Shown: in pieces, positions 1-64,000 of the stretch
How positions within the stretch are numbered: position 1 is the first letter of the stretch
Layout of the letters: each line of letters opens with the position of its first letter
Assembly: GCA_016185605.1 (NCBI GenBank)
Contig: JACPNG010000015.1
Span: 7,103-71,102 of the forward strand
Length of the DNA stretch: 64,000 nt
Direction of reading: 5' to 3'
Source: Candidatus Woesearchaeota archaeon
GTDB taxonomy: Archaea; Nanobdellota; Nanobdellia; SCGC-AAA011-G17; JACPNG01
Made by a program: the position numbers and the translations under genes
The notes under the pieces: model-generated
Told to the model about the DNA's origin: nothing
The model's database searches: none
What the model saw: only the letters and a program-made list of their open reading frames with translations

Positions 1-1111
1 TTAATGTTCTGACTTTCATAGCTTTTAGATAATAAGCATCCCTGTAACCAGCCATTCTCGCAAATGTCCCAATCATTATTCTTCTTTTAGCTTCTTTGCC
101 AAAATTATTGCTTCTTACCTTGGCAAAATACTCATTATATGTTTCATTTAATTCCCCATGGATTCCGTATCTCATCCCGCAATATTTAGCCAGGTTTGTG
201 CTTGCTTCAGAAGGAGCTATTAAATAGTAAGTTGGAATCCCATATTCTACTGATATTGGCATAGAGATATATTCATATTTTACCCCTAATTCATCTATTC
301 TAGCTATAATTTTATCTTTAATTTCATCATCAACATTAAATGCTTCTTTTATAATTCCAATTTTTTTAATATCTTTGTATTTATTTAATTCTTTATCTAA
401 AGAAGTGGAATCATTCTCATCATGTCCTTTTATGACATCCAATAATAAATCTACATCTTCTACATTCTTTGCTATTCCGCCAATTTTATCCAAGCTATTT
501 GCATAATCTATTAATCCATATCTAGAAACCAATCCATATGTGGGGCATAATCCGACAACGCCGCAAAAAGATGCTGGATTTACTATGCTTCCCCCAGTAG
601 ATTCTGCTAATGCTAGATGAGCATACTTTGTAATTTTTGTGAAACCAGCTGCTCCTCCTGAACTTCCCCCAGTAACTCTTTCTTTGTCAATCGGATTTCT
701 TGGGATTTTATAGTCTAATCCAACATTTGTGTTAAATCCTCCAAATCCAAATTCATCCTGGGATGTTTTTCCAATTATAATTCCGCCTTCATCTATTACT
801 TTTTGTATTACAGTAGCATTAAACAATGGCTTGTATCCTTTTAGAATTCTGCTTCCAGATGTTGTCTCTATATCTTTTACACAGATGCAATCCTTAACAG
901 AAATTGGAACTCCCAATAATTTTCCTTTATTATCTTTTTTTATTTTTTCTTTTAATTTCTTAGCTTGTTGTAATGCCAATTCCTCGCTTATAACATTAAA
1001 ATAATTGTAATCTTTATTTATTTTCTTGGCTTCTTCTATAATTTTTTGTGTATGTTCTATTATATCTATATTTCCGGATCTTACCTCTTTAGTGAAATCT
1101 TTAACTTTCAT
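1..1111 (-). CDS. gatA: Glu/Asp-tRNA amidotransferase subunit A (GatA, amidase-signature family); C-terminus runs off the window start
   Basis: Absent from the ORF track because the stop lies beyond position 1. Manual minus-strand translation from ATG (1111..1109) gives MKVKDFTKEV...LGVPISVKDCICVKDIETTSGS...GGSSGGAAG..., i.e. amidase-signature/GatA motifs. The ATG overlaps the stop of the upstream ORF (ATGA), and gatC lies nearby. Confidence 0.8.
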   Translation of the reverse strand, partial: MKVKDFTKEVRSGNIDIIEHTQKIIEEAKKINKDYNYFNVISEELALQQAKKLKEKIKKDNKGKLLGVPISVKDCICVKDIETTSGSRILKGYKPLFNATVIQKVIDEGGIIIGKTSQDEFGFGGFNTNVGLDYKIPRNPIDKERVTGGSSGGAAGFTKITKYAHLALAESTGGSIVNPASFCGVVGLCPTYGLVSRYGLIDYANSLDKIGGIAKNVEDVDLLLDVIKGHDENDSTSLDKELNKYKDIKKIGIIKEAFNVDDEIKDKIIARIDELGVKYEYISMPISVEYGIPTYYLIAPSEASTNLAKYCGMRYGIHGELNETYNEYFAKVRSNNFGKEAKRRIMIGTFARMAGYRDAYYLKAMKVRTL

Positions 1112-1482
1112 AGATTAACCTCAAAAAAGTTTAATTTTCCTTTCATTTCAATTGGTTTTTTTAGTCTCTCAGGATTGACTAAAACAAAACCAAATGTTTT
1201 TTTTGGAATAAACCATTTATCAGATACAGCCAAATGTTCATTTTTTAATTTTCTAAAGTTACCTAGTGTATCAAATCTAATTACTTCTTTTAATTCAACA
1301 GTACCGACTAAAGCCCCTTTTGGCAAGTTTTTTGTATTCATCTTAAATCCATCTATTTCATTTTTTGAAGCATGAATTAAAAATCTGCCCCTAAAATTAG
1401 TATTCCATTTTCTAAGTTCTATTTTCTTTTTTCCTTGAAGTATTAATTCTGGAACGGGTTGTTTCATCGATAATGCTTTCAT
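1108..1482 (-). CDS. ASCH-domain (PUA-like) protein, translationally coupled between gatC and gatA
   Basis: 124 aa. N-terminus MKALSMKQPVPELILQGKKKIELRKW is typical of ASCH domains. Start overlaps the gatC stop and stop overlaps the gatA start. Confidence 0.55.
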   Translation of the reverse strand: MKALSMKQPVPELILQGKKKIELRKWNTNFRGRFLIHASKNEIDGFKMNTKNLPKGALVGTVELKEVIRFDTLGNFRKLKNEHLAVSDKWFIPKKTFGFVLVNPERLKKPIEMKGKLNFFEVNL

Positions 1483-1763
1483 ATTATTCTTGGTCCCTTA
1501 AAATAGCCGTCTTTCTTGTGCTTTGTATTCCTCAAGGCTTCCTCTTGAGTCAGGCTTTTTTTTGATATATCATCCCTAAAAACATTATTTAGTTCAATTG
1601 GCTGGAAACTTGGCTTGATATTTTTAGTATCTAAATTATCTAATTTAGAGAAGTTTTCTATAATTTCTTTAAATTGAGGAAGAAATTCATCTAATTCTTT
1701 TTTGCTTAGATTTAATCTAGCATTTTCAGCTACTTTTTTTATTAATTCTTGGTCAACTTTCAC
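1479..1763 (-). CDS. gatC: Glu/Asp-tRNA amidotransferase subunit C (GatC)
   Basis: 94 aa, MKVDQELIKKVAENARLNLSKKELDEFLPQFKEIIENFSKLDNLDT... matches the GatC pattern. Sits in an operon with gatA. Confidence 0.7.
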   Translation of the reverse strand: MKVDQELIKKVAENARLNLSKKELDEFLPQFKEIIENFSKLDNLDTKNIKPSFQPIELNNVFRDDISKKSLTQEEALRNTKHKKDGYFKGPRII

Positions 1764-1995
1764 TTAAAACACTCTCGCTTATCTCATCTAGACAAGATTG
1801 ATGAAAATTAAATCTTTCCACTTTTTTATCCCTATTCAAATCTCCGACAACTAAAGAAACAATTCTCTCTTTTCTGATTTCGCGACATGCCTGGCAACCC
1901 ACTGGATAATTTCCTCCATCTAATTCAAAAGGTTCATGATATATTGGATTAACTTCTTCTTTCACTAAATTCCTAACATTATACCAAAAATTCAT
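1753..1995 (-). CDS. hypothetical small protein with CxxC...HxxC motif (possible zinc binding)
   Basis: 80-aa ORF that overlaps the gatC start. Contains Cys34/Cys37/His65/Cys68. Confidence 0.35.
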   Translation of the reverse strand: MNFWYNVRNLVKEEVNPIYHEPFELDGGNYPVGCQACREIRKERIVSLVVGDLNRDKKVERFNFHQSCLDEISESVLSES

Positions 1996-1996
1996 T

Positions 1997-3010
1997 TTAT
2001 GGAACTAATCTATCTCTACTATTTAAATGATTCCAGACTGTGGTTTTATTTATATTTAATTCTTTCCCTATCTTTTCATAACTTAGACCTTGATTCCTTA
2101 ATTCCATCATTTTATCCTTTAATTTTATCACTTCTCTATGCGGTTTTACCCATAACTTATAACTACTAACAATCTGTTTAAGCCTATCTTTTTTACGAAT
2201 AATTGTAAAGTTTATATATTTATCAAATAACTCAATAGATTTTCTATCTTGTACACTTAAGGTATAACTTGGCAATCTCGGTTTTTTATTCTTCTTAGAA
2301 TGTATTTTTGATTCAATACCAAAACCATTTAAGAGAGCTTTAACATCTTCTAGACCATTATTATTAATGGAAAAAGCCCTTATTCTTTTGCCCACTTCAT
2401 CTACATTGCCTTCAGAATCGAAAAAGCCTTTTATAAACTGAGATTGTATCTCTAAATCAGCTCTTTTTATTCTTTCAGGAACTCTCCACTTTTTAACTCC
2501 AAATTTGCCATAACATAACAGATTTTCACAGGCCTTTATTGAACATAATCTAGTTCTTGATTGATTATTCCAGTTACTGATTTTTGGGATATGAATTTCC
2601 TTGGTTGGATTGAGTCTATAAACTTGTGATAAACTATTTCTAAACTCATTAACAAATTCCTTATCTACAGCCGATAATCCAATCTGATATACTGATTTAT
2701 TAGAGTTATAGATTAAAAAACCATCACCACATAAAACCCCCAAGATATAAGCTTTCTCTAAACTAAGTTTCTTTGAAGAATTCGGAATTTGATTTTCAAA
2801 TATTCTAATTCTTCCACTTTGAACGCCTAACTTTGCAGCCTCTTTCCTCGAACGTCTCTTTATATTTAACTTATTAAGGTGATATATTATTATAGAATGA
2901 GATTTATTTAGTTTGCTTGCTATAGAACGAGTAGATTCTCCTTTCTGATAAAGTTGTTTAAATTGCTCTATTTCTTCTTTAGCGATTGGATGACCATTCA
3001 TTTTTTTCAA
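1997..3010 (-). CDS. free-standing LAGLIDADG homing-endonuclease-like protein with N- and C-terminal HTH domains
   Basis: 337 aa. Two LAGLIDADG-type motifs (LGVLCGDGFL and IKGFFDSEGNV). HTH-like segments at both ends (STRSIASKLNKSHSIIIYHL; LSYEKIGKELNINKTTVWNHL). Confidence 0.65.
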   Translation of the reverse strand: MKKMNGHPIAKEEIEQFKQLYQKGESTRSIASKLNKSHSIIIYHLNKLNIKRRSRKEAAKLGVQSGRIRIFENQIPNSSKKLSLEKAYILGVLCGDGFLIYNSNKSVYQIGLSAVDKEFVNEFRNSLSQVYRLNPTKEIHIPKISNWNNQSRTRLCSIKACENLLCYGKFGVKKWRVPERIKRADLEIQSQFIKGFFDSEGNVDEVGKRIRAFSINNNGLEDVKALLNGFGIESKIHSKKNKKPRLPSYTLSVQDRKSIELFDKYINFTIIRKKDRLKQIVSSYKLWVKPHREVIKLKDKMMELRNQGLSYEKIGKELNINKTTVWNHLNSRDRLVP

Positions 3011-3310
3011 TTATGACTTATTTTTTATTGTATACCATTCTTCCCTAATCTTCTTTAATTCATTTAAACATTTTTTTAGATTATTTTTCTTATTTTCATC
3101 TAAATTTCCTTTAATCAATAATCCTTGCCAAGTTCTTTCCATCTCGTCAAGAAGAATTGGTAACCCTTTACTAACAAATGCCCCTATAACCATTGTTCTG
3201 TTTGATTTTGTTAAATGTGATATTTTATCAATAAAATTTAGAGTAATTTCATCTATATCAAATGATATTTTTCTCTTTCTTTGAAATATTTTATTATATA
3301 AATTTTCCAT
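3011..3310 (-). CDS. hypothetical protein (99 aa) abutting the LAGLIDADG gene
   Basis: ORF directly abuts the 1997..3010 gene. No recognisable motif. Confidence 0.3.
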   Translation of the reverse strand: MENLYNKIFQRKRKISFDIDEITLNFIDKISHLTKSNRTMVIGAFVSKGLPILLDEMERTWQGLLIKGNLDENKKNNLKKCLNELKKIREEWYTIKNKS

Positions 3311-3394
3311 ATAATAATAATATTTATATATTATTTAAATGTTTCGGTTTATAATATATAATTCCTAATTATTTATATAAAAGATAATCAGTAA

Positions 3395-4684
3395 TTAAGG
3401 TATTAAACGGTCCCTATCTCTTGGAAATAATGTCCCTTCTCTTATATTCTCTAATTCCAATAAAGCCATAGTAAACCTCTCTAAACCAATACTCCATCCT
3501 GCATGGTGAGTAGCCCCGTAGCGAAAACTGTTTATATAATGTTTAAAATTATCTGGATTTAATTTCTTGTCTTTTAATTGCTTGATTAAAACATCAACCA
3601 AATGAACTCTTTGTCCTCCTGAACTTATTTCAATTCCCCCATAAATAGCATCAAATCCCCTGCTTATCTTCTCATTTTTATCCAAAGTTTTAGGCACTAT
3701 GTAGAATGGCTTTATCTTCAAAGGCCAGTCATGGACAAAAATTATTGTATCCTTAAATAATTCGCATAATTTCCTCTCTCCTTCTGGAGGGATATCATCC
3801 CCATCCTCTAATTTTAATTTATTTTTCTTCAACAATTTAATAGTCTCATCATATGTAAGATATTTATCCTTTGGAATCTTTAATTTTATGTTTAAGATAT
3901 TTAATTCCCTTTCGCATTTCTCAATTACACTCTTGATAATATACTGAACAGATTTTGACAGTTGCTCCATAACAGTAAACTCATCTGCAAATGCCATCTC
4001 TATATCCATCTGTCTAGACTCATTAAGATGCCTTATTGTATTGTGTTTTTCAGCCCTCCAGACAGGAACTATCATTGTTACTTTTTCCAATGCTGTCACG
4101 CACATTTGTTTATACAATTGTGGGCTTTGTGCTAGATAAGCGTCCTTTTCAAAATATTTTACCTTGAATAATTCTGTTCCGCCTTCAGAGGCAGATGATA
4201 TTACACATGGCGGTTGTATTTCAATAAATCCATTTTCATAAAAATATCTCCTGAAAGAATTTGTAATCTCTGATTCAATCTTAAATATAGACTGCGTCCT
4301 TAAGCTATGCAAATCCAATGATCTATAATCTAATCTTTTAGACAAGGAAGTAGATATATTGCCTTTTTCCACTATTGGAATCGGAAGGGTTTGAGCTTCA
4401 TTTAATATTTTATAATCTTTTATCAGAACCTCTATTCCATTAGGGGCTTGCTTGCTTTTTTTCACTGTTCCTTTAATCTCCACAACAGACTCTCTTGGAA
4501 TTTTTACAATTTCATTAAAGAATTTGTCTCCTTCTTTTGATAATAATTGTATTATTCCGGAAATATCTCTCAAAAGAATAAACTTAATCTTGCTTTGGTC
4601 TCTTATCTCGTGAATCCAGCCATCTAATAAAATCTCTTTTCCATCCATGCTGTCTTTAATCTCATTAATATATGTTCTATTCAT
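3395..4684 (-). CDS. aspS: aspartyl-tRNA synthetase, archaeal type (class II; probably non-discriminating given gatCA nearby)
   Basis: ORF 3395..4729. N-terminal OB-fold region, QSPQLYKQ motif, class II motif-2-like WRAEKHNTIRHLNESRQMDIEMAF and a C-terminal GLERFTM-like stretch. The start is probably Met16 at 4684, which forms an ATGA overlap with the upstream translin-like gene stop. Confidence 0.8.
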   Translation of the reverse strand: MNRTYINEIKDSMDGKEILLDGWIHEIRDQSKIKFILLRDISGIIQLLSKEGDKFFNEIVKIPRESVVEIKGTVKKSKQAPNGIEVLIKDYKILNEAQTLPIPIVEKGNISTSLSKRLDYRSLDLHSLRTQSIFKIESEITNSFRRYFYENGFIEIQPPCVISSASEGGTELFKVKYFEKDAYLAQSPQLYKQMCVTALEKVTMIVPVWRAEKHNTIRHLNESRQMDIEMAFADEFTVMEQLSKSVQYIIKSVIEKCERELNILNIKLKIPKDKYLTYDETIKLLKKNKLKLEDGDDIPPEGERKLCELFKDTIIFVHDWPLKIKPFYIVPKTLDKNEKISRGFDAIYGGIEISSGGQRVHLVDVLIKQLKDKKLNPDNFKHYINSFRYGATHHAGWSIGLERFTMALLELENIREGTLFPRDRDRLIP

Positions 4685-5235
4685 TTTTTTATTGTAAGTA
4701 TCGCCTCGTCTATTCTTCTTAGATTCCATTTTATTGAATCAAATTTTCTTCTTAACTCCCCATTTCTGAAATTAAACATTATAAATTCTCCATATAAGTT
4801 ATCAACCAATTCTCTTATTTCTATAGCTTTATTTAGATTATTGTTTATGATGTCATTTACAGCCTTTCTTTCTAATTCTCCTATTAAGTCGCATAATCCA
4901 CATAGATAATCCTCTGTGTCAACATTTAATTCTTTTCTTGTTGGTATTTTTCCATTTTTTATAAATTCATTATAGCATAAAGCTTCCACATACTCCTGGA
5001 CAGCTGCCTTATTTATATTGGAATCAAAATTCTCTTTAGACAATCCATTAATCTTCTCTTTTGCCTCCAGAATTAATGAATCTACTTTTTCTATATCATC
5101 CCTGTGCAAAGAATAGATAATTAGCTTTGATATCCTTAGAATTTCCCTTGACTTTTGTATTATCTCCTCTCTATTGTTGTCTATATTCTCAAGCTCTTCC
5201 CTTATATTATTAAATTCCTGTTTGTCAATCATCAA
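4681..5235 (-). CDS. translin-family protein (COG2178-like)
   Basis: 184 aa. C-terminal DYLCGLCDLIGELERKA...ELRRKFDSIKWNLRRIDEA resembles the translin signature region. Confidence 0.5.
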   Translation of the reverse strand: MMIDKQEFNNIREELENIDNNREEIIQKSREILRISKLIIYSLHRDDIEKVDSLILEAKEKINGLSKENFDSNINKAAVQEYVEALCYNEFIKNGKIPTRKELNVDTEDYLCGLCDLIGELERKAVNDIINNNLNKAIEIRELVDNLYGEFIMFNFRNGELRRKFDSIKWNLRRIDEAILTIKK

Positions 5236-5425
5236 AAGTACACCATAATTGTTAATATTTAATATTTTCTAATTAAACTAGAAAAGCATAAGGCCATCTA
5301 GTGCCTCTTTCACTTTAAATGATATGAAGAAATTTATAAATTTATCTGATTAGTCAAATAGGCTCTTTTAAAAATATATTTAGTTCCTCACAAAATTATA
5401 TAAATAGAGAATAAACTAAATAAAT

Positions 5426-5629
5426 ATGGCAAATCCAATATCAAGTTTATTCAAGTTAGTTTTAGGTTTGGTTTTAATTGCCTTGCCAATTTATCTTGTA
5501 TTGGAAGTCGGATTCTTTAGATCATGGGGAATTGCTGCTTTAGACCTGATTAAGGGCGGAATTGTGTTATTTGTCATATTTATAGGATTAGTATTTTTGT
5601 TATTGGGATTCAGCGATTTGAAGGGATAA
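5426..5629 (+). CDS. small membrane protein (2 TM), hypothetical
   Basis: 67-aa hydrophobic ORF preceded by an AT-rich promoter-like region. Confidence 0.3.
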   Translation: MANPISSLFKLVLGLVLIALPIYLVLEVGFFRSWGIAALDLIKGGIVLFVIFIGLVFLLLGFSDLKG

Positions 5630-5694
5630 TCTTTTCATTATCTTTGAGTAGTTACAATAGAAAGGTTTATAAATAAGGAATTCTTGAAAATTAT

Positions 5695-6054
5695 ATGAAA
5701 GATTTAGCATATCAATCAAGAAGAGGAAGTAATCTTGGCCTATTTTTAATAGGTCTAGGATTAGGTTCGGTATTAGCTATTGGGTCATCAGCTAATTATA
5801 TAATTCCTAGGGCGCAGAAAATATTGGAAAGTATTACCACAAAAAGAATCGTATGTGAATATTCTTTAAGAAGACCTTCTCCAGGAGATAGTATTAGAAG
5901 GTTTATTAACACAAACAGAGGAAATACTTCAAAAGAGATTCCAACTAGTTCATTAATAGAAAGACTTATAATTGATTATCCTGAGATATCGCAGGTCGGT
6001 GTATTAGCAGGAAGAGAATATAATATACGTACAAATTGCAGATATAGCAGATAA
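5695..6054 (+). CDS. hypothetical protein with N-terminal TM segment
   Basis: 119-aa ORF. Confidence 0.3.
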   Translation: MKDLAYQSRRGSNLGLFLIGLGLGSVLAIGSSANYIIPRAQKILESITTKRIVCEYSLRRPSPGDSIRRFINTNRGNTSKEIPTSSLIERLIIDYPEISQVGVLAGREYNIRTNCRYSR

Positions 6055-6122
6055 ACTTTTCTAAGATACTAAAAATGATTAACGCAGGCGATATATTATT
6101 AGTTCCAATTAATCATCAAAAT

Positions 6123-7316
6123 TCAGAAAAACTCATTAAGCCTTTTTTGCTGCTTTAAATTTTTTAATAAAATGCTTTGGTTTAATATATAATCTGTCTT
6201 GAATTTTAATATCCTAAATATCAATTCTTTTGTTTTTTCTAAAAGAGCTTCTTTATTATCAAATATAACGGGCTCACTTACTAATGATTTTCTCGAAGCT
6301 TGTCTCACCACCCAGACTCCCAGACTAGCCCAGTATTCTGGAGTCTCAAACCTCAAAACTAAAACAGAAGCTTGCTTTCTAATGCTTTTTAGTTTTTCTA
6401 AAATCCCAAGCCTAGCTGCATAATAACCCCCGACAGTATTGGAAGCATATTTTTTTCTTCCAAAGCAATCCTCATAATCTGTTGACATAGCAATCTCATC
6501 GCTTTGGTTCCATGCGCTTTTTGGAAGATACATCTCAAATAATTCATAGCTGAATGTGTCTGGAAACATCATTATAAAATAATAATTTCCGAGATAATTT
6601 CCATAATATAATCTATATTCATCTATTGTGTTGTACTCTAAAATTTCATCTCTAATATTTTTCCCTATTGTGTCGTCTGTTGCTGTGATGCTCCATCTTG
6701 TAGGAACCAATTTTCTGTTTTTCTTTAATCCTAGATTTCCAATAGATAATAATTTCATCAGAAATGATTCGTCAAAATTATTATTATACAAATAATTTAT
6801 AGCTTCATTTGCCTTTAAGTCTGTGTCAGAAACAATTCTTTCAACTTTTGCATGAATCTTTGGATTTTCAGTTATAACTGCATTCTTTAATTCAGCTCTT
6901 GGCCCCATTGGCATGTTTATATTGTCATAATCCATCATCACATTAATCTTCTTTTTCAATTCAATTTCAACATCAACCGGCTTATAGGCCATTGCTATTT
7001 CCTGGGACATCTCAATAAATTTATTGGAATTTCTAACATTATAGATATTGGATTTAAATCTGGAGTTTATTAATCTGGCTCTTAAATTTAATATCTCCTT
7101 AATTGAGAATTCATTTTCAGCCCAGTATTTTTCTGAATCAAACATCCATGAATTATCAATTTTTTCAGGGGGGCTTAATATTCCAACATTTAAGTTAGGA
7201 TAAGTCTTTGAGCCTACAAATATAGAAGGAGGGCTATTTCCGGAAAATTGCCCCATTAAAATATTCTTGAACAAAGAATCATATTTTATTGATTTAGGAT
7301 CAAACTTCTTGTACAT
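6123..7316 (-). CDS. Nre-family (COG1602-like) archaeal DNA-repair-associated protein
   Basis: 397 aa. Motifs LVPTRWSITATDD and GGYYAARLGILE recall the archaeal NreA family. Confidence 0.45.
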   Translation of the reverse strand: MYKKFDPKSIKYDSLFKNILMGQFSGNSPPSIFVGSKTYPNLNVGILSPPEKIDNSWMFDSEKYWAENEFSIKEILNLRARLINSRFKSNIYNVRNSNKFIEMSQEIAMAYKPVDVEIELKKKINVMMDYDNINMPMGPRAELKNAVITENPKIHAKVERIVSDTDLKANEAINYLYNNNFDESFLMKLLSIGNLGLKKNRKLVPTRWSITATDDTIGKNIRDEILEYNTIDEYRLYYGNYLGNYYFIMMFPDTFSYELFEMYLPKSAWNQSDEIAMSTDYEDCFGRKKYASNTVGGYYAARLGILEKLKSIRKQASVLVLRFETPEYWASLGVWVVRQASRKSLVSEPVIFDNKEALLEKTKELIFRILKFKTDYILNQSILLKNLKQQKRLNEFF

Positions 7317-7400
7317 ATTCCATATATAATTTGTGGATTTTTAAAGATAATGTCAAACTTTTATAGAAAATCTTTTAAAGTTATACTATAATATATTATT

Positions 7401-7514
7401 ATGACAAAAAATAAGAAACATATAAAAGTGATGCAGAAAAAATTATTAGAAGAATATAATGACATTGATTTGGATGATTTGGATTTAGAGCATGAATTAT
7501 ATATAGCTTCTTAA
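7401..7514 (+). CDS. possible small acidic protein (37 aa)
   Basis: ATG at 7401, TAA at 7512. Translates to MTKNKKHIKVMQKKLLEEYNDIDLDDLDLEHELYIAS. Lies in an otherwise empty 200-bp gap. Confidence 0.2.
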   Translation: MTKNKKHIKVMQKKLLEEYNDIDLDDLDLEHELYIAS

Positions 7515-7516
7515 AA

Positions 7517-8044
7517 ATGATTTCTTTCATAGAGATTCTAGAGATGATTATAGTGACTCTAGCAATAGGTTACATATTTTCTGGATTCATAAAATTTCCA
7601 TTTATTTCAAATTATGAATCGCTGAGATTATCCGTATATATTGCGGCACCTGCAGTCATATTGCATGAATTGATGCATAAGTTTGTAGCTATATTCTTAG
7701 GATTAAGCGCAACATTTCATGCTTCCTATCCTGGATTAGTTTTGGGTGTTATTCTGAAATTAATGGGTTCTCCCTTGCTAATCTTAGTCCCGGGTTATGT
7801 ATCAATTCCATTTACAAATCCAGTTTATGGTGCCATAGTTGCTTTTGCTGGTCCTTTGATTAATTTAATATTATGGGGATTAGCTGCTTTAGTATTAAAA
7901 TACAATAATAAATTATCGCAGAGAAGCATGACTATACTAGCATTGACAAAAAGAATTAACATAATCTTATTCTTCTTTAATATGATACCGATTGGGCCTT
8001 TTGACGGAGCCAAAGTATTGAATGGAATTATTTCTTTATTCTAA
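7517..8044 (+). CDS. membrane metalloprotease-like protein (HExxH; M50/site-2-protease-like)
   Basis: 175 aa, about 5 TM segments. HELMH motif in a TM helix and a GPFDG motif near the C-terminus. Confidence 0.4.
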   Translation: MISFIEILEMIIVTLAIGYIFSGFIKFPFISNYESLRLSVYIAAPAVILHELMHKFVAIFLGLSATFHASYPGLVLGVILKLMGSPLLILVPGYVSIPFTNPVYGAIVAFAGPLINLILWGLAALVLKYNNKLSQRSMTILALTKRINIILFFFNMIPIGPFDGAKVLNGIISLF

Positions 8045-10268
8045 AAATAATATAATAAGTTAGAAGTATTAATATTGTGATAATTAAGTTAGAGAAAGTA
8101 AATACTGGAAATGATTCTTCTATCAAGCATGATTGCCTGGCTAATGGCCTATATTTAGATTCGCATAATAGATTATTGCCTGTATAGGTGCATTTGTTTA
8201 TATCCCTAGTTCTGTAGCCCTGCTCATTGCATTCTGTCCATAAAGCGTTTGTGCAGTCCCATTCAGCTACGCATGATGATTCTCCTGGAGCGCATCCAAA
8301 CTCATCTACATTATTTATCTCTTCTAATGGGGTATCTGGACATTTATCATTTTCATTCTTGACTCCGTCGCAATCCGAATCGTCTTCTCCACAAGCTATA
8401 ACATTCAAGAGATTAGATGTTTTTGAACTTATTCCAGAAGATGCATTGAAATAGAATTCAGGCTCTCCCTGCAATAATCCATCGTCAACATTTACTATGC
8501 TCCATGAAGATTTAGCTTTTTTATTACTGAATATTTTAGACTGCGGGTCTGGAGATACATAATCATCCTGTCCTGCTAAATCATCTTCATAAACTTTAAA
8601 ATTCACCTGTCTGCCCTCGCAATATTCATCCCCCTCAACACTTAAATCCACTAAAGAGTTGGTTGTTGCTATATTAGTTAGCCAATTGGCTTTTATAATG
8701 CTGCAACATTCTGGGTCATATTTTTTAGCTGATTTATCATTTGTGCATAAGCCATCATTTGGGTTTGGTATGCAAACTCCTTGAATATTACAAACATTTC
8801 CTTTTATACAGCTTCCTTGTAAATTTGTACATTCTCCGCATAAACAATTCTCTCCTGTATCGCATATATTATTATTTTTACAGTTATCGCAAAATCCAGA
8901 AGGCAAATCTTGGGAGCATGTCTTGCATGTCTCTCCTAATTCTAATATGCCATTGCCGCATTTAGCTGATCCTATAGAGCATCCATTGCTGTCTACTGGA
9001 CCTATTTGAGGATTAGGGCATGTAGTTGTGCATTTATCTCTGTTATCTGGAATTTTATCATTATCGCAGTCTATCTGGCATGTTTTTGTTGTTAAGGAAT
9101 CGCATATTAAGTTGCTGCTGCAGAAATCTCTATTGCCGTCACAATCTTTAATTAAGCAGCTTTCCCCTAATTCTGATTCGCATTTATTATTCTGATTATT
9201 TGGTGGATTAGGGCATTCATTTATATCTGAAATGCATTTATTGGTTGTGCCGCACCAAACTTGATTTTGAGGACATCCTTCTCCTTGTATAGAGCATCCA
9301 TTGCTGTCTACTGGACCTATTTGAGGATTAGGGCATGTAGTTGTGCATTTATCTCTGTTATCTGGAATTTTATCATTATCGCAGTCTATCTGGCATGTTT
9401 TTGTTGTTAAGGAATCGCATACTAAACTATCTGAACAAAAGTCCCTATTAGTATCGCAATCTGAGCAAGAGCAGCTTTCTTTGTTTTCTGATTCGCATAT
9501 TCCATCTTTATCGCATACAAAATTAGCTCCGCAATCTGATTTACATGTATTATCCGAGCATAAAGTTTGTCCTTGAGGACAACCCCCATCTTGCGGGGAG
9601 ACACAAGCCCAATCACTGCCAACATTCAAACATATCTGTCCTAAATTACAACCAGCATCATCTGGACATGTAAAGCAATTCTCTCCTTGATCTAGGTTAT
9701 TATCGCCGCATTCTATAATTGATTCAGTAACTTCCAGCATTGGGGGGGATGAAATTATTGATAATAATCCTGTAGATGCTGTAAAATAATATTCTGGATT
9801 TCCAATTCCGTCATTCTGAAACTCAGCTATCCAAGAGCTTTCTGCTTTGTCATTTTTAAAATTAGCATTTTCCGGATTTCTAGCAACATCATCATCAGGA
9901 TTTGGAAATAGATCATCTTCCTTTACAATAAAATTTAATAAAAGGCTATTACAAGCGGATTTTCCTGTAACAGTCAAGGTTACATTATTTCCTTTGCTTA
10001 CTTTATTAGCTGACCATAGAGCAGATACTAAACTGCAGCATTCAATATCATCTTTATCTACCCCTGTATTAGGATTAGTGTCAAACTCATATCCATTATT
10101 CACATTGCAATTGTTGTCTATATTGTCATCGCATATTTCTTTAGCTCCGGGGTATATGTTTGGATTACTATCATCACAATCTATAGGATAATCTGTAATA
10201 TAAGAATAAGAATTTAGCATATTAATTAAAATTAAGCATATTAACAAAAAAATAAACTTTTTAATCAT
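8028..10268 (-). CDS. large Cys-rich secreted surface protein with thrombospondin-type-3-like Asp/Cys repeats and a C-terminal TM anchor
   Basis: 746 aa. N-terminal signal peptide. Repeated CQIDCDNDKIPDNRDKCTTTCPNPQIGPVDSNGCSI modules (Dx[DN]xDxxxDxxDxC). C-terminal PVFTF-TM-RIKK. Confidence 0.7.
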   Translation of the reverse strand: MIKKFIFLLICLILINMLNSYSYITDYPIDCDDSNPNIYPGAKEICDDNIDNNCNVNNGYEFDTNPNTGVDKDDIECCSLVSALWSANKVSKGNNVTLTVTGKSACNSLLLNFIVKEDDLFPNPDDDVARNPENANFKNDKAESSWIAEFQNDGIGNPEYYFTASTGLLSIISSPPMLEVTESIIECGDNNLDQGENCFTCPDDAGCNLGQICLNVGSDWACVSPQDGGCPQGQTLCSDNTCKSDCGANFVCDKDGICESENKESCSCSDCDTNRDFCSDSLVCDSLTTKTCQIDCDNDKIPDNRDKCTTTCPNPQIGPVDSNGCSIQGEGCPQNQVWCGTTNKCISDINECPNPPNNQNNKCESELGESCLIKDCDGNRDFCSSNLICDSLTTKTCQIDCDNDKIPDNRDKCTTTCPNPQIGPVDSNGCSIGSAKCGNGILELGETCKTCSQDLPSGFCDNCKNNNICDTGENCLCGECTNLQGSCIKGNVCNIQGVCIPNPNDGLCTNDKSAKKYDPECCSIIKANWLTNIATTNSLVDLSVEGDEYCEGRQVNFKVYEDDLAGQDDYVSPDPQSKIFSNKKAKSSWSIVNVDDGLLQGEPEFYFNASSGISSKTSNLLNVIACGEDDSDCDGVKNENDKCPDTPLEEINNVDEFGCAPGESSCVAEWDCTNALWTECNEQGYRTRDINKCTYTGNNLLCESKYRPLARQSCLIEESFPVFTFSNLIITILILLTYYIIFRIKK
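8973..9106. repeat. about 134-bp direct repeat, copy 1 of 2 (other copy 9288..9421), inside the 746-aa gene
   Basis: Near-identical nucleotide blocks (gagcatccattgctgtctactggacctatttgaggattagggcatgtagttgtgc...) spaced 315 bp apart. They encode the duplicated TSP3-like module. Confidence 0.8.
9288..9421. repeat. about 134-bp direct repeat, copy 2 of 2
   Basis: See copy 1. Identical over about 130 nt. Confidence 0.8.
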
Positions 10269-12283
10269 TTTATCCCTAAAATATTTCTTATCTGATTGAA
10301 TATATCAACATAATTGGTTATTGTTTTTGGCTGGCATAACTGGGCATTAGCATCTATTACTCCATCTCTGTCCCTGTCGCAAATCTCATTTACTTGGTTA
10401 TTGCAGTTTTCATCAACTAAATTTCCTAAATCGCAGCATTCTGATTTTCCAGGATTTACATTGGCATTATTATCATTGCAGTCATTATCACATTGTGTGT
10501 CATAACCATCATTATCATTGTCTGTTACTAAACTATTAAATTGGTTGCATGAAGCAGAACTGCATGAGCATGAATCTTGGCAGAAAGTATCTGCATTCTG
10601 ATAATCCCTATAAGTTCCAGAATAACAGCCATCTAGGTTATTGCAATTTAATTGCGGACATCCCCCTCGTGTTGGATCGCATGTAGCTCCGCATTTATCC
10701 TTTGTACATGCATAACTAAATGAGCCTTTATTCACGCATCCTGCAGAGCCACTATACTTGGTTCCGCTGCATTCATTACGCCATTCACATCTATTATCAT
10801 TACTGCATACAGAAGATGATGAATAAGAAGAGCATAATGAAGGGATTACATTAACTGTAGTTGTCTTATCTGTTCCTGATTTATATGACTTTGCTGTATC
10901 TACTGAGCATTTTATTGTTTTTGGGTTTCCAGTATATGCTCCTGCATTACAGTTAAATATTGCATTACTGCCCTGCCAGCTGCTAAATCCACAAAGATTA
11001 TTCTCAATAAAAGCACTTATGCTGTTAATATTGTCTATTGAAGAAGCGCAAGTAACTTGTATATTTGTATTTTCAACCGGATTTGAAATTGAGACTTGAA
11101 TGCTATTAACAGCAACTGGACATTGAGAATCTCCATGTTTTCCATCTATGCTGTCATAATCTGTCTCTCCATTGCAATTGTCATCTAAATAATTATTTCT
11201 GCACACTTCATTTACTCCTGGATTTACAGAAGCTGAATTATCATTGCAGTCATTTCCTCCTGATGTGCATATTGATGGAGTCCCTACTCTCTGAATATTA
11301 GAATCACAATAATTATCCTTATCATCATCGCATCCTTCATCTACTTGATTATTGCAATTATTATCTAAATTATCGCAAATTTCTGCTGTTGGAGTTCCCT
11401 GAGTAGCACTACAGCTTCCAGAGCATGTTACAGTTCCAGTCTTTTGGCATGTTCCTGTTCCAACAGTGCAAGAAGTTCCATATCCAACTGGATTAGGAGG
11501 GGTTGGTCCAGAACATTGACCATTGCATTGTATTGTTCCTCCAAATTGTCCGCATGCATTTTGATTACAATTTTGTCCGTAATTAGAGGGAAGAGCAGGA
11601 GTTGGTCCAGAACATTGCCCATTAATTTGTATTGTTCCTCCAAATTGTCCGCATGCATTTTGATTACAATTTTGTCCGTAATTAGGTGATACTCCGCATT
11701 GTCCAGAAATTAATCCATTATCTCTCCAAGAGCATCCATTACATGTTAGATAATTATTTCCACTACAACTATTCTGTCCATCAAAGCAAGAATTTCCAGA
11801 TCTTAAAACGCATTGCCCTGTACAGTCATTTAGATAACCGCAACTTCCTCCGCCGCAACTTGAGAATTTTGGAAATACTTGGGATTGTACATCTGGAATA
11901 CCAGTAATCCAAGGAATAGTCTTAACAAAAACAGTAATGTCTTGGTTTATTCTTGTACTGCAGCATATAACACTGTCTGGGCAGTCATATGTAAGTGTTA
12001 CAGGTTGATTATCTGGCACCTCTGTAAATTTGCCTCCATCATCAGCTGGTATATCTCCAAATGCCTGCACACACTCGAAATTCCCGTCCCTATCTGGCGT
12101 CCAAAAGTATCTTGGATCAGAATATCCTATAACTTGAGGAGGGGTAGCCCAGCATACTATTCTTAATAGTTCTGCTTCCGCATTATAAGGCTTAACTAAT
12201 AAAAATAATAATATAAAAGATAATAAAACAATGATATTTTTCTTATTATTGAAAAATTTAGTTTGCTGTAAACTCTTTCTCAA
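10265..12283 (-). CDS. large Cys-rich secreted protein with MopE-like putative metal-binding repeats
   Basis: 672 aa. Signal peptide. Tandem NYGQNCNQNACGQFGGTIQxNGQCSGPTP repeats. C-terminal CNDNNANVNPGKSECCDxGNxVDENCNNQVNE resembles the MopE-type motif. ATGA overlap with the downstream gene. Confidence 0.7.
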   Translation of the reverse strand: MRKSLQQTKFFNNKKNIIVLLSFILLFLLVKPYNAEAELLRIVCWATPPQVIGYSDPRYFWTPDRDGNFECVQAFGDIPADDGGKFTEVPDNQPVTLTYDCPDSVICCSTRINQDITVFVKTIPWITGIPDVQSQVFPKFSSCGGGSCGYLNDCTGQCVLRSGNSCFDGQNSCSGNNYLTCNGCSWRDNGLISGQCGVSPNYGQNCNQNACGQFGGTIQINGQCSGPTPALPSNYGQNCNQNACGQFGGTIQCNGQCSGPTPPNPVGYGTSCTVGTGTCQKTGTVTCSGSCSATQGTPTAEICDNLDNNCNNQVDEGCDDDKDNYCDSNIQRVGTPSICTSGGNDCNDNSASVNPGVNEVCRNNYLDDNCNGETDYDSIDGKHGDSQCPVAVNSIQVSISNPVENTNIQVTCASSIDNINSISAFIENNLCGFSSWQGSNAIFNCNAGAYTGNPKTIKCSVDTAKSYKSGTDKTTTVNVIPSLCSSYSSSSVCSNDNRCEWRNECSGTKYSGSAGCVNKGSFSYACTKDKCGATCDPTRGGCPQLNCNNLDGCYSGTYRDYQNADTFCQDSCSCSSASCNQFNSLVTDNDNDGYDTQCDNDCNDNNANVNPGKSECCDLGNLVDENCNNQVNEICDRDRDGVIDANAQLCQPKTITNYVDIFNQIRNILGIK
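11501..11690. repeat. tandem about 99-bp repeat (2 copies) inside the 672-aa gene
   Basis: ggtccagaacattg(a/c)ccatt...ttgtattgttcctccaaattgtccgcatgcattttgattacaattttgtccgtaatta occurs twice with a 99-nt period. Track ORFs 11428..11658(-) and 11444..11689(+) are frames of this repeat. Confidence 0.75.
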
Positions 12284-12968
12284 ATTTTATCATCTCCAGC
12301 TTATAGATATTAAATGCCACATCTTTCCAGCAGTTTTCGTCAAATCTTTTTAAGATTGGATAATTTTTCTTTAGTTTTAGACAAAGATTTCCTAAAGCTT
12401 CTTCATAACTCCAGTTATTTGAGAGCATTACAACTGTTGAATAAGTAGCTTCTTTTCTATCCAAGGTTGCTAATCTTATGTAATCTTCTCCTAAATTAAT
12501 CTCTTTTTCCATACTATCTAATGACTTATCCCTTATCAATTGCTTACTTTCCACAATAGAGATATGTACTTTCAGATTTTCTAATTCCTCATTTTGAATT
12601 CCATTTCTTTGTAGTTTTTTATAATCTTTATCTTGAGTAGCCCCAATTGCCGCTGTTATTACATTGTTTATAATATCTCTGCTACTTCCAATATAAGAAC
12701 CAACTCCAGCACTATTATACTCTAAATTTACAAAAACTTCATTATTATAATTTGATAACTTTGAATGTGGTGGTTCAATTAATCTTTTATTTTCATTAAT
12801 GGATACTTTTATTGATCTGTATGCTAAATCTAATAGATATTCTTTGTCTTTGCTACTTAATCTTAATTCTTCAGGATTAGACTTTTGAAATTTAAACATA
12901 AGAATGGACGAGCCGATAACTAAGATTATTATTAAAACAACTAATATTGTAATTCCTCTTCTTTCCAT
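12258..12968 (-). CDS. N-terminally membrane-anchored hypothetical protein, first gene of the Cys-rich-protein operon
   Basis: 236 aa. TM helix at residues 7-27. Its 3' end overlaps the 672-aa gene start. Confidence 0.45.
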   Translation of the reverse strand: MERRGITILVVLIIILVIGSSILMFKFQKSNPEELRLSSKDKEYLLDLAYRSIKVSINENKRLIEPPHSKLSNYNNEVFVNLEYNSAGVGSYIGSSRDIINNVITAAIGATQDKDYKKLQRNGIQNEELENLKVHISIVESKQLIRDKSLDSMEKEINLGEDYIRLATLDRKEATYSTVVMLSNNWSYEEALGNLCLKLKKNYPILKRFDENCWKDVAFNIYKLEMIKFEKEFTAN

Positions 12969-13599
12969 AAAAGAATGATATATTTATATTATTTAAATAT
13001 AACTAATATAGAATATAGGTTGGATTTCTTTAGTATGATATAAATATAATTTTTAAAGAATAACAAATAAAACCAAGCATTATATAACTAAAAGCTCCAA
13101 TCCTTCCTGGAGATTGTATAATTTGTACACTTAAATGAAATAATAACCCTATCAATAAAACAAAGAGTCTTATTTTGCTAATCCACAATCCTTTTTAAGA
13201 TATTCTTCCATTAGATTTATTTATGACTGGCTAGTTGGAATGGCATTTTATTTTTTAGTTTTGATATATCTTAATTAGGAAGTTTACAACTTTATTAGCA
13301 TGCCATTTATCAAATTCCCATAATACATTTTACATTTACTCTATTTCTAAAATATTTTAATTGATCTAAAAATTGAACATCTTTTTCATTAAAGTTGAGT
13401 TTATTATGTAAGAGGTTTTTGCCTTGTATGCAATATCATAATCCAAAACCTCGGCTCTTAGATTTTATATTAGTATCTCTAATTTTATAACATGATTTCT
13501 CAAATATTAGATAAATAGTTCTTGAATTTTGAGGATTTAGCTATATTTATGAAGAATTTAGCTGTGGTTTTTGAAATTAAGTAAATTAGAGATTTACTC

Positions 13600-14679
13600 T
13601 TAGAATTGGACTCCAGGATTCTCCTTTTGATAGAATGATTTTAACATTGGATGTGGAAAAGGCAACATTGCTATAAATGGTTGTTTTGAGGTATATGCTT
13701 CCGCTTTCAGCCATTCTGAATATAAGAATGATCCTGGAAGATGATTATATATCCCCCCTTCATTTGGGTGTTTTTGTGAGACTAATACTCTTAAATAATC
13801 CCTATAATCAATTGGATTTTTTCTCTTAGACAATAATTGTTCTCTTACTATATTATCAACTTCAGCTTCTTTTAATCTTTGATCAAGAGTAGAAAGTGTT
13901 TTCTGAAGATATTCTCCTCTCCAATTTAAAGGCACAATCTCTGTCTTTGTGTCCCAATAAACTGGACGACCACCATCAACGCCGAGTTTAAATGGGTCAA
14001 AACCAGGGGGGATTGACTTCTTATCTTTGACTTGATAAATCTGAAAATGAAGTTGCTCTGGTTGTAGTTCTGTATTAATATATCCACTATTCCCAGATAA
14101 TGCAATGACATCGCTTAAATTGATAGATAGATCTTTCTTCTTAATTATTCTTTTAGATAAATGGACATATGAACTTCTATATGTGCCATCACCATACTCA
14201 TCTTCGTGTGACAACCTTATTTTTTTTCCCCCCTGATAACTTTCATGAACACTTCTTATAAATCCTCTATTTGTTGGGACAACTGGTGTCCCTGTCGGAA
14301 CTTCATAATCCACAGCTCCAAATCCTTTATTCCATGATCCTGATGCATGCTCATTAAAATCTATGTAACGACCCCTCCAGTAAAGGAGTGAAGGTCCCCT
14401 AATTAAGTCTTGAGTCATTAAATAAGATTCCCAATGTCTATCTGCTATATAATTTAAACTATCTTTTCCCCCACATCCATTAAGCCATAAAAATGTCCAT
14501 CCCGCTAAACCAGCGGCATATTTTAGAAATCTTCTTCTTTCAGTGGAAAATATAGGAAGGTTATTTTTAAATTTACTTAGCTCCGCAATGCCTCCTTCGA
14601 CCAATCTTGAGTCTCTAACTCTATTTTCAATTTCACCAGATACCCCAACTTGTTTTTTCATCTTTCTGAGAAGTCGCAT
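13600..14679 (-). CDS. M23-family (LytM/lysostaphin-like) metallopeptidase with Tat signal and lipobox
   Basis: 359 aa. ERRRFLKYAAGLAGW twin-arginine motif followed by WLNGCGG lipobox. M23 core: GAVDYEVPTGTPVVPTNRGFI...SSYVHLS...IALSGNSGYINTELQPEQLHFQI. Confidence 0.7.
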   Translation of the reverse strand: MRLLRKMKKQVGVSGEIENRVRDSRLVEGGIAELSKFKNNLPIFSTERRRFLKYAAGLAGWTFLWLNGCGGKDSLNYIADRHWESYLMTQDLIRGPSLLYWRGRYIDFNEHASGSWNKGFGAVDYEVPTGTPVVPTNRGFIRSVHESYQGGKKIRLSHEDEYGDGTYRSSYVHLSKRIIKKKDLSINLSDVIALSGNSGYINTELQPEQLHFQIYQVKDKKSIPPGFDPFKLGVDGGRPVYWDTKTEIVPLNWRGEYLQKTLSTLDQRLKEAEVDNIVREQLLSKRKNPIDYRDYLRVLVSQKHPNEGGIYNHLPGSFLYSEWLKAEAYTSKQPFIAMLPFPHPMLKSFYQKENPGVQF

Positions 14680-14720
14680 TGCCTTATAAATCTTTCTTAC
14701 TTAAAAGAGACAACGTTTTA

Positions 14721-14996
14721 TTATTCACCAGAATCCGCCCCATCATCACTACCATCGTCATCGTCGTCATCTCCGGGACCAGGACCACCATCATCTCCAC
14801 CACCAGGATTATAATAAGGATCAGAACTACTCTGAGAATTATATGTAACTGTTATTAGTTTATTTTTAAAAGTGACAATTAAATTAGAGCTTTGTGCTAT
14901 AATATTTTTTATATTGAATATAACTAATAATAAGATAAGAATAACAACAGCTATTATTACATAACTAAGCTTTAGATTCTTAAACCTCTTTTTCAT
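14721..14996 (-). CDS. small TM protein with Gly/Asp-rich C-terminal tail
   Basis: 91 aa, N-terminal TM, then GGGDDGGPGPGDDDDDDGSDDGADSGE. Confidence 0.35.
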   Translation of the reverse strand: MKKRFKNLKLSYVIIAVVILILLLVIFNIKNIIAQSSNLIVTFKNKLITVTYNSQSSSDPYYNPGGGDDGGPGPGDDDDDDGSDDGADSGE

Positions 14997-15088
14997 ATAA
15001 AATAATAAAATATTGATTTATATAAAGTTAATCATTAGTTTTTCAGTATAAACAAAACCTTTTTATAAAATTAGTAAAATAAGAGACT

Positions 15089-16204
15089 ATGAAATATAAA
15101 AAATCCTTAATTTTATTTATTTTAATATTAGTACTAATAATTCTATTCTTCAAAATCAACTTCTCAATAAATGACATAAGAAATATAGAAAAAGAAGAAT
15201 TAGAAAACAGGTTAAACTTAGCAGGAGAATGGTTATTAAGAATGCAGATGTCTAACGGGAATATGGAATATGAGTATTTTCCATTAACAGATGAATACTC
15301 AAAAGAAAGAAATATGATAAGGCATACTGCCAGCCTATGGGGTTTTGGTTTATTGTATCAGAATACAAAGGATCAAAAATATTCTAATGCATTAGAAAAG
15401 GGAATTAATCTTGTATTAAATGAATATTATACAGAAGAGGATGATTTTGCATATATAAAATTCAATAATGAAGTAAACATAGGAACTTCTGGATTTATTA
15501 TTCTAGCTATGCTGAGCTCAGAAAATCCCAATAAATATAAAAATGAAATAGAAAAGCTAAAGAATTTTATAATAAGACAACAAAGGGAGGATGGAAGCTT
15601 TAAGACTTATTATCTAGAAGAAAAAGAAGACTCTGAATATTATCCTGGAGAGGCTTTATTAGCATTAATTAATCTATATGAGTATGATAAAAATGAAGAA
15701 TATCTAGATGTGTTAAATAAGGCGCTTCCTTATTATATGAATTATTTTGATGAAAATCCAAATGTAGCTATGGTGACATGGCATTCCCAGGCTTATTCTA
15801 AAGCTTTCCTAATAACAAAAAATCCAGAATATGCCAAATATGTATTTATATTAAATGACTGGGTAACTAAAAGACAGAACTTTGGGGGGGATAAACTTAT
15901 TTTGGGGGGATATGGCTCAAATCCGGGAATTTCAACTTCTGTTTACAATGAAGGAGTGAATGATGCTTTTCTAGTGGCTAAAGAATTAAATAATGAAGAT
16001 AAAATAAAAAGATACAAATTATCAATTAAACTGGCTAATCAATTTCTACTAAAATTGCAGTCAATGGACAAAAACAATAAAAATTCATTTGGAGGATTTG
16101 GAACTAATTTAAATAATCCCAACCAGAGAATAGATCATACCCAGCATTCAATAAACTCATTGAGAAAAACAATAGAAAATTATGAATTGATATATGAGAA
16201 TTAA
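15089..16204 (+). CDS. membrane-anchored alpha/alpha-toroid-like protein (prenyltransferase/squalene-oxidase-repeat-like)
   Basis: 371 aa. N-terminal TM. QREDGSF-type repeat motif and a periodic aromatic/Gly pattern. Function unknown. Confidence 0.4.
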   Translation: MKYKKSLILFILILVLIILFFKINFSINDIRNIEKEELENRLNLAGEWLLRMQMSNGNMEYEYFPLTDEYSKERNMIRHTASLWGFGLLYQNTKDQKYSNALEKGINLVLNEYYTEEDDFAYIKFNNEVNIGTSGFIILAMLSSENPNKYKNEIEKLKNFIIRQQREDGSFKTYYLEEKEDSEYYPGEALLALINLYEYDKNEEYLDVLNKALPYYMNYFDENPNVAMVTWHSQAYSKAFLITKNPEYAKYVFILNDWVTKRQNFGGDKLILGGYGSNPGISTSVYNEGVNDAFLVAKELNNEDKIKRYKLSIKLANQFLLKLQSMDKNNKNSFGGFGTNLNNPNQRIDHTQHSINSLRKTIENYELIYEN

Positions 16205-16719
16205 GATTTAACCTTAATCTCTTTCTCAATAATGTCTATTTCTTTCTTTATTGCCCTTAAAATCCTCTCTTTATCCTCTTGTATCAATAACTCCCCGCAC
16301 TCAGGGCATCTAAAGTCATTGTCCATAGCTTCATCATATCTCATCCTTACATGCTTGTCCTTGCATAAGAAATAATTAACTTCTTTTTCCCTAGCCAATA
16401 GCTCATTTAGCTCATCTAACTTCTTCTGCTTATGGGAGATTATTAAATTCTTAGCTTCTTTGTCATTAAATGTCCAGTAATAGACATACCATCCCTTTTT
16501 CTTGTCTTTTTTTCTGGTAAATGACACCAAGCTTCTTTCTTGTAACTTATAGAACATATTTCTGACTTGGTTTATTGTTAATTTTAACTTTTCAGCTATC
16601 TTGAACTCATTTATGTTTTTCTTGCCCTTAAAGAGCTTAATTAAAGGTAATATTTCCTTCCCATAAAGCTCTTTCATCAGCTCTTCTGTCTGCCTGTCTG
16701 TCAATTTCATTATTATCAT
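16201..16719 (-). CDS. tfe: transcription factor E (TFE, TFIIE-alpha homologue)
   Basis: 172 aa. N-terminal winged helix plus C-terminal zinc ribbon (CKDKH...FRCPECGE). Confidence 0.7.
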   Translation of the reverse strand: MIIMKLTDRQTEELMKELYGKEILPLIKLFKGKKNINEFKIAEKLKLTINQVRNMFYKLQERSLVSFTRKKDKKKGWYVYYWTFNDKEAKNLIISHKQKKLDELNELLAREKEVNYFLCKDKHVRMRYDEAMDNDFRCPECGELLIQEDKERILRAIKKEIDIIEKEIKVKS

Positions 16720-16879
16720 ATCTTAGTACAAAATTTAAATAACTTTGCTTTTGGCATATAATCTTACTTATGTTAAAAATATATTAATTTTTCTGAAAAC
16801 ATCTATCTTATTATAAAGATAATATAAAGATATGAATAATAGCAGTTAACTATTTAAATAAAAAAATACATTAATCAGC

Positions 16880-17074
16880 ATGGCTATTGAAACACAAAAA
16901 TATATGGATGATTTGGATTTATTTCAGAGAAAAATAGGAATAATAGTTGGAGCCAAAACAAAAAATAGAGACAAAATAGCTAATTCTATTAAAATGCAGG
17001 ACTCTATAAGGTTAAAGATTAAACATTGGGCTGGTTCCAAAGAGATTAAAAAATGGAGACAAAAGAGGAACTGA
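16880..17074 (+). CDS. putative antitoxin (VapB-like) upstream of the PIN toxin
   Basis: 64-aa ORF overlapping the start of the PIN gene by 22 nt. Confidence 0.4.
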   Translation: MAIETQKYMDDLDLFQRKIGIIVGAKTKNRDKIANSIKMQDSIRLKIKHWAGSKEIKKWRQKRN

Positions 17075-17490
17075 ACAAATATTATGTTTTAGACAGTTCA
17101 GTTGTCATAAAGTGGTTTTCTAATGAAGAACACACAGATATTGCCCTTAAGTTAAGAGATATGTTTGTCATGGGTGATATTGAAATAGTTGTTCCGGATT
17201 TACAGATATATGAGATAGCAAACGCCCTAAGATACAATAAACAAATAGAAAGAACAGATGTTGATAATGCAGTTAAAAGCCTAATAGAAATTGGAATAAA
17301 GGTTATATCTCCTAAAAGAGAAATTATGAAAAAGGCCATAGATTTCTCATATGATTATGACTTAACAATTTATGATTCATGCTTTATTGCCCTAGCCAAA
17401 GAACTAAATTTTGTATTTGTAACTGCTGATGAAAAGCTCTATAAGAAGATTAAGAGTTTAAATTTTGTAAAGCTTTTAAAAGATGTATAA
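17053..17490 (+). CDS. vapC: PIN-domain ribonuclease (VapC-type toxin)
   Basis: 145 aa. YVLDSSVVIKWF N-terminus, conserved acidic residues (D14, E..., D98, TAD near the C-terminus). Confidence 0.7.
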   Translation: METKEELNKYYVLDSSVVIKWFSNEEHTDIALKLRDMFVMGDIEIVVPDLQIYEIANALRYNKQIERTDVDNAVKSLIEIGIKVISPKREIMKKAIDFSYDYDLTIYDSCFIALAKELNFVFVTADEKLYKKIKSLNFVKLLKDV

Positions 17491-17593
17491 TTAACAAGAT
17501 TACAAAAGGTAATTTTTTCACGCATAACATAAGATTACCATTTTAAAATGATACAAAAAGTTTTAATAAGCTTTTAAACTCAACATAAACATA

Positions 17594-18010
17594 ATGGGAT
17601 TCTTCACAAAGAAAAAAGAGATGAAAAAGGAGCTTCCTCCATTAAAATTTCCAGAATTTCCAAAGTATGAATCTGAGATAAATGACGACTTCTCCCAGAT
17701 AAAAGATGCTGTTTCAACTCCTATGACTTCTAGACAGTCTTATAATATTCCAGACATGATTGACATGCCGAGGGAAGAGCCCGAAATTCACAGGACAGAA
17801 AAGACATTATTCATAAAGGTAGATAAGTATAAATTAGTAATGAAGAGTCTGGATGGAATAAAAGACAAGTTAGAAGAGCTGGAAAAAGTAATCAATAAGC
17901 TTGATGAATTAAAAAAGCAAGAAGATGACGAATTAGCAAAGTGGCATTCTGATTTAGAATATCTAAAAGAAAGGCTAAATAATATAGACAAGACATTATT
18001 TGAAAGCTAA
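17594..18010 (+). CDS. hypothetical coiled-coil protein
   Basis: 138 aa. 3' end overlaps the next ORF. Confidence 0.35.
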   Translation: MGFFTKKKEMKKELPPLKFPEFPKYESEINDDFSQIKDAVSTPMTSRQSYNIPDMIDMPREEPEIHRTEKTLFIKVDKYKLVMKSLDGIKDKLEELEKVINKLDELKKQEDDELAKWHSDLEYLKERLNNIDKTLFES

Positions 18011-18368
18011 AATGAATGATAAAATAATGCATGTAATGGTTTCTAGGCCAAATGAAAGCAGAAAAGGCTTACTGCAAAGCAGCATAGATATTGTGAGATT
18101 TCTAAAGGGGATTGAAAAATTAAAATTAATAAGAAAAGAAAAAATATTGTACCAAAATTATTTTAAGAAAGAATCAAAGGAATTAGGAATATTAATGAAG
18201 GATCTGTTTAACATACTTCCGGAGGTTAAGATTGAGGAAAAGGAAAAAAGAATGGACAGATTAGAGAAGAAAGAAAAGCAGATAATTGAGAAGCCTTCTA
18301 AGAACTTTGAACTAGAAAGATTGGAATCTGACATAAGAAAATTGCAGGATAAAATAAACTCATTATAA
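18000..18368 (+). CDS. hypothetical coiled-coil protein
   Basis: 122 aa, K/E-rich. Confidence 0.35.
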   Translation: MKAKMNDKIMHVMVSRPNESRKGLLQSSIDIVRFLKGIEKLKLIRKEKILYQNYFKKESKELGILMKDLFNILPEVKIEEKEKRMDRLEKKEKQIIEKPSKNFELERLESDIRKLQDKINSL

Positions 18369-18402
18369 CAAAATTTTTAAATATAATTACCAAGAAATTT
18401 CT

Positions 18403-20172
18403 ATGAAAGCTACTGAGTTAAAGCAGAAATATCTAAATTTCTTCAAATCCAAAGGCCATAGCATAGTCCCTTCTGCATCATTAATTCCAGAGAATGACCC
18501 GACAATATTGTTTACAACAGCTGGAATGCATCCATTGGTTCCATATTTATTAGGACAAAAGCATCCATTGGGAAAAAGAATAGTAAATGTCCAGAAATGC
18601 ATCAGGACAGGGGACATTGATGAAGTGGGGGACAGTTTACATCTAACATTTTTTGAGATGCTTGGAAACTGGAGTTTAGGGGATTATTTCAAGGATGAGG
18701 CTATTGAATGGAGCTTCGAATTTTTAACAGATAAAAAATATCTTAATTTGGATGCAGATAGATTGGCAATATCTGTCTTCAAGGGGGATAAAGACGCTAA
18801 AAAAGATGAATTTTCATATAAAAAATGGCTGTCTTTGGGAATTCCAAAAGAGAGAATAGCATTTCTTCCAAAAAATGACAATTGGTGGGGTCCTGCCGGA
18901 TTAACTGGACCTTGCGGTCCTGATACAGAGATGTTCTACTGGGCATCTAATGAGAAAGCCCCTAAAAAATTCAATCCAAAAGATGTTAAATGGTTTGAAA
19001 TCTGGAATGATGTTTTCATGGAGTATAATAAAACCAAAGAAGGAAAATATGAATTGCTAAAGCAAAAGAATGTTGACACTGGAATGGGTGTTGAAAGAAC
19101 TTCTGCTGTATTGCAGAATAAAAAATCAGTATATGATATAGAAATATTCTCTCCAATAATTGAAAAAATAAAAGAAATTTCGGATATAAAAAAAATAGAT
19201 GAAAATAAGCTTAAGTCAATTAGGATAATAGCTGATCATCTAAGGGCAGCCACATTTATACTGGGAGACGAAAAAAGGATAACCCCCAGCAATGTTGAGC
19301 GGGGATATGTACTAAGAAGATTGATAAGAAAATCCATAAGACATGGAAAATTAATTGGAATAGAAAATAATTTCACATTTGAGGTAGCCAAGTCAATAGT
19401 AAACATCTACAAGGATGAATATAATGAGATTGAAAAATATAAAAAATTCATCTTCGAGGAATTAGACAAGGAAGAGGAGAAATTTAGAAATACCCTGGAT
19501 AAGGGAACAAAAAGATTTAATGAGATAATAAAATCATTAAAAACAAAAACTATTCCAGGAATAGACGCATTTCACCTGTATGACACCTATGGATTTCCAA
19601 TTGAATTGACAAAGGAATTAGCCATTGAGAAAGGATTTAAAATAGATGAAAATAAGTTCAATCTTGAGTTTAAAAAACACCAGGAAAAATCCAGATTGAG
19701 TACAGAAAAGAAATTCACTTCAGGATTGGCTGACCATGGTGCAAATACTACAAGATTGCATACAGCAACTCATTTATTGCACCAAGCATTAAGAAATATT
19801 CTGGGAAATCATGTCCAGCAAAAAGGCTCTAATATAACTCATGAGCGTTTAAGATTTGACTTTTCCCATGATAATAAGATGACAGATGAGCAGATTAAGA
19901 AAGTTGAAAATATAGTAAATGAGCAGATTAAGAAATCATTGGAGGTTAAAAGAGATGAAATGTCGCCTTCTGAAGCCAAATCAAAGGGTGCTTTGGGATT
20001 TTTTGAATCTAAGTATGGAAACAAAGTAAGCGTCTATTCTGTTGGAAATTTTTCAAAGGAAATCTGCACAGGGCCCCACGTTAATAACACAAAAGATATC
20101 GGAAAATTTAAGATTACAAAAGAAGAGGCTGTTGCTGCTGGAATAAGAAGAATAAGAGCTATTGTAGAATAA
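18403..20172 (+). CDS. alaS: alanyl-tRNA synthetase, bacterial-type, compact (catalytic + tRNA-recognition + editing core; no C-Ala domain)
   Basis: 589 aa. PENDPTILFTTAGMHPLVPYL (TNAGM-like), FFEMLGNWSLGDYFK, WWGPAGLTGPCGPDTEMFY, editing-domain HTATHLLHQAL and C-terminal CTGPHV. Confidence 0.8.
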   Translation: MKATELKQKYLNFFKSKGHSIVPSASLIPENDPTILFTTAGMHPLVPYLLGQKHPLGKRIVNVQKCIRTGDIDEVGDSLHLTFFEMLGNWSLGDYFKDEAIEWSFEFLTDKKYLNLDADRLAISVFKGDKDAKKDEFSYKKWLSLGIPKERIAFLPKNDNWWGPAGLTGPCGPDTEMFYWASNEKAPKKFNPKDVKWFEIWNDVFMEYNKTKEGKYELLKQKNVDTGMGVERTSAVLQNKKSVYDIEIFSPIIEKIKEISDIKKIDENKLKSIRIIADHLRAATFILGDEKRITPSNVERGYVLRRLIRKSIRHGKLIGIENNFTFEVAKSIVNIYKDEYNEIEKYKKFIFEELDKEEEKFRNTLDKGTKRFNEIIKSLKTKTIPGIDAFHLYDTYGFPIELTKELAIEKGFKIDENKFNLEFKKHQEKSRLSTEKKFTSGLADHGANTTRLHTATHLLHQALRNILGNHVQQKGSNITHERLRFDFSHDNKMTDEQIKKVENIVNEQIKKSLEVKRDEMSPSEAKSKGALGFFESKYGNKVSVYSVGNFSKEICTGPHVNNTKDIGKFKITKEEAVAAGIRRIRAIVE

Positions 20173-20173
20173 T

Positions 20174-20458
20174 TTACTTAAATTTATCCAGGCAATTATT
20201 AAATTCTTTGTTTTCTGTCCACTGGCATTTGTTTTTGACACATCCGCAGCCTGTTAATTTATAGCATCCATACTCTTCCTTGTATTCACAAGTTGTGATT
20301 ATATTCTGGGCATTTTCTTTTTGCAAACATAACTGTCCAGAGCATCCTCCAGCAGAACAATCACTATCTATATTACATTCAATATCGTTTATAGGAACAT
20401 TATTAGCATTACTACATCCAATAAGAAATAATAAAAATAAAATAATTAATTTTTTCAT
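20174..20458 (-). CDS. Cys-rich putative lipoprotein (signal + LIGC lipobox)
   Basis: 94 aa with 10 Cys after a lipobox-like LFLIGCS. Confidence 0.4.
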   Translation of the reverse strand: MKKLIILFLLFLIGCSNANNVPINDIECNIDSDCSAGGCSGQLCLQKENAQNIITTCEYKEEYGCYKLTGCGCVKNKCQWTENKEFNNCLDKFK

Positions 20459-20880
20459 TTCAAAATTACTTTATCTCCCAAGTTAATATTATTTTCTATT
20501 GCAAAATTATTATTTACCTCCAACACATATTTGGCTTTATCTTTTGGTTTATAGCTTATACATTCATCATCGCATGGAACAGCGTGTTTTATGTCCACAA
20601 TCTTTAAATTCTTAGAGATAAAAATCATATCCAATGGAATTAATGTATTCTTCATCCAGAAACTATGATAATCCTCATCTTCAAAAACAAACAGCATCCC
20701 GGAATTTTTATCTAGGCTTTCTCTGAACATTAATCCTTGTGTTCTTTCTGAGTCAGAATCTGCAATTTCAATATTAACTTTTATCTCATTATCTTCATTA
20801 TTAATTATCAGATAATCCTTATTAGCACAACCATTCATAAGTATTAATGGAACTAAAGCTATCAATAATAACATTTTCAT
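20455..20880 (-). CDS. DUF192 (COG1430-like) secreted protein
   Basis: 141 aa. ERTQGLMFRESL...MLFVFEDE...FWMKNTLIPLDMIF matches the DUF192 pattern. Stop overlaps the leuS start region (operon). Confidence 0.55.
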   Translation of the reverse strand: MKMLLLIALVPLILMNGCANKDYLIINNEDNEIKVNIEIADSDSERTQGLMFRESLDKNSGMLFVFEDEDYHSFWMKNTLIPLDMIFISKNLKIVDIKHAVPCDDECISYKPKDKAKYVLEVNNNFAIENNINLGDKVILK

Positions 20881-23800
20881 TCTAAAAATATTGCTGGTTT
20901 TCCAGGCTTGGCTTTTTTTGATTTATTTTCTGGATCATATTTATTCTTGTCAGAAACTGAATAAACAATAACATCCTTGTTTACTTTAATGCTCAATTCT
21001 TTAGAATTATAGTTATTAACTTCATTAGGCAGTGAATAAACATAAACCTTGCTGAATTCTTTTCCTTGTTTTTCTTTCATCACATTAATTACATTTGTTA
21101 TATCTGAAACCAAATTATTAAATGATTTTTCAGCCTGTTCAAATTTTATATCTATCTTAGATTCATCATATTCTGGCCATTTTTCCAGGCTCAGGAATTT
21201 TTTATTTCCAATTTTTTCCCATAACTCTTCTGTAATATGAGGACAAAATGGATGTATTAACTTAAGGAATTTCTCCAAATCTTTCTTGCTTATTTCATTT
21301 TCCAAGGAATCAAATAAATCCCTAATCTTAATAATTGCCAAGTTATACTTGAATTCTTCTATATCTTGAGTAACATCTTTTATTGTTTTGTTTAATTTAC
21401 TTTCAACCTTTCTGGATGTTTTTCCCATCTTCACATTTGAAACATAATCTATTAGCCTTCTGACAAATCTTAGGCTTCCATCTATGCCTTTAGAACTCCA
21501 TTCCATATCTTTGTCAGGAGCAGCCCCTGATATCAAGAATAATCTTGCTGTGTCTATCCCATATTCTTTTGATACAGCTTCTGGCAAGACAACATTGCCT
21601 CTGGATTTTGACATTACAAATCCGTCTTCCCCGTGCAACATTCCTTGGTTGAATAACTTGATGAAAGGCTCATCAATATTTACATATCCCATATTCCTAA
21701 GGGCTTTAGTAAAAAATCTTGCATAAATTAAATGCATACAGGCATGCTCTGCCCCCCCAATATACTGGTCAACAGGCATCCAATAGTTTGTTTTCATAGT
21801 ATCAAATGGTTTCTTATTATTTTTATTATCGCAATATCTTAAGAAGTACCAAGAAGAATCAAAGAAAGTGTCCATTGTATCTGTTTCTCTTTTAGCATTC
21901 TTTTTGCATCTAGGGCATTTTACATTTAAAAATTTTTTATTTGTTGTTAATGGGTTTCCTTTTCCAAATTTAACCTTGTCTGGAAGTTTTACAGGAAGAT
22001 CTTTTTCTTGAACTGGAATAATTCCGCAAGAATCACAATAAATTATTGGAATCGGAGTCCCCCAATATCTTTGTCTTGAGATTAGCCAGTCCCTTAATTT
22101 GTAATTAACAGTTAACTTTCCTATTTTTTTATTTTCTAATTCTTTGGTTATCTTTATCTTGGCTTCTTCTGAATTTAGTCCATTGAACTTTTCAGAATTA
22201 GTTAGAATACCTTCATCAACATATGCCTCTTGTGTACAATTCAACATTCTCAGAGCATGTTTATGAGTAGTTGGTGTCAAAAATTTCTCAAGCTCCTTTA
22301 AGTTAAGCCATTTTATTTCATGGATCTCCTTTTCAGCTTCTGAAATATTTTTTTGCTTGCTATTTTGCAATTCAAAATAAAGAACGTGTGCATGAGCAAA
22401 TCTATTTATCTTTTTAGGCACATGATAAAATCTTCCATGCACTCTGCCAAAATCTTTAATTAATTTAGGATTTAAATATCCAGTTTCTTCTTCAATTTCT
22501 ATCTTGGCTGCTTCTTCTGGAGTTTGGTTTTTTTCTATTCCACCAGTAATGAAAGTTCCCCAAACAACTTTTTTCCATTTTAATCCTATATATTTTTCTT
22601 CAGACCAGTGTTTTACAATAGCAATAATTGCATCTCTATGATCAAATGGTAAACCATCAACAATCTTACCTGGTTCTGTATCTTGACTATAAACTGGCTC
22701 TATTACATTCACTATTTTAAGATTGTACTTCTTTGCAAACTCAAAATCTCTTTGGTCATGAGCTGGAACTGCCATTACCATCCCAGAGCCATATTCAGCA
22801 ATGACAAAATTTCCTGCATAAACTGGAATTTTTTGATTTGTTAATGGATGTAATGCATAACTCCCTGTAAACACCCCTTCTTTATCCAACTTTTCTATAT
22901 CTTCTTTTTTTGTTGATTTTATTTTTCTTAAGAAATTATCAACCTCTTTCTTCTGTTCTTTTGTTACAATCTCATGAAGCCTTGGATGCTGGGCGGAAAT
23001 AACCATAAAAGTTACCCCAAATAAAGTATCTGGACGAGTAGTAAATATTTTCCATTTTCTAAATAATAAATTTAAGACTTCCTCTTCCTTTTCTCCATTA
23101 TAATGTGTCTTATTTCCCATTGCAGTGATAATTTGTGCTTCTAATTTATTAGCTATTTCCATGGGTTGATTAATAGGAACAATATGATCATTTTTATCTA
23201 CAAGAATAAATATTTGTCTAACATTCTCCTTAATTTTATTAAAATCAAACTTCCAATCACAATAATTTGATAGGGCAGGTCTAGGTTTGTTATCAATGAA
23301 AGCTTTGCCGGAGATAATTCTTTCTTTTGTTGGAAGTGGAGGAGCAACCATTATTAATTTGCCTATCTTTATTCTCCCAGATGAGAGTAATTTCATCATC
23401 AAAATATTTCCAAGAGAATGTCCTATTACTATGCTGTTCTCATTAAAATTATAATTATTTAAAACAAACTCTGATTGTTCTTTATACTGCGGATTATTTG
23501 TATTTGGCAAATCAGGAGAAAATGATACTCTTCCACCCTTATTTTCAATTTCTTTTCTTAACCACAACCAAAAAGCATCTTTAGAACTATCTCCATATGC
23601 ATGAAGAAAAACAAACTCTTTATCTTTTACATCTTCAAATATTTCAAATTCAATCTCAGTTCCATAGCTTTTTCCAATCCAGTTCTCCTGCATTATTTTT
23701 ATTCTTTCAGACCATTGTAATTTTTCTATATCTTTCAAAAGCTCATCTGCATATTTTGTTGTCTTGATGAACCATTGTTCTAATTGTTTTGTCTCAACAT

Positions 23801-24347
23801 CTGTATCTTTATGACGCCAGCATTTTCCGTTATGGACTTGCTCATTTGCCAATACAGTATCGCATTTAGAGCACCAGTTAACACTTGCTTTTGATTTATA
23901 CACTAATCCATTCTCCAAGAATTTCAAAAAGAAATACTGGTTCCATTTATAGTATTCTGGAGTATGAGTCATTAATAACCTATCCCAGTCATAACTTAAT
24001 CCAAGCTCTTTTTGCTGCCTTATAAAATTTTTAATGGAATTCTCTGTGAATTTCTTTGGATGCTCTTTGGCTAGAATAGCTGCATTCTCTGCTGGAAGTC
24101 CAAATGAATCATATCCCATTGGATATAATACATTAAATCCCATCATCCTTTTAAATCTTGAATAAATATCTCCAATAGTATAGTTAAATGCATGACCCAT
24201 ATGCAGTCCAGAGCCAGAAGGATATGGAAACATCTCAAGAACATAGAATTTTTTCTTATTATTCTCTTTAACTTTGAATACTTTTTTCTGTTCCCATCTC
24301 TTCTGCCATTTCTTTTCTATTTTGCTGAAATCAACCATTATATTCAT
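20877..24347 (-). CDS. leuS: leucyl-tRNA synthetase (archaeal type) with two extra hydrolase-like domains inserted around the CP1 editing domain
   Basis: 1156 aa. HMGH (HIGH) and VMSKS (KMSKS) motifs, NWIGKSYG, TTRPDT and AVPAHDQRDFEFA editing motifs. About 195 extra aa with a GHSLG nucleophile elbow between WIGKS and TTRPDT (approx. nt 23058..23642). About 145 extra aa with a Nudix-box-like GGIEKNQTPEEAAKIEIEEETG after the editing core (approx. nt 22233..22670). Confidence 0.85.
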   Translation of the reverse strand: MNIMVDFSKIEKKWQKRWEQKKVFKVKENNKKKFYVLEMFPYPSGSGLHMGHAFNYTIGDIYSRFKRMMGFNVLYPMGYDSFGLPAENAAILAKEHPKKFTENSIKNFIRQQKELGLSYDWDRLLMTHTPEYYKWNQYFFLKFLENGLVYKSKASVNWCSKCDTVLANEQVHNGKCWRHKDTDVETKQLEQWFIKTTKYADELLKDIEKLQWSERIKIMQENWIGKSYGTEIEFEIFEDVKDKEFVFLHAYGDSSKDAFWLWLRKEIENKGGRVSFSPDLPNTNNPQYKEQSEFVLNNYNFNENSIVIGHSLGNILMMKLLSSGRIKIGKLIMVAPPLPTKERIISGKAFIDNKPRPALSNYCDWKFDFNKIKENVRQIFILVDKNDHIVPINQPMEIANKLEAQIITAMGNKTHYNGEKEEEVLNLLFRKWKIFTTRPDTLFGVTFMVISAQHPRLHEIVTKEQKKEVDNFLRKIKSTKKEDIEKLDKEGVFTGSYALHPLTNQKIPVYAGNFVIAEYGSGMVMAVPAHDQRDFEFAKKYNLKIVNVIEPVYSQDTEPGKIVDGLPFDHRDAIIAIVKHWSEEKYIGLKWKKVVWGTFITGGIEKNQTPEEAAKIEIEEETGYLNPKLIKDFGRVHGRFYHVPKKINRFAHAHVLYFELQNSKQKNISEAEKEIHEIKWLNLKELEKFLTPTTHKHALRMLNCTQEAYVDEGILTNSEKFNGLNSEEAKIKITKELENKKIGKLTVNYKLRDWLISRQRYWGTPIPIIYCDSCGIIPVQEKDLPVKLPDKVKFGKGNPLTTNKKFLNVKCPRCKKNAKRETDTMDTFFDSSWYFLRYCDNKNNKKPFDTMKTNYWMPVDQYIGGAEHACMHLIYARFFTKALRNMGYVNIDEPFIKLFNQGMLHGEDGFVMSKSRGNVVLPEAVSKEYGIDTARLFLISGAAPDKDMEWSSKGIDGSLRFVRRLIDYVSNVKMGKTSRKVESKLNKTIKDVTQDIEEFKYNLAIIKIRDLFDSLENEISKKDLEKFLKLIHPFCPHITEELWEKIGNKKFLSLEKWPEYDESKIDIKFEQAEKSFNNLVSDITNVINVMKEKQGKEFSKVYVYSLPNEVNNYNSKELSIKVNKDVIVYSVSDKNKYDPENKSKKAKPGKPAIFLE

Positions 24348-24379
24348 CTCAATAAATGTTTATATAAACTTTTTGAAAA

Positions 24380-24392
24380 GCTTTAAAAACAA
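24380..24392 (+). promoter_or_regulatory. candidate archaeal TATA/BRE element for tRNA-Arg
   Basis: tttaaaaa centred about 27 nt upstream of the mature tRNA 5' end. Confidence 0.3.
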
Positions 24393-24414
24393 AATACAGC
24401 TTTATTTTGATATT

Positions 24415-24501
24415 GGGCCTGTAACTCAGTTTGGATAGAGTGTCAGCCTTCTAAACAATGAAGTGAGCTGAAAGTCCGGGGTTCAAATCCTCGCAGGCCC
24501 G
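24415..24501 (+). tRNA. tRNA-Arg (anticodon UCU) with a short (about 12-nt) intron adjacent to the anticodon loop
   Basis: Acceptor GGGCCTG/CAGGCCC. D-arm ACTC-AGTTTGGATA-GAGT. Anticodon stem TCAGC/GCTGA with loop CTTCTAA plus inserted acaatgaagtga (CTTC/GAAG pairing suggests a relaxed BHB). T-arm CGGGG-TTCAAAT-CCTCG. No encoded CCA. Confidence 0.75.
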
Positions 24502-24550
24502 CTCTTAGAATACAAAAGATATAAAAATCAGAAGAATTCTTTCAATCCAT

Positions 24551-24657
24551 GCGCAGGTGCCCAAGCGGTCTAAGGGGACCGATCATCTTATGATGAGTCC
24601 AAGCTGCAAAATATTGTAGACCCCGGTTTATCGCAGGTTCGAATCCTGCCCTGCGCT
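24551..24657 (+). tRNA. tRNA gene with about 35-nt insertion, isotype unresolved (class-II-like D-arm)
   Basis: Perfect 7-bp acceptor GCGCAGG/CCTGCGC. T-arm GCAGG-TTCGAAT-CCTGC. D-arm CCC-AAGCGGTCTAAG-GGG (Leu/Ser-like). The region between the D- and T-arms is about 60 nt and contains the hairpin TCATC-TTAT-GATGA. The anticodon could not be fixed by eye. Confidence 0.6.
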
Positions 24658-24675
24658 TTATAATTTATAGAAATA

Positions 24676-24957
24676 TTATGCGACTGCTTGATGAGTATGA
24701 TAGGTTCTATAATGCTTTTTCACTAATTTTTGAATATAATCATAAGCTATTTTATATCCTACTTCTGTAGATGTGCCACTCTTTACTAAACGATCACATT
24801 CACTAGAAATTCTTAACCTAAGTAAATGATCTAAACTCTTTGGCAAGTCTTTTTTTAATTTATTAAAAAAGAAATCAGAATTTATTCCATCTTTTGCACT
24901 ACAAAAACTCCAATAAATAAAATTTAGTACTTCATCTCTGCTTGCTATTTCTGACAT
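24676..24957 (-). CDS. hypothetical protein (93 aa)
   Basis: ORF only. Confidence 0.3.
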   Translation of the reverse strand: MSEIASRDEVLNFIYWSFCSAKDGINSDFFFNKLKKDLPKSLDHLLRLRISSECDRLVKSGTSTEVGYKIAYDYIQKLVKKHYRTYHTHQAVA

Positions 24958-24982
24958 ATTAAAAATAAAAAATAAAGGTTAA

Positions 24983-26923
24983 TTAAGGTTTCTTAGGCAA
25001 AAATACTAGCTTTAGCACATATAATACAATTAAGATGGCAACCACATCTGCCACTATCCAGAATGCTGTATTTCCGCCAAGATTGCTTAAATCTATTCCT
25101 ATTCCTTTAGATTCCTCTCCTAATTCAAACACAACAGTTTCAGTAGCTACAACCTCATTATTATGTTTAAGCTCTAATAATGCTGTTTTCCTTCCTGTTT
25201 CTCCTTCCCTAGCTTCCAACAATAAAAATATTGTGCTTGATTGTCCAGAATCCAACGTCAAAGTCTTAGAGTCAACTGGATTTGCCCAGCTGGCATCTAA
25301 GTCTAGTACAAGGCTTAATATATTATTAGCATTGTTTGTTATCTTTACTGGAATGCTGAATGAGTTTTCCTTGGCTACTATTTCATCTTCGTTAACACTT
25401 AACCCAACATCGGGCAATGAAACTACTTGTCCTTTGCATTGAACAACTATATTTCCAAATATCCCTTTCTTCTCATCTCCGTCATCAAAATATACAATAG
25501 CTTCCAAGTCATGTGTCTTATCCTCTGCATCACTAGGAATATTAAATACAAAATTCTTTGTTAAATCATCTCCCTTGTCCAAGTCAAAGCTGTTTGATCT
25601 TTGATCTATTTTTAATGCAGTGCTCTTTAAGTCTATGTAAACTCCATCTTCATCCCTGTTTCCTATGTTTACAACACTAATATCAACACTTACGCTTTCT
25701 CCACAGCTTACTGTAGAAGGATTGACTAAAATCTCATCTATTACAACATCGTGGTCATTTTTCTCTATATCTATTTCTATACTTTCCTCATTACAGTTTT
25801 GGTCTTCATCTCCGTCTTCATATGCTTTAATAAATATAGTATAGTCATGATCCTCATCTAAGTCAGGATCTTGTGGTATTTTTAATTCCAATGTAAAGTC
25901 TTCCTCATCATCATCATTTATATTTATGCTGTCGCTTTCTACTGTTGTAATTTCATCATTATCATCCAAATCATATAAAAATGCCTCTACAACAACATCC
26001 ATATCTTTGTCATCTTCATTATTTACAGTTACATCAATATCTACTGTGTCTCCCAAATTATATTCATCTCCGTCATCTGGGTCATTTACGTCTATTTGCA
26101 GTAATGCCTGGCTTCTTGAGCTAGGATCTCCATCTTTTACTATTCCATCCTTACATACCTCTGGCTGTATTCTGACTTCTAGATTAAATGTGTCTGTTTT
26201 AGTATTATCATTAGGATTTTTTACAGTTATTAATCCAGTATAAGTATCCAAGTCAATTCCGTCTTCTATTACAGCTGTTAATGTTATTGTGTCTGTCTCT
26301 CCTGGATTGACTGCATTAAAATCTTTGAATGTCAATGCTACTGTGTCATTATCATCATCTGAAAAGTCGCTTTGGGTATATGTTATTAATGAGTTTGTTA
26401 GTGTAAATGCATTGCTTCCTGTGTTTTTTACATCAAATGTTACTGTTTTTGTCTCATCTTCCTGGCTTGTTATAGTTAAAGGATTAGATGAATTGTCATA
26501 TGTCTGGACATCCAAAGCATGAATGCTTTGAACAGTTACAGAATATGGAAATGTATGATTATTAGCTGCTTCATTTCCAGATTCATTGGCATATATTGAT
26601 CCTGAATAAGTTCCAGCTAAAATAGTTGGAATTACAACATTAAATGATGTTATTTGTGGAGTCGCATTAGCTAAATTTGTTATACTTGGTATGGAAGGTG
26701 GTGTAATAGTATTTGAACCTGATATTAAATTAGAACTTTGTAATATTATTGTTAGTATGGGTCCAGCAACTACTGCGTTTTCAACAGTTGCATTAATCTG
26801 TACTGTGTCTCCTGGGTTCCCGCTTGGGCTTGTAACAGCTGCTATATTAACTTGACCAATAGCACTAACTAAACCAACTAAAAAAATTATGAAAAATATG
26901 TTTAAACCGATAAATTTATTCAT
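24983..26923 (-). CDS. acidic cell-surface protein with signal peptide, CARDB/Ig-like beta-rich repeats and a C-terminal TM anchor
   Basis: 646 aa. N-terminal signal. T/S/D-rich beta-strand-type sequence. C-terminal FWIVADVVAILIVLYVLKLVFLPKKP. Confidence 0.6.
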   Translation of the reverse strand: MNKFIGLNIFFIIFLVGLVSAIGQVNIAAVTSPSGNPGDTVQINATVENAVVAGPILTIILQSSNLISGSNTITPPSIPSITNLANATPQITSFNVVIPTILAGTYSGSIYANESGNEAANNHTFPYSVTVQSIHALDVQTYDNSSNPLTITSQEDETKTVTFDVKNTGSNAFTLTNSLITYTQSDFSDDDNDTVALTFKDFNAVNPGETDTITLTAVIEDGIDLDTYTGLITVKNPNDNTKTDTFNLEVRIQPEVCKDGIVKDGDPSSRSQALLQIDVNDPDDGDEYNLGDTVDIDVTVNNEDDKDMDVVVEAFLYDLDDNDEITTVESDSININDDDEEDFTLELKIPQDPDLDEDHDYTIFIKAYEDGDEDQNCNEESIEIDIEKNDHDVVIDEILVNPSTVSCGESVSVDISVVNIGNRDEDGVYIDLKSTALKIDQRSNSFDLDKGDDLTKNFVFNIPSDAEDKTHDLEAIVYFDDGDEKKGIFGNIVVQCKGQVVSLPDVGLSVNEDEIVAKENSFSIPVKITNNANNILSLVLDLDASWANPVDSKTLTLDSGQSSTIFLLLEAREGETGRKTALLELKHNNEVVATETVVFELGEESKGIGIDLSNLGGNTAFWIVADVVAILIVLYVLKLVFLPKKP

Positions 26924-27159
26924 TTATGACCCCCCTCTATGATTATAATGTAATGTTACTATTTTTAAATTACGATGGATATATAAAACTTTCTATGATG
27001 TTTTTCCTATATTTAGACATATATTTTTAGAACTATAAAGCAGTTTTTATCACTATTGGTTTAATACACTTAAAAAGATTTATTTATGAAAAAAAGCATA
27101 TCTTATAACCTATATTTTATTTGATAAGTATATATAAATGACATCGCATTTAATATTAG

Positions 27160-27270
27160 ATGGACAGGATACAATGCAAGGACTGCAATGCGTGGCACGA
27201 TGAAAATGAAGTCTGTCCATACTGCCAGAACCAAAAGCAAGAAGGGCTTTCTAAATTCATAAAATTCTGA
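27160..27270 (+). CDS. possible small zinc-ribbon protein (36 aa)
   Basis: MDRIQCKDCNAWHDENEVCPYCQNQKQEGLSKFIKF, i.e. CxxC-x9-CxxC. Not in the track (under 60 aa). Confidence 0.3.
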   Translation: MDRIQCKDCNAWHDENEVCPYCQNQKQEGLSKFIKF

Positions 27271-27817
27271 ATTTCTTGTTTAAGTATATAATAATCCATA
27301 TAGTCATATGCCCTAATAATACTCCTGCTATCAAATCGCTCAGATAATGAAATCCAGTATATGCTCTATTGATTGTTATTATGAAAGCAAATACTAACCA
27401 GTAATACTTTATTTTCTTATCTAGAAATGGATATATTGCAAATAAGGCAGCAGTATGCCAGCTTAGAAATGAGGTATTCCAGGAAGCAAAGCTATAGTCT
27501 ATATTTGATATTTTGTCTAGATTTAAAGCTATAAAAGGTCTTATCCTGTTTGTAATTAATTTTATTATCAAGCTTAATAATCCAGAGGAAAAGAAAGCTA
27601 TCCACACCAATATTATCTCCTTTTTTTTATTGATGAAATATAAAATTAATGTCATTAATGCTAATATCATTATTGTATTGACATAGCTTATTATAACAGA
27701 TAGAAAATCAAATGCATTATTTCTTATGCTGCTAAAGAACAAAGAAATATAACTATCAAATAATAAGCTTATTGCTAAAAGAATAAATCCAATAAAATAA
27801 AAAGTATTTTTTTTCAC
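27257..27817 (-). CDS. PAP2-family (type 2 phosphatidic acid / undecaprenyl-PP) phosphatase
   Basis: 186 aa, 6 TM segments. KLITNRIRPF (KX6RP), SWHT, and NRAYTGFHYLSDLIAG (SRX5HX3D) motifs. Confidence 0.65.
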   Translation of the reverse strand: MKKNTFYFIGFILLAISLLFDSYISLFFSSIRNNAFDFLSVIISYVNTIMILALMTLILYFINKKKEIILVWIAFFSSGLLSLIIKLITNRIRPFIALNLDKISNIDYSFASWNTSFLSWHTAALFAIYPFLDKKIKYYWLVFAFIITINRAYTGFHYLSDLIAGVLLGHMTIWIIIYLNKKFRIL

Positions 27818-27858
27818 AATATTCTAATTTTTACAAGGTATAAAAAAGTTTCTAGAAT

Positions 27859-28143
27859 TTACTCTTCTATTTCTACTCCTTTCCAGAATGCAAAACGCCC
27901 TTTGATGCTTTTTGCTGCTTCTGTTGGCTCAGGATACATCCAAGCTGCATCTTTATTTACATCCCCATCTACCTCAATATTATAGTAATCGCATACTCCC
28001 TTCCAAGCGCAAGTATACTTATTGCCGCTTTTCTTCAATAATCTCATATTAACAGATTTTGAAGGAAAGTAATGATTATTTTCCACAATTACAGTTTTAT
28101 TGCTCTCTGCAATTACTTTTCCTTTCCAGATTGCCTTTGTCAT
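27859..28143 (-). CDS. DUF427-family protein
   Basis: 94 aa. VIVENNHYFPSKSV...YTCAWKGVCDYYNIEV...AAWMYPEPT pattern. Confidence 0.5.
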   Translation of the reverse strand: MTKAIWKGKVIAESNKTVIVENNHYFPSKSVNMRLLKKSGNKYTCAWKGVCDYYNIEVDGDVNKDAAWMYPEPTEAAKSIKGRFAFWKGVEIEE

Positions 28144-28193
28144 ATTAAACCTATAATATAGTATGTATAAAAATCTTTGTTTTAATAATAAAA

Positions 28194-28625
28194 TTATCCT
28201 TCAAATGGGGTTCCTTTTCCTGTTTCCAGATACAATTTTAAGCTATTAATGAAATGGTTCCATCCATCAATACATACTTTGTAACATTCTGTCTCTTCCT
28301 TAAAATTTTCATGTAAAAAATTCAATTCTGTTTTACCATCATCTTTTTTAATTTCAAATTTTATATTTGTATCAACCCAATCTCCTGTACCCATCATTTT
28401 TGAATCTATTATTTTCCATTCAACTAAATCAGGATTTAATTTTTTGATTTGAACAATAACATAATCTCCATATGGATTGAACTCAAATCTTGCCTCTCCA
28501 CCTTCTTTTGAATCAATGCTGCAGTCTTTAGTCCACCATTTCTCAATATGATCTTTTTTTGTTAATGCTTCATAAACCCTTTCAGGTGAAACATTTATTA
28601 TAGCATCTACTCTAATATCTGCCAT
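28194..28625 (-). CDS. SRPBCC / AHSA1-like (Bet v1 fold) protein
   Basis: 143 aa. PERVYEALTKKDHIEKWW is typical of the AHSA1-like family. Confidence 0.55.
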   Translation of the reverse strand: MADIRVDAIINVSPERVYEALTKKDHIEKWWTKDCSIDSKEGGEARFEFNPYGDYVIVQIKKLNPDLVEWKIIDSKMMGTGDWVDTNIKFEIKKDDGKTELNFLHENFKEETECYKVCIDGWNHFINSLKLYLETGKGTPFEG

Positions 28626-29042
28626 TTAAATCCAAACTGATAATATCATCCCCATAATCAAGAGACTAATTAGCCAGTATAAAATATTCAATATATAAAG
28701 TTTGATTGGTTTTCCCTCCCATAAAACTGTTCCAAGCATTATTGTTGCTACAAACCCCAACCAGATTAAAAAGCTGATAATCACTCCACCAATCACTCCA
28801 CTTAAAATTCCTGAAGTATTTAGACCTTCAACAAATAACCCAAGCACATAAGCCATGATAAGGGATGATATAAATCCAAATATCATGGGAGTAGTCATTC
28901 CTTTATTTTTCATATCTTTCATCTTTTTAGCATCAAAACCCATGAGTCTAATCCACTGCTTTCCAAACAAAGGACCATACCAAAGAAAACCTATAACCAT
29001 ATTTAGTATAGCAACAACTATAACAGCTAAATAATTAACCAT
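28626..29042 (-). CDS. DUF1761-family membrane protein
   Basis: 138 aa, 4 TM segments. LWYGPLFGKQW motif. Confidence 0.5.
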   Translation of the reverse strand: MVNYLAVIVVAILNMVIGFLWYGPLFGKQWIRLMGFDAKKMKDMKNKGMTTPMIFGFISSLIMAYVLGLFVEGLNTSGILSGVIGGVIISFLIWLGFVATIMLGTVLWEGKPIKLYILNILYWLISLLIMGMILSVWI

Positions 29043-29138
29043 ATAACGCCTCCCATTTAATAGTAATATGGGCTAAAAGAACATTATAAATATTTCTCTT
29101 AAGAAAACAAATATAAAAGCTGTAAATACTATAAAATA

Positions 29139-29672
29139 ATGAATTATCAGAAAAGCCTTGTTATAAGGATAATCACAGCATTAATGATTTTTATAATTCC
29201 TTATGAGATTATTAACTTTATATTATTAAAAATGACATTATATGGCTCTTATCCCTTATTGCTCCTGAATTACAATCCTTTAATGATAAATAATGGATTT
29301 GTTATAAATAACTCAATATTAAAGATAATATCTGCCTGTGTAGCCACATCAGCTTATTACTTGTTATTCATACTGATAATATCAACAAAGGACATTAAAT
29401 TAAAAGATTCAGTAAACTTGTTTTTGATTGGATCATTTTTAATTTTATTGGCCAATATTATAAGGATTGACATCTTGATTTATATTTTCCTGGAATTTGG
29501 AAAAAATTTGTTTGAAAAAATTCATATTATATTATGGCAGTTCTTGTCAAGCATCTATGTGGCATTAGTCTGGATATTTTTAACCAGAAAATTCAAGATA
29601 AAAAATATTCCAATCTATAGTGATATTAACCATTTATTAAAAATAATAAAGAAATCAAAAAAGAGAAAATAA
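29139..29672 (+). CDS. archaeosortase/exosortase-like membrane protein (short form)
   Basis: 177 aa polytopic protein. A conserved-looking Cys (IISACVATSAYY) and ANIIRIDI (N..R) are arranged as in exosortase/archaeosortase active sites. Confidence 0.4.
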   Translation: MNYQKSLVIRIITALMIFIIPYEIINFILLKMTLYGSYPLLLLNYNPLMINNGFVINNSILKIISACVATSAYYLLFILIISTKDIKLKDSVNLFLIGSFLILLANIIRIDILIYIFLEFGKNLFEKIHIILWQFLSSIYVALVWIFLTRKFKIKNIPIYSDINHLLKIIKKSKKRK

Positions 29673-30107
29673 TCCAAGAGTTGTTATTAATACAATCAAG
29701 CCAGCCAAGATAATTCCAAATGTTATTGATAAGTAAGCCATCTTTCTGTTCATCCCAAAAAACCAAGCCAGTATGCTTCCAGAGTATGCTCCTGTAAGAG
29801 GAAATGGTATTCCCACAAATATGAGCAAAGCCATAAATTCTGCTTTTGTTCCAATCTTATTTTCTAATTTATTCCTATTTTTTTTAATGTAATAGCTAAA
29901 AATATTATTGTAGAGTTTCATTTTTGTAAAATAATCATGCAGATAATCCAGGAAAAAAAATGTCAACGGAATGGCTAAAAAATTTGAGATTACAGCTACG
30001 AAAAAAACCAACAAAGGATTAAACCCCTGAGCTATTCCCACTGGAATTCCGCCCCTTAATTCAGAGATTGGAAATACACTTAGTCCTATAACATTTAATA
30101 AACTCAT
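29655..30107 (-). CDS. small multidrug-export-like membrane protein (Sm_multidrug_ex family)
   Basis: 150 aa. PISELRGGIPVGIA motif. Confidence 0.5.
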   Translation of the reverse strand: MSLLNVIGLSVFPISELRGGIPVGIAQGFNPLLVFFVAVISNFLAIPLTFFFLDYLHDYFTKMKLYNNIFSYYIKKNRNKLENKIGTKAEFMALLIFVGIPFPLTGAYSGSILAWFFGMNRKMAYLSITFGIILAGLIVLITTLGLFSLF

Positions 30108-30964
30108 TTTTCCTCTTGAAAGACAATCAAGTCTTCTGTAGTTAATTTCTTCTTGGACTTTAATTTTTCCTCTACAATGCTTTTCTGCCTTTCATATATT
30201 TTTACTTTTTCCTCTTTTCTGTCATCATCAAGTTTATTCTGAATCACATTAAGTTCAAGAATCTTTTCTTTTATGATATTATTCATGGTTGAAAATTCTT
30301 TCTTGAAGTTTATAAAATTCTCAAACGCCTCTTCCTGCTCTCTTTTAAGATTAGAGATTTTTTTCGATAATTCCATGAATGAATTGAATGTTTCTTTATT
30401 GCCTTTCAATGAATCAATGAATTTTTCATGTATATCCTGGGCTTTTTTTCTTGTATCTTCTATCTCTTCTGATATTCCATCTATTTTATCCAGTAATTCG
30501 GTTGCCTGAGAGCTTTCCTGATAGATTTTCTTTAAGCCTTTTATTTTCTTCATTATTTCTTTTTCCTTGTCAAAAGAAAATGCCTCTATCTCTATGCTTT
30601 CCTCTAATCTGTCTATATCTTTTTTAATTTTTACCGGATCTTTTACATTAAGCTTGCTGAAGATTTCTTTCTTCTCCCCATTTAGCTTTTTTATCTCTTT
30701 TACTAATTGTCTTACTTTGTCATTGTAATTGTCCCTTTCTTTTCTGTAGTCATTTATCCCTTTTGTTGTTGTGTCGCTGATATTTTTTATATTCTTAATC
30801 TGCTTTACAAGCTCTTTTATCTCATCTTTTAGATTTTCTTTCTTTGAGAACCATTTTTCCTTTTCTTTATTCGATTCATTAAGCTTATTTTTCAGAATGG
30901 AAATCTCAGTCCTTAGATCTTTTATTTTCCAAATTAATTCTTCTCTCTCTTGTTTTTCCAGCAT
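30104..30964 (-). CDS. hypothetical K/E-rich coiled-coil protein
   Basis: 286 aa, heptad-rich and low complexity. Start overlaps the upstream gene. Confidence 0.4.
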   Translation of the reverse strand: MLEKQEREELIWKIKDLRTEISILKNKLNESNKEKEKWFSKKENLKDEIKELVKQIKNIKNISDTTTKGINDYRKERDNYNDKVRQLVKEIKKLNGEKKEIFSKLNVKDPVKIKKDIDRLEESIEIEAFSFDKEKEIMKKIKGLKKIYQESSQATELLDKIDGISEEIEDTRKKAQDIHEKFIDSLKGNKETFNSFMELSKKISNLKREQEEAFENFINFKKEFSTMNNIIKEKILELNVIQNKLDDDRKEEKVKIYERQKSIVEEKLKSKKKLTTEDLIVFQEEK

Positions 30965-31021
30965 AAATCTCCCTAATAATTAAGATTTAAAAGTATATCT
31001 ATAAAAATAAAAAAGAAAAAG

Positions 31022-31321
31022 CTAACCGAAAAGCGAGCCTAATCCGGCAGATGCTTCTTCTGCTTTTTTCTCTTCGTCTTCAGCTTTCTTTTCTTCTTTC
31101 TTTTCAGCTTTTTCTGGATGCTGTGCTGCTACTGCTATTTGCTGGACAGCTGCTTCCTTTATTGCTTGGTCTATATTAACGCCGTCTAATGCAGATACTA
31201 AAGCTTTTACTCTTGCTTCTTCAAATTTTATGCCTGCTGACTCTAATATTTTTTTTATATTAGCCTCGTTAATCTCTTTTCCAGCCTTATGCAGCAACAT
31301 TGCACTGTAAATATATTCCAT
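31022..31321 (-). CDS. rpl12: 50S ribosomal stalk protein L12 (P1)
   Basis: 99 aa. [19 protein letters not shown]...[27 protein letters not shown]. Confidence 0.85.
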
Positions 31322-31337
31322 TTTACCTCCATGAATA

Positions 31338-32438
31338 TTATTTCTTTTTTTTGATAGCTTGATCAGTTAGTTCTCTTAACTTGTCTTCTGCCATTTTGAT
31401 TGCTTCTTTTTCTTTTCTCTCTTTTTGAAGATTTTCTCTATACTCTTTTGTCTCTTCTTCTACTTGCTCCAAAATCTCCTCTGTTGTCGGCTTTTTTGGC
31501 TCCTTTAAGGGCTTAAAATCATCATACTTTTTCATTTTATCCTCTTTTATATAATCTAATTTAGGCTCTTCTGCTGAAGATTCTTCAATTTTAATGTCTG
31601 GCTCGTTTTTTAAAACTTGTGATTCTTCAGATTGAACAATTTCTTTTATCTCCTCATTTATTGTTATGTTTTTTGATTCTGCTAGATTTTTTGAATCTTT
31701 AAACGCTTTTTTTATTAAATAAAATATAGTGTCTTTGCTTGTGTATCCCAGATGAATTGCTAGATTAAATGAATCCATAGCCAATTGCTTGATATTATTT
31801 ATGTAAGATTCTTCGTCAATTACTAAAACATCCTTGCCATATACTATTCCGTTTTCATAAGCAGCTATTAAATTAAGTCCAATCTGCATTGGCTCTATTC
31901 CTAGTTTTGATAATAAGTCAGCTGCTTTTTGTGATATTATATCGCCTTGCTTTACTAAAAGCTTGTCTTCTTTAATTGCTATTTTTCCTTCTTTCACTTC
32001 AGTCTTTATTCCCAGCTGTCCTAATTCCCCTATTACTGGACCAGGAGTAAAACTTGTCGGACCTGCAGGAATTATTAAGTCATTTGGAGCTTCTTGTCCC
32101 GGCTTGGCAGGAGCAGATGATTTTTGCTTCTCCAGCATTTTTGCCAGTTTAAATGGATTATCATTTGTAAAAATTAAAGCTATTTCCCCTTTTAATTTTT
32201 CATTAATGTTCAACAGATTTTCCCTGTCTTTTGATTGCTCTATTGCTATTTTTATTATTCTTCTTTTAGACATCCTCATCAATAATATATCTCTTAATCC
32301 ATGCCTCATCCTTTGCAATTGCAAGCTAGGAAGATTAGTCATATCTACAATTCCGAGAACATTATATTTTTTTATTAGTCTCTTTATCTCTTCCACTTCA
32401 CTTAATTTGCTTTCTTGAATTTTTCTTTGTTTTTTCAT
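31338..32438 (-). CDS. rpl10: 50S ribosomal protein L10 (P0) with long Lys/Glu-rich C-terminal extension
   Basis: 366 aa. Conserved L10/P0 N-terminal domain. C-terminus ends AIKKKK rather than the usual stalk tail. Confidence 0.8.
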
Positions 32439-33082
32439 TCTAACCTTATTGGATTGCCCATTGTTAATTTTATTAATACACTCTGAATATTATTCTTTTC
32501 CTGTGGCAAAGCAGATAATAAACTATTGTATGCAGCCATTATATTGTCTGCTATCTCATTATCGTCCATTGCCTCTTTTCCAACCATTGCTTTTATTATG
32601 GCTTCATTTTTTGTCTGTATCCTTATTGTCTTTTCAAGCCTTTCTTTCATCGGCTTTAAAGAAGTTCCTATTGGGGCGACACAGCCTGCTTTTGGATTTG
32701 GCATTTTTCCTTTTGGTCCAAGGGTTTTTCCGAAAAACTTAGCCACATCATTCATTATGTTGGCTTGTGCTATAAAGAAATCAAATTCTTGGGCTATTTT
32801 TTTTATCTGCTTAATGTTTAAGCTTTGGAATTCTTCCCTTGTTATTGTATGGTCTAGATTATCTTTTGACTCTTTTACCAATTCCTTGTCAACTAATCCG
32901 CATATCTTTACTTTTTTTCCTTTTCCGTTTGGAATTTGTATGAATAAGTCTATTTTATTTTCCTGCTTTTTAATATCCAACTGCTTTAGATTTATTATCA
33001 AGTCAATAGACTGAGAAAACTTTCTTTTCTTTGATTTTTCCTTTAGTTCCTTTAATTTTGCTAATACTAAATTTTTGTCCAT
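32435..33082 (-). CDS. rpl1: 50S ribosomal protein L1
   Basis: 215 aa. Sits in the canonical L1-L10-L12 order. Confidence 0.9.
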   Translation of the reverse strand: MDKNLVLAKLKELKEKSKKRKFSQSIDLIINLKQLDIKKQENKIDLFIQIPNGKGKKVKICGLVDKELVKESKDNLDHTITREEFQSLNIKQIKKIAQEFDFFIAQANIMNDVAKFFGKTLGPKGKMPNPKAGCVAPIGTSLKPMKERLEKTIRIQTKNEAIIKAMVGKEAMDDNEIADNIMAAYNSLLSALPQEKNNIQSVLIKLTMGNPIRLE

Positions 33083-33087
33083 TAATT

Positions 33088-33093
33088 CCCTCC
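33088..33093 (-). promoter_or_regulatory. Shine-Dalgarno-like GGAGG upstream of rpl1
   Basis: Plus-strand ccctcc (GGAGGG on the coding strand) 5 nt upstream of the rpl1 ATG. Confidence 0.4.
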
Positions 33094-33234
33094 TACTTAA
33101 TGTAGTATAACGGGTTTAGATTTCTCTGAAATATTCATTTATAAATCTATTGGTGGTTATTGAGATAACATAACTTTTGGATTATTTAATATAAATTATA
33201 TAAATGATTATAAAACAAAAATCAACTCAATTCT

Positions 33235-33690
33235 ATGGAGATTTTAATTTTATCAGTTCTAGACATATTCCTTCTTTTTCTGGTCATATTATTATTACTC
33301 TTTATTAAACTACCAAATTTATTGCCTTTTTTAAGTTATAGAATAGAAATAATTAGGGATTTTATCAAGGAGAATGAGGGATTCTTTAGTATCTTCTTTA
33401 TATTTTTATTTGCGACTGAACAAGTAATTCTTATAATCCTCATTTCAAAATTTGGTTATAACCTCAATTTTTTAAGAGTATTAATAAGCATCTTTGCTTT
33501 AGTTGTTGTAACTACGGCTTCTTTACAAAAATTTATATTAGAAACAAAGAGAAGATATGATAATCAAGAAAGAGTAGAAGCTAAAGAATATTTAGAATCA
33601 AGAGAGAATAGAAATGTAAGATTTGCTAAGAGAATGTTGGAAGAAATTGATAAATTAACAAGAAGAATAAAAGATTTAAAGCAAAAATAA
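33235..33690 (+). CDS. membrane protein, hypothetical
   Basis: 151 aa, 3-4 TM segments, charged C-terminal tail. Confidence 0.4.
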   Translation: MEILILSVLDIFLLFLVILLLLFIKLPNLLPFLSYRIEIIRDFIKENEGFFSIFFIFLFATEQVILIILISKFGYNLNFLRVLISIFALVVVTTASLQKFILETKRRYDNQERVEAKEYLESRENRNVRFAKRMLEEIDKLTRRIKDLKQK

Positions 33691-33953
33691 AGTCTTAATC
33701 TTCCTTTTTGCTTCTTCTGAAGAATTAATTATCTCCTTTGCTTCTTTTTTGATATCTTCAATCACATTATTTAATTCTGATTTTTTCGTTTTCTTATCAG
33801 CCATTATATTTATTACTATTAATTATTTAATAAAGATTATTGTAAACTAAAGAATAGTAAATATAATATTACTTTTTACAATTTACTATTATTATACAAA
33901 ACTCCTTATTATTGTGCAGAACGCCTGTTTTTACCATTTATTATACAAAGCTT

Positions 33954-34250
33954 CTATATCTTACCTGACTTAATCTTTCTTAGAATTGATTTAAATTCTG
34001 CTGTTTCTACAATTTCTTCAAGAGGAAGTCCAAAGATATGATCGGGTAAAATATGATAACCTAAATATTTTCCATCTCTGTAATAAGAAATCCCACTACC
34101 TAATGCTCCCACTTCCACATTTCCAAGAGGAGAGGGTAACGCAGTTGATGATTTCTGAAACTCATATTGTCCAACACCGATCTTTCTATCTTTATCTTCG
34201 GGCTTGGATGTAATTCTTAGTCCATTATATGATTCCATTTTATCTTCCAA
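33954..34250 (-). CDS. hypothetical protein (98 aa)
   Basis: ORF only. Confidence 0.3.
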   Translation of the reverse strand: MEDKMESYNGLRITSKPEDKDRKIGVGQYEFQKSSTALPSPLGNVEVGALGSGISYYRDGKYLGYHILPDHIFGLPLEEIVETAEFKSILRKIKSGKI

Positions 34251-34352
34251 TCAACTCTCTTTAGAACTCTTTTTGAATTATTTATTAATCATTATTTATA
34301 AGCCTTTCTAAATAATTTTAGTTATTCTTCAATTTAAAATATATTAAAAAAT

Positions 34353-34526
34353 TTATTTATTCTTTTGTGCAAATTCCTTGGAAACTACTCTCCAGCATTC
34401 ATGGGGTCCTGCAAGAGATTTGGTAACTGCAAATTTCCTTCCGCCTTTGTCAACTATTTTATAATTCTCAGTTTCAAACTTTTTCTTGGTTTTCACATCA
34501 TAAAAACTTATTTTTTCTTTTGCCAT
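34353..34526 (-). CDS. possible small basic protein (57 aa), SH3-like nucleic-acid-binding candidate
   Basis: Manual translation MAKEKISFYDVKTKKKFETENYKIVDKGGRKFAVTKSLAGPHECWRVVSKEFAQKNK. Track ORF 34365..34565(+) is its antisense frame. Confidence 0.35.
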   Translation of the reverse strand: MAKEKISFYDVKTKKKFETENYKIVDKGGRKFAVTKSLAGPHECWRVVSKEFAQKNK

Positions 34527-34594
34527 TTTCATCCCTCCAGTAAAAATTATCTAAATTTAGCCTAATTTAACCATTCTTAAAGTTTTTTGTTTGG

Positions 34595-35539
34595 GGCTCT
34601 GGTGCAATCCCAATATTTAAGTAGTATAGAGGCATTAGCCCCCTTAATTTTATAAGGTTATTAACAAAAAGGAAGGTGATGCCCCTATGGCTAATGAAGA
34701 GTATGAAGACTACTTAAAGTTTATTGATTGTGCATTGGAGATTTCTAATAATATTCCCAGATACTTTTCCAAGTATTCCAATAAGATTTATTGCAATCAT
34801 CAGAAACTAGCAATATATATACTGATGCAGAAGATGAGAAGGACCTACAGGGGGATTATATCATGGTTAAAATCCAATAATGATGCATGCCTATATCTGG
34901 GAATATGCAAAATTCCAGTACATACAACCATAGTAAGGTTTGCCAAGAGAATCAGCAAATATCTTCATTTAATATTAGACATAAGAAAAGCGGATAGTGT
35001 TGCTGTTGATTCCACTGGATTTGAATTAGAATCAAAAAGCTATTACTACAGAAAAATGCAGTATTCTAAGGATAAACAGAGAGCAAAGAGGTTTATGAAG
35101 CTGAGTATAGTTGCTGATATAGATAAACAGCTTATACTTGATTATAGGATTAGAAGGGATTACAAGAGATGCAACACAGAGTTTAGAAGCATGATTAAGG
35201 ATATGGACATTAATTATGTCATAGCTGACAAGGGATATGACTCTTATGACAACAGGAATTTTGTGATAAGGAAGCTAAAAGCAATTCCTATTATCCCAGT
35301 AAGAAATTATACAAATTACTATGGCTATCTAAAGGGCAGAAGGATTAAAGGGGATAAATATCATCAGAGAAGCAAAATAGAAAGCATATTCTCCTCTATT
35401 AAGAGAAAATACGGCTCTGTAATTAGATCAAGAAGTTTTATATCACAAAAGACAGAGCTTATAGCTAAGCTCATAGCATACAATATAGACAGGAAGATTA
35501 GCTATTTACTATTTATTATCAGAGGGTTGCACCAGAACC
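34595..35539 (+). mobile_element. insertion sequence (IS4/IS5-type DDE transposase) with imperfect 16-17-bp terminal inverted repeats and 8-bp target-site duplication
   Basis: IRL GGCTCTGGTGCAATCCC (34595..34611). IRR GGGTTGCACCAGAACC (35524..35539), 15/17 identical with one indel. Flanking direct repeat TTGTTTGG at 34587..34594 and 35540..35547. Confidence 0.7.
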
Positions 35540-35559
35540 TTGTTTGGATATTTTCGTAA
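34687..35559 (+). CDS. DDE transposase (IS4/IS5 family)
   Basis: 290 aa. AVDSTGFE...VIADKGYDS...KIESIF DDE triad pattern. The ORF reads 20 nt past the IS right end. Confidence 0.75.
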   Translation: MANEEYEDYLKFIDCALEISNNIPRYFSKYSNKIYCNHQKLAIYILMQKMRRTYRGIISWLKSNNDACLYLGICKIPVHTTIVRFAKRISKYLHLILDIRKADSVAVDSTGFELESKSYYYRKMQYSKDKQRAKRFMKLSIVADIDKQLILDYRIRRDYKRCNTEFRSMIKDMDINYVIADKGYDSYDNRNFVIRKLKAIPIIPVRNYTNYYGYLKGRRIKGDKYHQRSKIESIFSSIKRKYGSVIRSRSFISQKTELIAKLIAYNIDRKISYLLFIIRGLHQNLVWIFS

Positions 35560-35585
35560 AAAACTATTAATTTGTGCATTAAGCT

Positions 35586-36197
35586 TTAAATTTTCCCTCC
35601 ATTATTATCTCTTTTAACAGCTTTCTTCCATTGGGAAATTCTCTTTGTTGCAGATTTTCTGGATTGTTGCAGATTTTCTGGAAGGTTTTCTTTAGCTCCT
35701 TTCTTTCCTATTGCAACCATAATCTCAATTTCATAATCATCTGGAATTTCCAGAACTTTTCTGGCTTTATCAACATCAAAACCGCCCATTGGATGTGCCA
35801 TTAATCCTTTATTAGTTGCTTCCAAAGCAAGATTCTCCCATGCAGCTCCTGTATCAAAGCTGTGATTCCTTGAAAATAAATTATCTTGCTCAAAGTTTTT
35901 TCTTGATATTATAACAATCAAAACAGGAGCATTTTTGCACCATAATTTATTTGAATCTGTTAAAAAATTAAAGAATTTATTCCAGTGTTCTGTATTCTTC
36001 TTGGCATAGATAAAACGCCAGGGCTGGCCATTTCTGGATGAAGGAGCCCACTTAGCAGCCTCAAATAAAGACATTAATTCATCATCAGATATACTTTCAT
36101 CTTTAATTGATCTTGGAGACCACCTGCTTAATATTAATGGATTTATTACATATTCTGGCTTTCTATATTCCTTGATTTCTTTTGATAGTTTTTCCAT
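35586..36197 (-). CDS. nitroreductase-family NAD(P)H oxidoreductase
   Basis: 203 aa. LILSRWSPRSI...APSSRNGQPWRF motifs. Confidence 0.7.
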   Translation of the reverse strand: MEKLSKEIKEYRKPEYVINPLILSRWSPRSIKDESISDDELMSLFEAAKWAPSSRNGQPWRFIYAKKNTEHWNKFFNFLTDSNKLWCKNAPVLIVIISRKNFEQDNLFSRNHSFDTGAAWENLALEATNKGLMAHPMGGFDVDKARKVLEIPDDYEIEIMVAIGKKGAKENLPENLQQSRKSATKRISQWKKAVKRDNNGGKI

Positions 36198-36210
36198 AAA
36201 TTTCCTAAAC

Positions 36211-36729
36211 TCACATTAACTTTAGTTTTAAAACCTTTAGTTTCTCAAAAAACAATGGTTTTTCTTCTAATACTTCAAATTTATAGCCATATTTTCTTAT
36301 TATAGATTCTACATCTCCTGTTAATGTGCTGAATACAATAATTATAATTCCATCATGATTAAGATAATTTCTTGAATCCATCAAAAATCTTTCTATTATT
36401 TCATATCCTTTTACTCCTCCTTTTGTTATCAAACTTGTCTCATAATCCTCGTCTGGATCATAAGGAAGATATGGCGGATTAAAAACAATTAAGTCAAATT
36501 TCCCTTTTATATTCTCAAATAAATCGCTCTTTATTGCATTTATTCCTTTTTTCCTGCAATATTCCACAGCCTCTTGGTTTATATCAACAGCTAATACATC
36601 TTTTGTATTCTCCAATGCTGCTTTAGCTAATATTCCAGAGCCAGTTCCTACATCAAGGACTTTGCCTTTGGCATATTTCTTAACATATTTTGTTAATAAG
36701 AAGCTGTCCTCATTTGGCTGATAAATCAT
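36211..36729 (-). CDS. small NPPY-motif methyltransferase (Mtq2/HemK-like protein glutamine N5-methyltransferase)
   Basis: 172 aa. VLDVGTGSGILA SAM motif and FNPPYLP. Confidence 0.65.
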   Translation of the reverse strand: MIYQPNEDSFLLTKYVKKYAKGKVLDVGTGSGILAKAALENTKDVLAVDINQEAVEYCRKKGINAIKSDLFENIKGKFDLIVFNPPYLPYDPDEDYETSLITKGGVKGYEIIERFLMDSRNYLNHDGIIIIVFSTLTGDVESIIRKYGYKFEVLEEKPLFFEKLKVLKLKLM

Positions 36730-36759
36730 AAATAAGAAATAAAGAACAAAAATTTAAAT

Positions 36760-36993
36760 CTATTCAAAGACATTTTCGTCAATTTCTAAATCCAAATTTT
36801 CCAGTTCATCTAGTTCCAAATCCTTGCTTTCCTCTGCCTCGCTTAGATCCTTGCTTATATCCAAGGTGTTATTTGTTTCTTTTACTTGTGTTGAGGTTGT
36901 GGTGTCTTCTATTAATTTAGTTTCAGGAGTTCCTTTTGTGCATCCCACTATAACTACAAGCAATAATATCATCAAGGCTATTATTTTTCTCAT
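36760..36993 (-). CDS. small acidic putative lipoprotein
   Basis: 77 aa. Signal + VGCT lipobox-like, E/D-rich tail. Confidence 0.35.
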   Translation of the reverse strand: MRKIIALMILLLVVIVGCTKGTPETKLIEDTTTSTQVKETNNTLDISKDLSEAEESKDLELDELENLDLEIDENVFE

Positions 36994-36995
36994 TT

Positions 36996-38201
36996 TTATT
37001 CCTCCTCGTCCTCATCTTCGTCTTCTACTTCGTCTTCATCCTCTACTTCATCATCGTCATCCTCGTCATCATCTTCCAATTCATCCTCTCCATCTTCTTC
37101 TTTTATCTGTTTTACAATCTCTTTTAATATTTCATTTGCCTCTTTTAACAATTCCTTGGCATCTTTTACTAATTCTCTTGATTTTTCAACACTAAACTCT
37201 GTCTCTGTATTTAATGTGTCTTTTGCTTCCTCGAATTTTTTCTTTGCCTCATCTAATTTTGCATTAAACTCAGCTATTAAACTATCAATTTCGGTTGTAT
37301 CAATCCCTTGTTCTGTTAATTTATTTACAGCATTCTCTAATCTTGTCTCTAATTTCTTGCTCTTTAGTATAACCCCCCCAATCCTTGAATTGTCTAATCT
37401 GTCTGAGATGTTTTTTATTCTTATCTTTGTGGTCTTCCAGGCTGCATTAATCTTTCTTGAAGCCATAGCAACCTCTTTTCCAGTCTTTGCTGCCTGTAAT
37501 TCTAATTTGGCTTGTTCAATCTCTTTTATTTTTGTATCAACAGCTTCTATTAGTTTATTTGACTCTTCTTCTGACAATCCCTCATTTCCTTCTATCTTTT
37601 CCTTTACCTTGTTTAGATGGGCTATTATGGCGTCAGCTGATTTTCCTAAATGCTCCTTTGCTGCATTAATTAATTCTTCTTTTGCTTGCTCGCAATCATC
37701 TATACATTCTTCTTTTGCTTTCCTGGCTTTTTCGAATTTTTCCTTATTTTCCAGATGAAGCTTCTTTGCTTCCTCAAATTTTTCTCTGGCTTCCAAGAAA
37801 TTTTCTTTTGCTTTTTCTAATCTTATTTTATTTAATGCCCTTGCTTTAAATTCAAACTCTTCTTTAAACTCCTTGAATTTATCTTCTCTCTTTATCTTAT
37901 CAAGCTCTTCTAATTTTTCTAATCTTCTCTTTACAACTAATTCAAGCCTTTCCTTTGCTTTTTCAGGAAGATTTTCTTTTCTCTGGTCAAATTCCTGTAA
38001 AATCCTTTCTTTACGGTCTTTAATTTCTGTTTTTATTGTTGTTCTTGTATCATCATTTTTTACTTCTGTTCTTTCTTCTGTTTTTGCTTCTGAATCTCCT
38101 TCATTAGAATCAGAACCCTCATCAGCTATTGCTAATGGAACACTAAATAATAATAACATTACAAAAAATAAGCTTATTATCTTCCTCATTTTTACCTCCA
38201 A
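36996..38201 (-). CDS. secreted coiled-coil protein with poly-acidic C-terminus
   Basis: 401 aa. Signal peptide, K/E coiled coil, C-terminal DDDEDDDDEVEDEDEVEDEDEDEEE. Confidence 0.5.
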   Translation of the reverse strand: MEVKMRKIISLFFVMLLLFSVPLAIADEGSDSNEGDSEAKTEERTEVKNDDTRTTIKTEIKDRKERILQEFDQRKENLPEKAKERLELVVKRRLEKLEELDKIKREDKFKEFKEEFEFKARALNKIRLEKAKENFLEAREKFEEAKKLHLENKEKFEKARKAKEECIDDCEQAKEELINAAKEHLGKSADAIIAHLNKVKEKIEGNEGLSEEESNKLIEAVDTKIKEIEQAKLELQAAKTGKEVAMASRKINAAWKTTKIRIKNISDRLDNSRIGGVILKSKKLETRLENAVNKLTEQGIDTTEIDSLIAEFNAKLDEAKKKFEEAKDTLNTETEFSVEKSRELVKDAKELLKEANEILKEIVKQIKEEDGEDELEDDDEDDDDEVEDEDEVEDEDEDEEE

Positions 38202-38248
38202 ATGATTGAATATAGTTTATTTGAAAGATTATTTGTTTATAAACATAA

Positions 38249-38701
38249 TTATTTTACAGCATTGAAATATTCTTTGACTCTTTCCAATATGGAAGATATA
38301 TAAAACTTCTCTATCCTCTTTTCAAATATTATGCTTATATCTTCAAACTCATTAATCCTGTAGTTATTATTAATCTTCTCAACTAAAAATATGTCTCTTA
38401 GCCTTTTAAGCTGTCTTCTAATGTTTGAAGATGCTATCCCTTTTAAAGGCAGTTTTTCCTTCTTCCTTAATCTAATAGCTTCTTCTTCTATGAATTTCGA
38501 GTCCAATTCCTTTTTTTTCTTCCTGGCTTCCAAGAGAACCATTAGAACATCAACTATTATATCTCTTGAGTCTCCTGGCTGCAGTAAGCCAATGCTCAGG
38601 CATAATTTTTTCACTAATTCCCTGCCTTCCAGCTCATAGGGCTTTTCATATCTTCTTAATGTTATTTCATTAAGGGGGTTGTCTTTTGCTACAGTAGCCA
38701 T
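38249..38701 (-). CDS. hypothetical protein (150 aa)
   Basis: ORF only. Confidence 0.35.
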   Translation of the reverse strand: MATVAKDNPLNEITLRRYEKPYELEGRELVKKLCLSIGLLQPGDSRDIIVDVLMVLLEARKKKKELDSKFIEEEAIRLRKKEKLPLKGIASSNIRRQLKRLRDIFLVEKINNNYRINEFEDISIIFEKRIEKFYISSILERVKEYFNAVK

Positions 38702-38735
38702 TATAATTAAAAAGTTGGTTGTCTTAAATATTTTG

Positions 38736-39509
38736 TTATTCTATAAATCCAGATATTAGTATTGGAATCTCTTTTACAAGCTTGATTCCCAATGTCTCTG
38801 GATGGATTTTTATTTTATCATCTGAGAAGCTGTCAATTAAGAATTTAGTATTGGTTTTGGCCAGATTTGCCGAATGAATTAACAGTAAAAAACTCCTGAA
38901 ATTATCATCGTTCTCGAATATTACAGCCATGTCCTTATTTTTCTTGATTTCATTTTTTAATGTTAAGACTTCTTTCTTATCAACTCCTTTAGACGGCAAA
39001 TATTGCTCATAATAATAATTTAATGATTCATCTTGTCTTATAATTGTTAATGCCTCTTTTCCATTTAATGGAAGATTATTATTATTTTTAACGAATTCTT
39101 CATCTTTTATTTGAGATTCTTCAATTATTTTCGAATCAATTATAAATAACTTATAATTATCGCCTTTGATAAGATTAAGGTTTTTGTGATAATTATTATT
39201 TAATTCTTTTAGCTCATTGCTTTTAATCATTACATTATTTTTTCCCAAATCCTGAAAATCCAATCCGTTTAATGTTAATCCCCCGATAATTTTATCATCA
39301 AGAACAAATACTAATTTATTCTCCCTTGTTGGAAGATTGTTTATTAACTCTTTAAAATCATTATATATTATAAATCCAAATATCCCCAATAATACAATTA
39401 TTATCAGAAATCCGAAGAAAATTGTCTTTAGTAGATGTCTAGTGGACATAAACAGGATAAGAAACACTAATATAATAACAACAATTAATACTGTTAAAAA
39501 CAAGGCCAT
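38736..39509 (-). CDS. membrane protein, hypothetical (2 N-terminal TM)
   Basis: 257 aa. Confidence 0.4.
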   Translation of the reverse strand: MALFLTVLIVVIILVFLILFMSTRHLLKTIFFGFLIIIVLLGIFGFIIYNDFKELINNLPTRENKLVFVLDDKIIGGLTLNGLDFQDLGKNNVMIKSNELKELNNNYHKNLNLIKGDNYKLFIIDSKIIEESQIKDEEFVKNNNNLPLNGKEALTIIRQDESLNYYYEQYLPSKGVDKKEVLTLKNEIKKNKDMAVIFENDDNFRSFLLLIHSANLAKTNTKFLIDSFSDDKIKIHPETLGIKLVKEIPILISGFIE

Positions 39510-39595
39510 TAGTATTTAGCATTAAATATAATTTAAATAGATTTTTATCAGTGAAAAAACAATAGTTTTATAAATTATTATTTCATTTTTGGTTT

Positions 39596-39949
39596 ATGAC
39601 AGATTTAATAGCCTGCTTGTCAACTGGAAAAGGAACATGGGGTCATGTCTCCAGATTAATCCAGGACAGTGAATGGGACAATATATATTTAATAACAAAC
39701 GAGTTTGGAAAAGAAAATTTTTCAGCTGAAAAAAAAGCTGAATTTATGGTCATAGACTCATTAAAGCCCATCAAAGAATTAGTAATAGATATAGAGTCAA
39801 GATTAAAAGATAAGTTAAACGGAGAGGTTGCTCTAAATATGATTTCTGGAACTGGAAAAGAGCATATGGCTATTTTATCAGCTTTGTTAAAACTTGGGGT
39901 AGGAATAAGATTAATGGGATTAACAAAAGACGGTGTTGAAGAAATCTAG
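39596..39949 (+). CDS. hypothetical protein (117 aa)
   Basis: ORF only. Its stop is 3 nt before the ZPR1-like gene. Confidence 0.35.
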   Translation: MTDLIACLSTGKGTWGHVSRLIQDSEWDNIYLITNEFGKENFSAEKKAEFMVIDSLKPIKELVIDIESRLKDKLNGEVALNMISGTGKEHMAILSALLKLGVGIRLMGLTKDGVEEI

Positions 39950-39952
39950 AAG

Positions 39953-40477
39953 ATGGAAAAGATAGAAAAAGAGCTATGTCCTTTTTGCAACAATAAGACA
40001 CTAACATTAATAGAAGATCAAATTGATATCCCTTATTTTGGCAAATGCTATCTGTTTTCTATGAGCTGTTCAAGCTGCAATTACAATAAATCCGATGTTG
40101 AAGCAGAAGAAAGAAAAGAACCCACAAGATACACTTTTGAGGTTAAAACTAAAAAAGACCTAAGCGTTAGGGTAATTAAATCCTCAGAAGCCACCATAAA
40201 GGTTCCTGAATTGAAGATGTCTGTCACCCCAGGACCTGCATCAGAAGGCTATATTTCCAATGTAGAAGGAGTTTTGGAAAGATTCAAGAAGATAATAGAA
40301 TCAGAAAGGGATATTGCAGAAGATGACGAAACAAGGATAAAAGCGAAGAATTTGCTGAAAAAACTATGGAAGGTAATGCTTGGAGAGGTTTCTGTAAAAA
40401 TAATAATCGAAGACCCAAGCGGAAATTCTGCTATTATTTCTAAAGACGCTAAAGTTGAGAAATTAAAAATTAAATAA
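39953..40477 (+). CDS. ZPR1-type zinc-finger protein (COG1779-like)
   Basis: 174 aa. CPFCNNKTL...IPYFGKCYLFSMSCSSCNY ZPR1 zinc-finger pattern. Confidence 0.65.
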   Translation: MEKIEKELCPFCNNKTLTLIEDQIDIPYFGKCYLFSMSCSSCNYNKSDVEAEERKEPTRYTFEVKTKKDLSVRVIKSSEATIKVPELKMSVTPGPASEGYISNVEGVLERFKKIIESERDIAEDDETRIKAKNLLKKLWKVMLGEVSVKIIIEDPSGNSAIISKDAKVEKLKIK

Positions 40478-40480
40478 ATA

Positions 40481-41488
40481 TTACTTAACTCCATAAGGTG
40501 CTATTATTATATTATTCTTGTCTCTATCAAATTTCAATTCATCTAAAGCTATTAATAATTCAGTATAAGTAATTACTGGCTTTTCAAATCTATCAATGTC
40601 TTCAATAGATATCCTCGGACATGATGTATTGACAAAGATTTCAATGTTGTAAAAATTTATCAGTTGGTCATTAGTAACATTATTCATAGTCAATATATAT
40701 GCTTCCCTTCCATTTTTGAGCAATTTATTCTTAATATTCTCAGCAACAGAGAAATTTTGCTGTCCAGACTTCATCCCAACAATAATCCCAAATATATTAG
40801 CTTCTCTTGCTTTTTCAATTAATTTTAATCTTCTAAGCGTTATTTTCTTCTTGTCAGAATCTAAATCGTGAATTTCTTCGTTTATTGGATCTATGACAAT
40901 AACTTTTTTATCAACGCTTAAAGCCAATCCCATGGAATGAAACTTATTGCCTAAAACTAAAAAACAATCCACATTTTTTTCCATTAGTTTGCTCCCAGAA
41001 TATTCGCATCCTAAAATATGCCCTTTATAGAAAGCCCTTCCCTTTGCCTCTGGAATTATTACTTTCTTATTATTATTCTCAAGAATAATTTTTACATTAT
41101 CAAGCTGGTGAATATGCTGGACAGAAGAAACTAATCCAATATTATCAAAATTCTTTAGATATTCTAATGAGGACTCAGCCAATTTTGTAATATCTGTCTT
41201 ATACTTTGTCTCAATATATAATGCTGGAAAATTAGGATTAAAAAATGGAGCATGACCAAAATGAACTATTAAGTCTGCTTTAATTTTTTTAGCTTCTTCT
41301 AAAGGCAGGTCACAGCCTCCCCAGCAGGATTCTCCAGAAATAAATAATTTAGCATTAGTGTTTTTCTCTATATATCCAACTAATCTATTAGCTTCTTTTT
41401 TCAGTCCTTCTGGCAACTGAATTAATATTCTTTTAGCTTTTATTTTCTTAATTTCTTCAACTATTTTTTGTTCTTCTAAGTCATACAT
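40481..41488 (-). CDS. dph2: diphthamide biosynthesis protein Dph2 (2-(3-amino-3-carboxypropyl)histidine synthase)
   Basis: 335 aa. ILIQLPEGLK, conserved Cys in three pseudo-repeat domains. Confidence 0.7.
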   Translation of the reverse strand: MYDLEEQKIVEEIKKIKAKRILIQLPEGLKKEANRLVGYIEKNTNAKLFISGESCWGGCDLPLEEAKKIKADLIVHFGHAPFFNPNFPALYIETKYKTDITKLAESSLEYLKNFDNIGLVSSVQHIHQLDNVKIILENNNKKVIIPEAKGRAFYKGHILGCEYSGSKLMEKNVDCFLVLGNKFHSMGLALSVDKKVIVIDPINEEIHDLDSDKKKITLRRLKLIEKAREANIFGIIVGMKSGQQNFSVAENIKNKLLKNGREAYILTMNNVTNDQLINFYNIEIFVNTSCPRISIEDIDRFEKPVITYTELLIALDELKFDRDKNNIIIAPYGVK

Positions 41489-41561
41489 CCTATCTATTTG
41501 CTAATAAGCATTTTTAAGTCTTACCAATAAAATTATAAATATCGAATCATGAATAATAAAA

Positions 41562-43073
41562 ATGGATAATGATTTTACAAAGGATTTTATCAGCTTTGTT
41601 GTGGAAAAAGGGTTTATCTGGGGTCCTGAGCCGGAAATCTACGGCGGATTATCTGGATTTTACACTTATGGGCCATTGGGTAAATTGCTAAAAAACAAAA
41701 TAGAAAATTCTGTAAGAGCCACTTTTAAATCAAATGACATCTGGGAGATAGAAGGCCCGACAATAATGCCTGATATAGTATGGAAAGCCTCTGGACATCT
41801 TGATACTTTCAAAGATCCTGTAATAGAATGCAGCAAATGCAAGGCAAAGTTCAGAGCTGATAAGTTGATTGAGGAGAATGATAAGGATATAATATTGTCA
41901 GTTGAAAAGATTTTGGATTTAATAGACAAAAAGAAAATCAGCTGTCCAAGCTGCGGGGGCAATTTCAAGAATGAGCTAAAAGATGAATCTTTAATGATGA
42001 AGACAAAGGTAGCAGGAAATGACGCTTCATTAAGGCCAGAAACAGCTACTGTAACTTACCTTCCATATAAAAGAAATTATTTATTCTTTAGGAAAAAAAT
42101 TCCTTTTGGTGTCTTTCAGATAGGCAAGGCATATAGAAATGAGATTTCCCCAAGGCAGCATGTTATTAGGGGGAGGGAATTCACCCAGGCAGAAGCCCAG
42201 ATATTTATTGACCCAAAAGAAAAAGACAATTGGCTAGAATACAATAAAATAAAAAGTCTAAAGCTTCCTCTATGGGATTATAGATTACAGGAAAAAAACA
42301 AACCATATAATTTAAGCACTTTAGACTCTTTAATCAAAAATAAATTGATTAAAACAAAAGCTTATGCATACTGCTTATGGCTCGCTTATCAGCAATTCAT
42401 AAACATGGGAATTCCCAAAGCTAATATAAGAATAAGACAGCATAATCCAAAGGAAAAGGCATTTTACGCAGATGACGCCTGGGATATTGAGATTAAATTA
42501 AGAAGCTTTGGATGGACTGAAGTCTGCGGAGTTCATGACAGGACAGATTATGACTTAAACAAGCATTCAGAATTTTCAAAGGAAAAACTAGAGGCAATAA
42601 GAGAAGACGGCTCAAAATTTGTTCCGCATATCTTGGAGATTGCTTTCGGGACAGATCGGCCATTATTTGCTTTATTAGATACATTCTATGAAAAAAAGCA
42701 GAAAGAAGAGGGAAAAACAATGTTTAAGCTGCCATATAACCTAGCTCCAATAGATTTGATGGTATTTCCATTGGTAAAAGACAAAAATTTAGTCAAAATT
42801 GCAAAGGAAATAAAGAAAGAACTAGAGAATAATTTTGTTATTATATATGATGAGGTAGCTTCAATTGGCAAGAGATATTTAAGGGCAGCTGAAGTTGGAA
42901 CTCCATATTGCATTACAGTAGATTTTGACTCAATAAAGAAAAAGGATGTTACTATCAGGAATAGAGACTCAGAAAAACAAATAAGAGTAAAAATAAAAGA
43001 GTTAAAAGATGTATTAAACAAATTATTTAATAATGATATTAAATTTGAGAAAGCTGGAAAATCAGTAAAATAA
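41562..43073 (+). CDS. glyS: glycyl-tRNA synthetase (archaeal/eukaryal alpha2 type, class II)
   Basis: 503 aa. FQIGKAYRNEISPRQHVIRGREFTQAEAQIF (motif 2 region) and C-terminal anticodon-binding domain. Confidence 0.75.
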   Translation: MDNDFTKDFISFVVEKGFIWGPEPEIYGGLSGFYTYGPLGKLLKNKIENSVRATFKSNDIWEIEGPTIMPDIVWKASGHLDTFKDPVIECSKCKAKFRADKLIEENDKDIILSVEKILDLIDKKKISCPSCGGNFKNELKDESLMMKTKVAGNDASLRPETATVTYLPYKRNYLFFRKKIPFGVFQIGKAYRNEISPRQHVIRGREFTQAEAQIFIDPKEKDNWLEYNKIKSLKLPLWDYRLQEKNKPYNLSTLDSLIKNKLIKTKAYAYCLWLAYQQFINMGIPKANIRIRQHNPKEKAFYADDAWDIEIKLRSFGWTEVCGVHDRTDYDLNKHSEFSKEKLEAIREDGSKFVPHILEIAFGTDRPLFALLDTFYEKKQKEEGKTMFKLPYNLAPIDLMVFPLVKDKNLVKIAKEIKKELENNFVIIYDEVASIGKRYLRAAEVGTPYCITVDFDSIKKKDVTIRNRDSEKQIRVKIKELKDVLNKLFNNDIKFEKAGKSVK

Positions 43074-43352
43074 TCATCTGCAATCTTTTGATTTAGCTTC
43101 TAAATCTTTGATTCTATCTTCTAATTGCTCTATGAACTTCTGTTGTACTTCATAACTTTTCCTTTCTTTCCTTAACAAATCAACTTCTATATATTTGCTT
43201 TTTTTAAATTGGTACAGAAATATTATTTCATGTTTATAAACATCGCAAAATATTTTCTTATTATCCAACGATGATTCTGACATTGAAGGATAAGACGATA
43301 AAAGTGCTAATGTTAAGTATATGCTGTTAATTCTTCTCATAATCTGGCTCAA
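43074..43352 (-). CDS. hypothetical protein (92 aa)
   Basis: ORF only. Confidence 0.3.
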   Translation of the reverse strand: MSQIMRRINSIYLTLALLSSYPSMSESSLDNKKIFCDVYKHEIIFLYQFKKSKYIEVDLLRKERKSYEVQQKFIEQLEDRIKDLEAKSKDCR

Positions 43353-43370
43353 TTATAAAAATATATAAAC
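43353..43370 (+). promoter_or_regulatory. candidate TATA box for tRNA-Ala
   Basis: ataaaaatatataaa about 25-40 nt upstream of the tRNA 5' end. Confidence 0.3.
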
Positions 43371-43393
43371 CTTAACATAGCAAAATTTATTAT

Positions 43394-43465
43394 GGGCCGG
43401 TAGATTAACGGCAAATCGCGCCCTTGGCTAGGGTGAAATTCCGGGTTCAAATCCCGGTCGGTCCA
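43394..43465 (+). tRNA. tRNA-Ala (anticodon GGC)
   Basis: Acceptor GGGCCGG/TCGGTCC including the G3:U70 Ala identity pair. D-arm GATT-AACGGCA-AATC. Anticodon arm CGCCC-TTGGCTA-GGGTG. T-arm CCGGG-TTCAAAT-CCCGG. Confidence 0.85.
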
Positions 43466-43501
43466 GACAAAGTTTTTAAAATAAGATATAATGAAAATAT
43501 C

Positions 43502-43915
43502 ATGAAAGATTGTTTATTTTGCAAAATCATAAGAAAGGAAATCCCGGCAGACATAGTCTATGAAGACAAATCAATTATAGCATTCTTTGATATTAATCCT
43601 GCAAATAAAGGCCATACTCTAGTAATGCCGAAAAATCATTCCAATAATTTATTGGAGGATAACGAAGATGATCTGAAAAATATTAGCCTAGCAGTTAAAA
43701 AGATAGGCAATGCTATTATGAAAGCTACAAACGCAGAAGGTCTAAATATAATTTCCAATATAAACAGTGTGGCTGGTCAGGTTGTTTTTCATACCCACGT
43801 TCATATAATTCCCAGATTCAAAGACGATGGAATAAATTTTAAGGTTCAACGCAGATATTATGATGAAGGAGAATCAAAAAAATTAGCCTCTAAAATCAAA
43901 ACTCTTTTAAAATAA
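43502..43915 (+). CDS. HIT-family (histidine triad) nucleotide hydrolase
   Basis: Track ORF 43424..43915 begins inside tRNA-Ala. The true start is probably MKDCLFCKI at 43502. Histidine triad HTHVHIIPR. Confidence 0.7.
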   Translation: MKDCLFCKIIRKEIPADIVYEDKSIIAFFDINPANKGHTLVMPKNHSNNLLEDNEDDLKNISLAVKKIGNAIMKATNAEGLNIISNINSVAGQVVFHTHVHIIPRFKDDGINFKVQRRYYDEGESKKLASKIKTLLK

Positions 43916-43935
43916 ACTCATTCTTTTATTTTTGA

Positions 43936-44007
43936 GCCTCTGTAGTTTAGTGGTAGAACGCGAGTCTCATGAGCTCGATATCGGCGGTTCAAATCCGCCC
44001 AGAGGCA
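43936..44007 (+). tRNA. tRNA-Met or Ile2 (anticodon CAU)
   Basis: Acceptor GCCTCTG/CAGAGGC. D-arm GTTT-AGTGGTA-GAAC. Anticodon arm CGAGT-CTCATGA-GCTCG. T-arm GGCGG-TTCAAAT-CCGCC. Confidence 0.8.
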
Positions 44008-44099
44008 TTAATTGATTATTTTATCTAAATAATAAATAAAAGAATATTCTTCTAACTATAATAAAAAAAAGAAAAATAAATACTTAAGTTAAATTAAGA

Positions 44100-44213
44100 T
44101 TAGAATTTTCTCTTATTTCTGTAACATTCCCTGCAATAAACAGGCTTGCCTTCTGTTGGTTTAAAAGGAACTTCACATTCCTGACCACATTCAGAACAAG
44201 TTGCTTTATGCAT
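44100..44213 (-). CDS. small zinc-ribbon protein (37 aa), possibly a frameshifted longer gene
   Basis: MHKATCSECGQECEVPFKPTEGKPVYCRECYRNKRKF. An upstream ATG at 44268 encodes MNDFKQGGFRRNDFGPT* in the +1 frame relative to it, consistent with a 1-nt frameshift. Confidence 0.35.
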   Translation of the reverse strand: MHKATCSECGQECEVPFKPTEGKPVYCRECYRNKRKF

Positions 44214-44308
44214 TTCACGTGGTCCAAAATCATTTCTTCTGAATCCACCTTGCTTGAAATCGTTCATTTTTTCTCCTTCAAAGACAACTTATGTCATCTT
44301 TTATTTTA

Positions 44309-44599
44309 TTATTTTTTTCCTAGTGTTATCTCAATGCTGCTTACTCTTACTTTTCTCCCTTCCTTGTTTTCAAATTCTTCACTGTCTACTTTTATGTCCC
44401 TTATTACAACATTGCCCTCTAAAAATCTCTTTGCTGCCACTTCAGCTACATCCACTGCTCTGCTGATGAATTTTCCCCTGGATTTAATTACTACTTCATT
44501 AGCTCCTTGGGTAGTAAACTGCATCACTACTCCAGTTACATAATTCATAAACGGCTTACTGCCAATAAAAACAGTGTGGTCATCGTTTCTGTCTGCCAT
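44309..44599 (-). CDS. albA: Alba DNA/RNA-binding protein
   Basis: 96 aa. [21 protein letters not shown]...[12 protein letters not shown]. Confidence 0.85.
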
Positions 44600-44612
44600 T
44601 TTCAGTCCTTTA

Positions 44613-44804
44613 TTAAGCTGCTTCTCTCCTCATTAACTTAGTTATGTATCCAGCTACAATATTTTTAAGCTTCTTGGATTCAACTTCTAAAACCTCCAAT
44701 ACTGCTTTCTTGTTATTGTCAAAGTTATCACTAAATCTAGATTCATAATCCTTGATTAGCTTGTTGACTGTTCTTTTTATCAACTTTGTCTTTATCCTAC
44801 CCAT
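44613..44804 (-). CDS. rps17e: 30S ribosomal protein S17e
   Basis: 63 aa. [20 protein letters not shown]...[13 protein letters not shown]. Confidence 0.8.
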
Positions 44805-44838
44805 AAACCTATCTTAAATGCCTGATTTATAAACCTTT

Positions 44839-45714
44839 TCATATGCTGTTGAATATTATGCTTTCTTTTTCTTTTTCCAGGAATTCCTTTGCTTTTTTTG
44901 TCAATTCTCCATTGCTTAAGAAAAGAACTTGTCTGCCTTTAGCTTCATTAATTGCCAAGCTCAAATCTCCATCATTAATTGATTTTTTTATTTTTAGTTT
45001 GCAGAAGAAAGAAACCTTTCCAATAGAACTTTCTAATCTTAGATTATAATTGATTTCCTTGCTTTTTTTAATTATATTCTCATTTATCAATTCAATATTA
45101 TTTTTATTGAAATAATTATTAATTTTATCCAATAAATCTATATCGCTTTTAGCTGATTTTTTTATTCTTGGTTTGCGCTTTGGCTTTTCCAGTTTTAATG
45201 GGGTTTCTAGTATTTCTTCTTCTGGTAAAACTTTTTCCTGGAGTTTCTCCTGTGTTTCATTTCTTAATTCTATTATTTCTGGTTTCTTAATGGATTCTTC
45301 CAATATTTTTTTGGCATTTTCCTCATCTAATAAGTACCATCTCCAGAATATTTCATTGTTGAAATTAAATGGTGCAGCAAAATCCCTAATCTCCCTTAAT
45401 GCAACCCTTTGATACGGCTCGCAGTCAGAATCTTTTACTATATTTTTTTCTTTTAATAAGCTATAGGCTATCTTATGAACATCTCCAAGATAATTATACA
45501 ACATCTGGAGTTTTTCTTCTTGTCCTTTAACATAATATACTGGACTACCGCCTATTTTGGCTTTTGACAATAATAATTGATTCCTGCTTATTAACTCAGA
45601 AAGTATTGCAGAGGTAAATAATATATTTTGGTTTATTAGTTTTGATATGGTTACAGGCAGTATCGGACCACCTTGATGAACAATGCCCAAAACCTTGGCC
45701 CTTATATCTTCCAT
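44839..45714 (-). CDS. hypothetical protein with N-terminal winged-helix-like domain
   Basis: 291 aa. N-terminal about 90 aa look like a wHTH. K/E-rich linker. Confidence 0.4.
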   Translation of the reverse strand: MEDIRAKVLGIVHQGGPILPVTISKLINQNILFTSAILSELISRNQLLLSKAKIGGSPVYYVKGQEEKLQMLYNYLGDVHKIAYSLLKEKNIVKDSDCEPYQRVALREIRDFAAPFNFNNEIFWRWYLLDEENAKKILEESIKKPEIIELRNETQEKLQEKVLPEEEILETPLKLEKPKRKPRIKKSAKSDIDLLDKINNYFNKNNIELINENIIKKSKEINYNLRLESSIGKVSFFCKLKIKKSINDGDLSLAINEAKGRQVLFLSNGELTKKAKEFLEKEKESIIFNSI

Positions 45715-45772
45715 AATATCTTTAAGAAATAGTCATTATAAATAGTTTATCAATGTTGAATATATAATAAGG

Positions 45773-46633
45773 TTAATCTTTTGATATTATAAATATACTA
45801 ATAATTATTAGTAATACCCCTATGAATTCTTTTAATGAAGGTATTTCATTTAGAAAAACTAAAGCAAAAAGACTAGCGCTTATTGGTTGAAATAGATATA
45901 AGATTCCTGCTTTTGATATTTCTATATTCCTTAAAGCATAAAGATATAATCTATGGGCTGTTGCTGTATGTAAAATCCCCTCTAATAAGAATATTCCAAT
46001 AGCAATAAATATAGAAGTTGTCCAACTAATATTAATTAAGTAAAAAGGTAATAAGATTATTGTAGCTATTAAAGTTGTCCAGAATATAGTTCTTATCTCA
46101 TCTGTATTTTTTAATTTCTTGCCAATATAATGATAACTTGTAAAAACTAATGCAGAAGCTAAAGCAGATAAGTCTCCTTTGTTTAAGTTAAAATTAATTA
46201 GACTAAAATTAGTTATTAAAACAATTGCGATTATAGCTAAGATTAAAGCAAATATTCTATTCAATGTTAATCTCTCCTTAAATATAATAACTCCTACAAT
46301 CATTATAAATATAGAAGATGTAAAATTTAGAAATGCAGCATTTGAAATTTTAGTGTACAAAAAGGCAAAATTTACAGTAAAAATAGCCAAAGATAAGATA
46401 ACTCCCAACATTATAAAATATTTAAATTCATTTTTCTTGATATTTAGAATATTATTATCTTTCGAAAATTTAGAAGATAGGTATAATGCAACTGTTCCAG
46501 CTAACATTATATAAAAATTAAATGTATAAAAGTTTAGACCTATATTATTCAAAACCCTTACTAAAACCCCGCCGGAGCCCCAGATAAAAGCAGCTAATAA
46601 TATTGCAAGAATGCCTTTGTTTTTTAGGTTCAT
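45773..46633 (-). CDS. EamA-like (DMT superfamily) transporter
   Basis: 286 aa, 10 TM segments. GILAILLAAFIWGSGGVLVRVL. Confidence 0.6.
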   Translation of the reverse strand: MNLKNKGILAILLAAFIWGSGGVLVRVLNNIGLNFYTFNFYIMLAGTVALYLSSKFSKDNNILNIKKNEFKYFIMLGVILSLAIFTVNFAFLYTKISNAAFLNFTSSIFIMIVGVIIFKERLTLNRIFALILAIIAIVLITNFSLINFNLNKGDLSALASALVFTSYHYIGKKLKNTDEIRTIFWTTLIATIILLPFYLINISWTTSIFIAIGIFLLEGILHTATAHRLYLYALRNIEISKAGILYLFQPISASLFALVFLNEIPSLKEFIGVLLIIISIFIISKD

Positions 46634-46763
46634 TATTTATTAAGAGGCAGATAATTTATAAGCTATTTATATTATATAAAATATATATTATACTATCCTT
46701 GTAGCGGACACAGCGGACAACCACCTGCGTGAGGTATATAAATTAAATTTCCCTATTAGTTAT

Positions 46764-47861
46764 ATGAAATCGTGGCATATCTGGGATTTTCCGGATAATA
46801 TTTATATCTCTCTAAAAAGACAGGCTCATAAAGAATTTTTCAGAGAAATGTTTATAGAGTATGGGGGAAAAAGAGCGTATGCTAGATTCTTAGGTTTATC
46901 ACAAACCGCTGTAAAACAGCATTGGAGAGGTTACAGCAAAAAAGGCGGAAGATTATACACACAGTGTATACCTCTCTGGGTTCTAAAAAAATCTTGTAAA
47001 ACAAATAGACTTAAAAGAAAAATCGAGAATAATATAAATCTAATAAAAGGGTCAAATAAATCAAATCCAATAACAAACCCAAAATTGCCAATAGAAGAGA
47101 ATCCAGAATTGTATAGAATAACTGCACATATGATAGCAGATGGTAGTGCGCCTAGAAATAAGGTTCCTTATTATTCAAATACTTCAAAAGTTTTAAGGGA
47201 ACAATTTAAGAAGGATTTAAAGATATTTGGAAAGATGAGAGTTTATGACTCTAAATTAACAATTCCTATTGTTTACTTTCCAAAAATATTAACTGATATA
47301 TTGTCCCATATACTTAATGTGAGATTTTCTTTCCCAAATAGACTACCAAGTGAAACTTTCAAAGCTACAGAAGAATGTAAAAGAGCATTTTTACAGGCTT
47401 TATTTGATGACGAAGGTTATATATCAACCGGTCTATGCATAAGTATGTCTAATTTAAAGGTAATAAAACAGATAAAAAAATTATTAAAAGCTATAGAAGT
47501 AGAAACCAATAAAATAGGGATAAAAAGGCAAAAATATAGGAAGAATAATTTTATCATAAATGTGAAAAAAAAGCACTATAAAAGATTTGATGAAAAAGTT
47601 GGATTTTCCCATCCAGAGAAATCTAGAAATTTAAAATTTGCATTAAAGACTCTTAATAGAAAAATAAGAACAAGAGACCCATATATAATTAAAGAAGAAA
47701 TTTTAAAATATTTAAGAAGAAAACCTATGAAAACTTTAGAATTAGCTAATAACATACAACTTAGTTTAGGACATTGTTTAAGACACTTAAAAAGCATTGA
47801 AAAGATGGGTGATATAGAAAGAACTGGATTTAAAAATAAGATAATTTGGTATCTTCCCTAA
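46764..47861 (+). CDS. free-standing LAGLIDADG homing-endonuclease-like protein with flanking HTH domains (second copy of this architecture)
   Basis: 365 aa. LAGLIDADG-type motifs ITAHMIADGSA and LQALFDDEGYIS. C-terminal wHTH-like region. Confidence 0.65.
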   Translation: MKSWHIWDFPDNIYISLKRQAHKEFFREMFIEYGGKRAYARFLGLSQTAVKQHWRGYSKKGGRLYTQCIPLWVLKKSCKTNRLKRKIENNINLIKGSNKSNPITNPKLPIEENPELYRITAHMIADGSAPRNKVPYYSNTSKVLREQFKKDLKIFGKMRVYDSKLTIPIVYFPKILTDILSHILNVRFSFPNRLPSETFKATEECKRAFLQALFDDEGYISTGLCISMSNLKVIKQIKKLLKAIEVETNKIGIKRQKYRKNNFIINVKKKHYKRFDEKVGFSHPEKSRNLKFALKTLNRKIRTRDPYIIKEEILKYLRRKPMKTLELANNIQLSLGHCLRHLKSIEKMGDIERTGFKNKIIWYLP

Positions 47862-48421
47862 GGTCTTACCCATTCCACATTGTAATAAGTAACATCATTC
47901 TCATCATCAACAATGCCTATTAATAATCTCTTTCTTGTGCTATGAGCAACTCTATTCTTAGCTGAGAATTCATACCAAGTGGACACACTAGCTTCATGGA
48001 CAGGATATAAAATCCATTTCGCATGATCATCTCCAGGCTTGACTCCCCTGTCATAAACCCTGAAATCAGCCCCAAATTTTAGAGCAGTTTTTACTATATA
48101 GCCCCTATTTCTCATATCCCTAAATACAACATACCTTATCCAGAAATTTGGCTCTACTTCTCGAGCCTTTTTAATAAAATCATCGGCATTAATCTTCTTA
48201 TTTTTATTATCTAGAATATCCATTCTCTTTTTTTCTAATAAATATAAGGCTTCTACCAAAGAATAATAGAATTTTCCCTCCTGCAATTCGCCAAACTTGC
48301 TTTGGTTATGGAGTTCCCTAGATTCATTATTCTCTTCGGCCACAACTTTTTCATTAGAGAATATAGCGCTTATTTTATTTGTTATTTCCTTGGGTTTTTC
48401 CTTTTTCTCTGCCATAGCCAA
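47858..48421 (-). CDS. endA: tRNA-splicing endonuclease (EndA)
   Basis: 187 aa. GYIVKTALKFGADFRVY...HAKWILYP...VAHSTRKRLLIG catalytic-domain motifs. Confidence 0.75.
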   Translation of the reverse strand: MAMAEKKEKPKEITNKISAIFSNEKVVAEENNESRELHNQSKFGELQEGKFYYSLVEALYLLEKKRMDILDNKNKKINADDFIKKAREVEPNFWIRYVVFRDMRNRGYIVKTALKFGADFRVYDRGVKPGDDHAKWILYPVHEASVSTWYEFSAKNRVAHSTRKRLLIGIVDDENDVTYYNVEWVRP

Positions 48422-48463
48422 TTTAATAAAAAACTATTTAAAAAGCTTGTCATTAAATATGAG

Positions 48464-49354
48464 ATGGAACTGATATTTTTAGGAACTAGCTCAATGATAC
48501 CGACTGAGGACAGAAATCACTTTTCTAATTTATTATTGTACAAAGATGAGGGAATATTGGTTGACTGCGGGGAAAATACTCAAAGACAATTAAGGATAGC
48601 AAAAATCCCAGTCACAAAAATTACAAAAATACTAATAACTCACTGGCATGGCGACCATGTTCTGGGATTGCCCGGAGTATTGCAAAGTTTGGAAAAGCAC
48701 CAGTATAATAAAAGTCTAGAAATATACGGGCCAAAAGGATCTAAAAAATATTTTAGCCATATGTTCAGGGGATTTGATTATAGAATAAAAATAAAATACA
48801 AGTTAGTTGAAGTTAATAAAAGAATCTTCTTCAAAAATAATGATTTTAGTCTAGAGGCGTTAAAACTAGACCATAGCATTCCTTGCTTGGGATATTCATT
48901 TATAGAAAATGATAGAAGAAAGATTAATATGGAATATCTGAAAAAATTTAGTCTAAAATCCCATCCAATTATAAAAAAATTACAGCAAGGCAAAGATATA
49001 ATCTGGAAGGGCAAAAAAATTAAAGCTAAATTATCCACAAGCTTAAAAGAAGGCAAGAAAATAGCATTCATAACAGACACAAGAGTATGCGATAATATAC
49101 TGAAATTGACAAAAAACTCAGATATTATTGTTTCTGAAGCCACATTTAGGGAGGATTTCGAGGAGAAAGCTAAATTATATAAACACTTAACCACAAAACA
49201 GGCGGCATTAATAGCAAAAAAATCAACTGCAAAAAGATTAATCTTAACTCATTTCAGCCAGAGATATAAAGATTTAGAAGAATTGAAGAAAGAGGCTTCT
49301 AAAATATTTTATAATGTTTATATAGCAGAGGATTTTATGAGGATATCACTTTAA
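48464..49354 (+). CDS. rnz: ribonuclease Z (tRNA 3' endonuclease, metallo-beta-lactamase fold)
   Basis: Track ORF starts at 48302 with an implausible hydrophobic leader. The real start is probably MELIFLGTSS at 48464. ITHWHGDH motif. Confidence 0.8.
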   Translation: MELIFLGTSSMIPTEDRNHFSNLLLYKDEGILVDCGENTQRQLRIAKIPVTKITKILITHWHGDHVLGLPGVLQSLEKHQYNKSLEIYGPKGSKKYFSHMFRGFDYRIKIKYKLVEVNKRIFFKNNDFSLEALKLDHSIPCLGYSFIENDRRKINMEYLKKFSLKSHPIIKKLQQGKDIIWKGKKIKAKLSTSLKEGKKIAFITDTRVCDNILKLTKNSDIIVSEATFREDFEEKAKLYKHLTTKQAALIAKKSTAKRLILTHFSQRYKDLEELKKEASKIFYNVYIAEDFMRISL

Positions 49355-50155
49355 CTTATACATATAGAATAAGAACAAGTTGCTCCAGACTCCATATATA
49401 AGACTTATAGCATATCTGATTATTATTAATATTATCATCAAGGTGGCTCCATAAGCTATGTTCAATGAAAAATCAAGCAATAATATAATCAATCCAAATA
49501 AAAATATTATAAACCAAGTCATAAATACATGCTTAAAATTCTTTAATAATAGTAAATAGAGGGATTTAATTATTTCAATTGGATTTTTTCTGTCAATCAG
49601 CAAAGCAGGATACCTAAACAATAATAATAAACTCAGGAAAAATAATGTTATCAGAAATAAGAGCAATATTATATTGAAAAATATCTGGCTGTAAAATGTG
49701 TTTAGCGCATTTAATATTATCAATATGCCAAAAAATAATAAAACCATCAAAGAGATGATGAATACAGTCAATCTCATCAGTACAATATCCCAGAAATATT
49801 TTGATCCATAGCCTATCATTTTCTTAAATTCTAGTTTTTTCTTTTCTATAATATCCCTCATCATCCCGAATTTCATGGCATTTATCCCAGATCCCAAAAT
49901 AAATCCAGTAATGAAGAATAATATAAGATAAATTACAAATACCAATATATTATCTTGTATAAAATCAGACAATAACGGAATAAGCATGTCCAAAGAGTCG
50001 ATTAAATTATTATTGGCATTGAAGAATTCAGTTATTCCGCTGTATTTTACAAAAGACAATCCCAATAAAAATGATATTATCAGCATTGCTAAATCAGGAA
50101 CAAACAATAGAAATTTTAGACTCTTGAAACTCTCAATTAATCTCTCTTTGTACAT
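49346..50155 (-). CDS. polytopic membrane protein, hypothetical
   Basis: 269 aa, about 6 TM segments. Confidence 0.4.
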   Translation of the reverse strand: MYKERLIESFKSLKFLLFVPDLAMLIISFLLGLSFVKYSGITEFFNANNNLIDSLDMLIPLLSDFIQDNILVFVIYLILFFITGFILGSGINAMKFGMMRDIIEKKKLEFKKMIGYGSKYFWDIVLMRLTVFIISLMVLLFFGILIILNALNTFYSQIFFNIILLLFLITLFFLSLLLLFRYPALLIDRKNPIEIIKSLYLLLLKNFKHVFMTWFIIFLFGLIILLLDFSLNIAYGATLMIILIIIRYAISLIYGVWSNLFLFYMYKLK

Positions 50156-50186
50156 TTAAATAAGAAAATAAATATTGTTTAAAAAG

Positions 50187-51098
50187 TTACTCTTTCTTTT
50201 TCACTTGGTCTTTTAATTTTAGTTTTTTTATTAATTCCTTATATCTGTTTCTTATTGTAACTTCTGTAACTCCGGCTACATCAGCAACTTCTCTTTGGGT
50301 TTTTTTCTCCCCATTTATCAATGCAGCTACATATAATGAGGCAGCTGCAATTCCAGTTGGACCTCTTCCAGATGTTAATTCTGAATTCTGGGCTTTTTCT
50401 AGGATTTCAACAGCCTTGCTTTGGGTGTCTGGATTTAATCTTAAAGCAGAAGCGAATCTAGGAATATAATCTACTGGATTGCTTGGAAGTATTCTAATTC
50501 CTAATTCCCTTGTAACAAATCTGTATGTTCTTCCAATTTCTTTTTTATCTATCCCAGAAGCTTCACTTAATTCATCTAGAGTTCTTGGAACTTCATGTCT
50601 TCTGCAAGCAGCATATAATGCCCCTGCAACAACAGACTCCATACTTCTTCCTCTTACTAATCCTCTTTGAACAGCTAATGTGTATACTCTGGCTGCTTCT
50701 TCCTCAACTGATTTTGGAAGTTTTAAATAAGAAGCTACTCTTTTTAATTCTGCTAAGGCTAATTTAAGATTTCTTTCTATTGCTGTAGAAACTCTGTACT
50801 GCCATTTTCTTAGTCTAAAGAATTTATTTCTTCCTTTGCTTTCTAATTTATAGATGTCCCCTTTCTGGCCAATATCTGTCCCTAATCCACGGTCAAATTT
50901 TGTCCATGTCGAGGGAGCTCCTGTTCTTCTTACCCTTTCAGCCTGTTCTGAATCAAATTCCCTCCATTCCTGCTCAAAATCAACCATCTTTTCTTCTAGA
51001 ACTAATCCGCAGTCCCTGCATATAATCTCGCCTTTTTCTTTAGAATGATTTAGATTTATACTGCCGCATTCAGGGCATTTCTTAATATAGTTAGGCAT
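50187..51098 (-). CDS. tfb: transcription initiation factor IIB (TFB)
   Basis: 303 aa. N-terminal zinc ribbon CPECGS...CRDCG, B-finger, two cyclin folds. Confidence 0.9.
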   Translation of the reverse strand: MPNYIKKCPECGSINLNHSKEKGEIICRDCGLVLEEKMVDFEQEWREFDSEQAERVRRTGAPSTWTKFDRGLGTDIGQKGDIYKLESKGRNKFFRLRKWQYRVSTAIERNLKLALAELKRVASYLKLPKSVEEEAARVYTLAVQRGLVRGRSMESVVAGALYAACRRHEVPRTLDELSEASGIDKKEIGRTYRFVTRELGIRILPSNPVDYIPRFASALRLNPDTQSKAVEILEKAQNSELTSGRGPTGIAAASLYVAALINGEKKTQREVADVAGVTEVTIRNRYKELIKKLKLKDQVKKKE

Positions 51099-51250
51099 TT
51101 TCCCCCCAGTAAATATAATAACCTTTAAAAAATAGATAAATAGGTTATTTATAAAGTTTTCGTTTTCTTTTTAAATATTTTTATTTTTTATGTTATTTTA
51201 GAGTAGTAACTAATAGAAAGATTTATATATTGACTATTTAATACAAATTT

Positions 51251-51649
51251 ATGTCACTAGTCAAAAAAGTTGAAGAAAATAAGTATGGACTAGACGATTT
51301 AGTTGCAACTGGTGCATTTGGAGCTTCTATTCCCGTTGCTCTTTATAATTCTAATTATATAGCTTCTACTTCAAAAGCAGCTTATTTTAACCATATAGCT
51401 CCTGGTATAAAGGGTATTGCTTGCGGTTTATATGACACATTAATAGGAATTCATAATTATTATTATGGATTTTCACAAGCTATCTATCAAACATTTAGTA
51501 ATGCATTTGCTGGGGCTACAGGAGCAGTATTAGGCGGATTAGCTGGTGTAACAACCTATGCTGGTTTATTATATGGAACTTATAAAACATTGAAATTTGT
51601 TGGAAGCAGAGCATATAAAAAAATTAAAGAGATGATTAAGAAATCTTGA
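51251..51649 (+). CDS. hypothetical Gly/Ala/Tyr-rich protein
   Basis: 132-aa ORF. Confidence 0.3.
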   Translation: MSLVKKVEENKYGLDDLVATGAFGASIPVALYNSNYIASTSKAAYFNHIAPGIKGIACGLYDTLIGIHNYYYGFSQAIYQTFSNAFAGATGAVLGGLAGVTTYAGLLYGTYKTLKFVGSRAYKKIKEMIKKS

Positions 51650-51655
51650 ATAAAT

Positions 51656-52039
51656 TTATTTTTCCATTAAGACAGCATTGATTATATTATCCTGTCCTGG
51701 ACGATTAGTAATTTTTGCTTTTCCCTTTTCAGTTTCTATTATTGTTCCTTTGGTCATGATATTTCTTCTTACAAAATGCCTATTTGCAGGACTTTCTACA
51801 ATTGTGTTTATCTTTAATTTTATATATTTCTTTGATTTGGGATCATAAACATTGGCAATATTATCACTTAGAACTCTGAATTTTTTATATCCACCCATAG
51901 TTCTTTCTGTAGATGTCCTTCTATCTCCTAATTTTGTGTGCGTTGGCGGATTTCCGCTTTCATATTTTCTCTTCTTTCTATAATCAATATATTTTCCGCC
52001 GGTTTTCTTTCTTTTTGGTCTTGACTGGATGATTGTCAT
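51656..52039 (-). CDS. rps8e: 30S ribosomal protein S8e
   Basis: 127 aa. KRKKTGGKYIDYRKKRKYESG. Confidence 0.85.
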   Translation of the reverse strand: MTIIQSRPKRKKTGGKYIDYRKKRKYESGNPPTHTKLGDRRTSTERTMGGYKKFRVLSDNIANVYDPKSKKYIKLKINTIVESPANRHFVRRNIMTKGTIIETEKGKAKITNRPGQDNIINAVLMEK

Positions 52040-52111
52040 GATATAAATTTAAAATAATCGTTTATAAAGTTTATTAGAAAGTTTTAAAAAGACATTAAAT
52101 AGGTTGTTTTA

Positions 52112-52339
52112 ATGGATTCAGAAAGGCCATTAGATGCATTGAACAGTTCAAGAGGCAAAAGAGTATTATTGGAATTGAAAAATCAAAAGCAGATAAGAGG
52201 TAAATTAAGGGCTTTTGATATTCATATTAATATGGTTCTGGAAGATGCTGAAGAATATGAAAATAATGAATTAAAAAGAAAATTGGGATTAACATTTGTT
52301 AGAGGCGACACAATAATATTAATTTCTCCTTCTGAGTAA
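52112..52339 (+). CDS. Sm-like (LSm) archaeal protein
   Basis: 75 aa. PLDALNSSRGKRVLLELKNQKQIRGKLRAFDIHINMVLEDAEE = Sm1/Sm2 motifs. Conserved LSm-L37e synteny. Confidence 0.8.
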   Translation: MDSERPLDALNSSRGKRVLLELKNQKQIRGKLRAFDIHINMVLEDAEEYENNELKRKLGLTFVRGDTIILISPSE

Positions 52340-52341
52340 AA

Positions 52342-52527
52342 ATGACTAAAGGCACTCCGTCAATGGGCAGGAAATCCGGCCAGAAGAATTTCATCAGATG
52401 CAGAAGATGCGGAAGGGCAACCTATCATATAAGAAAGAAGAAATGTAGCTCTTGTGGATTTGGCAATTCCTCTAAACTTAGAAAATACTCCTGGCAGAAG
52501 CAGAGAACCAAGAGAAAAAGAATATAA
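52342..52527 (+). CDS. rpl37e: 50S ribosomal protein L37e
   Basis: 61 aa. C4 zinc ribbon CRRCGR...CSSCG. Confidence 0.85.
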   Translation: MTKGTPSMGRKSGQKNFIRCRRCGRATYHIRKKKCSSCGFGNSSKLRKYSWQKQRTKRKRI

Positions 52528-52542
52528 TTCTAAAACTAAACT

Positions 52543-52556
52543 TATTTAAATAAAAT
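52543..52556 (+). promoter_or_regulatory. candidate TATA box for tRNA-Leu
   Basis: atttaaataaaa about 20-30 nt upstream of the tRNA 5' end. Confidence 0.25.
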
Positions 52557-52573
52557 TTTACAGTTAATTCTAT

Positions 52574-52694
52574 GCGGGGATGCCGGAGTGGCCAAACGGG
52601 TTGGGCTTAGGACCCAATGGCTTAGTGCCTACACAGGTTCGAATATCAGAATCGAGGTTCCGATACCTCCTGAAAGAAAGTCCTGTTCCCCGCA
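52574..52694 (+). tRNA. tRNA-Leu (anticodon UAG), class II, with a 37-nt insertion (non-canonical intron) in the T-arm
   Basis: Acceptor GCGGGGA/TCCCCGC. D-arm CCG-GAGTGGCCAAA-CGG. Anticodon arm TTGGG-CTTAGGA-CCCAA. Variable arm TGGCTTAGTGCCTAC. T-stem ACAGG + TTCGAAT. Then 52645..52681 inserted (contains its own hairpin GAGGT-TCCGAT-ACCTC). Then CCTGT. Confidence 0.75.
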
Positions 52695-52739
52695 CATTCT
52701 ATAGAAAACATTTATATATAAAATTAAATTTAATATAAT

Positions 52740-53561
52740 ATGCCAAAAAGATACTATAAAAACAGTGTAAGTTCTGCTGTAGATAAGGCAATTGAAAAAT
52801 ATGGAAAGGGTAGTGAAGAAAAATTATTTCAAAAACTAGATTATGATAAAATTAATAATCGAATAAAAAGATTAGTTCTACAAGGAAAAGATGAAGATGA
52901 TATAAGAAGAGATATATTACAAAATATCAATCAATATGCAACTAAATCAAAATCAAGAAGGTATCCAATAGCAATAGCGCAGTTCCTATTAAAAGAGAGA
53001 GATTTAAGTCCAAAGGGATATATTAGAACTCCCTTTAGAGCATTAAGAGAAGCGTTTGGTGTACAAAAAGAATACCCTTTAGAAGAACATTCAAAATCAT
53101 ATTCAGATATAGCCAGAGAGTTGAATAAACTGCCCGGTGGAGAAGAAGCAAAAGAAGCTAGTGAATATTTATCTAGGTCTGGTCTATTCATGAAAGTATT
53201 AAAACAAATGCGTGGAGATAAATTAGTAAGTGATAGTACATTTCATAAAGTAGATCGTAAGATTGAAAAAGGGGCTAAAAGAAAAGCAAAAGAATTGTCA
53301 GATATAATTGAAGAAGTAGCAGCTGTTATATTATTAGCAATCGCAACATTCTCATTAGTAAACTCAATAGTTGATAATCCTTCTGTAACAGGATATTCTA
53401 TATTGGGAATATCACAAGCTACAACCTCAACATTAATATTAAATTTATTAGCATTCATATTTGTTCTATTATTAGTCTATCCTTCTGGAGATATAATGTT
53501 TCCATTAAAAGCTGCAGAAGTAAAAAATTCAAGAAAAACTATTAGAAAAAAGCGTAAATAA
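52740..53561 (+). CDS. hypothetical protein with C-terminal TM segments
   Basis: 273 aa. Confidence 0.4.
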   Translation: MPKRYYKNSVSSAVDKAIEKYGKGSEEKLFQKLDYDKINNRIKRLVLQGKDEDDIRRDILQNINQYATKSKSRRYPIAIAQFLLKERDLSPKGYIRTPFRALREAFGVQKEYPLEEHSKSYSDIARELNKLPGGEEAKEASEYLSRSGLFMKVLKQMRGDKLVSDSTFHKVDRKIEKGAKRKAKELSDIIEEVAAVILLAIATFSLVNSIVDNPSVTGYSILGISQATTSTLILNLLAFIFVLLLVYPSGDIMFPLKAAEVKNSRKTIRKKRK

Positions 53562-54353
53562 AATTCTATAATAGCTTAAGATTACCAATAATATTATTGT
53601 AATTAATATATTGATGAATGAAAATGCATTGAAATTTCCTATGTAAAAGACAAAATTATTCATAAAAGCTACCATAAACAAGATGAAAATAACCAAATAT
53701 CCCAAGTATAAAGGAAATAGATAATGTATTTTTTTTATTGCTATGCTTATCCCTTTCCTTAATGTTCTTAATAAGCTATTATTATTTAATAAAGAATAAA
53801 ATATTAATAAGAAGTAGAATAAGATTATGGGAATTAGTATAATTAAATATAATTGAGTATTAAATTCAAATTGTCCGCCGTAATAAGGGACTATATTAGT
53901 AAACATGGATAAAAACTGAAACGCTATTAATGTTAATATGACAAAGAATGGCAGACTTATAACCAAAAATTTAATGAAGAATTTGTAATCCAATATATTT
54001 TTCATTTTGTCTTCAAAGATTATTTTATAGTTTAACCCCTGTAATAATGCCCATAAGATAAATATTACAAAAGGGATTATAAAATATCCAAATATTAGTG
54101 ATTCTCTTACTATTGAGTTTATACTATTTAAAACTAAAGTAGTTTGGTCTAGATTAGCTACATCAGTTGATTGCTGCAGTAAGCTTTGCATTTCATTTAA
54201 CTTTGGAATATACTGCTGGATTAACTGAAGATAATTTTGAACCTTGTTTCTTGAGTAGTTCAAAAATAAGAATAATAAAATAAAAAACAATCCATCTATC
54301 AAAATAAAGTAATAAAACTTTTTCTTGAATAGATTAAATGATTTCTTCAGCAT
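53529..54353 (-). CDS. polytopic membrane protein, hypothetical
   Basis: 274 aa, 6 TM segments. Confidence 0.4.
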   Translation of the reverse strand: MLKKSFNLFKKKFYYFILIDGLFFILLFLFLNYSRNKVQNYLQLIQQYIPKLNEMQSLLQQSTDVANLDQTTLVLNSINSIVRESLIFGYFIIPFVIFILWALLQGLNYKIIFEDKMKNILDYKFFIKFLVISLPFFVILTLIAFQFLSMFTNIVPYYGGQFEFNTQLYLIILIPIILFYFLLIFYSLLNNNSLLRTLRKGISIAIKKIHYLFPLYLGYLVIFILFMVAFMNNFVFYIGNFNAFSFINILITIILLVILSYYRILFTLFSNSFS

Positions 54354-54391
54354 TTTGATAATCTAAATATTTATCATGACAAAATTTTCTA

Positions 54392-54805
54392 TTAAACTTC
54401 TATTTCTAAAGTCATTTTGTCATAACTGACTTCTGGAACCAGTTTTTTTCTGACTTCCCTTACATTAGTCACTTCAACGAATCCTAATTCCTTTAGAAAT
54501 TTTATATCTGTATTCACATTTTCCGGGGTTCTGCCGACTAATTTAGCAAGTTCGTACATAGATCTTGGTTTCTTATGCTTGATAATCCTAAGCAGCTCTA
54601 ATCTTTTTGGCGTTAAAAACTTCCTAAGCTGGTCTAAAGACTGAAAACTAATGGTATCTTCTTTAAATCTTTTAGATCTTCCCATATCTATCTCTTTCAA
54701 CTCAGACTTTATCTTTTTCTTAAATTCTTCCATATCCTCAATATATAACTTTAATTCTTTCGCTTTAATCATTTTCTCCTCCATTTGATTTTTCAAATTC
54801 TTCAA
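54392..54805 (-). CDS. winged-HTH transcriptional regulator
   Basis: 137 aa. LELLRIIKHKKPRSMYELAKLVGRTPENVNTDIKFLKELGFV is a typical wHTH. Confidence 0.5.
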   Translation of the reverse strand: MKNLKNQMEEKMIKAKELKLYIEDMEEFKKKIKSELKEIDMGRSKRFKEDTISFQSLDQLRKFLTPKRLELLRIIKHKKPRSMYELAKLVGRTPENVNTDIKFLKELGFVEVTNVREVRKKLVPEVSYDKMTLEIEV

Positions 54806-55064
54806 CTAATTTAAAAAACTGAACTGCTGTCTTCTCCAGACTTTCAAATTTATATTGCTCCTTTTTATTCTGATGATGCTTATGATGCCCTTCATTGTTA
54901 AAATTGTCAAATGCAATTGTTCTTTTGTTCTTATGCACAAATGTAAATGAGTATTTTACCCCTTCCTGATAAAATTTTGATTTTGGGGTTTTCCAGGCCA
55001 CTATTTCAATAAGGTTGTTCTTTTCGGTGATTATCCTCTTTTTCGGGATTACAGCTTTTGCCAT
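54765..55064 (-). CDS. small hypothetical protein co-transcribed with the wHTH regulator
   Basis: 99-aa ORF. Overlaps the regulator gene by 41 nt. Confidence 0.35.
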   Translation of the reverse strand: MAKAVIPKKRIITEKNNLIEIVAWKTPKSKFYQEGVKYSFTFVHKNKRTIAFDNFNNEGHHKHHQNKKEQYKFESLEKTAVQFFKLVEEFEKSNGGEND

Positions 55065-55323
55065 AATATCTCTTTTATAAATAAATATATTTAATTAAAT
55101 TAAATATATAAACTTTTCTATATTCTTTTGTTAAACTAATTCTCAACTATCATATTATCTCTTGCAATAACTGATTAAATACCTCATTTTTGTATTAGTA
55201 AAAGTATATTTTGGGTTTAGTGCCCATTTAGTTTCTTCTTTTATCGACTTTTTCTTAAAAAAAGTTCAATTTCATAATATAACAAAGTAATAAACCTCTT
55301 TTTGAATAAATTTAATGATTTTT

Positions 55324-58300
55324 TTAAGTAATTTTTATCTCTAATTTTTCATTTATTTTATCTACATATTTATTTGATACTGGAATATTTTTACTTCTTA
55401 AATCATCTAATGCTGTAGGACCCATATTATAAGCTATCAAAGCTAATCTTAAATCATTCCTATATCTATTTTTAAGATAATATAGATAACATGTGCCTGC
55501 ATTTATATTCTGTTGAGGATCTTTGTATACATCATTAAATTCTAGATCCCCACAATGTTTAGAACTAGCTTTAGTTTTCATATCAGTTATTGTGATTGGT
55601 CTCAGTTGCATTAACCCACAATCCTCTCCATTACAAACCTCTGGTTTCCAACTAGATTCTTCAGTTATTATTGCTATTATTAAACTCTTATCAATTCCAT
55701 ATGTATTACTAGCTTGTTCAATTATTGGAAGATATTTTTCAATCTTCGAACGATAAGATACAAGTACTGATTCTTTTACCCCCTCTATTGTTGTTAATTT
55801 TTCATCTGGCTTTTCTGAAGATATTAGATTAGATGTTTGACTAAGTTTTATTATATCTCCCCTACTTAAAGATAGACAAGAATTAGGAATTGAGACTGGA
55901 TTGGTTGGAATATAACATTTTTTATCTTCATTATAATTATAAACCCCTTCATTAATTGTTTGTAAAGGTACATCCAAAGCAACATATGCCTTAGTTCTAG
56001 CTATTATTGGTTGTTTTTTATAAAAGATGGGTAACCATTTATTCTCTAAGTCTCTTAAATAATTATTTCCAATATCAATTATGGTTGTTATTTCTATCTC
56101 TTTAGTTTCTATATTACATCTAGCATATCCAAGATTACATATGGGTATAAGTTTTATTAATTCCTTTAACTCCATGCCTTCAAAGTCTTTAGTAAAACAT
56201 CTTTTTCTTACATCATCCCAATCACATCTATTAAAACCACATCTATCTAATGGTTCTAATAAATCTAATTGTCTTTCTTCATAATCACCAAGACAAGCTA
56301 ATTTTCTATTTTCATCACCTTGAACCTTATTATAATCTTCACACGATTTTATATCATCACACGAATTACATAAATTACTAATTAAACCACCAAATCCATA
56401 ATAATAACATTTTTGATTATTACCATCTATCTTCTTACATTCATTATAATTACAATATTTAAAATCGTAATATGTACCACCACATTGATTACATTGTAAT
56501 TGAGTTTGTTGTAGTGTAGTAGTTTCAGATGATGATTTTGTAGATGTTACATCTTTCCGTTTTTCTTGTTGTATATCATCTACATAATTTGGAGGTCTAT
56601 AATCTTCAACAGTAGAAGTTTCATCTATTTTTGTCGGTTCTTTCAATATTTTAGAAAATTCATCTTGTTTTATTTCTATCCATTCTCCCTGGCTGTATTT
56701 ATAATATCTTAATTCATCATATTCAGTAGTAAGTATAGAAGTTGCAATTATATTTTCTGTATTAATGGAGTTCTGTAAAATTTTTATATTTTCATTTAAT
56801 CCTGTTACATCTGTAGTTAAAGTTTCTCCTTCTTTACCACATATCTCGCCTTTAGAAACATCTTTATAAGTCAATCCACAAAAACAAGATTTTTCACAAG
56901 TTTCCGGGCATTTAACTTGATTAGTATCATAAACTCCTTCCCCATAATCATAAGCAAATAATCCAGGACAACTTTCTGTACTAGTTTTTGTTTGGCCTCC
57001 AGTCTGTGTTACTAATCCAGATTTCCTCCTAAACTTACCCCATTCTTCATATGTTTCTCCTAATCTAAAAGTGGCCTTGGCTGCTATATTTGGAATTAGA
57101 GTATTGCTTGCTTTTTTGTACATCTCAACAAGGCTTCTAAATCCCTCTTCAGTTGGATTATTTAGCACATCATCCAATAAATAGCCAGCATCAGTCAATA
57201 TTCCATCAGCCTCCTGCTGCGATAATATATTAAGATTTATTATTCCTTCTTCAGCTAATTTAGTCTGTAGATTCTTTAATTCTACTTGAGTTGTATTTCT
57301 AAGCTCTACATCCTTTATCAGCTTGCTTAGGGCTGGCCTGTATAGCCAGCAGGTTCCTAAATCTCTTCCCTTATCATCTATTCCGCAGCTTCCTACTTCT
57401 ACCCATGTCTGTGTATTTACCCCGATTCCAGGATTAAATCCAGAGCATCTCCTTATTATTCCAGTTTCCACTAATCCAGTTGAGAAGCTTCCTACACCAG
57501 CTACCAGAGGATTAATACTCCCTCCAAATTTTCCGCCACCAGTATAATCTAATGTAGATAATCTTCCTGTCTGTGGAACACATTCCTCAGCTGATTTAAT
57601 CTGTTTTTTCGCTTCGCTGGCTGTATAAATATCGCTTAATTTATTCAATCCAAAATCAGTTGTTACTTTGCCAAATCCGCATTCATTTATTCTAGTTGTT
57701 TTTCCTTTTATCTCAACACATACCTCATTATAGCCAGCTAACTGGACAAAATCATCATTCTGCTGGTTAAATCTTCCAGCATCCAATCTTTTATTCCTTA
57801 TAATAAAGAAGAACGGCAAGTAGCTTTGTCCTAGTTCATTAACTCCCTTTAGATAAACACTATAAGTTACTGGCTCATTAGCCCCTGCATAAATATGATG
57901 AAATACACTATATTGGTTTTCTTTGGCCCTTCCTACCTCTGAATAAGGCAATGTATCAAAAAATGCTATAAACTGAGGAGGGCTTACTGGCCTTGTTATC
58001 TGGTCAAAGAATCCCTCTCCAGGCAGTTTTCCTCCAATAAAAGACTTGCAAATTTCCGTTCCAATCTCATCTAAACTCCCTCCAGAATAAGCTGCAAACA
58101 CATTCTTTGCATAATCCTGGGTAAAGAATTTTAATGAATTTATCGAAGTGTCTATTGAATTTTTAAAGTTTGCATATTCTCCCCCGCCTTTCCCAGTATC
58201 AAATACTTTCTCGCTTAAAAAGTCAAATATTCCTCCTTTAATATTAAATATTGCTACCCCCTCTCTCCATAAAATATCACAAACATAAAGGTTTCTTACT

Positions 58301-61300
58301 CTATCACATATCCCAACAGATTCTCCCTTGACTTTTTGGACATTCAGACATTCACTATATCCCTGCAGCATTGATTTTATATTTTGAAGTCCAGCTAATA
58401 ATCCTGTAATGCATACTGGCACAGCAACTTCTCCTCCAGCTAGAACAGAATTTGGAGCGCATAATGCTAGACTTCCTATAATTCCAGTCTGGGCAACATT
58501 AGCAACCTGCCATTTTCCATTTAAATTGCATCTTGAGCTTGGACACATTACTGGATCACAAGCATTAAACAATAATCTACAGTCTTCTGGAGACATAAAA
58601 TCAACGCAGCTTTTTCCTATTTCTGTTACTTGAACATTTTCCTTAGAATAACCGCACTTTAGACGAGCTCCTGTCTCAAGATTACTTCTGCTTAATTCTT
58701 TGTTGCAGGTGTTAACTTTTCCCATCAAATTACCCAGTTCTTTGCAATCTTGTTCACTAACAACATCCTGTCTTTTGAATACATCCCCTCTATAATTACA
58801 GATTTGTCTGACAGAATTTAAATCCCCCATGCTTACTCCAGTTCCTAAAGGTCCATTTGGTAATGTTCTCTTAAATATAGTTACATCTTTAGCAGCTCCT
58901 GAGGCTGTATATTCTAATTGCGCATATAACAAAGAGCTAATAGTAATAGAATCAACTTTTCCCTTGTTTCTTCCCTCATTTAATATTGATAATTTATTAA
59001 TGGGCTTGACTTGCTGTGTTCTTTGATCTCCAAATACAACCGGGTCACAGCCTGTTGGTCTTTTAACAAAATATTTTGCTGTTTTTGATTTATCATCGAT
59101 ATTTATATCTGTATTAAGTCTTTGGTTGTCATCGTTACAACTACTATCTTTATATAATATATATGAATTATATCCATCTTGAAGTTTACGTATATCTGTA
59201 GTTGGATCTTTTACAACTGAATATTTACTTAAGATAGTTGGACCAAATCCAATAGACTTAACAAATTGTGTATTCCTAATATAATCAAAAGCATTATCTA
59301 TACATTTCTTAACTTGATTGCATTTCCGCCCTATTTCATTTCTTAATCCTTCATTTATAGTTATATCTCCAGAGAATTCTCTATTTTTGTCTCCATAGAA
59401 ATATTCGGCCAGTTGTTGTCCTTTTAATCTATTATTATATGTAGATAAGATTTGGGCTTGATTTGCCGAATATTCTGTTTCATCTTTAACTATAATTCCT
59501 ACTTTATTTAAATCATCCCTAATTTCGCTGAACTTTTTTTTAGAGATATCTCTTGTTTTATCATCTATATAAGCTAATCTTATGTTTTTTTCAGAATCTA
59601 GATATTTATCATAATACCTATTTGGATCATAGCCATACATTCCTTTAGTAAAGCAGTAATCCTTAATAGTATCCTTACTCTTGTCAGATGTAAATTGAAT
59701 ATTTATTGGTAGATCACACGTGGCTCCACCTTGTATAGAATCAACTATATTTTGTGCAGCCTCTATATCATTGCCATACCTGTCAGAATTTTTAATTACA
59801 AAATTATCGAATGTCCCTACATTTTCTCCTCTCGCCTTTGCCTCTCTATATTCATCTACCCATTTATCCCTTATTTTTTCTCTGGCTATTCCCTCATTGC
59901 TGAACACTCCTTGTATTAAATTCTTTGACCATAATGCTCCAAAAGTAACATAGCAGAAATTAATCCAGAATTTGTGGATTTTTTCCATATTTTTTATTAA
60001 TGAATCAACTTTGTCTATTAATTTCTTTGTTTTGTTTATTTCATCATCTAGATTGCTGCTGAATATAGATGGCCTTATTGCCCTTTTTTCAATGTCTATA
60101 TGCAGATTAAAATTAGATTCGCTGAATGCATTTTCTGAGTCAGGAATTATAGATATATAGACTTCTTTTTTTGCTTCTACGCTTTTGACTCTAACTTTAA
60201 TGAACTTATCCTTGTCTTTTCCAGTTGAAACTGATCTCAAATTATTTGTTAATGTTATTCTTTCAAACGTTGTTGCTCTTTGCTGGGAAGTTGATAAAGG
60301 ATTTTCATAATCTCTTCTGATAACAACAGAATTTCTGCTTATTGATTCTACCCTCCATAAATATCCTGGATCATAAATATCATAAAGTGCTTCTCCTGTT
60401 GTTAGCCTTTTATCTATCCCGTTTATTTCTAATACTGCTTTTGGCTTGTCTTGATCAGAAGCTTTGTTAATCTCCAATAGTTGAACTCTTATTATCTCTC
60501 CATTATCCTCTAAATCCTGGGCTTTAGACTTAAAGTTTAATGATGATCTTATATTATTGATTCTATTTTCTATGTCTTGTTTTTCTTTGGAAGAAAATCT
60601 AGGATCATTCAGCAACTCCTCATAACTTCTTAGTGCATTTTCATCATTCCCCAAAAAATAATTAATTAATGCTATTCTTTCCTTGGCTTTGACAGCAAAA
60701 ACTTGGTTATCATCATCCCTCTCATCTGGATAATTCCTTATCAATTCAGTATAAGTCTGTGTTGCTAAATTGAATAAATCAGCATAACCTTGCGGTTCTG
60801 TTTTAGATTCTTTTGTTGAATATCTTGCTGCAGAATCAGTATTAATAAAATCAACAATCTCTGTCATTACAGCATTAATCTCCCTGCTTTTTTCAGGATT
60901 TGAATATGATTGTTCTCTACTTAATCTTTCTAAATCGGAAAATATTCTTTTCTGTAAAAAGTTAGTTGCTTCTTGTTTAGTAGACTCTCCTACATTACTT
61001 TGTATAATTAATCCTTTTAATTGTGCAACCATATCTTTTATAGATTCCAGATATAATGCGGTTTCTGGACTATTTTTGTCTAATCCTTCATATTTCAATT
61101 TTATTGCTTCAAAATTTATTTCTTCAGGTCTTGATGGAATGCAGCATATTTGATTATTCAATTCTAATTCAGTAGCTCCTTCAAATGTGCTACATCCAAC
61201 ACTTTCTCCTTCACCAATTTCCTTCTTACCAGAAGGGCATATTAGTGAGTCTTCACAAGTTCCACCAGCATTTTTACAAGCATCTTGTCCTGTTAAAATC

Positions 61301-62556
61301 CTAGTCTTACAACTATTTTCTTTATATTCACATAACTTATCAGAATTGCATTCACTTTTATCTTTTATTATCTCACATGTTTTTCTTGATTGACACTTAT
61401 CACCTACTTGGAAACAACTATTTTCCTTAGAGCATTGTGCTGTAGTAAGGCTTTCACAATCTACTTTAGTTATTGGAAATTTTACAGTCTTTCCATTTAA
61501 TCTGTTTCTTAATACTAATTCCCTGTCCTTGTCATTATTGCTGAAAGTTATATCTCTAACAATCCAGTTTGAGCCTGGATATAATGTGCTTCCTTTGGTT
61601 AATATTTTTTTAGAAAATTCATTTCCCCTATACACTTCAACTTTAGCTTTGTCGCTTAAATCTCTTATGCTGTTTACTCTTATTCTAAAGCTGTCAAATA
61701 AATTTCCAAATCTAGAATAGCCTCCTCTTAAAGTAAATCCCCTTGTTGCTCCTTGTCTTATTTCTATTGGCGCACTTAATGGATTTAGATTATCATCATA
61801 GACAACAAACACAGCGCTATTATCTTTTATTTCTTGTGCTCTTATATAACCGCCAAAGAAATTATGCTGCTCTTTTTCCTCCAGCCATTTTAATTCATCT
61901 TGTTCTATTAAAATATCCTCGCTAGGCCCATATCCTAATCCTTGAGAAACATCAAAATTAATCCTTGTTTCTATTTCAATGTCAATCTCACTAGGAACAT
62001 CAGCTTCCTTGGGAATCCTTCTTATTGGAATAACTAAATATCCTAGATTATTGTAGGTTGGATCAATCCTATATTGAGAGGATCCATATGCCCCTGGCTT
62101 TAATATCCCCCCAGAAGGTGGAAAATATCTTATGGCTCCAATATTTACTTTTTTTCCATCTGGCTTTGTTGTAACATTCAATATTCTAGGAGAGGTAATT
62201 CCTCTTATCCTTGGTATTGTAATTGAGGGATTAGAAGGGAGTCCAACTAATAATGCCTTTATATTAACATCATTTTGCTCTAATAAAGCAGATCTAACTT
62301 GTCTAGGCTCATAATAATCTGCGCTTACTACAATATCCTCCCCAAGATTTCTCTCCTCTCCAGCCCCTAAGGTTATTCTTTCTCCAGATAAGTCATATCC
62401 TAATCTTAATCTGGGATCTCCTAGATTTCTGTCATATCTTGGATCTAGATAATCACTTAATGTTCTTGGATTTAATGTCTGGGCATTTACCAAAGTAAAT
62501 GAAATATTGCTGAATATCAATAATGCTATAATAAATACAGCTAATTGCTTTTTCAT
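55324..62556 (-). CDS. giant secreted protein (2410 aa) with Cys-rich central regions and a C-terminal lytic transglycosylase (SLT, lysozyme-like) domain
   Basis: Signal peptide MKKQLAVFIIALLIFSNISFTLVNAQT. C-terminal SLIIAIITEESSWKPEVCNGEDCGLMQL...AGTCYLYYL...ALIAYNMGP is the SLT family-1 motif set. 4-nt overlap with the upstream gene. Confidence 0.8.
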   Translation of the reverse strand: MKKQLAVFIIALLIFSNISFTLVNAQTLNPRTLSDYLDPRYDRNLGDPRLRLGYDLSGERITLGAGEERNLGEDIVVSADYYEPRQVRSALLEQNDVNIKALLVGLPSNPSITIPRIRGITSPRILNVTTKPDGKKVNIGAIRYFPPSGGILKPGAYGSSQYRIDPTYNNLGYLVIPIRRIPKEADVPSEIDIEIETRINFDVSQGLGYGPSEDILIEQDELKWLEEKEQHNFFGGYIRAQEIKDNSAVFVVYDDNLNPLSAPIEIRQGATRGFTLRGGYSRFGNLFDSFRIRVNSIRDLSDKAKVEVYRGNEFSKKILTKGSTLYPGSNWIVRDITFSNNDKDRELVLRNRLNGKTVKFPITKVDCESLTTAQCSKENSCFQVGDKCQSRKTCEIIKDKSECNSDKLCEYKENSCKTRILTGQDACKNAGGTCEDSLICPSGKKEIGEGESVGCSTFEGATELELNNQICCIPSRPEEINFEAIKLKYEGLDKNSPETALYLESIKDMVAQLKGLIIQSNVGESTKQEATNFLQKRIFSDLERLSREQSYSNPEKSREINAVMTEIVDFINTDSAARYSTKESKTEPQGYADLFNLATQTYTELIRNYPDERDDDNQVFAVKAKERIALINYFLGNDENALRSYEELLNDPRFSSKEKQDIENRINNIRSSLNFKSKAQDLEDNGEIIRVQLLEINKASDQDKPKAVLEINGIDKRLTTGEALYDIYDPGYLWRVESISRNSVVIRRDYENPLSTSQQRATTFERITLTNNLRSVSTGKDKDKFIKVRVKSVEAKKEVYISIIPDSENAFSESNFNLHIDIEKRAIRPSIFSSNLDDEINKTKKLIDKVDSLIKNMEKIHKFWINFCYVTFGALWSKNLIQGVFSNEGIAREKIRDKWVDEYREAKARGENVGTFDNFVIKNSDRYGNDIEAAQNIVDSIQGGATCDLPINIQFTSDKSKDTIKDYCFTKGMYGYDPNRYYDKYLDSEKNIRLAYIDDKTRDISKKKFSEIRDDLNKVGIIVKDETEYSANQAQILSTYNNRLKGQQLAEYFYGDKNREFSGDITINEGLRNEIGRKCNQVKKCIDNAFDYIRNTQFVKSIGFGPTILSKYSVVKDPTTDIRKLQDGYNSYILYKDSSCNDDNQRLNTDINIDDKSKTAKYFVKRPTGCDPVVFGDQRTQQVKPINKLSILNEGRNKGKVDSITISSLLYAQLEYTASGAAKDVTIFKRTLPNGPLGTGVSMGDLNSVRQICNYRGDVFKRQDVVSEQDCKELGNLMGKVNTCNKELSRSNLETGARLKCGYSKENVQVTEIGKSCVDFMSPEDCRLLFNACDPVMCPSSRCNLNGKWQVANVAQTGIIGSLALCAPNSVLAGGEVAVPVCITGLLAGLQNIKSMLQGYSECLNVQKVKGESVGICDRVRNLYVCDILWREGVAIFNIKGGIFDFLSEKVFDTGKGGGEYANFKNSIDTSINSLKFFTQDYAKNVFAAYSGGSLDEIGTEICKSFIGGKLPGEGFFDQITRPVSPPQFIAFFDTLPYSEVGRAKENQYSVFHHIYAGANEPVTYSVYLKGVNELGQSYLPFFFIIRNKRLDAGRFNQQNDDFVQLAGYNEVCVEIKGKTTRINECGFGKVTTDFGLNKLSDIYTASEAKKQIKSAEECVPQTGRLSTLDYTGGGKFGGSINPLVAGVGSFSTGLVETGIIRRCSGFNPGIGVNTQTWVEVGSCGIDDKGRDLGTCWLYRPALSKLIKDVELRNTTQVELKNLQTKLAEEGIINLNILSQQEADGILTDAGYLLDDVLNNPTEEGFRSLVEMYKKASNTLIPNIAAKATFRLGETYEEWGKFRRKSGLVTQTGGQTKTSTESCPGLFAYDYGEGVYDTNQVKCPETCEKSCFCGLTYKDVSKGEICGKEGETLTTDVTGLNENIKILQNSINTENIIATSILTTEYDELRYYKYSQGEWIEIKQDEFSKILKEPTKIDETSTVEDYRPPNYVDDIQQEKRKDVTSTKSSSETTTLQQTQLQCNQCGGTYYDFKYCNYNECKKIDGNNQKCYYYGFGGLISNLCNSCDDIKSCEDYNKVQGDENRKLACLGDYEERQLDLLEPLDRCGFNRCDWDDVRKRCFTKDFEGMELKELIKLIPICNLGYARCNIETKEIEITTIIDIGNNYLRDLENKWLPIFYKKQPIIARTKAYVALDVPLQTINEGVYNYNEDKKCYIPTNPVSIPNSCLSLSRGDIIKLSQTSNLISSEKPDEKLTTIEGVKESVLVSYRSKIEKYLPIIEQASNTYGIDKSLIIAIITEESSWKPEVCNGEDCGLMQLRPITITDMKTKASSKHCGDLEFNDVYKDPQQNINAGTCYLYYLKNRYRNDLRLALIAYNMGPTALDDLRSKNIPVSNKYVDKINEKLEIKIT

Positions 62557-64000
62557 TTTACAAACTCCGGCTCCTTTACACTAGTAGTTTCAATCCTTGT
62601 TAAAACATTATTTAGCTCGTCAACATTGGTTGGAATCCCAAATCCATTTAAGTAAAATATAATATTATTTGCATCAGCTAAATCTACCCTGTTAACATTC
62701 CAGCTAAATTTAGCCCCCCCGGTAAACACTTGAGTAATATCAATTCCCTCTATTGTAGTTTTTTCGCATTTCTTTTCTGTCAATCCAATTATTCCCAATA
62801 CTCCTTCTCTAGGAGCATCAATGCATGTTTCCAGTTCTTTTCCGTTTATTCTTATTGGATTTTTTGAATTAAATATTATATTTGCATCAATATCATAGCT
62901 TCCGTCTATTAGCTTAACCTTATTATTGTCTGGATAAGCAATAGTCTCATAATAATTTGACTGCTCATTTCTAAAGTTTATTATAATCTGTTCATTCTCA
63001 AATAATATTCTATCAATATTATTTTCTGTTATTTTAACCTCAAATGTTTTTTCATATACTGGCTCCATTATCACAGAAACAACGCTTTCCTGATTAGTTG
63101 ATAGTTCCACTTCAGCTGTATCAAATCCCTCTTTTTCAACTATTAATTGTCCATTAATGCACTGTGGGAATTTATTTTCTAAAAATACCTCTCCATTAAG
63201 ATTATTAGTCTCCCCAATATCACATATTGTATTGGAGCATTTATATGATATTTTTGCGTCTTTTATCTGGCCTAATGAATTATCCGGCTTAATTCCTAAT
63301 GCATAAACCTTAATTTTAGTCAATGGATTCTCGCATATAATTGGATTAGTATCATAACTCTGATCGATTTCTATTTTATTTTCTCTCGGCTGGTTATTTT
63401 CTATTATGACTTGAGTGGCAAACTGAAATGTTGAATCATCTTTTGATAAAGAGACTAAAACAGGATATCTTAAATCATAAATAAAATGATAGCTGTTCAG
63501 GCAGAAGAACTGCGTCAAAGATCTTCCAATAACTCCCTTGTTAAATGAATCCCCTTGTAGTATGTTATCTCCAGGAGTAATATCTATTAATAACGGCCAA
63601 TTAGGGGAATATTCAAAATTTACATTAATGTCCTTGGCATCTTCCAATAAGTTTAATATCCTGTATTTATCATCAACATCAGAATCCTTTGTATCCTTAA
63701 CTCTGTATGAATTTATATTGACATCCAATATCTGTTTCAGATTACCAATAACCTCATCTTTTTTCCATCTTTTAGGAGTACATTCAAAATCCACCTCAGT
63801 AGAAGGAATCTCTTCATAAACATTAATGAAATCCAATGTTTTTTCCTCCAAGAAAAATTCATTATTCTCTTTATTTATTATTTTTATGGCTGATTCATAC
63901 AATTCGCCTAAAGAAGATTTGACATTCTGCTGAAAGTTTATTAGCTTAAAATTTTTTCCTTTGAGATTTATTTCCAGAGGATACTCTACATCTATATTAA
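62553..64000 (-). CDS. hypothetical protein, N-terminus outside the window, co-transcribed with the giant SLT protein
   Basis: Track gives 62553..63902 from a TTG codon. The frame stays open to the window end (NIDVEYPLEINLKGKNFKLINFQQNVKSSLGELYES...), so the gene probably starts beyond 64000. Confidence 0.55.
   Translation of the reverse strand, partial: NIDVEYPLEINLKGKNFKLINFQQNVKSSLGELYESAIKIINKENNEFFLEEKTLDFINVYEEIPSTEVDFECTPKRWKKDEVIGNLKQILDVNINSYRVKDTKDSDVDDKYRILNLLEDAKDINVNFEYSPNWPLLIDITPGDNILQGDSFNKGVIGRSLTQFFCLNSYHFIYDLRYPVLVSLSKDDSTFQFATQVIIENNQPRENKIEIDQSYDTNPIICENPLTKIKVYALGIKPDNSLGQIKDAKISYKCSNTICDIGETNNLNGEVFLENKFPQCINGQLIVEKEGFDTAEVELSTNQESVVSVIMEPVYEKTFEVKITENNIDRILFENEQIIINFRNEQSNYYETIAYPDNNKVKLIDGSYDIDANIIFNSKNPIRINGKELETCIDAPREGVLGIIGLTEKKCEKTTIEGIDITQVFTGGAKFSWNVNRVDLADANNIIFYLNGFGIPTNVDELNNVLTRIETTSVKEPEFVK

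What the first reader, a model, noticed from the sequence alone, without database searches (positions are those of the whole stretch)
20877..24347. LeuRS carrying two inserted hydrolase-like domains (alpha/beta serine hydrolase and Nudix-like) flanking the CP1 editing domain
The 1156-aa ORF has all LeuRS hallmarks (HMGH, NWIGKS, TTRPDT, AVPAHDQRDFEFA, VMSKS). Between NWIGKSYG and TTRPDT, where bacterial and archaeal LeuRS have only about 20 residues, it carries about 195 aa containing a GHSLG nucleophile elbow and a downstream D-H pair, which resembles YdeN/RBBP9-type serine hydrolases. After the editing-core motif it carries about 145 aa whose centre, GGIEKNQTPEEAAKIEIEEETG, aligns to the MutT Nudix box (GGKLEMGETPEQAVVRELQEEVG). 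In that alignment Arg is replaced by Ile and the first Glu by Gln, so the domain may be catalytically degenerate or repurposed. Extra hydrolase folds at the site that clears mischarged tRNA suggest an alternative or auxiliary proofreading or nucleotide-hydrolysing activity. I am not aware of this architecture in described LeuRS enzymes.
Basis: partly seen in the sequence, partly recalled or inferred. Interest (0 to 1): 0.8.

Follow-up and report, generated by a model that had tools for sequence, protein, structure and literature searches.

The report
LeuRS with nested exchangeable hydrolase cassettes
This gene is a real leucyl-tRNA synthetase of a tiny DPANN archaeon whose proofreading (CP1) domain has two complete extra enzymes, a serine hydrolase and a Nudix hydrolase, spliced in-frame into its surface loops; these belong to a set of swappable enzyme cassettes that I could not find described anywhere.

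Summary
ORF 20877-24347(-) is an intact 1156-aa bacterial-type LeuRS (TIGR00396, 893 bits) with HMGH, VMSKS and the canonical CP1 editing motifs.

Two complete single-domain enzymes are nested in CP1 surface loops:
- Residues 237-432: a YdeN/RBBP9-type Ser hydrolase (profile vs 1uxo E=5e-31; TM 0.8; triad S311/D387/H415 near-invariant in 66 homologues).
- Residues 552-705: a small Nudix. Its box variant (Q608, I616) also occurs in three free-standing relatives examined, so it looks like a subfamily trait, not decay.

It is not a misassembly. Of the 120 closest DPANN homologues, 85 carry inserts at the same two sites, in many combinations. Cassette kinds include HAD, Ham1, unknown domains and an IS200-like transposase. 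Two alleles with 98.9% identical protein cores carry different cassettes with codon-exact boundaries.

Both cassettes have free-standing counterparts (56-65% identity). Relatives sit next to leuS genes, once in a cluster with a YbaK-like trans-editing gene.

However, the hydrolase cassette also nests in ValRS, AlaRS, SecA, UvrB, EngA and TsaD. An accessory LeuRS-linked hydrolase role is therefore plausible but unproven. I found no published description.

The parts
20877..24347 (-). leuS ORF, 1156 aa plus stop codon: bacterial-type LeuRS core carrying two nested cassettes
   Evidence: ORF listing. TIGR00396 leuS_bact 893 bits against a cut-off of 548. An identical protein is in NCBI nr, labelled Candidatus Woesearchaeota.
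23640..24347 (-). Residues 1-236: N-terminal catalytic half with HMGH (49-52; window 24192-24203), the Zn-binding region, and the first CP1 strand ending in NWIGKS (222-227; window 23667-23684) plus YGTEIEFEI
   Evidence: Pfam tRNA-synt_1 13-216. Aligns to Tt LeuRS 8-236. Motif coordinates.
23052..23639 (-). Insert 1 (residues 237-432): YdeN/RBBP9-type alpha/beta serine hydrolase cassette. Oxyanion His249; nucleophile Ser311 (window 23415-23417) in GHSLG; Asp387 (23187-23189); His415 (23103-23105)
   Evidence: PF06821 32.7 bits. Profile vs PDB: 1uxo E=4.7e-31, RBBP9 about 1e-23. AF2 pLDDT 94.6. Foldseek TM 0.80-0.86 to 1uxo, 2qs9 and 7oex. Triad conserved in 62-65 of 66 inserts whose median pairwise identity is 38%. 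Free-standing P0185 is 65% identical over 184 aa.
22695..23051 (-). Residues 433-551: CP1 editing core with TTRPDT (436-441; window 23025-23042) and AVPAHDQRDFEFA (526-538; window 22734-22772)
   Evidence: PF13603 best stretch 431-556. Aligns to Tt LeuRS 244-364. This core is about 100 aa (97-113; exactly 100 in most) in all 120 homologues.
22233..22694 (-). Insert 2 (residues 552-705): small Nudix hydrolase cassette. Nudix box 602-624 (window 22476-22544) reads GGIEKNQTPEEAAKIEIEEETGY, with Q608 and I616 in place of the consensus E and R; E617, E620 and E621 are retained
   Evidence: PF00293 53.6 bits. AF2 pLDDT 95.8. Foldseek top hits are 2azw and the Ap4A hydrolases 3i7u and 4mpo. Box statistics. 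Free-standing P0123 is 56% identical over 154 aa.
20880..22232 (-). Residues 706-1156: end of CP1, second catalytic half with VMSKS (911-915; window 21603-21617), anticodon-binding domain (979-1097; window 21057-21413), and a C-terminal domain that archaeal-type LeuRS models cover better than the bacterial one. There is no leucine-specific domain
   Evidence: Aligns to Tt LeuRS 374-599 with the Tt 577-634 region missing. Anticodon_1 979-1097. PRK12300 covers residues up to 1139, whereas leuS_bact stops at 1071.

Best explanation
This is the genuine leucyl-tRNA synthetase of a Woesearchaeota-type DPANN archaeon. Its synthetic site and its canonical CP1 editing site are intact.

Two complete, independently folding enzyme genes have been captured in-frame in two surface loops of CP1. 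One is a YdeN/RBBP9-type serine hydrolase, placed four residues before the Thr-rich editing motif. The other is a small Nudix pyrophosphohydrolase, placed 17 residues after the conserved editing Asp.

They are members of a pool of exchangeable cassettes that these lineages gain, lose and swap at the same loops. The pool includes Ser hydrolase, Nudix, HAD, Ham1-like, an IS200-like transposase domain and unidentified domains.

Shown: the anatomy, the family assignments, conservation of catalytic residues, cassette turnover, the existence of free-standing counterparts, and their adjacency to leuS genes.

Inferred: both modules remain active enzymes tethered to LeuRS as accessory hydrolases that add to CP1 editing rather than replace it. 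The Ser hydrolase most likely cleaves alpha-aminoacyl ester, amide or thioester bonds of hydrophobic amino acids, by analogy with RBBP9. Candidate substrates are mischarged aminoacyl-tRNA or adenylate-derived by-products. The Nudix most likely cleaves an adenine dinucleoside polyphosphate or NTP-type by-product such as Ap4A.
For: LeuRS identity and intact motifs.

Insert identities: Ser hydrolase; Nudix.

Catalytic residues under constraint. Ser311 is conserved in 65 of 66 inserts, Asp387 in 62 (the other 4 have Glu), His415 in 65 and His249 in 65, although the inserts are only 19-86% identical to each other. The three Nudix Glu residues are conserved in 32 of 32, and 30 of 32 have a full canonical box.

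Not an artefact. 85 of the 120 closest homologues, from many independent assemblies, carry inserts at the same two sites. So do 21 of 71 parsed GTDB species representatives.

Cassette exchange. P0002 (hydrolase) and P0004 (HAD) sit in syntenic loci. Their genes are 98.4% identical at DNA level outside a block with codon-exact borders. Parsimony needs at least 22 state changes at site 1 and 35 at site 2 among 120 sequences.

Whole-gene capture. Free-standing P0185 (193 aa) is 65% identical to insert 1, and P0123 (163 aa) is 56% identical to insert 2, each end to end.

Link to LeuRS:
- A free-standing Nudix of the cassette subfamily lies 10-24 nt downstream of leuS in four assemblies.
- P0185 abuts an archaeal-type leuS.
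- L093 has the cluster Ser_hydrolase / Ser_hydrolase / YbaK-like tRNA_edit / Ham1-like / archaeal-type LeuRS, with overlapping gene ends.
- Class Ia aaRS are 53 of the 77 hosted or fused representatives of the hydrolase family.

Chemistry. RBBP9 forms acyl-enzyme adducts with Leu/Ile, Met, Phe, Tyr and Trp, needs a free alpha-amine, and is stated to cleave amide, ester or thioester bonds (PMC8866121). It is also cited as a valacyclovir (valyl ester) hydrolase. The structural neighbours of the Nudix include several Ap4A/Ap6A hydrolases.
Against: No activity has been measured, and no substrate can be assigned from sequence.

The same hydrolase family is nested in SecA, TsaD/Kae1, EngA, UvrB, AlaRS, ValRS and a family-2 glycosyltransferase. 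It is also fused to peptidase, methyltransferase, glyoxalase, Ham1 and Nudix domains. Its role therefore cannot be strictly LeuRS-specific.

Cassettes occur at alternative positions: the hydrolase at site 2 or at a third site, and the Nudix elsewhere in CP1. This argues against a precise geometric coupling to the editing pocket.

35 of the 120 close homologues have no insert at all, so the inserts are dispensable.

The RBBP9 alpha-amine ligand Glu108 has no clearly conserved counterpart in the inserts (alignment).

The Nudix could not be assigned to a subfamily by sequence; the best PDB profile E-value is only 1e-7.

I could not obtain model coordinates, so the distance from Ser311 to the CP1 pocket is unknown.
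Confidence: 0.6

Rival explanations
1. Dedicated second proofreading site. The serine hydrolase sits next to the CP1 pocket and deacylates mischarged tRNA-Leu that CP1 handles poorly. The Nudix hydrolyses non-cognate aminoacyl-adenylate or a related nucleotide. Together they widen the editing spectrum of LeuRS.
For: Insert 1 rejoins the chain only 4 residues before TTRPDT. RBBP9 acts on alpha-aminoacyl bonds of Leu/Ile/Met-type residues, including esters. Free-standing homologues are clustered with a YbaK-like tRNA_edit gene and leuS. The aaRS hosts seen so far (LeuRS, ValRS, AlaRS) all belong to families that edit (the editing property is from established knowledge).
Against: CP1 editing motifs are fully conserved in all 120 homologues, whether or not they carry inserts. 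The cassette also works from site 2, from a third site, and from inside non-aaRS hosts such as SecA, UvrB, EngA and TsaD. Occupancy of the two sites is statistically independent. No Nudix enzyme is known to me that cleaves aminoacyl-adenylates.
Confidence: 0.22
2. Functionally unrelated house-cleaning enzymes hitch-hiking in a permissive host. In streamlined CPR/DPANN genomes, small hydrolase genes (Ser hydrolase, Nudix, Ham1, HAD) become nested in tolerant loops of essential, constitutively expressed proteins. They then spread between alleles by homologous recombination. LeuRS CP1 is simply the most tolerant and most often recombined host, and the inserts do nothing for leucylation.
For: Many unrelated hosts and many fusion partners. 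Cassette types and positions are interchangeable. Turnover is very fast, including an exact swap between alleles with 98.9% identical protein cores. An IS200-like Y1 transposase domain occupies the same site 1 in P0264. GC3 is lower in the inserts (0.19-0.20) than in the rest of the gene (0.24-0.31).
Against: Class Ia aaRS make up about two thirds of hosted copies. The A1-type Nudix was seen only free-standing or inside LeuRS. Free-standing copies of both cassettes lie immediately next to leuS of two different types, once together with a tRNA-editing-family gene. Simple hitch-hiking does not predict this.
Confidence: 0.3
3. The inserted folds are catalytically dead in this protein and act as structural, tRNA-binding or regulatory modules. 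This is the 'degenerate or repurposed' reading.
For: In this protein the Nudix box lacks the consensus Glu at position 7 and Arg at position 15. Non-enzymatic Nudix domains exist (PMC5389931).
Against: The three metal-binding Glu residues are retained, and the same box variant occurs in free-standing proteins of CPR bacteria, which implies a functional subfamily. The hydrolase triad and oxyanion His are intact here and nearly invariant across the family.
Confidence: 0.08
4. Assembly chimera or mis-joined genes.
For: The source is a metagenome-assembled genome. The exact protein was not found in the contig index.
Against: The reading frame is continuous. Insertion points are identical in dozens of independent assemblies from different studies. 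Close relatives share the same gene order around the locus. An identical protein is deposited in NCBI on a 97-kb contig.
Confidence: 0.01

Closest known systems
Bacterial-type LeuRS with a CP1 editing domain (T. thermophilus 1h3n/2byt, E. coli 4aq7), and the bacterial-like LeuRS with an archaeal C-terminal domain known from Halobacteria and Nanoarchaeum (Fang et al. 2014, cited in PMC9437257)
   Same: HIGH and KMSKS motifs, CP1 in the bacterial position, the Thr-rich motif and conserved Asp of the editing site, and the anticodon-binding domain. Archaeal-type LeuRS models cover the C-terminus better than the bacterial model does.
   Different: Two foreign enzyme domains of about 191 and 146 aa are nested inside CP1. 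There is no leucine-specific domain. No solved or described LeuRS that I could find has CP1 acting as a host.
YdeN (B. subtilis, 1uxo) and RBBP9 (human, 2qs9/7oex) serine hydrolases, Pfam PF06821
   Same: Full-length fold match (TM 0.80-0.86), GHSxG nucleophile elbow and Ser-Asp-His triad. Free-standing prokaryotic relatives are 65% identical to the insert.
   Different: Here the domain is an internal insert in another enzyme. The RBBP9 alpha-amine ligand Glu108 is not evidently conserved. The substrate is unknown.
Small single-domain Nudix hydrolases (E. faecalis 2azw; Ap4A hydrolases 3i7u, 4mpo, 1kt9; Ap6A hydrolase 1vc8)
   Same: Nudix fold, the helix carrying the three Glu residues, and a size of about 150 aa.
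   Different: The box reads GX5QX6KIEUXEEXGU instead of GX5EX7REUXEEXGU. Sequence identity to any solved Nudix is 20% or less. It is nested in CP1 or encoded next to leuS.
Recruited or free-standing aminoacyl-tRNA editing modules: YbaK/ProXp (PF04073), AlaX, and the DTD-like N-terminal editing domain of archaeal ThrRS (from established knowledge)
   Same: The concept of an unrelated hydrolase fold attached to, or encoded beside, an aaRS to clear mis-acylated products. A YbaK-like gene sits in the same cluster as free-standing cassette homologues and leuS.
   Different: Different folds. No deacylase activity has been shown for the YdeN/RBBP9 family. The cassettes here supplement an intact cis-editing domain.
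In-frame selfish or mobile insertions in essential genes: inteins, and Rickettsia palindromic elements (from established knowledge)
   Same: Patchy distribution, recurrent use of the same permissive sites in conserved proteins, and exchange between close alleles.
   Different: No Hint, intein or homing-endonuclease domain was detected and no terminal repeats. The inserts are full enzymes with conserved catalytic residues and are presumably retained in the mature protein.
IleRS with an inserted GNAT domain (NCBIfam NF040702, ileS_w_GNAT)
   Same: A class Ia aaRS carrying an extra enzyme domain, already recognised as an annotation exception (model listed).
   Different: Different synthetase and different domain. 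I did not examine its insertion site.

Membership tests
Leucyl-tRNA synthetase, bacterial type (TIGR00396) | Whole-protein score above the curated equivalog cut-off | tested here: met
   893.2 bits against a cut-off of 548.4
Leucyl-tRNA synthetase, bacterial type (TIGR00396) | Class I signature motifs HIGH and KMSKS | tested here: met
   HMGH 49-52 and VMSKS 911-915
Leucyl-tRNA synthetase, bacterial type (TIGR00396) | CP1 editing site: Thr-rich motif (E. coli T247-T252) and conserved Asp (E. coli D342/D345) | tested here: met
   TTRPDT 436-441 and AHDQRD with D531/D534. The residue equivalence to E. coli is from established knowledge.
Leucyl-tRNA synthetase, bacterial type (TIGR00396) | Bacterial C-terminal tRNA-binding domain and leucine-specific domain | tested here: not met
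   The leuS_bact match ends at profile position 784 of 843 (residue 1071). The archaeal-type model PRK12300 covers residues up to 1139. The Tt 577-634 leucine-specific region has no counterpart. The protein is therefore a hybrid with an archaeal-like tail, as known for some archaeal bacterial-type LeuRS.
Leucyl-tRNA synthetase, bacterial type (TIGR00396) | Leucylation of tRNA-Leu and editing activity | not testable with these tools
   Requires biochemistry
YdeN/RBBP9 serine hydrolase (Pfam PF06821) | Profile match above the gathering threshold | tested here: met
   28.3 bits in the whole protein and 32.7 bits for the insert alone, against a cut-off of 22. The family profile against 1uxo gives E=4.7e-31.
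YdeN/RBBP9 serine hydrolase (Pfam PF06821) | Compact alpha/beta-hydrolase fold of about 190 aa that superposes on 1uxo and 2qs9 | tested here: met
   pLDDT 94.6. TM 0.80-0.86 and rmsd 2.2-2.4 A; the next families score about TM 0.6.
YdeN/RBBP9 serine hydrolase (Pfam PF06821) | Ser-Asp-His catalytic triad with a GxSxG elbow | tested here: met
   S311 in GHSLG, D387 and H415, conserved in 62-65 of 66 inserts
YdeN/RBBP9 serine hydrolase (Pfam PF06821) | RBBP9-type recognition of a free alpha-amine (Glu108) and a hydrophobic cage | tested here: inconclusive
   In the profile alignment, Glu108 falls in a variable, gapped lid region with no conserved acidic residue. No structural superposition with coordinates was possible.
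Nudix hydrolase (Pfam PF00293) | Profile match above the gathering threshold, and Nudix fold | tested here: met
   53.6 bits against 21.1. pLDDT 95.8; TM 0.77/0.82 to 2azw.
Nudix hydrolase (Pfam PF00293) | Canonical Nudix box GX5EX7REUXEEXGU | tested here: not met
   Q608 replaces E and I616 replaces R. E617, E620, E621 and both Gly residues are kept. The same variant occurs in free-standing P0123, P0129 and P0134. The insert is therefore a member of the fold/clan with a variant box.
Diadenosine polyphosphate (ApnA) hydrolase subfamily of Nudix | Conserved aromatic (Tyr) residue in the X-loop downstream of the box; closest structures are ApnA hydrolases | tested here: inconclusive
   A conserved [FY][FY] pair (F640, Y641) lies 16-17 residues after the box. 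3i7u, 4mpo, 1vc8 and 1kt9 are among the top fold matches, but so are MutT-type NTPases. The motif definition is from PMC5389931. Structural equivalence was not verified.
Aminoacyl-tRNA trans-editing factors (YbaK/ProXp PF04073, AlaX, DTD) | Homology to a known editing fold | tested here: not met
   No such Pfam match in the ORF. The only link is by gene neighbourhood in L093.
Inteins / homing elements | Hint or intein splicing domain or a LAGLIDADG/HNH endonuclease within the insert; terminal repeats | tested here: not met
   No such Pfam hit at E<=1. No meaningful repeats at the insert borders.

The most novel reading that the evidence does not exclude
CPR bacteria and DPANN archaea possess a previously unrecognised system of exchangeable in-frame 'enzyme cassettes'. 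Whole small hydrolase genes (YdeN-type Ser hydrolase, Nudix, Ham1, HAD and unknown X domains) move between free-standing, operonic and nested states, and LeuRS CP1 is the main docking hub.

On LeuRS they would form a modular, strain-variable quality-control toolkit working alongside CP1. This would resemble a cis-tethered version of trans-editing factors such as the YbaK-like gene found in the same cluster. An IS200-like Y1 transposase domain found at the same docking site would hint at how the cassettes are mobilised.
Probability: 0.3. Interest if true: 0.88.

Novelty: new variant of a known kind. Interest (0 to 1): 0.72.

Why it matters
LeuRS and its CP1 domain are among the best-studied proofreading machines and a validated drug target, and CP1 has been treated purely as an inserted module. 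This protein shows CP1 acting as a host for other enzymes.

The pattern is recurrent, strain-variable and recently exchanged, in the two radiations of ultra-small symbionts (DPANN and CPR).

If the cassettes act on LeuRS-linked substrates, this would be a new, modular way of building translational quality control. It would also give a testable physiological context for the orphan YdeN/RBBP9 hydrolase family.

If they do not, it is still a striking case of whole-gene nesting and cassette swapping inside essential proteins. That matters for how streamlined genomes evolve, for marker-gene phylogenies that use LeuRS, and for automated annotation, which currently labels these proteins 'class I tRNA ligase family protein' and even labels free Nudix genes 'leuS'.

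Tried and rejected
Misassembly or chimera. Rejected because identical insertion points recur in many independent assemblies and the locus is syntenic with close relatives.

Intein or homing element. No Hint or endonuclease domain in the ORF and no terminal repeats or hairpins at cassette borders.

tRNA-Leu next to leuS. The two upstream tRNAs contain introns, but ARAGORN calls them Arg(UCU) and Val(CAC), not Leu.

Locating the source contig by exact protein. Not on record.

Assigning the Nudix to a functional subfamily by PDB profile. Only generic matches at about 1e-7. The fold search is enriched in ApnA hydrolases but is not decisive.

Linking the HAD cassette of P0004 to the HAD gene beside a free-standing Nudix in L005. 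Only 25% identity, a superfamily-level relation.

Identifying the 'X' cassettes at site 2. No Pfam match and no PDB sequence match.

Testing whether the RBBP9 substrate ligands are conserved. The alignment in the lid region is too variable to say.

Testing whether the Nudix in standalone Nudix-hydrolase fusions is the LeuRS type. It is not, scoring only 17-19 bits.

Literature. Seven searches and several papers read found no description of hydrolase domains nested in LeuRS CP1. The library holds only open-access papers, so absence is not proof.

Full report
**1. Checking the observation**

The ORF at 20877..24347 on the minus strand encodes 1156 aa.

NCBIfam places the protein in bacterial-type LeuRS (TIGR00396, 893 bits against a cut-off of 548). 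Archaeal-type LeuRS models cover the C-terminal tail better than the bacterial model does.

Pfam finds the class I catalytic domain, the LeuRS editing domain PF13603 split into three stretches, and the anticodon-binding domain. It also finds NUDIX (53.6 bits, cut-off 21.1) and Ser_hydrolase PF06821 (28.3 bits, cut-off 22), both above their curated cut-offs.

Aligned to T. thermophilus LeuRS:
- query 9-236 matches Tt 8-236;
- query 433-551 matches Tt 244-364;
- query 706-925 matches Tt 374-599.

So residues 237-432 replace a 7-residue turn and residues 552-705 replace a 9-residue loop. The leucine-specific domain of Tt LeuRS is absent. The inserts lie inside CP1, on either side of its catalytic core, rather than beside the domain.

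The window is archaeal. Two intron-containing tRNA genes lie just upstream. An identical protein is deposited in NCBI as Candidatus Woesearchaeota.

**2. What the two inserts are**

*Insert 1.* A profile built from 28 homologous inserts matches B. subtilis YdeN (1uxo, E=4.7e-31) and human RBBP9 (about 1e-23) over their full length. An AlphaFold model of the window's insert has pLDDT 94.6. It superposes on 1uxo, 2qs9 and 7oex at TM 0.80-0.86 and rmsd 2.2-2.4 A. The next families score only about TM 0.6.

Across 66 inserts that are 19-86% identical to one another (median 38%), the catalytic residues are nearly invariant:

| Residue | Conserved in |
|---|---|
| His249 (oxyanion) | 65 of 66 |
| Ser311 (nucleophile) | 65 of 66 |
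| Asp387 | 62 of 66 (the other 4 have Glu) |
| His415 | 65 of 66 |

*Insert 2.* The model has pLDDT 95.8 and a Nudix fold. The closest solved structures are an E. faecalis MutT/nudix protein and several Ap4A/Ap6A hydrolases, followed by MutT-type NTPases. Sequence-profile matches to solved Nudix proteins are only generic, at about 1e-7.

In 32 LeuRS-embedded Nudix inserts, both Gly residues and the three Glu residues of the box are invariant, and 30 have the full canonical box. Only this protein (Q608, I616) and P0016 deviate.

That variant is not decay. Free-standing proteins P0123, P0129 and P0134 are 46-56% identical to the window's insert. They also have Gln at box position 7 and lack Arg at position 15. 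P0129 and P0134 have a basic residue at position 14, where the window protein has Lys615.

**3. A recurrent, modular and fast-changing architecture**

The 120 closest homologues are all labelled DPANN archaea where a source gives a name, except one labelled Patescibacteria. They share two codon-precise insertion sites. The baseline is 16 aa at site 1 and 64-70 aa at site 2, and the core between them is about 100 aa (97-113; exactly 100 in most).

States among the 120:

| Site 1 | Site 2 | Count |
|---|---|---|
| none | none | 35 |
| hydrolase | none | 39 |
| none | Nudix | 16 |
| hydrolase | Nudix | 16 |
| hydrolase | domain with no Pfam match ('X') | 9 |
| various singletons (below) | | 5 |

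The singletons are a HAD domain at site 1, the hydrolase at site 2, X alone at site 2, a short insert at site 1, and the hydrolase with a short 108-aa segment at site 2.

Of 71 parsed GTDB species representatives, all labelled Woese-, Pace- or Nanoarchaeota, 21 carry at least one insert.

On a tree of the LeuRS core the states are scattered. Parsimony needs at least 22 changes at site 1 and 35 at site 2. Site 2 is almost as scattered as shuffled labels. Occupancy of the two sites is independent.

The window's own small clade contains four architectures:
- P0017: no inserts;
- the window protein: hydrolase plus Nudix;
- P0002: a different hydrolase subtype only;
- P0004: HAD only.

P0002 and P0004 lie in loci syntenic with the window. 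Their genes differ at 38 nucleotide positions outside site 1 (98.4% identity). Identity stops right after ...CATGGGACTGAAAT and resumes at AATATTCACAACAAGG, with unrelated cassettes in between.

This rules out misassembly and shows recent cassette replacement. No repeats or hairpins mark the borders. GC3 is somewhat lower in the inserts.

**4. Wider cassette repertoire and other hosts**

Searching 1.84 billion cluster representatives with the hydrolase profile gave 400 hits at E<=1e-30. Among the best 150, 73 are free-standing proteins of about 180-195 aa, 53 are inside class Ia aaRS, and 24 are in other contexts.

Inside LeuRS the search revealed further arrangements:
- a Ham1/ITPase-like domain at site 1 with the hydrolase at site 2 (P0291);
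- an IS200-like Y1 transposase domain with an HUH-like motif at site 1 (P0264);
- the hydrolase at a third site, just after the PIP..H/YC motif, in LeuRS with bacterial-type C-termini that I take to be CPR-like (P0203, P0225, P0264, P0275);
- a Nudix elsewhere in CP1 (P0275);
- tandem hydrolases at site 1 (P0183), tandem Nudix domains (P0222), and hydrolase plus HAD (P0223).

The hydrolase is also nested in ValRS, AlaRS, SecA, TsaD/Kae1, EngA/Der, UvrB and a family-2 glycosyltransferase. It is found fused to peptidase, methyltransferase, glyoxalase, Ham1 or Nudix domains.

The cassette is therefore promiscuous, with LeuRS as its preferred host. The LeuRS-type Nudix, by contrast, was seen only free-standing or inside LeuRS.

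**5. Free-standing counterparts and gene neighbourhood**

Each window cassette corresponds end to end to a complete small gene:
- P0185 (193 aa, starts with Met) is 65% identical over 184 aa to insert 1.
- P0123 (163 aa) is 56% identical over 154 aa to insert 2.

Their neighbourhoods point to LeuRS:
- A free-standing Nudix of the cassette subfamily is 59% identical to an embedded cassette. It lies 10-24 nt downstream of leuS on the same strand in four assemblies of one archaeal clade.
- P0185 abuts an archaeal-type leuS, with its end at 1025 and the leuS start at 1026.
- In L093, five genes with overlapping ends encode Ser_hydrolase, Ser_hydrolase, a YbaK-like aminoacyl-tRNA editing domain (PF04073, 87.7 bits), a Ham1-like protein, and an archaeal-type LeuRS (850 bits).

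Not every free-standing copy is next to leuS.

**6. How it most likely works**

*Shown.* The LeuRS core is complete. Its editing motifs are conserved in all 120 homologues, with or without inserts. The cassettes therefore add to CP1 and do not replace it. Both cassettes are predicted to fold autonomously with high confidence. Their catalytic residues are under purifying selection.

*Inferred, Ser hydrolase.* RBBP9 is the only biochemically characterised member of the family. In cells it forms acyl-enzyme adducts with single Leu/Ile, Met, Phe, Tyr or Trp residues and needs a free alpha-amine. [quoted passage not shown] It is also cited as a valacyclovir (valyl ester of a nucleoside analogue) hydrolase. 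An aminoacyl ester on A76 of tRNA, or homocysteine thiolactone, belongs to the same chemical class. From established knowledge, LeuRS mis-activates Ile, Met, norvaline and homocysteine. Insert 1 rejoins the chain four residues before the Thr-rich editing motif.

*Inferred, Nudix.* Its fold neighbours include ApnA hydrolases. It has an aromatic pair where ApnA hydrolases carry their specificity Tyr. From established knowledge, Ap4A is a side product of aminoacyl-adenylate reacting with ATP.

*My best reading (confidence about 0.6).* This is a normal LeuRS carrying two tethered, active accessory hydrolases drawn from a LeuRS-associated toolkit. The specific claim that the Ser hydrolase deacylates mischarged tRNA-Leu has a probability of about 0.2.

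*Main rival (about 0.3).* The cassettes are house-cleaning enzymes merely nested in a tolerant, essential host. The many other hosts and the positional flexibility support this. The repeated leuS adjacency and the YbaK-like neighbour oppose it.

**7. Comparison with what is known, and novelty**

The parts are known families: LeuRS, YdeN/RBBP9 and Nudix. The arrangement is not.

I found no paper describing hydrolase domains nested in LeuRS CP1. [quoted passage not shown]

The sequences themselves are in public databases with automatic labels, so this is not a new sequence. It is an undescribed variant of a known enzyme, and probably the most visible example of a broader, undescribed cassette phenomenon in CPR/DPANN.

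**Limits of this analysis**
- No activity data.
- No model coordinates, so the geometry relative to the editing pocket is unknown.
- Trees are simple neighbour-joining trees on identities.
- The 120 homologues were selected by similarity to an insert-bearing query.
- The literature search covers only open-access papers.

Noticed in passing
window 24415-24502 (+) and 24551-24657 (+): Two intron-containing tRNA genes lie directly upstream of leuS. One is tRNA-Arg(UCU) with a 12-nt intron. ARAGORN calls the other Val(CAC) with a 35-nt intron at a non-canonical position. Rfam at gathering threshold found only the first, and default ARAGORN found neither.
   Followed up: partly
window 18403-20172 (+): A short AlaRS-like gene of 589 aa (tRNA-synt_2c plus tRNA_SAD in the syntenic loci) lies convergent with the leuS-DUF192-Cys-rich gene trio. 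It is much shorter than typical AlaRS. Elsewhere in the data an AlaRS (P0244) carries the same hydrolase cassette.
   Followed up: no
L003:5030-5719 (-), versus window about 24400-24680: In the close relative L003, a 229-aa ORF with a faint LAGLIDADG_3 hit sits between the small upstream ORF and leuS. That is the region where the window has its intron-containing tRNAs.
   Followed up: no
P0264 residues about 240-395 (LeuRS site 1): An IS200-like Y1 transposase domain (PF01797, 52.8 bits) with an HUH-like motif (EHVHLL) is inserted in-frame at exactly the same CP1 site 1 as the hydrolase cassettes. The hydrolase sits at a third site in the same protein. This may be a clue to how cassettes are mobilised.
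   Followed up: partly
Site 2 of P0006, P0074, P0079, P0034, P0120, P0018, P0033, P0047, P0118, P0038: Insert cassettes of about 100-115 aa at site 2 have no Pfam match and no PDB sequence match. They share invariant Trp, Phe and Tyr positions. Their fold and function are unknown.
   Followed up: partly
P0167 (L007:2246-3082) and P0173: Standalone proteins of 268-278 aa consist of a degenerate mini-CP1 (VPAHIEEDY / VPAHNGEDY, no TTRPDT) with a canonical Nudix nested at site 2. The one whose context was examined (P0167, L007) is not next to leuS. They look like excised CP1-plus-cassette modules.
   Followed up: partly
L093:5001-9882 (+): A five-gene cluster with overlapping ends: Ser_hydrolase, Ser_hydrolase, YbaK-like tRNA_edit (PF04073), Ham1-like, and archaeal-type LeuRS. 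This LeuRS is 883 aa and lacks about 100 C-terminal profile positions.
   Followed up: yes
L005:5400-6486 (+): In a Staskawiczbacteria (CPR) contig, a HAD_2 gene is followed 4 nt later by the free-standing Nudix most like the window's insert. The HAD is only 25% identical to the HAD cassette of P0004.
   Followed up: yes
P0134 and P0135 (L004:6001-6474): NCBI labels these free-standing 157-aa Nudix proteins of Parcubacteria as 'leuS'. This is presumably annotation transfer from Nudix-bearing LeuRS. Insert-bearing LeuRS are in turn downgraded to 'class I tRNA ligase family protein'.
   Followed up: partly
window 23052-23639 and 22233-22694 versus the rest of the gene: Third-position GC is lower in both inserts (0.199 and 0.188) than in the CP1 core (0.235), the N-terminal part (0.309) and the C-terminal part (0.262). 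This is compatible with a different or more recent origin of the cassettes.
   Followed up: no
L001:12466-12894 and L002:8849-9277: A HIT-family (PF01230/DcpS_C) gene lies about 3.5 kb from leuS and near alaS in the closest relatives. HIT/Hint enzymes are known to hydrolyse aminoacyl-adenylates (from established knowledge). No counterpart was seen in the window ORFs of at least 90 aa between 12000 and 18500.
   Followed up: no
P0273 residues about 650-827: A 1260-aa ValRS carries the same hydrolase cassette in its catalytic domain, between the DTWFSS...WP motif and the second half of the Rossmann fold. This site is outside the ValRS editing domain.
   Followed up: partly

What the first reader, a model, noticed from the sequence alone, without database searches (positions are those of the whole stretch)
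24551..24657. Second tRNA of the Arg-tRNA cluster has about 35 nt of extra sequence and an unassignable anticodon
The acceptor stem (7 bp, perfect), the T-arm and a class-II-like D-arm are clear. The about 60 nt between D- and T-arms cannot be folded by eye into a standard anticodon arm plus canonical 37/38 intron. It contains a tight hairpin TCATC-TTAT-GATGA, a flanking GGAC/GTCC helix with a 3-nt bulge (BHB-like half motif) and a second hairpin CTGCAA-AATA-TTGTAG that could be a long variable arm. It may be a Leu or Ser isoacceptor with a non-canonical intron, or a multi-intron tRNA. The neighbouring tRNA-Arg(UCU) (24415..24501) also has a short 12-nt intron.
Basis: seen in the sequence. Interest (0 to 1): 0.5.

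Follow-up and report, generated by a model that had tools for sequence, protein, structure and literature searches.

The report
Two-intron archaeal tRNA-Cys gene
The odd 107-base tRNA-like gene is a cysteine tRNA (anticodon GCA) of a Woesearchaeota archaeon, interrupted by two short protein-spliced introns, one in the anticodon stem and one at the usual site; this is a known kind of gene structure, but standard tRNA finders miss it or mis-call it.

Summary
The unassignable anticodon is resolved. Window 24551-24657 (+) encodes tRNA-Cys(GCA) with discriminator U73 and two bulge-helix-bulge (BHB) introns. One is 21 nt, at 24582-24602, between tRNA positions 30/31. The other is 12 nt, at 24610-24621, at the canonical 37/38 site. 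A blind search for BHB-bounded introns that leave a legal anticodon arm returns only this solution; 5 of 3000 shuffles give any. Relatives supply the natural controls: the same gene occurs intronless, with only the 37/38 intron, with only the 30/31 intron, or with both, and the junctions are exactly as predicted. The intron-1 BHB covaries across five lineages, and all four pairs of its central helix change on both sides. A splicing endonuclease gene (EndA) lies in the same window. It is not a Leu/Ser class II tRNA. ARAGORN's intron mode gives a false Val(CAC) call, and Rfam scores the locus below threshold. Multi-intron archaeal tRNAs and the 30/31 site are already published, so this is a new member of a known kind. 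Two side leads came up: a LAGLIDADG endonuclease gene sits just upstream of tRNA-Cys in five related lineages, and one relative has a four-intron tRNA-Cys.

The parts
24551..24657 (+). tRNA-Cys(GCA) gene: 107 nt, 74 nt after removal of both introns, ending in discriminator U73. No CCA is encoded.
   Evidence: The in-silico spliced product is called tRNA-Cys(gca) by ARAGORN with score 120.2, and its minimum-free-energy fold is a cloverleaf. The blind BHB search gives this as the only solution. Orthologues.
24551..24581 (+). Exon 1, tRNA positions 1-30: acceptor 5' strand, D-arm, and ACCG of the anticodon stem.
   Evidence: It is contiguous with exon 2 in orthologues L004/L005, L010, L084, L103 and L095.
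24582..24602 (+). Intron 1: 21 nt, at the non-canonical position 30/31 in the anticodon stem. The BHB has a central helix GGAC (24576-79) / GTCC (24597-24600), a 5' bulge CG^A (24580-82), an inner hairpin TCATC-TTAT-GATGA (24583-96) and a 3' bulge AA^G (24601-03).
   Evidence: It is the only BHB in the gene with an all-Watson-Crick central helix and an inner helix of at least 4 bp. BHB table. Covariation across five lineages: central helix 4/4 pairs changed on both sides and 100% paired. The intron is absent from L004/L005 and from the intronless orthologues, at exactly this junction.
24603..24609 (+). Exon 2, tRNA positions 31-37: G31 plus C32 U33 G34 C35 A36 A37. The anticodon GCA is at 24606-24608.
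   Evidence: GCTGCAA is invariant in six of the eight orthologues of the alignment.
24610..24621 (+). Intron 2: 12 nt, at the canonical position 37/38. It is a relaxed bulge-helix-loop. The central helix is CTGC (24604-07) / GTAG (24616-19) with one G-U pair, the 3' bulge is AC^C (24620-22), and the 5' bulge is merged into an 8-nt loop.
   Evidence: ARAGORN finds exactly this intron once intron 1 has been removed. BHB table. The intron is absent from L007/L024 and from the intronless orthologues, where CTGCAAC is contiguous. The neighbouring tRNA-Arg intron has the same 1+5+4+2 layout.
24622..24657 (+). Exon 3, tRNA positions 38-73: C38, CCGGT of the anticodon stem, variable loop TTATC, T-arm, acceptor 3' strand and U73.
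24520..24527 (+). TATAAAAA, an archaeal TATA-box-like element centred about 27 nt upstream of the gene. This is inference from the sequence only.
   Evidence: Read from the sequence. A similar TTTAAAAA at 24382-24389 lies about 29 nt upstream of tRNA-Arg, and that element is conserved in L004 and L007.
24415..24501 (+). Neighbouring tRNA-Arg(UCU), with a 12-nt canonical 37/38 intron at 24454-24465 (central helix CTTC/GAAG).
   Evidence: Rfam 55.6 bits. ARAGORN intron mode. BHB table.
47858..48421 (-). tRNA splicing endonuclease EndA, alpha-type, up to 187 aa (start codon uncertain). It is the enzyme expected to excise both introns and lies 23 kb from the gene.
   Evidence: Pfam tRNA_int_endo 94.8 bits and tRNA_int_endo_N 45.4 bits. 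The best matches among solved structures are the N. equitans alpha subunit 3IEY_A (1e-35) and M. jannaschii alpha4 1A79 (1e-33, full length). tblastn.

Best explanation
Window 24551-24657 (+) is a functional tRNA-Cys(GCA) gene of a Candidatus Woesearchaeota (DPANN) archaeon, split by two protein-spliced (BHB-type) introns. Intron 1 (21 nt, 24582-24602) lies between positions 30 and 31 in the 5' strand of the anticodon stem. Intron 2 (12 nt, 24610-24621) lies at the canonical 37/38 site.

Shown here: the sequence anatomy, the uniqueness of the solution, the natural presence/absence variants in relatives, and the covariation.

Inferred mechanism: in the precursor, exon nucleotides 25-28 (GGAC) pair with the 3' end of intron 1 (GTCC). 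This forms a textbook BHB: a 4-bp helix flanked by two 3-nt bulges, with a 5-bp inner hairpin. The archaeal splicing endonuclease encoded in the same window cuts in both bulges, after G30 and after the intronic AA. An RtcB-type ligase then joins the ends. That creates the G31-C39 pair and completes the ACCGG/CCGGU anticodon stem.

The completed stem is the outer helix of the second, relaxed motif, in which anticodon-loop nucleotides 32-35 (CUGC) pair with GUAG of intron 2. Intron 2 is then cut after A37 and before C38. Splicing intron 1 before intron 2 is the simplest order, but it has not been shown.

RNase P, RNase Z and the CCA-adding enzyme finish the 74-nt tRNA. Its GCA anticodon and U73 are the classical cysteine identity elements.
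For: (1) Rfam aligns the D-arm, an ACCG/CGGT anticodon stem, a 5-nt variable loop and the T-arm, with a 42-nt insertion where 9 nt belong.

(2) Removing 24582-24602 and 24610-24621 gives a 74-nt sequence that ARAGORN calls tRNA-Cys(gca) with score 120.2. Removing intron 1 alone lets ARAGORN find intron 2 by itself. The spliced sequence folds into a cloverleaf by minimum free energy.

(3) A blind search requires a 4-bp central helix with 3-nt bulges for each intron. After splicing it also requires a 5-bp stem, a 7-nt loop with U33 and R37, and a 4-5-nt variable loop. It returns only this solution; 5 of 3000 shuffles give any.

(4) Natural controls exist in syntenic or orthologous loci. L004/L005 carry only the 37/38 intron. 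L007/L024 carry only the 30/31 intron. L022/L076/L097 carry both. L010, L084, L103 and L095 carry none. Exon junctions are exactly as predicted. The intronless and 37/38-only versions score 59-67 bits on Rfam's tRNA model.

(5) In the spliced alignment of eight orthologues, all 160 cells form a standard pair and five pairs change on both sides. These include three anticodon-stem pairs, one of them the 31:39 pair, whose G31 lies just 3' of intron 1 and whose C39 lies one nucleotide beyond the 3' end of intron 2.

(6) The intron-1 BHB across five lineages has central helices GGAC/GTCC, GGAU/GUCC, GGAG/CUCU, CAGU/GCUG and CAAC/GUUG. All four pairs change on both sides and all cells are paired. 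Three of the five inner-helix pairs change on both sides. The bulges CG^A and AA^N are invariant.

(7) The BHB-1 conformer is only 2.4 kcal/mol above the minimum free energy (-37.6 against -40.0).

(8) An EndA gene is in the window.

(9) The discriminator is U in all tRNA-Cys orthologues. The bacterial tRNA-Tyr genes that share the same T-arm and acceptor have A.

(10) The literature lists 30/31 as a known non-canonical archaeal intron site, often combined with a canonical intron (PMC4090602). It also reports disrupted tRNA genes in DPANN lineages, and tRNA genes of Woesearchaeota and Pacearchaeota genomes were predicted in that study (PMC5829648).
Against: - There are no RNA data, so splicing, its order and aminoacylation are all inferred.
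- The unspliced locus is below Rfam's threshold (18.8 against 29 bits). That is expected with a stem-internal intron.
- The outer helix of BHB-1 is only 2 bp (G-C, G-U). Forming the central helix needs the 10:25 D-stem pair and part of the anticodon stem to open.
- Intron 2 is a relaxed bulge-helix-loop with a G-U pair. In two relatives the equivalent central helix has a G-A mismatch.
- The window's EndA aligns to M. jannaschii alpha4 without an obvious extra loop in the region aligned. Alpha4 enzymes are described as strict for canonical BHBs (PMC5829648). I could not tell whether it has the DPANN 'L3' loop or a beta partner.
- ARAGORN scores alone cannot single out this solution: many arbitrary double deletions score as well.
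- I could not check whether the genome has another tRNA-Cys gene.
Confidence: 0.9

Rival explanations
1. It is tRNA-Val(CAC) with a single 35-nt intron (24586-24620) inserted inside the anticodon between positions 34 and 35, as ARAGORN's intron mode reports.
For: ARAGORN -i calls this at 24551-24657 with score 104.4.
Against: There is no BHB at these junctions. The central helix CCGA/TTGT has a mismatch, there is no outer helix, and the interior is a 26-nt unstructured loop.

The resulting anticodon loop AUCACCC has A32 and a pyrimidine at position 37. Position 26 is missing and the stem starts with a G-U pair.

The score is lower than for the Cys solution (104.4 against 120.2).

Orthologues with the same acceptor, T-arm and U73 are plainly Cys(GCA), with or without introns, and none can be read as Val.

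The blind BHB search does not return this solution.
Confidence: 0.01
2. It is a class II tRNA (Leu or Ser) whose long variable arm is the CTGCAA-AATA-TTGTAG hairpin, with one non-canonical intron.
For: The D-stem is 3 bp and the D-loop is long, which resembles class II D-arms. In the exhaustive deletion scan, some deletions give Leu or Ser calls with scores of 114-117.
Against: Those Leu/Ser solutions need arbitrary deletions without BHB motifs.

The hairpin disappears in L007/L024 and in the intronless orthologues, where the sequence reads ...G CTGCAAC CCGNT..., an ordinary anticodon loop.

All orthologues have a variable region of 5 nt (L095: 6 nt) and the same 3-bp D-stem.

The discriminator is U73, whereas Leu, Ser and Tyr tRNAs with this acceptor carry A73.
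Confidence: 0.01
3. It is a decaying tRNA-Cys pseudogene: the insertions are junk that is not removed, and another gene supplies tRNA-Cys.
For: Standard detectors fail on it. The rest of the genome could not be inspected. In one relative (L022) the neighbouring tRNA-Arg has acceptor-stem mismatches.
Against: All four stems of the spliced product are perfect, and they are maintained by compensatory changes among orthologues.

Both introns keep splice motifs. The intron-1 BHB is maintained by compensatory changes between exon and intron in five lineages. Neutral decay would not do that.

TATA-like and T-rich flanks are present.

The splicing enzyme is encoded nearby.
Confidence: 0.05

Closest known systems
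Multiple-intron tRNA genes of Crenarchaeota, especially Thermoproteales (Sugahara et al. 2007/2008; Fujishima et al. 2010; reviewed in PMC4033280 and PMC4090602)
   Same: Both have two or more short BHB introns in one tRNA gene, one canonical (37/38) plus non-canonical ones. Position 30/31 is explicitly listed among known sites (PMC4090602). Introns come and go between close relatives. Standard detectors miss such genes.
   Different: The host is a DPANN (Woesearchaeota) archaeon with about 30% G+C, not a crenarchaeon. Its EndA looks like a single alpha-type subunit rather than the (alpha-beta)2 enzyme with the crenarchaeal loop. The introns are very short (12 and 21 nt).
Methanopyrus kandleri pre-tRNA-Glu(UUC), with one canonical and one non-canonical intron (PMC5829648)
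   Same: It is a two-intron archaeal pre-tRNA processed by EndA, with one intron at 37/38 and one elsewhere. It is the experimentally studied model for ordered removal.
   Different: There the second intron is in the D-loop (20b/21) with a relaxed HBh' motif, and the canonical intron is removed first. Here the non-canonical intron has the stricter BHB and lies in the anticodon stem, so removing it first would complete the helix that the canonical intron needs. This is inference.
Disrupted tRNA genes of DPANN archaea: ARMAN-1/2 with the epsilon2 EndA (PMC3239211), and alpha4 EndAs with the 'L3' loop in DPANN lineages (PMC5829648; that study also predicted tRNA genes for a Woesearchaeota and a Pacearchaeota genome)
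   Same: The superphylum is the same. The reported link between DPANN EndAs and increased tRNA gene disruption also applies, as does the remark that tRNA sets in these genomes are incompletely predicted.
   Different: The text I read gives no gene-level description of this tRNA-Cys or of a 30/31 intron in it. I could not establish whether the window's EndA has the L3 loop.
Split tRNA-Lys(CUU) of Nanoarchaeum equitans and Staphylothermus, split at 30/31 (cited in PMC4090602)
   Same: The discontinuity is at the same position, 30/31, and a BHB is formed by exon and flanking sequence.
   Different: Those are two separate genes joined in trans. Here there is one gene with a cis intron.

Membership tests
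tRNA (Rfam RF00005, cloverleaf) | Score at or above the family's gathering threshold (29 bits) on the genomic sequence | tested here: not met
   The unspliced locus scores 18.8 bits. A 21-nt insertion inside a stem explains this. The intronless and 37/38-only orthologues score 59-67 bits. The tool cannot score a spliced sequence.
tRNA (Rfam RF00005, cloverleaf) | Four-stem cloverleaf with a 7-nt anticodon loop, U33, a purine at 37, a T-loop of the TTCGAAT type, and stems supported by covariation | tested here: met
   The spliced product is called by ARAGORN with score 120.2 and its minimum-free-energy fold is a cloverleaf. Across eight orthologues 100% of cells are paired and five pairs change on both sides.
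tRNA-Cys isoacceptor | Anticodon GCA and discriminator U73 (classical CysRS identity elements; from established knowledge) | tested here: met
   G34 C35 A36 are at 24606-24608 and U73 is at 24657. All orthologues share both features.
tRNA-Cys isoacceptor | Charged with cysteine in vivo | not testable with these tools
   This needs biochemistry or tRNA sequencing with a charging assay.
Archaeal BHB (protein-spliced) intron | Two 3-nt bulges on opposite strands, separated by a 4-bp helix and flanked by helices, with the splice sites in the bulges | tested here: met
   Intron 1: GGAC/GTCC, bulges CG^A and AA^G, a 5-bp inner helix and a 2-bp outer helix. Covariation in five lineages.
Archaeal BHB (protein-spliced) intron | The same motif for the second intron | tested here: inconclusive
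   Intron 2 has a 4-bp central helix CTGC/GTAG with one G-U pair, a 3' bulge AC^C, and an outer helix that is complete only once intron 1 is gone. Its 5' bulge is merged into an 8-nt loop, so it is the relaxed bulge-helix-loop form. The position (37/38) and the orthologue junctions still support it.
Archaeal BHB (protein-spliced) intron | A splicing endonuclease (EndA) encoded by the organism | tested here: met
   The ORF at window 47858-48421 (-) matches both Pfam EndA domains and is closest to the solved archaeal EndA structures 3IEY_A and 1A79.
Archaeal BHB (protein-spliced) intron | Excision and exon ligation observed in RNA | not testable with these tools
   No transcript data are available.
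Class II tRNA (Leu/Ser/Tyr type) | A long variable arm (a stem-loop of more than 10 nt between the anticodon arm and the T-arm) | tested here: not met
   The variable region is 5 nt, TTATC. The candidate hairpin is the anticodon loop plus intron 2, and it is absent in L007/L024 and in the intronless orthologues.
Self-splicing (group I/II) tRNA intron | A ribozyme core of more than 200 nt, or an Rfam intron-family match | tested here: not met
   The insertions are 21 and 12 nt. No Rfam intron family matched, even at E<=10.

The most novel reading that the evidence does not exclude
The introns of this tRNA-Cys may be footprints of a contest with a free-standing LAGLIDADG homing endonuclease that lives immediately upstream of tRNA-Cys in related Woesearchaeota.

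In five endonuclease lineages (44-100% identical proteins) the gene sits directly 5' of tRNA-Cys(GCA), usually between tRNA-Arg(UCU) and tRNA-Cys. Four of those five tRNA-Cys genes carry the 30/31 intron, and one carries four introns. Among endonuclease-free loci only the window does (1 of 6).

Two strains whose flanks are 92-97% identical differ by presence of the endonuclease gene, by the introns in both flanking tRNAs, and by about 20% of the tRNA-Cys 5' two-thirds. That is what a co-conversion tract would look like.

On this reading the endonuclease targets the intact tRNA gene, stem-disrupting BHB introns protect the resident allele, and gene conversion spreads introns together with the endonuclease gene. 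That would be a DNA-level mechanism for gain of short archaeal tRNA introns, which reviews still call unknown. The window would be an allele that kept the introns after losing the endonuclease gene.
Probability: 0.12. Interest if true: 0.65.

Novelty: new member of a known kind. Interest (0 to 1): 0.3.

Why it matters
For annotation, without this call the genome appears to lack tRNA-Cys, or gains a spurious tRNA-Val(CAC). Default ARAGORN and Rfam/Infernal miss every version of the gene that carries the 30/31 intron, in the window and in relatives. This fits the published remark that tRNA sets of DPANN genomes are incompletely predicted (PMC5829648).

For biology, the value lies in the set of natural variants. 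Intronless, 37/38-only, 30/31-only, two-intron and four-intron versions of one tRNA gene occur among related Woesearchaeota. Exon and intron covary in the BHB. The organism appears to have a simple alpha-type EndA. This is a compact system for testing the substrate range of DPANN splicing endonucleases and the order of intron removal. Through the adjacent LAGLIDADG gene it may also show how short archaeal tRNA introns are gained and lost.

Tried and rejected
- **Spliced-product score as sole criterion.** I ran ARAGORN on 530,357 distinct single or double deletions. Because the acceptor, D and T arms are constant, many arbitrary deletions score 114-125 (His, Ile, Lys, Leu and others). I rejected the score as a discriminator.
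- **A 4-bp central helix alone as the BHB criterion.** It gives 78 candidates, against about 64 in shuffles, so it is too loose. Only the stricter motif, or the combination with anticodon-arm legality, is informative.
- **ARAGORN intron mode.** It gives Val(CAC) with a 35-nt intron. I rejected this (see the rival explanations).
- **Exact look-up of the window's LeuRS.** It was not on record, although the same protein is in the homology database as MBI2667762.1.
- **Synteny through more distant LeuRS homologues** (P0003, P0005, P0006, P0012, P0017). Either there were no tRNAs next to LeuRS, or the contig ended too early.
- **The metagenome scan with the 3' exon.** It mostly returned bacterial tRNA-Tyr(GTA) genes that share the T-arm and acceptor by coincidence. 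These have discriminator A and were set aside.
- **tblastn of the LAGLIDADG protein against the window.** No copy was found.
- **Solved-structure search with the LAGLIDADG protein.** It found no significant match; the only two hits had E-values of 0.4-0.6.
Full report
**1. What is in the sequence**

The region 24551-24657 begins with GCGCAGG and ends with CCTGCGC followed by T. That is a perfect 7-bp acceptor stem plus a discriminator.

The T-arm GCAGG-TTCGAAT-CCTGC and a 3-bp D-stem (CCC/GGG) with a long D-loop are also there.

ARAGORN without intron search finds nothing here. Rfam at its curated threshold reports only the neighbouring tRNA-Arg(UCU) at 24415-24501, which has a 12-nt insertion in the anticodon loop.

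At a permissive threshold Rfam's tRNA model matches 24558-24649 with 18.8 bits, below the 29-bit cut-off. It aligns the D-arm, an ACCG/CGGT anticodon stem, a 5-nt variable loop (UUAUC) and the T-arm. It leaves 42 nt where the last stem pair and the 7-nt loop (9 nt) belong. This points to a class I tRNA with 33 extra nucleotides in the anticodon arm.

**2. Solving the anticodon arm**

Archaeal protein-spliced introns are bounded by a bulge-helix-bulge (BHB) motif: a 4-bp helix with a 3-nt bulge on each strand. The cuts fall after the second nucleotide of each bulge (established knowledge; PMC5829648, PMC4090602).

*Intron 1.* GGAC (24576-79) pairs with GTCC (24597-24600). It is followed by the bulge CG^A (24580-82), the 5-bp hairpin TCATC-TTAT-GATGA, and, after GTCC, the bulge AA^G (24601-03). 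This defines a 21-nt intron at 24582-24602, between tRNA positions 30 and 31.

*Intron 2.* CTGC (24604-07) pairs with GTAG (24616-19). The 3' bulge is AC^C (24620-22) and the flanking nucleotides are AA^A. This defines a 12-nt intron at 24610-24621, after position 37. It has the same 1+5+4+2 layout as the 12-nt intron of the neighbouring tRNA-Arg.

Removing both introns gives GCGCAGGTGCCCAAGCGGTCTAAGGGGACCG|GCTGCAA|CCCGGTTTATCGCAGGTTCGAATCCTGCCCTGCGCT. This is 74 nt, with anticodon arm ACCGG-CUGCAAC-CCGGU, anticodon GCA and U73.

ARAGORN calls this tRNA-Cys(gca) with score 120.2. If only intron 1 is removed, ARAGORN's intron mode finds intron 2 on its own. The spliced sequence folds into a cloverleaf by minimum free energy. 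The precursor conformer with BHB-1 enforced lies only 2.4 kcal/mol above the unconstrained minimum.

**3. Is the solution unique, and better than chance?**

ARAGORN scores alone do not decide. Among 530,357 distinct single or double deletions, many arbitrary ones score 114-125 with other anticodons, because three of the four arms are constant. A 4-bp central helix alone is also too loose: 78 candidates, against about 64 in shuffles.

The combined test is decisive. Every intron must have a 4-bp central helix with at most one G-U pair, plus 3-nt bulges. The product must have a 5-bp stem, a 7-nt loop with U33 and R37, and a 4-5-nt variable loop. This returns exactly one solution, the one above. 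Only 5 of 3000 dinucleotide-preserving shuffles of the interior yield any solution.

ARAGORN's own intron mode proposes tRNA-Val(cac) with one 35-nt intron inside the anticodon (score 104.4). That call has no BHB, a mismatched central helix, A32, and C at position 37. I reject it.

**4. Relatives provide natural controls**

The adjacent LeuRS gene (20877-24347, minus strand) is identical to MBI2667762.1 of a Candidatus Woesearchaeota archaeon.

Contigs carrying its closest homologues are syntenic.

- In L004/L005 (GCA_016185615.1) tRNA-Arg is intronless and tRNA-Cys reads ...GGCAATCGGCTGCAA|ATAATAGAAGAA|CCCGATT.... There is no insertion at 30/31, only a 12-nt intron at 37/38.
- In L007 (and L024) tRNA-Cys reads ...GGGGAGCG|ACACTTATGGCTCTAA|GCTGCAACCCGCT.... 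There is a 16-nt intron at 30/31 and an uninterrupted anticodon loop.

A metagenome scan with the shared 3' exon mostly returned bacterial tRNA-Tyr genes with A73. It also returned four intronless tRNA-Cys(GCA) genes (L010, L084, L103, L095) and a second two-intron version (L022/L076/L097).

Each predicted junction of the window gene is therefore seen as contiguous sequence in some relative. Rfam scores the intronless and 37/38-only genes at 59-67 bits, but it misses every gene that carries the 30/31 intron.

**5. Covariation**

In the alignment of the eight spliced or intronless sequences, all 160 cells of the cloverleaf form a standard pair. Five pairs change on both sides, two in the D-stem and three in the anticodon stem. 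One of these is the 31:39 pair, which only forms once both introns are out.

For the intron-1 BHB, two further lineages found later (L117, L123) bring the set to five. The central helix reads GGAC/GTCC, GGAT/GTCC, GGAG/CTCT, CAGT/GCTG and CAAC/GTTG. All four pairs change on both sides and all cells are paired. Three of the five inner-helix pairs also change on both sides. The bulges CG^A and AA^N never vary. Sliding the partner strand destroys the signal.

Exon nucleotides 25-28 and the 3' end of the intron co-evolve. That is what selection for endonuclease recognition predicts and what a decaying pseudogene does not.

**6. Machinery and mechanism**

The window encodes an alpha-type splicing endonuclease at 47858-48421 (minus strand). 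It matches both Pfam EndA domains and is closest to the N. equitans alpha subunit and the M. jannaschii alpha4 enzyme. A metallo-beta-lactamase ORF lies beside it. Its match to the tRNase Z family is weak and below that family's cut-off.

The most likely course of events is inferred as follows.

1. Transcription starts from a TATA-like box at 24520-24527.
2. The alternative conformer forms, in which 25-28 pair with the intron.
3. EndA cuts in both bulges of BHB-1, and the exons are ligated.
4. This completes the anticodon stem, which is the outer helix of the relaxed bulge-helix-loop motif of intron 2.
5. Intron 2 is then removed, followed by end processing and CCA addition.

Before intron 1 is removed, the outer helix of intron 2 is 1 bp. 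Afterwards it is the full stem. This is why I favour that order. For M. kandleri pre-tRNA-Glu the canonical intron goes first (PMC5829648), so the order is open.

There is an unresolved point. The window's EndA shows no obvious insertion relative to M. jannaschii alpha4 in the aligned region. Strict alpha4 enzymes are reported not to cut relaxed motifs, although DPANN alpha4 enzymes with an 'L3' loop are associated with disrupted tRNAs (PMC5829648).

**7. Comparison with what is known**

Multiple-intron tRNAs are well documented in Thermoproteales and other archaea. Position 30/31 is explicitly listed among the non-canonical sites, often combined with a canonical intron (PMC4090602, PMC4033280). 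DPANN genomes, including a Woesearchaeota and a Pacearchaeota genome, have been surveyed for disrupted tRNAs (PMC5829648).

The gene meets the defining features of a tRNA after splicing, of tRNA-Cys (GCA, U73) and of BHB introns (strict for intron 1, relaxed for intron 2). It fails the class II test because it has no long variable arm. It is a new member of a known kind, not a new kind.

**8. Side leads**

(a) In L007/L024 and in L022/L076/L097 a 226-229-aa two-domain LAGLIDADG protein is encoded between tRNA-Arg and tRNA-Cys. It passes Pfam's LAGLIDADG_3 threshold. In L007 its stop codon abuts the tRNA-Cys 5' end. The two lineages' proteins are 47% identical.

Homologues form about 50 clusters in Woesearchaeota, Nanoarchaeota and Diapherotrites. 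In the four further contexts I could fetch, the gene is again next to tRNA genes:

- L117-L122: tRNA-Arg - endonuclease - tRNA-Cys.
- L123-L125: tRNA-Arg - endonuclease - tRNA-Cys.
- L126-L130: endonuclease - tRNA-Cys - CysRS.
- L131: other intron-containing tRNAs on both sides.

Four of the five endonuclease-linked tRNA-Cys genes carry the 30/31 intron, against one of six endonuclease-free ones (the window). By my count, Fisher's one-sided p is about 0.07. The lineages are not independent and the sampling is biased.

(b) L004 and L007 have flanks that are 92-97% identical. They differ by the endonuclease gene, by the introns of both tRNAs, and by about 20% of the 5' two-thirds of tRNA-Cys. 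This looks like allele replacement.

(c) The L117 tRNA-Cys is 147 nt. It has four BHB-bounded insertions, at 15/16, 30/31, 37/38 and 59/60. Three of the four central helices are fully paired; the 37/38 one has a mismatch. The spliced product is 72 nt and ARAGORN calls it Cys(gca) with score 122.2. Published summaries give three as the maximum number of introns in an archaeal tRNA gene (PMC8450103, PMC4033280).

These leads motivate the speculative reading given under the novel case. They do not change the verdict on the finding.

**9. Verdict**

The best explanation is a functional tRNA-Cys(GCA) gene with a 21-nt BHB intron at 30/31 and a 12-nt intron at 37/38, at confidence 0.9. It is a new member of a known kind. 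Interest is modest (0.3), raised a little by the clean set of natural variants and the endonuclease association.

Noticed in passing
L007 8449-9138 (-), L024, L022/L076/L097, L117-L122 (1501-2190), L123-L125, L126-L130, L131; not present in the window: A family of free-standing two-domain LAGLIDADG proteins (about 210-260 aa) is encoded directly upstream of tRNA-Cys(GCA), usually between tRNA-Arg(UCU) and tRNA-Cys, in five protein lineages that are 44-100% identical. A sixth lineage (L131, Diapherotrites) lies between other intron-containing tRNAs. Four of the five linked tRNA-Cys genes carry the 30/31 intron.
   Followed up: partly
L117 about 2206-2352 (+), and the same in L118-L122: This tRNA-Cys(GCA) gene is 147 nt with four BHB-bounded introns: 15/16 (18 nt), 30/31 (31 nt, containing a 9-nt tandem duplication GAATAGCTG), 37/38 (14 nt) and 59/60 (12 nt). 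The spliced product is 72 nt with ARAGORN score 122.2. Published summaries give three as the maximum for archaeal tRNAs. The neighbouring tRNA-Arg has a near-identical 12-nt intron at 59/60.
   Followed up: partly
L004 versus L007, the region from tRNA-Arg to tRNA-Cys: The two contigs are 92-97% identical in their flanks. They differ by presence of the LAGLIDADG gene, by introns in both tRNAs (Arg 0 versus 2; Cys 37/38-only versus 30/31-only), and by about 20% of the tRNA-Cys 5' two-thirds. This looks like a recent allele replacement or conversion tract.
   Followed up: partly
window 20877-24347 (-): The leucyl-tRNA synthetase is 1156 aa and carries an inserted serine-hydrolase domain (residues about 248-418) and a NUDIX domain (about 578-696). 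Homologues in Woesearchaeota, Pacearchaeota and Nanoarchaeota carry none, one or both inserts (lengths 810-1210 aa).
   Followed up: no
window 46764-49354: A 365-aa LAGLIDADG_3 plus winged-helix ORF (46764-47861, +) lies tail-to-tail with the EndA gene (47858-48421, -). A metallo-beta-lactamase ORF (48302-49354, +) lies divergently beside EndA; its match to the tRNase Z family is weak and below the curated cut-off.
   Followed up: partly
L007 9229-9344 (-): Here tRNA-Arg(UCU) has two introns: a 28-nt intron at 28/29 in the anticodon stem (central helix AGCG/CGCT) and a 12-nt intron at 37/38. The orthologue in L004 is intronless, and the window's has only the 37/38 intron.
   Followed up: yes
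L103 about 6900-7230 and L095 about 700-750: Upstream of the intronless tRNA-Cys there are one or two partial copies of its 5' end (GCGCAGG), each followed by a hairpin (for example GCGCAGGTGGAGAGATCAAGAGCATCTCAGTACCTGC). In L103 there is also a partial copy of the 3' end (AATCCTGCCCTGCGCTC) downstream. The meaning is unknown.
   Followed up: no
L022 about 7267-7360 (-): The tRNA-Arg(UCU) upstream of the LAGLIDADG gene has a D-loop insertion and two mismatches in the acceptor stem (GGGCCTG against CAGACCA). It may be decaying or edited.
   Followed up: no
L107 14481-14609 (+): A 129-nt tRNA-like gene has the same acceptor and T-arm but A73. It reads by eye as an archaeal tRNA-Leu(CAA) with a long intron and a long variable arm.
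   Followed up: no
L019, L053, L081, L083: The same T-arm plus acceptor 3' strand (discriminator G) occurs with no matching 5' acceptor strand within 400 nt upstream. It could be a tmRNA-like 3' end, or a split or permuted tRNA. This was not examined.
   Followed up: no

Follow-up and report, generated by a model that had tools for sequence, protein, structure and literature searches.

Results

An interrupted gene for tRNA-Leu(UAG)

Positions 52574 to 52694, on the forward strand, read as a class II tRNA-Leu(UAG) gene whose T-loop is split by 37 nucleotides. The gene lies in a window of 64,000 nucleotides (by window we mean the whole stretch of DNA that was analysed), and its features are the following, each with the evidence by which it was placed:

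52545-52552 (+): putative TATA box of archaeal type, TTTAAATA, lying 22-29 nt before the mature 5' end (reading of the sequence)
52574-52643 (+): 5' exon, positions 1-59 of the tRNA (ARAGORN on the spliced sequence, partial Rfam tRNA match, alignment to intron-less orthologues)
52644-52680 (+): intron of 37 nt at position 59/60, UAUCAGAAUCGAGGUUCCGAUACCUCCUGAAAGAAAG (absent from syntenic orthologues with identical flanks; BHB geometry)
52681-52694 (+): 3' exon, U60, CCUGU, UCCCCGC and A73 (sequence, ARAGORN, alignment)

Read in order, the gene gives GCGGGGA UG CCG GAGUGGCCAAA CGG G UUGGG CUUAGGA CCCAA UGGCUUAGUGCCUAC, followed by ACAGG UUCGAAU, the 37 nt, and CCUGU UCCCCGC A. The 5' exon thus carries the 5' strand of the acceptor stem, the D-arm, the anticodon arm, the variable arm, the T-stem strand ACAGG and nucleotides U54 to A59, while the 3' end of the gene does not encode CCA. 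The variable arm of 15 nt with its stem GGC/GCC, the nucleotide A73 and the anticodon UAG are those of a class II tRNA-Leu.

As it stands in the genome, the unspliced locus is called neither by ARAGORN in its default mode nor by Rfam at the gathering threshold, other tRNAs of the window being called; Rfam in E-value mode finds the 5' two-thirds of the locus only, with 21.9 bits, the threshold being 29. Without these 37 nt, the sequence is recognised by ARAGORN as a tRNA-Leu(tag) of 85 nt in which the cloverleaf is restored, with an acceptor stem of 7 bp, a long variable arm, the T-arm ACAGG/TTCGAAT/CCTGT and A73. The preliminary description of this DNA, which had proposed an interrupted tRNA-Leu(UAG) with all its canonical elements present, is borne out by this call. 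The predicted mature junction is ...UUCGAA/UCCUGU, or in a longer form ...GGUUCGAA/UCCUGUUCCCCGCA(CCA), the slash marking here and below the place of a cut or junction. There is no second tRNA-Leu(UAG) in the 64-kb window, and the missed gene may be the sole decoder of CUA in its genome. The tRNAs of DPANN are under-counted by standard finders, and this locus, which both ARAGORN and Rfam miss, illustrates why.

Upstream of the gene, the TATA-like box probably has the role of a promoter: A/T boxes (TTATTTAAAT, ATATTTAAATA, TTTTTAAATA) are also found about 22-33 nt upstream of the orthologous tRNA at the related loci L133-L136, L046 and L062.

Two other tRNA loci of the window can be mentioned here. 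At 24415-24501 (+) lies a tRNA-Arg(UCU) interrupted at the canonical position 37/38 by an intron of 12 nt, which has a perfect central helix of 4 bp (CUUC/GAAG) and no inner stem, so that its motif is a relaxed one of the bulge-helix-loop type; it is missed by default ARAGORN and found by Rfam and by ARAGORN -i. A further candidate, a tRNA "Val(CAC)" with an insertion of 35 nt, is put forward at 24551-24657 (+) when ARAGORN is run in intron mode. It has no Rfam match, shows a C at position 37, U73, a D-arm resembling that of class II and an internal hairpin UCAUC-UUAU-GAUGA, and may be a multi-intron tRNA; if it is real, three of the five tRNA genes of the window bear introns. Further along, at 55324-62556 (-), a Cys-rich secreted or surface protein of 2410 aa is encoded; to the eye, its C-terminal region resembles a lytic-transglycosylase domain. 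DPANN genomes typically encode such large surface proteins.

Limits of the intron and splice motif

The preliminary description had placed the insert at 52645..52681. Its length of 37 nt holds; its limits can be written in two ways, 52645-52681 and 52644-52680, which yield the same mature RNA because a U flanks both junctions. We set the intron at 59/60 (52644-52680) because the geometry of the BHB motif requires this assignment. In this motif an outer helix is followed by a strand of 4 nt, a bulge cut after its second base and an inner stem, after which come another strand of 4 nt, a second bulge, likewise cut after its second base, and the outer helix again (PMC3239211, PMC6379350). The corresponding elements are here:

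52638-52641 (+): central helix, exon strand U54 U55 C56 G57 (pairs with 52675-52678)
52642-52645 (+): 5' splice-site loop, A58 A59 / U plus an extra A (threaded by hand on the local fold)
52646-52673 (+): inner intron stem-loop h' (MFE and centroid fold)
52675-52678 (+): central helix, intron strand AGAA (frame analysis)
52679-52681 (+): 3' splice-site bulge A G / U60 (exactly 3 nt from the central helix to the 3' strand of the T-stem)

The T-stem provides the outer helix, with five of its five pairs formed, and the 3' bulge (AG/U) is clean. The steps of the central helix are U54-A, U55-A and C56-G, followed by a non-standard fourth, G57.A. On the 5' side, the extra A52645 stands opposite A52674 and separates the bulge from the stem UCAG/CUGA, which forms the inner stem h' together with the 4-nt bulge AAUC and the hairpin GAGGU-UCCGAU-ACCUC (52654-52669). 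The motif is therefore relaxed (hBH-like), the 5' site lying in a 4x1 internal loop and not in a clean 3-nt bulge. The preliminary description had suggested a BHB or hBH motif across the boundaries of the insert: a BHB-like motif does form there, in a relaxed form only, while the strict hBHBh' (3-4-3) fails both at its fourth pair, replaced by G57.A, and at the 5' site. On this modelled geometry, the 5' cut would fall after 52643 and the 3' cut is predicted after 52680.

The local fold, which reads ACAGG, 8 nt, UCAG, bulge AAUC, GAGGU, loop UCCGAU, ACCUC, CUGA, 8 nt, CCUGU, has an energy of -15.2 kcal/mol, and the fold of the T-arm with its insert is better than that of shuffled sequences, at z = -2.08 (4 of 200 shuffles are equally good). 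The central helix is plausible without being predicted by the fold itself, because the nearest-neighbour energy is -41.7 kcal/mol with it and -42.6 without it, a difference of 0.9 kcal/mol against the helix. The unconstrained minimum, at -46.4, is not a cloverleaf. Other registers of the central helix were tried (UGAA taken from CUGAAA, and the GUUC/GAAC shift in the Thermoplasmata genes described below) and rejected: they give wrong bulges or a broken inner stem, and they also fail to restore a T-loop of 7 nt. A C/D-box or a K-turn in the intron was rejected too, by eye only: CUGA is present, with no C box and no tandem G.A.

Introns at 59/60 in other tRNA-Leu(UAG) genes

Position 59/60 is among the listed non-canonical intron positions (PMC4090602). 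We scanned one genome per species for the anticodon loop of tRNA-Leu(UAG) followed by a T-loop, 21-51 extra bases and CCCCGCA. At least 120 loci answered this pattern; among the matches listed, four were false positives (L001, L064, L068, L107) and 116 were true. Most of the true ones come from Thermoplasmata MAGs, and the others from Woesearchaeota/Nanoarchaeia (L008, L041, L046, L062, L067), from L112, from an Atabeyarchaeia chromosome (L069) and from a Nitrososphaerales MAG (L105). In each of the 116 matches listed, the T-stem is paired at five positions out of five, the bases opposite U54, U55 and C56 are R, R and G, and these partners stand exactly 3 nt before the 3' strand of the T-stem. 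Position 57 is paired in 18 of the 116 and faces a purine-purine mismatch in the rest.

Statistics were calculated on the 41 distinct 24-nt cores found among the matches listed, which come from more than 110 archaeal genomes. The 59/60 frame is kept in every one of these cores: the first three pairs are standard in 41/41 and the fourth in 13/41, and the third base of the 3' bulge is U60 in 40/41. Over all cores, 92.4% of the cells pair; sliding the frame by -1 brings this value down to 65.6%, sliding it by +1 to 54.6%, and none of 500 shuffles reaches the observed value. The pattern of the scan left these intron bases free, and hence the pairing is an independent confirmation of the frame. The preliminary description had regarded introns at 59/60 as rare. 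This does not apply to tRNA-Leu(UAG), for which at least 120 genomes were matched in one scan: in this tRNA the 59/60 intron is very widespread.

More than 100 of the Thermoplasmata MAGs (most of the loci L002-L120, for instance L061 at 1653-1740) have a GC-rich 59/60 intron of about 35-40 nt; A57 stands opposite G in nearly all of these genes, and most of them have a second insertion, in the D-region. A scan of metagenomes with a T-arm pattern gave four loci, two of which are odd and unrelated: at L122 2100-2163 (-) and L124 1317-1380 (+), a T-arm with an insert is matched, and the upstream sequence (...GCAGGCTAAGGACACTGCT...) shows no recognisable body of a tRNA-Leu. These two places may hold tRNAs that have been heavily disrupted, or the matches may be due to chance.

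The same locus in relatives

The S8e protein encoded beside the locus has 100% identity to an NCBI protein of a Candidatus Woesearchaeota archaeon, carried on a contig of 97 kb. In the nearest relatives, the gene order TFB - small ORF - S8e - LSm - L37e - tRNA-Leu(UAG) is conserved. Three states of the tRNA are found at this syntenic place. Firstly, the orthologues of L126, L129 and L133-L136 have no intron: their T-arm is ACAGG or GCAGG, TTCGAAT, CCTGT, and in their alignment with the window the sole gap is the insert, with identical flanks on both sides (junction ACAGGTTCGAAT/CCTGT). Secondly, L046, L062 and L067 have an intron at 59/60, of a sequence unrelated to the present one and with a perfect intron strand CGAA or CGGA; introns homologous to the present one occur in L041, L121 and L123. 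Thirdly, L127 (about 217-329, -) and L128 (about 1353-1465, -), which belong to the closest relatives (their S8e shows 78% identity), lack an insert at 59/60 and carry one of about 29 nt in the region of the anticodon stem; the intron-less L126 and L129 carry the same S8e protein as these two sister contigs. A locus in which the intron is absent, present at 59/60 or present elsewhere is useful for studies of intron gain and loss.

Between relatives, the exons show compensatory changes, such as 27-43 U-A becoming C-G and changes in the stem of the variable arm, and these changes indicate selection on the tRNA. By comparison of these sequences, the intron is a gain-or-loss character of a conserved and evidently functional gene. 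An exact-protein look-up of L37e gave no match, and that of LSm gave one, on a 1.6-kb contig which stops short of the tRNA. In a marine relative (L130 and L131, 690-1520), S8e-LSm-L37e is kept with no tRNA-Leu downstream; the space downstream is occupied by direct repeats (atggcgtataa) and three ORFs, of which one is small, one codes for a PemK-like toxin and one is LAGLIDADG-like.

The splicing endonuclease

About 4 kb from the tRNA-Leu locus, the window encodes a candidate for the enzyme of this intron:

47858-48421 (-): tRNA-splicing endonuclease EndA (PF01974, 3.4e-27; PF02778, 5.7e-12)

The protein has 187 aa from a TTG start (185 aa at NCBI, as "tRNA-intron lyase"; P0121 is 100% identical). 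The EndA gene that the preliminary description had assigned to these coordinates is confirmed by the Pfam tRNA_int_endo and N-terminal domains, by matches in the PDB and by an aligned catalytic triad. The PDB matches are 3IEY_A (1.1e-35), the alpha subunit of Nanoarchaeum equitans, over the C-terminal domain only, and 1A79_A (1.1e-33), the enzyme of Methanocaldococcus jannaschii. The triad is intact, Y123/H133/K164 aligning with Y115/H125/K156 of M. jannaschii; over residues 16-187 the alignment with the M. jannaschii subunit is collinear, and in it DADGD stands against an acidic L10-like loop, DDEND. A single unit with N- and C-terminal domains and Tyr, His and Lys in place has the layout of the alpha4 type. 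Between Tyr and His the spacer has 9 residues (DRGVKPGDD) against 15 in 3IEY_A, the lysine-rich insert of 6 residues of the N. equitans type being absent; the 9-residue spacer DRGxKPGxD is found in 120 of the 120 closest EndA homologues (65-100% identity, 176-238 aa). On either side of the gene stand two other ORFs. One, at 46764-47861 (+), encodes 365 aa with a LAGLIDADG_3 domain and a C-terminal ArsR-like HTH, and ends at the convergent stop codon of EndA with an overlap of 4 bp; the other, at 48473-49354, just upstream of the EndA start and on the other strand, encodes an RNase Z-like metallo-beta-lactamase.

The EndA of the window is presumably the enzyme that would remove the 59/60 intron. 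The difficulty is that, according to the literature, strict motifs are required by alpha4 and alpha'2 enzymes, relaxed ones being accepted by those of the (alpha-beta)2 and epsilon2 types (PMC3239211, PMC6379350); the Thermoplasma-type EndA (alpha'2) in particular is described in the literature as one of narrow specificity. One way out, which is possible though on the whole unlikely, is that the EndA of the window is the catalytic alpha of a heterotetramer whose structural beta is encoded elsewhere, the complex giving the broad specificity that a relaxed motif calls for. The best PDB match is indeed the alpha of the (alpha-beta)2 enzyme of N. equitans, and relaxed motifs have been tied to (alpha-beta)2 and epsilon2 enzymes in the two papers just cited. 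However, the N-terminal domain of the protein is complete and the acidic DDEND loop is retained, as in the self-sufficient subunit of M. jannaschii, while the alpha of N. equitans has lost both; tblastn finds no second EndA-like ORF in the 64-kb window; and enzymes of the alpha4 type were reported by Kaneta et al. from several lineages of DPANN in which many tRNAs are disrupted (PMC5829648). We suggest, very tentatively, that this clade of Woesearchaeota/Nanoarchaeia may rely on a single-unit EndA like that of M. jannaschii, without the insert of the N. equitans type, which would then have to handle two relaxed motifs, the present 59/60 intron with its G.A step and large 5' loop and the 37/38 intron of tRNA-Arg, which has no inner stem. 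If this is true, broad substrate specificity would have arisen in yet another way, not described so far, and the conserved DRGxKPGxD element near the active site would be a candidate for it. Relaxed motifs together with an EndA devoid of the N. equitans-type insert thus raise a small question of enzyme-substrate co-evolution.

The inner hairpin of the intron

The hairpin GAGGT-TCCGAT-ACCTC, which the preliminary description had seen in the insert, is there, at 52654-52669. Its interpretation as a mimic of the T-arm, coming from a pseudo-duplication or serving as a regulatory decoy, is not supported by the comparisons which follow. We conclude from the sequence that GAGGU-UCCGAU-ACCUC is probably just the inner stem that a BHB intron usually has.

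That the hairpin is the relic of a duplicated T-arm, or a decoy with a role of its own (for instance in binding the enzymes that modify the T-loop), seems to us very improbable. It does resemble the T-arm at 14 aligned positions (AGGTTCCGATACCT against AGGTT-CGAATCCT), and L041 and L121 share all of its 16 nt despite about 10 differences in the exons; moreover, a true tandem duplication of 18 nt in the T-arm exists in the tRNA-Leu(UAG) of another member of the Woesearchaeota, L064. Yet the score of the best local alignment of the hairpin with its own T-arm, 7, is reached by 301 of 5000 shuffled sequences (p about 0.06), and the loop has 6 nt instead of the 7 nt of the true T-loop. L123 alters the loop to UCAGAU and turns one pair into U.G, the syntenic relatives with a 59/60 intron, like other lineages, bear unrelated hairpins, the window holds no second copy at up to 3 mismatches, and a stem is demanded here by the BHB architecture (h') in any case.

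The shuffle test being not significant, we regard an origin by duplication of the T-arm as unlikely, and no observation speaks for a decoy function. The hairpin was rejected as the real T-arm of the tRNA, on account of its 6-nt loop and of the absence of an acceptor strand after it. Mobile copies of the intron were rejected in the same way: no second hairpin is present in the window, and among the fetched loci only L041, L121 and L123 have it. As to L064 (about 1559-1630, +), a Woesearchaeota MAG, it was a false positive of our scan: the T-arm of its tRNA-Leu(UAG) is crossed by an exact 18-nt tandem duplication (TTCGGCGGTTCGAATCCG twice), in which no BHB frame is formed.

Discussion

Taken together, these observations lead us to read 52574-52694 as what is, with a probability of roughly 0.9, a functional class II tRNA-Leu(UAG) gene of a Candidatus Woesearchaeota genome, whose 59/60 intron would be cut by EndA and whose exons would then be ligated. 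In the precursor, the T-stem ACAGG/CCUGU would act as the outer helix, and the central helix would consist of the pairs of U54, U55 and C56 with GAA of the intron and of a fourth step in which G57 faces A. Of the two splice sites, the 3' one would lie in the 3-nt bulge A G / U60 and the 5' one, A58 A59 / U, in a slightly enlarged internal loop closed by the stem UCAG/CUGA and the hairpin GAGGU...ACCUC. Cleavage by EndA (47858-48421) after A59 and before U60, followed by ligation of the exons by an RNA ligase, would restore the 7-nt T-loop UUCGAAU. It is from the sequence that we infer both that cleavage and ligation occur and that they occur at exactly these bonds.

That the locus would be a disrupted tRNA pseudogene, in which the 37 nt are junk that is never removed, we find scarcely credible, for the failure of the standard tRNA finders, the imperfection of the BHB and the lack of the insert in the closest syntenic relatives are opposed by the integrity of every cloverleaf stem with compensatory changes between relatives, by the position of the insert in the exact frame of a splice motif kept across many lineages (in all 41 distinct cores among the matches listed), by a homologous intron beside diverged exons in L041, L121 and L123, by the lack of another tRNA-Leu(UAG) in the window and by the conservation of the promoter-like box.

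Comparison with known systems

The closest system that has been described is the pre-tRNA-Cys(GCA) of ARMAN-2, whose 13-nt intron of the hBH type at 59/60 is cut in vitro by the organism's own EndA (PMC3239211). The two introns share the site in the T-loop, the T-stem as outer helix, a central helix built on nucleotides 54-57, U60 as third base of the 3' bulge, a relaxed motif and a DPANN host. They differ in the tRNA, here Leu(UAG) and not Cys, in their length, 37 nt and not 13, and in the inner stem, which is here in two parts. They also differ in the enzyme: ARMAN-2 has a three-unit epsilon2 EndA and its cleavage has been demonstrated, whereas here the EndA is a single unit of about 185 aa and cleavage is predicted.

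With respect to the canonical BHB intron at 37/38, the geometry is the same and has been moved to the T-arm, the intron standing between bases 6 and 7 of the loop. Position 59/60 mirrors 37/38, since a stem of 5 bp and a loop of 7 nt make up the T-arm as well as the anticodon arm. The motif departs from the strict hBHBh' at 37/38 by the G.A at its fourth step and by its larger 5' bulge. The enzyme belongs by sequence to the same fold family as the alpha4 EndA of M. jannaschii (1A79) and the alpha subunit of N. equitans (3IEY_A), with which its triad aligns; unlike the latter, it has no lysine-rich insert, and its spacer has 9 residues as in M. jannaschii and not 15.

Finally we must note that the class of T-loop introns at 59/60 is already known, and that the present locus is a further example of it, in a different tRNA and a different lineage.
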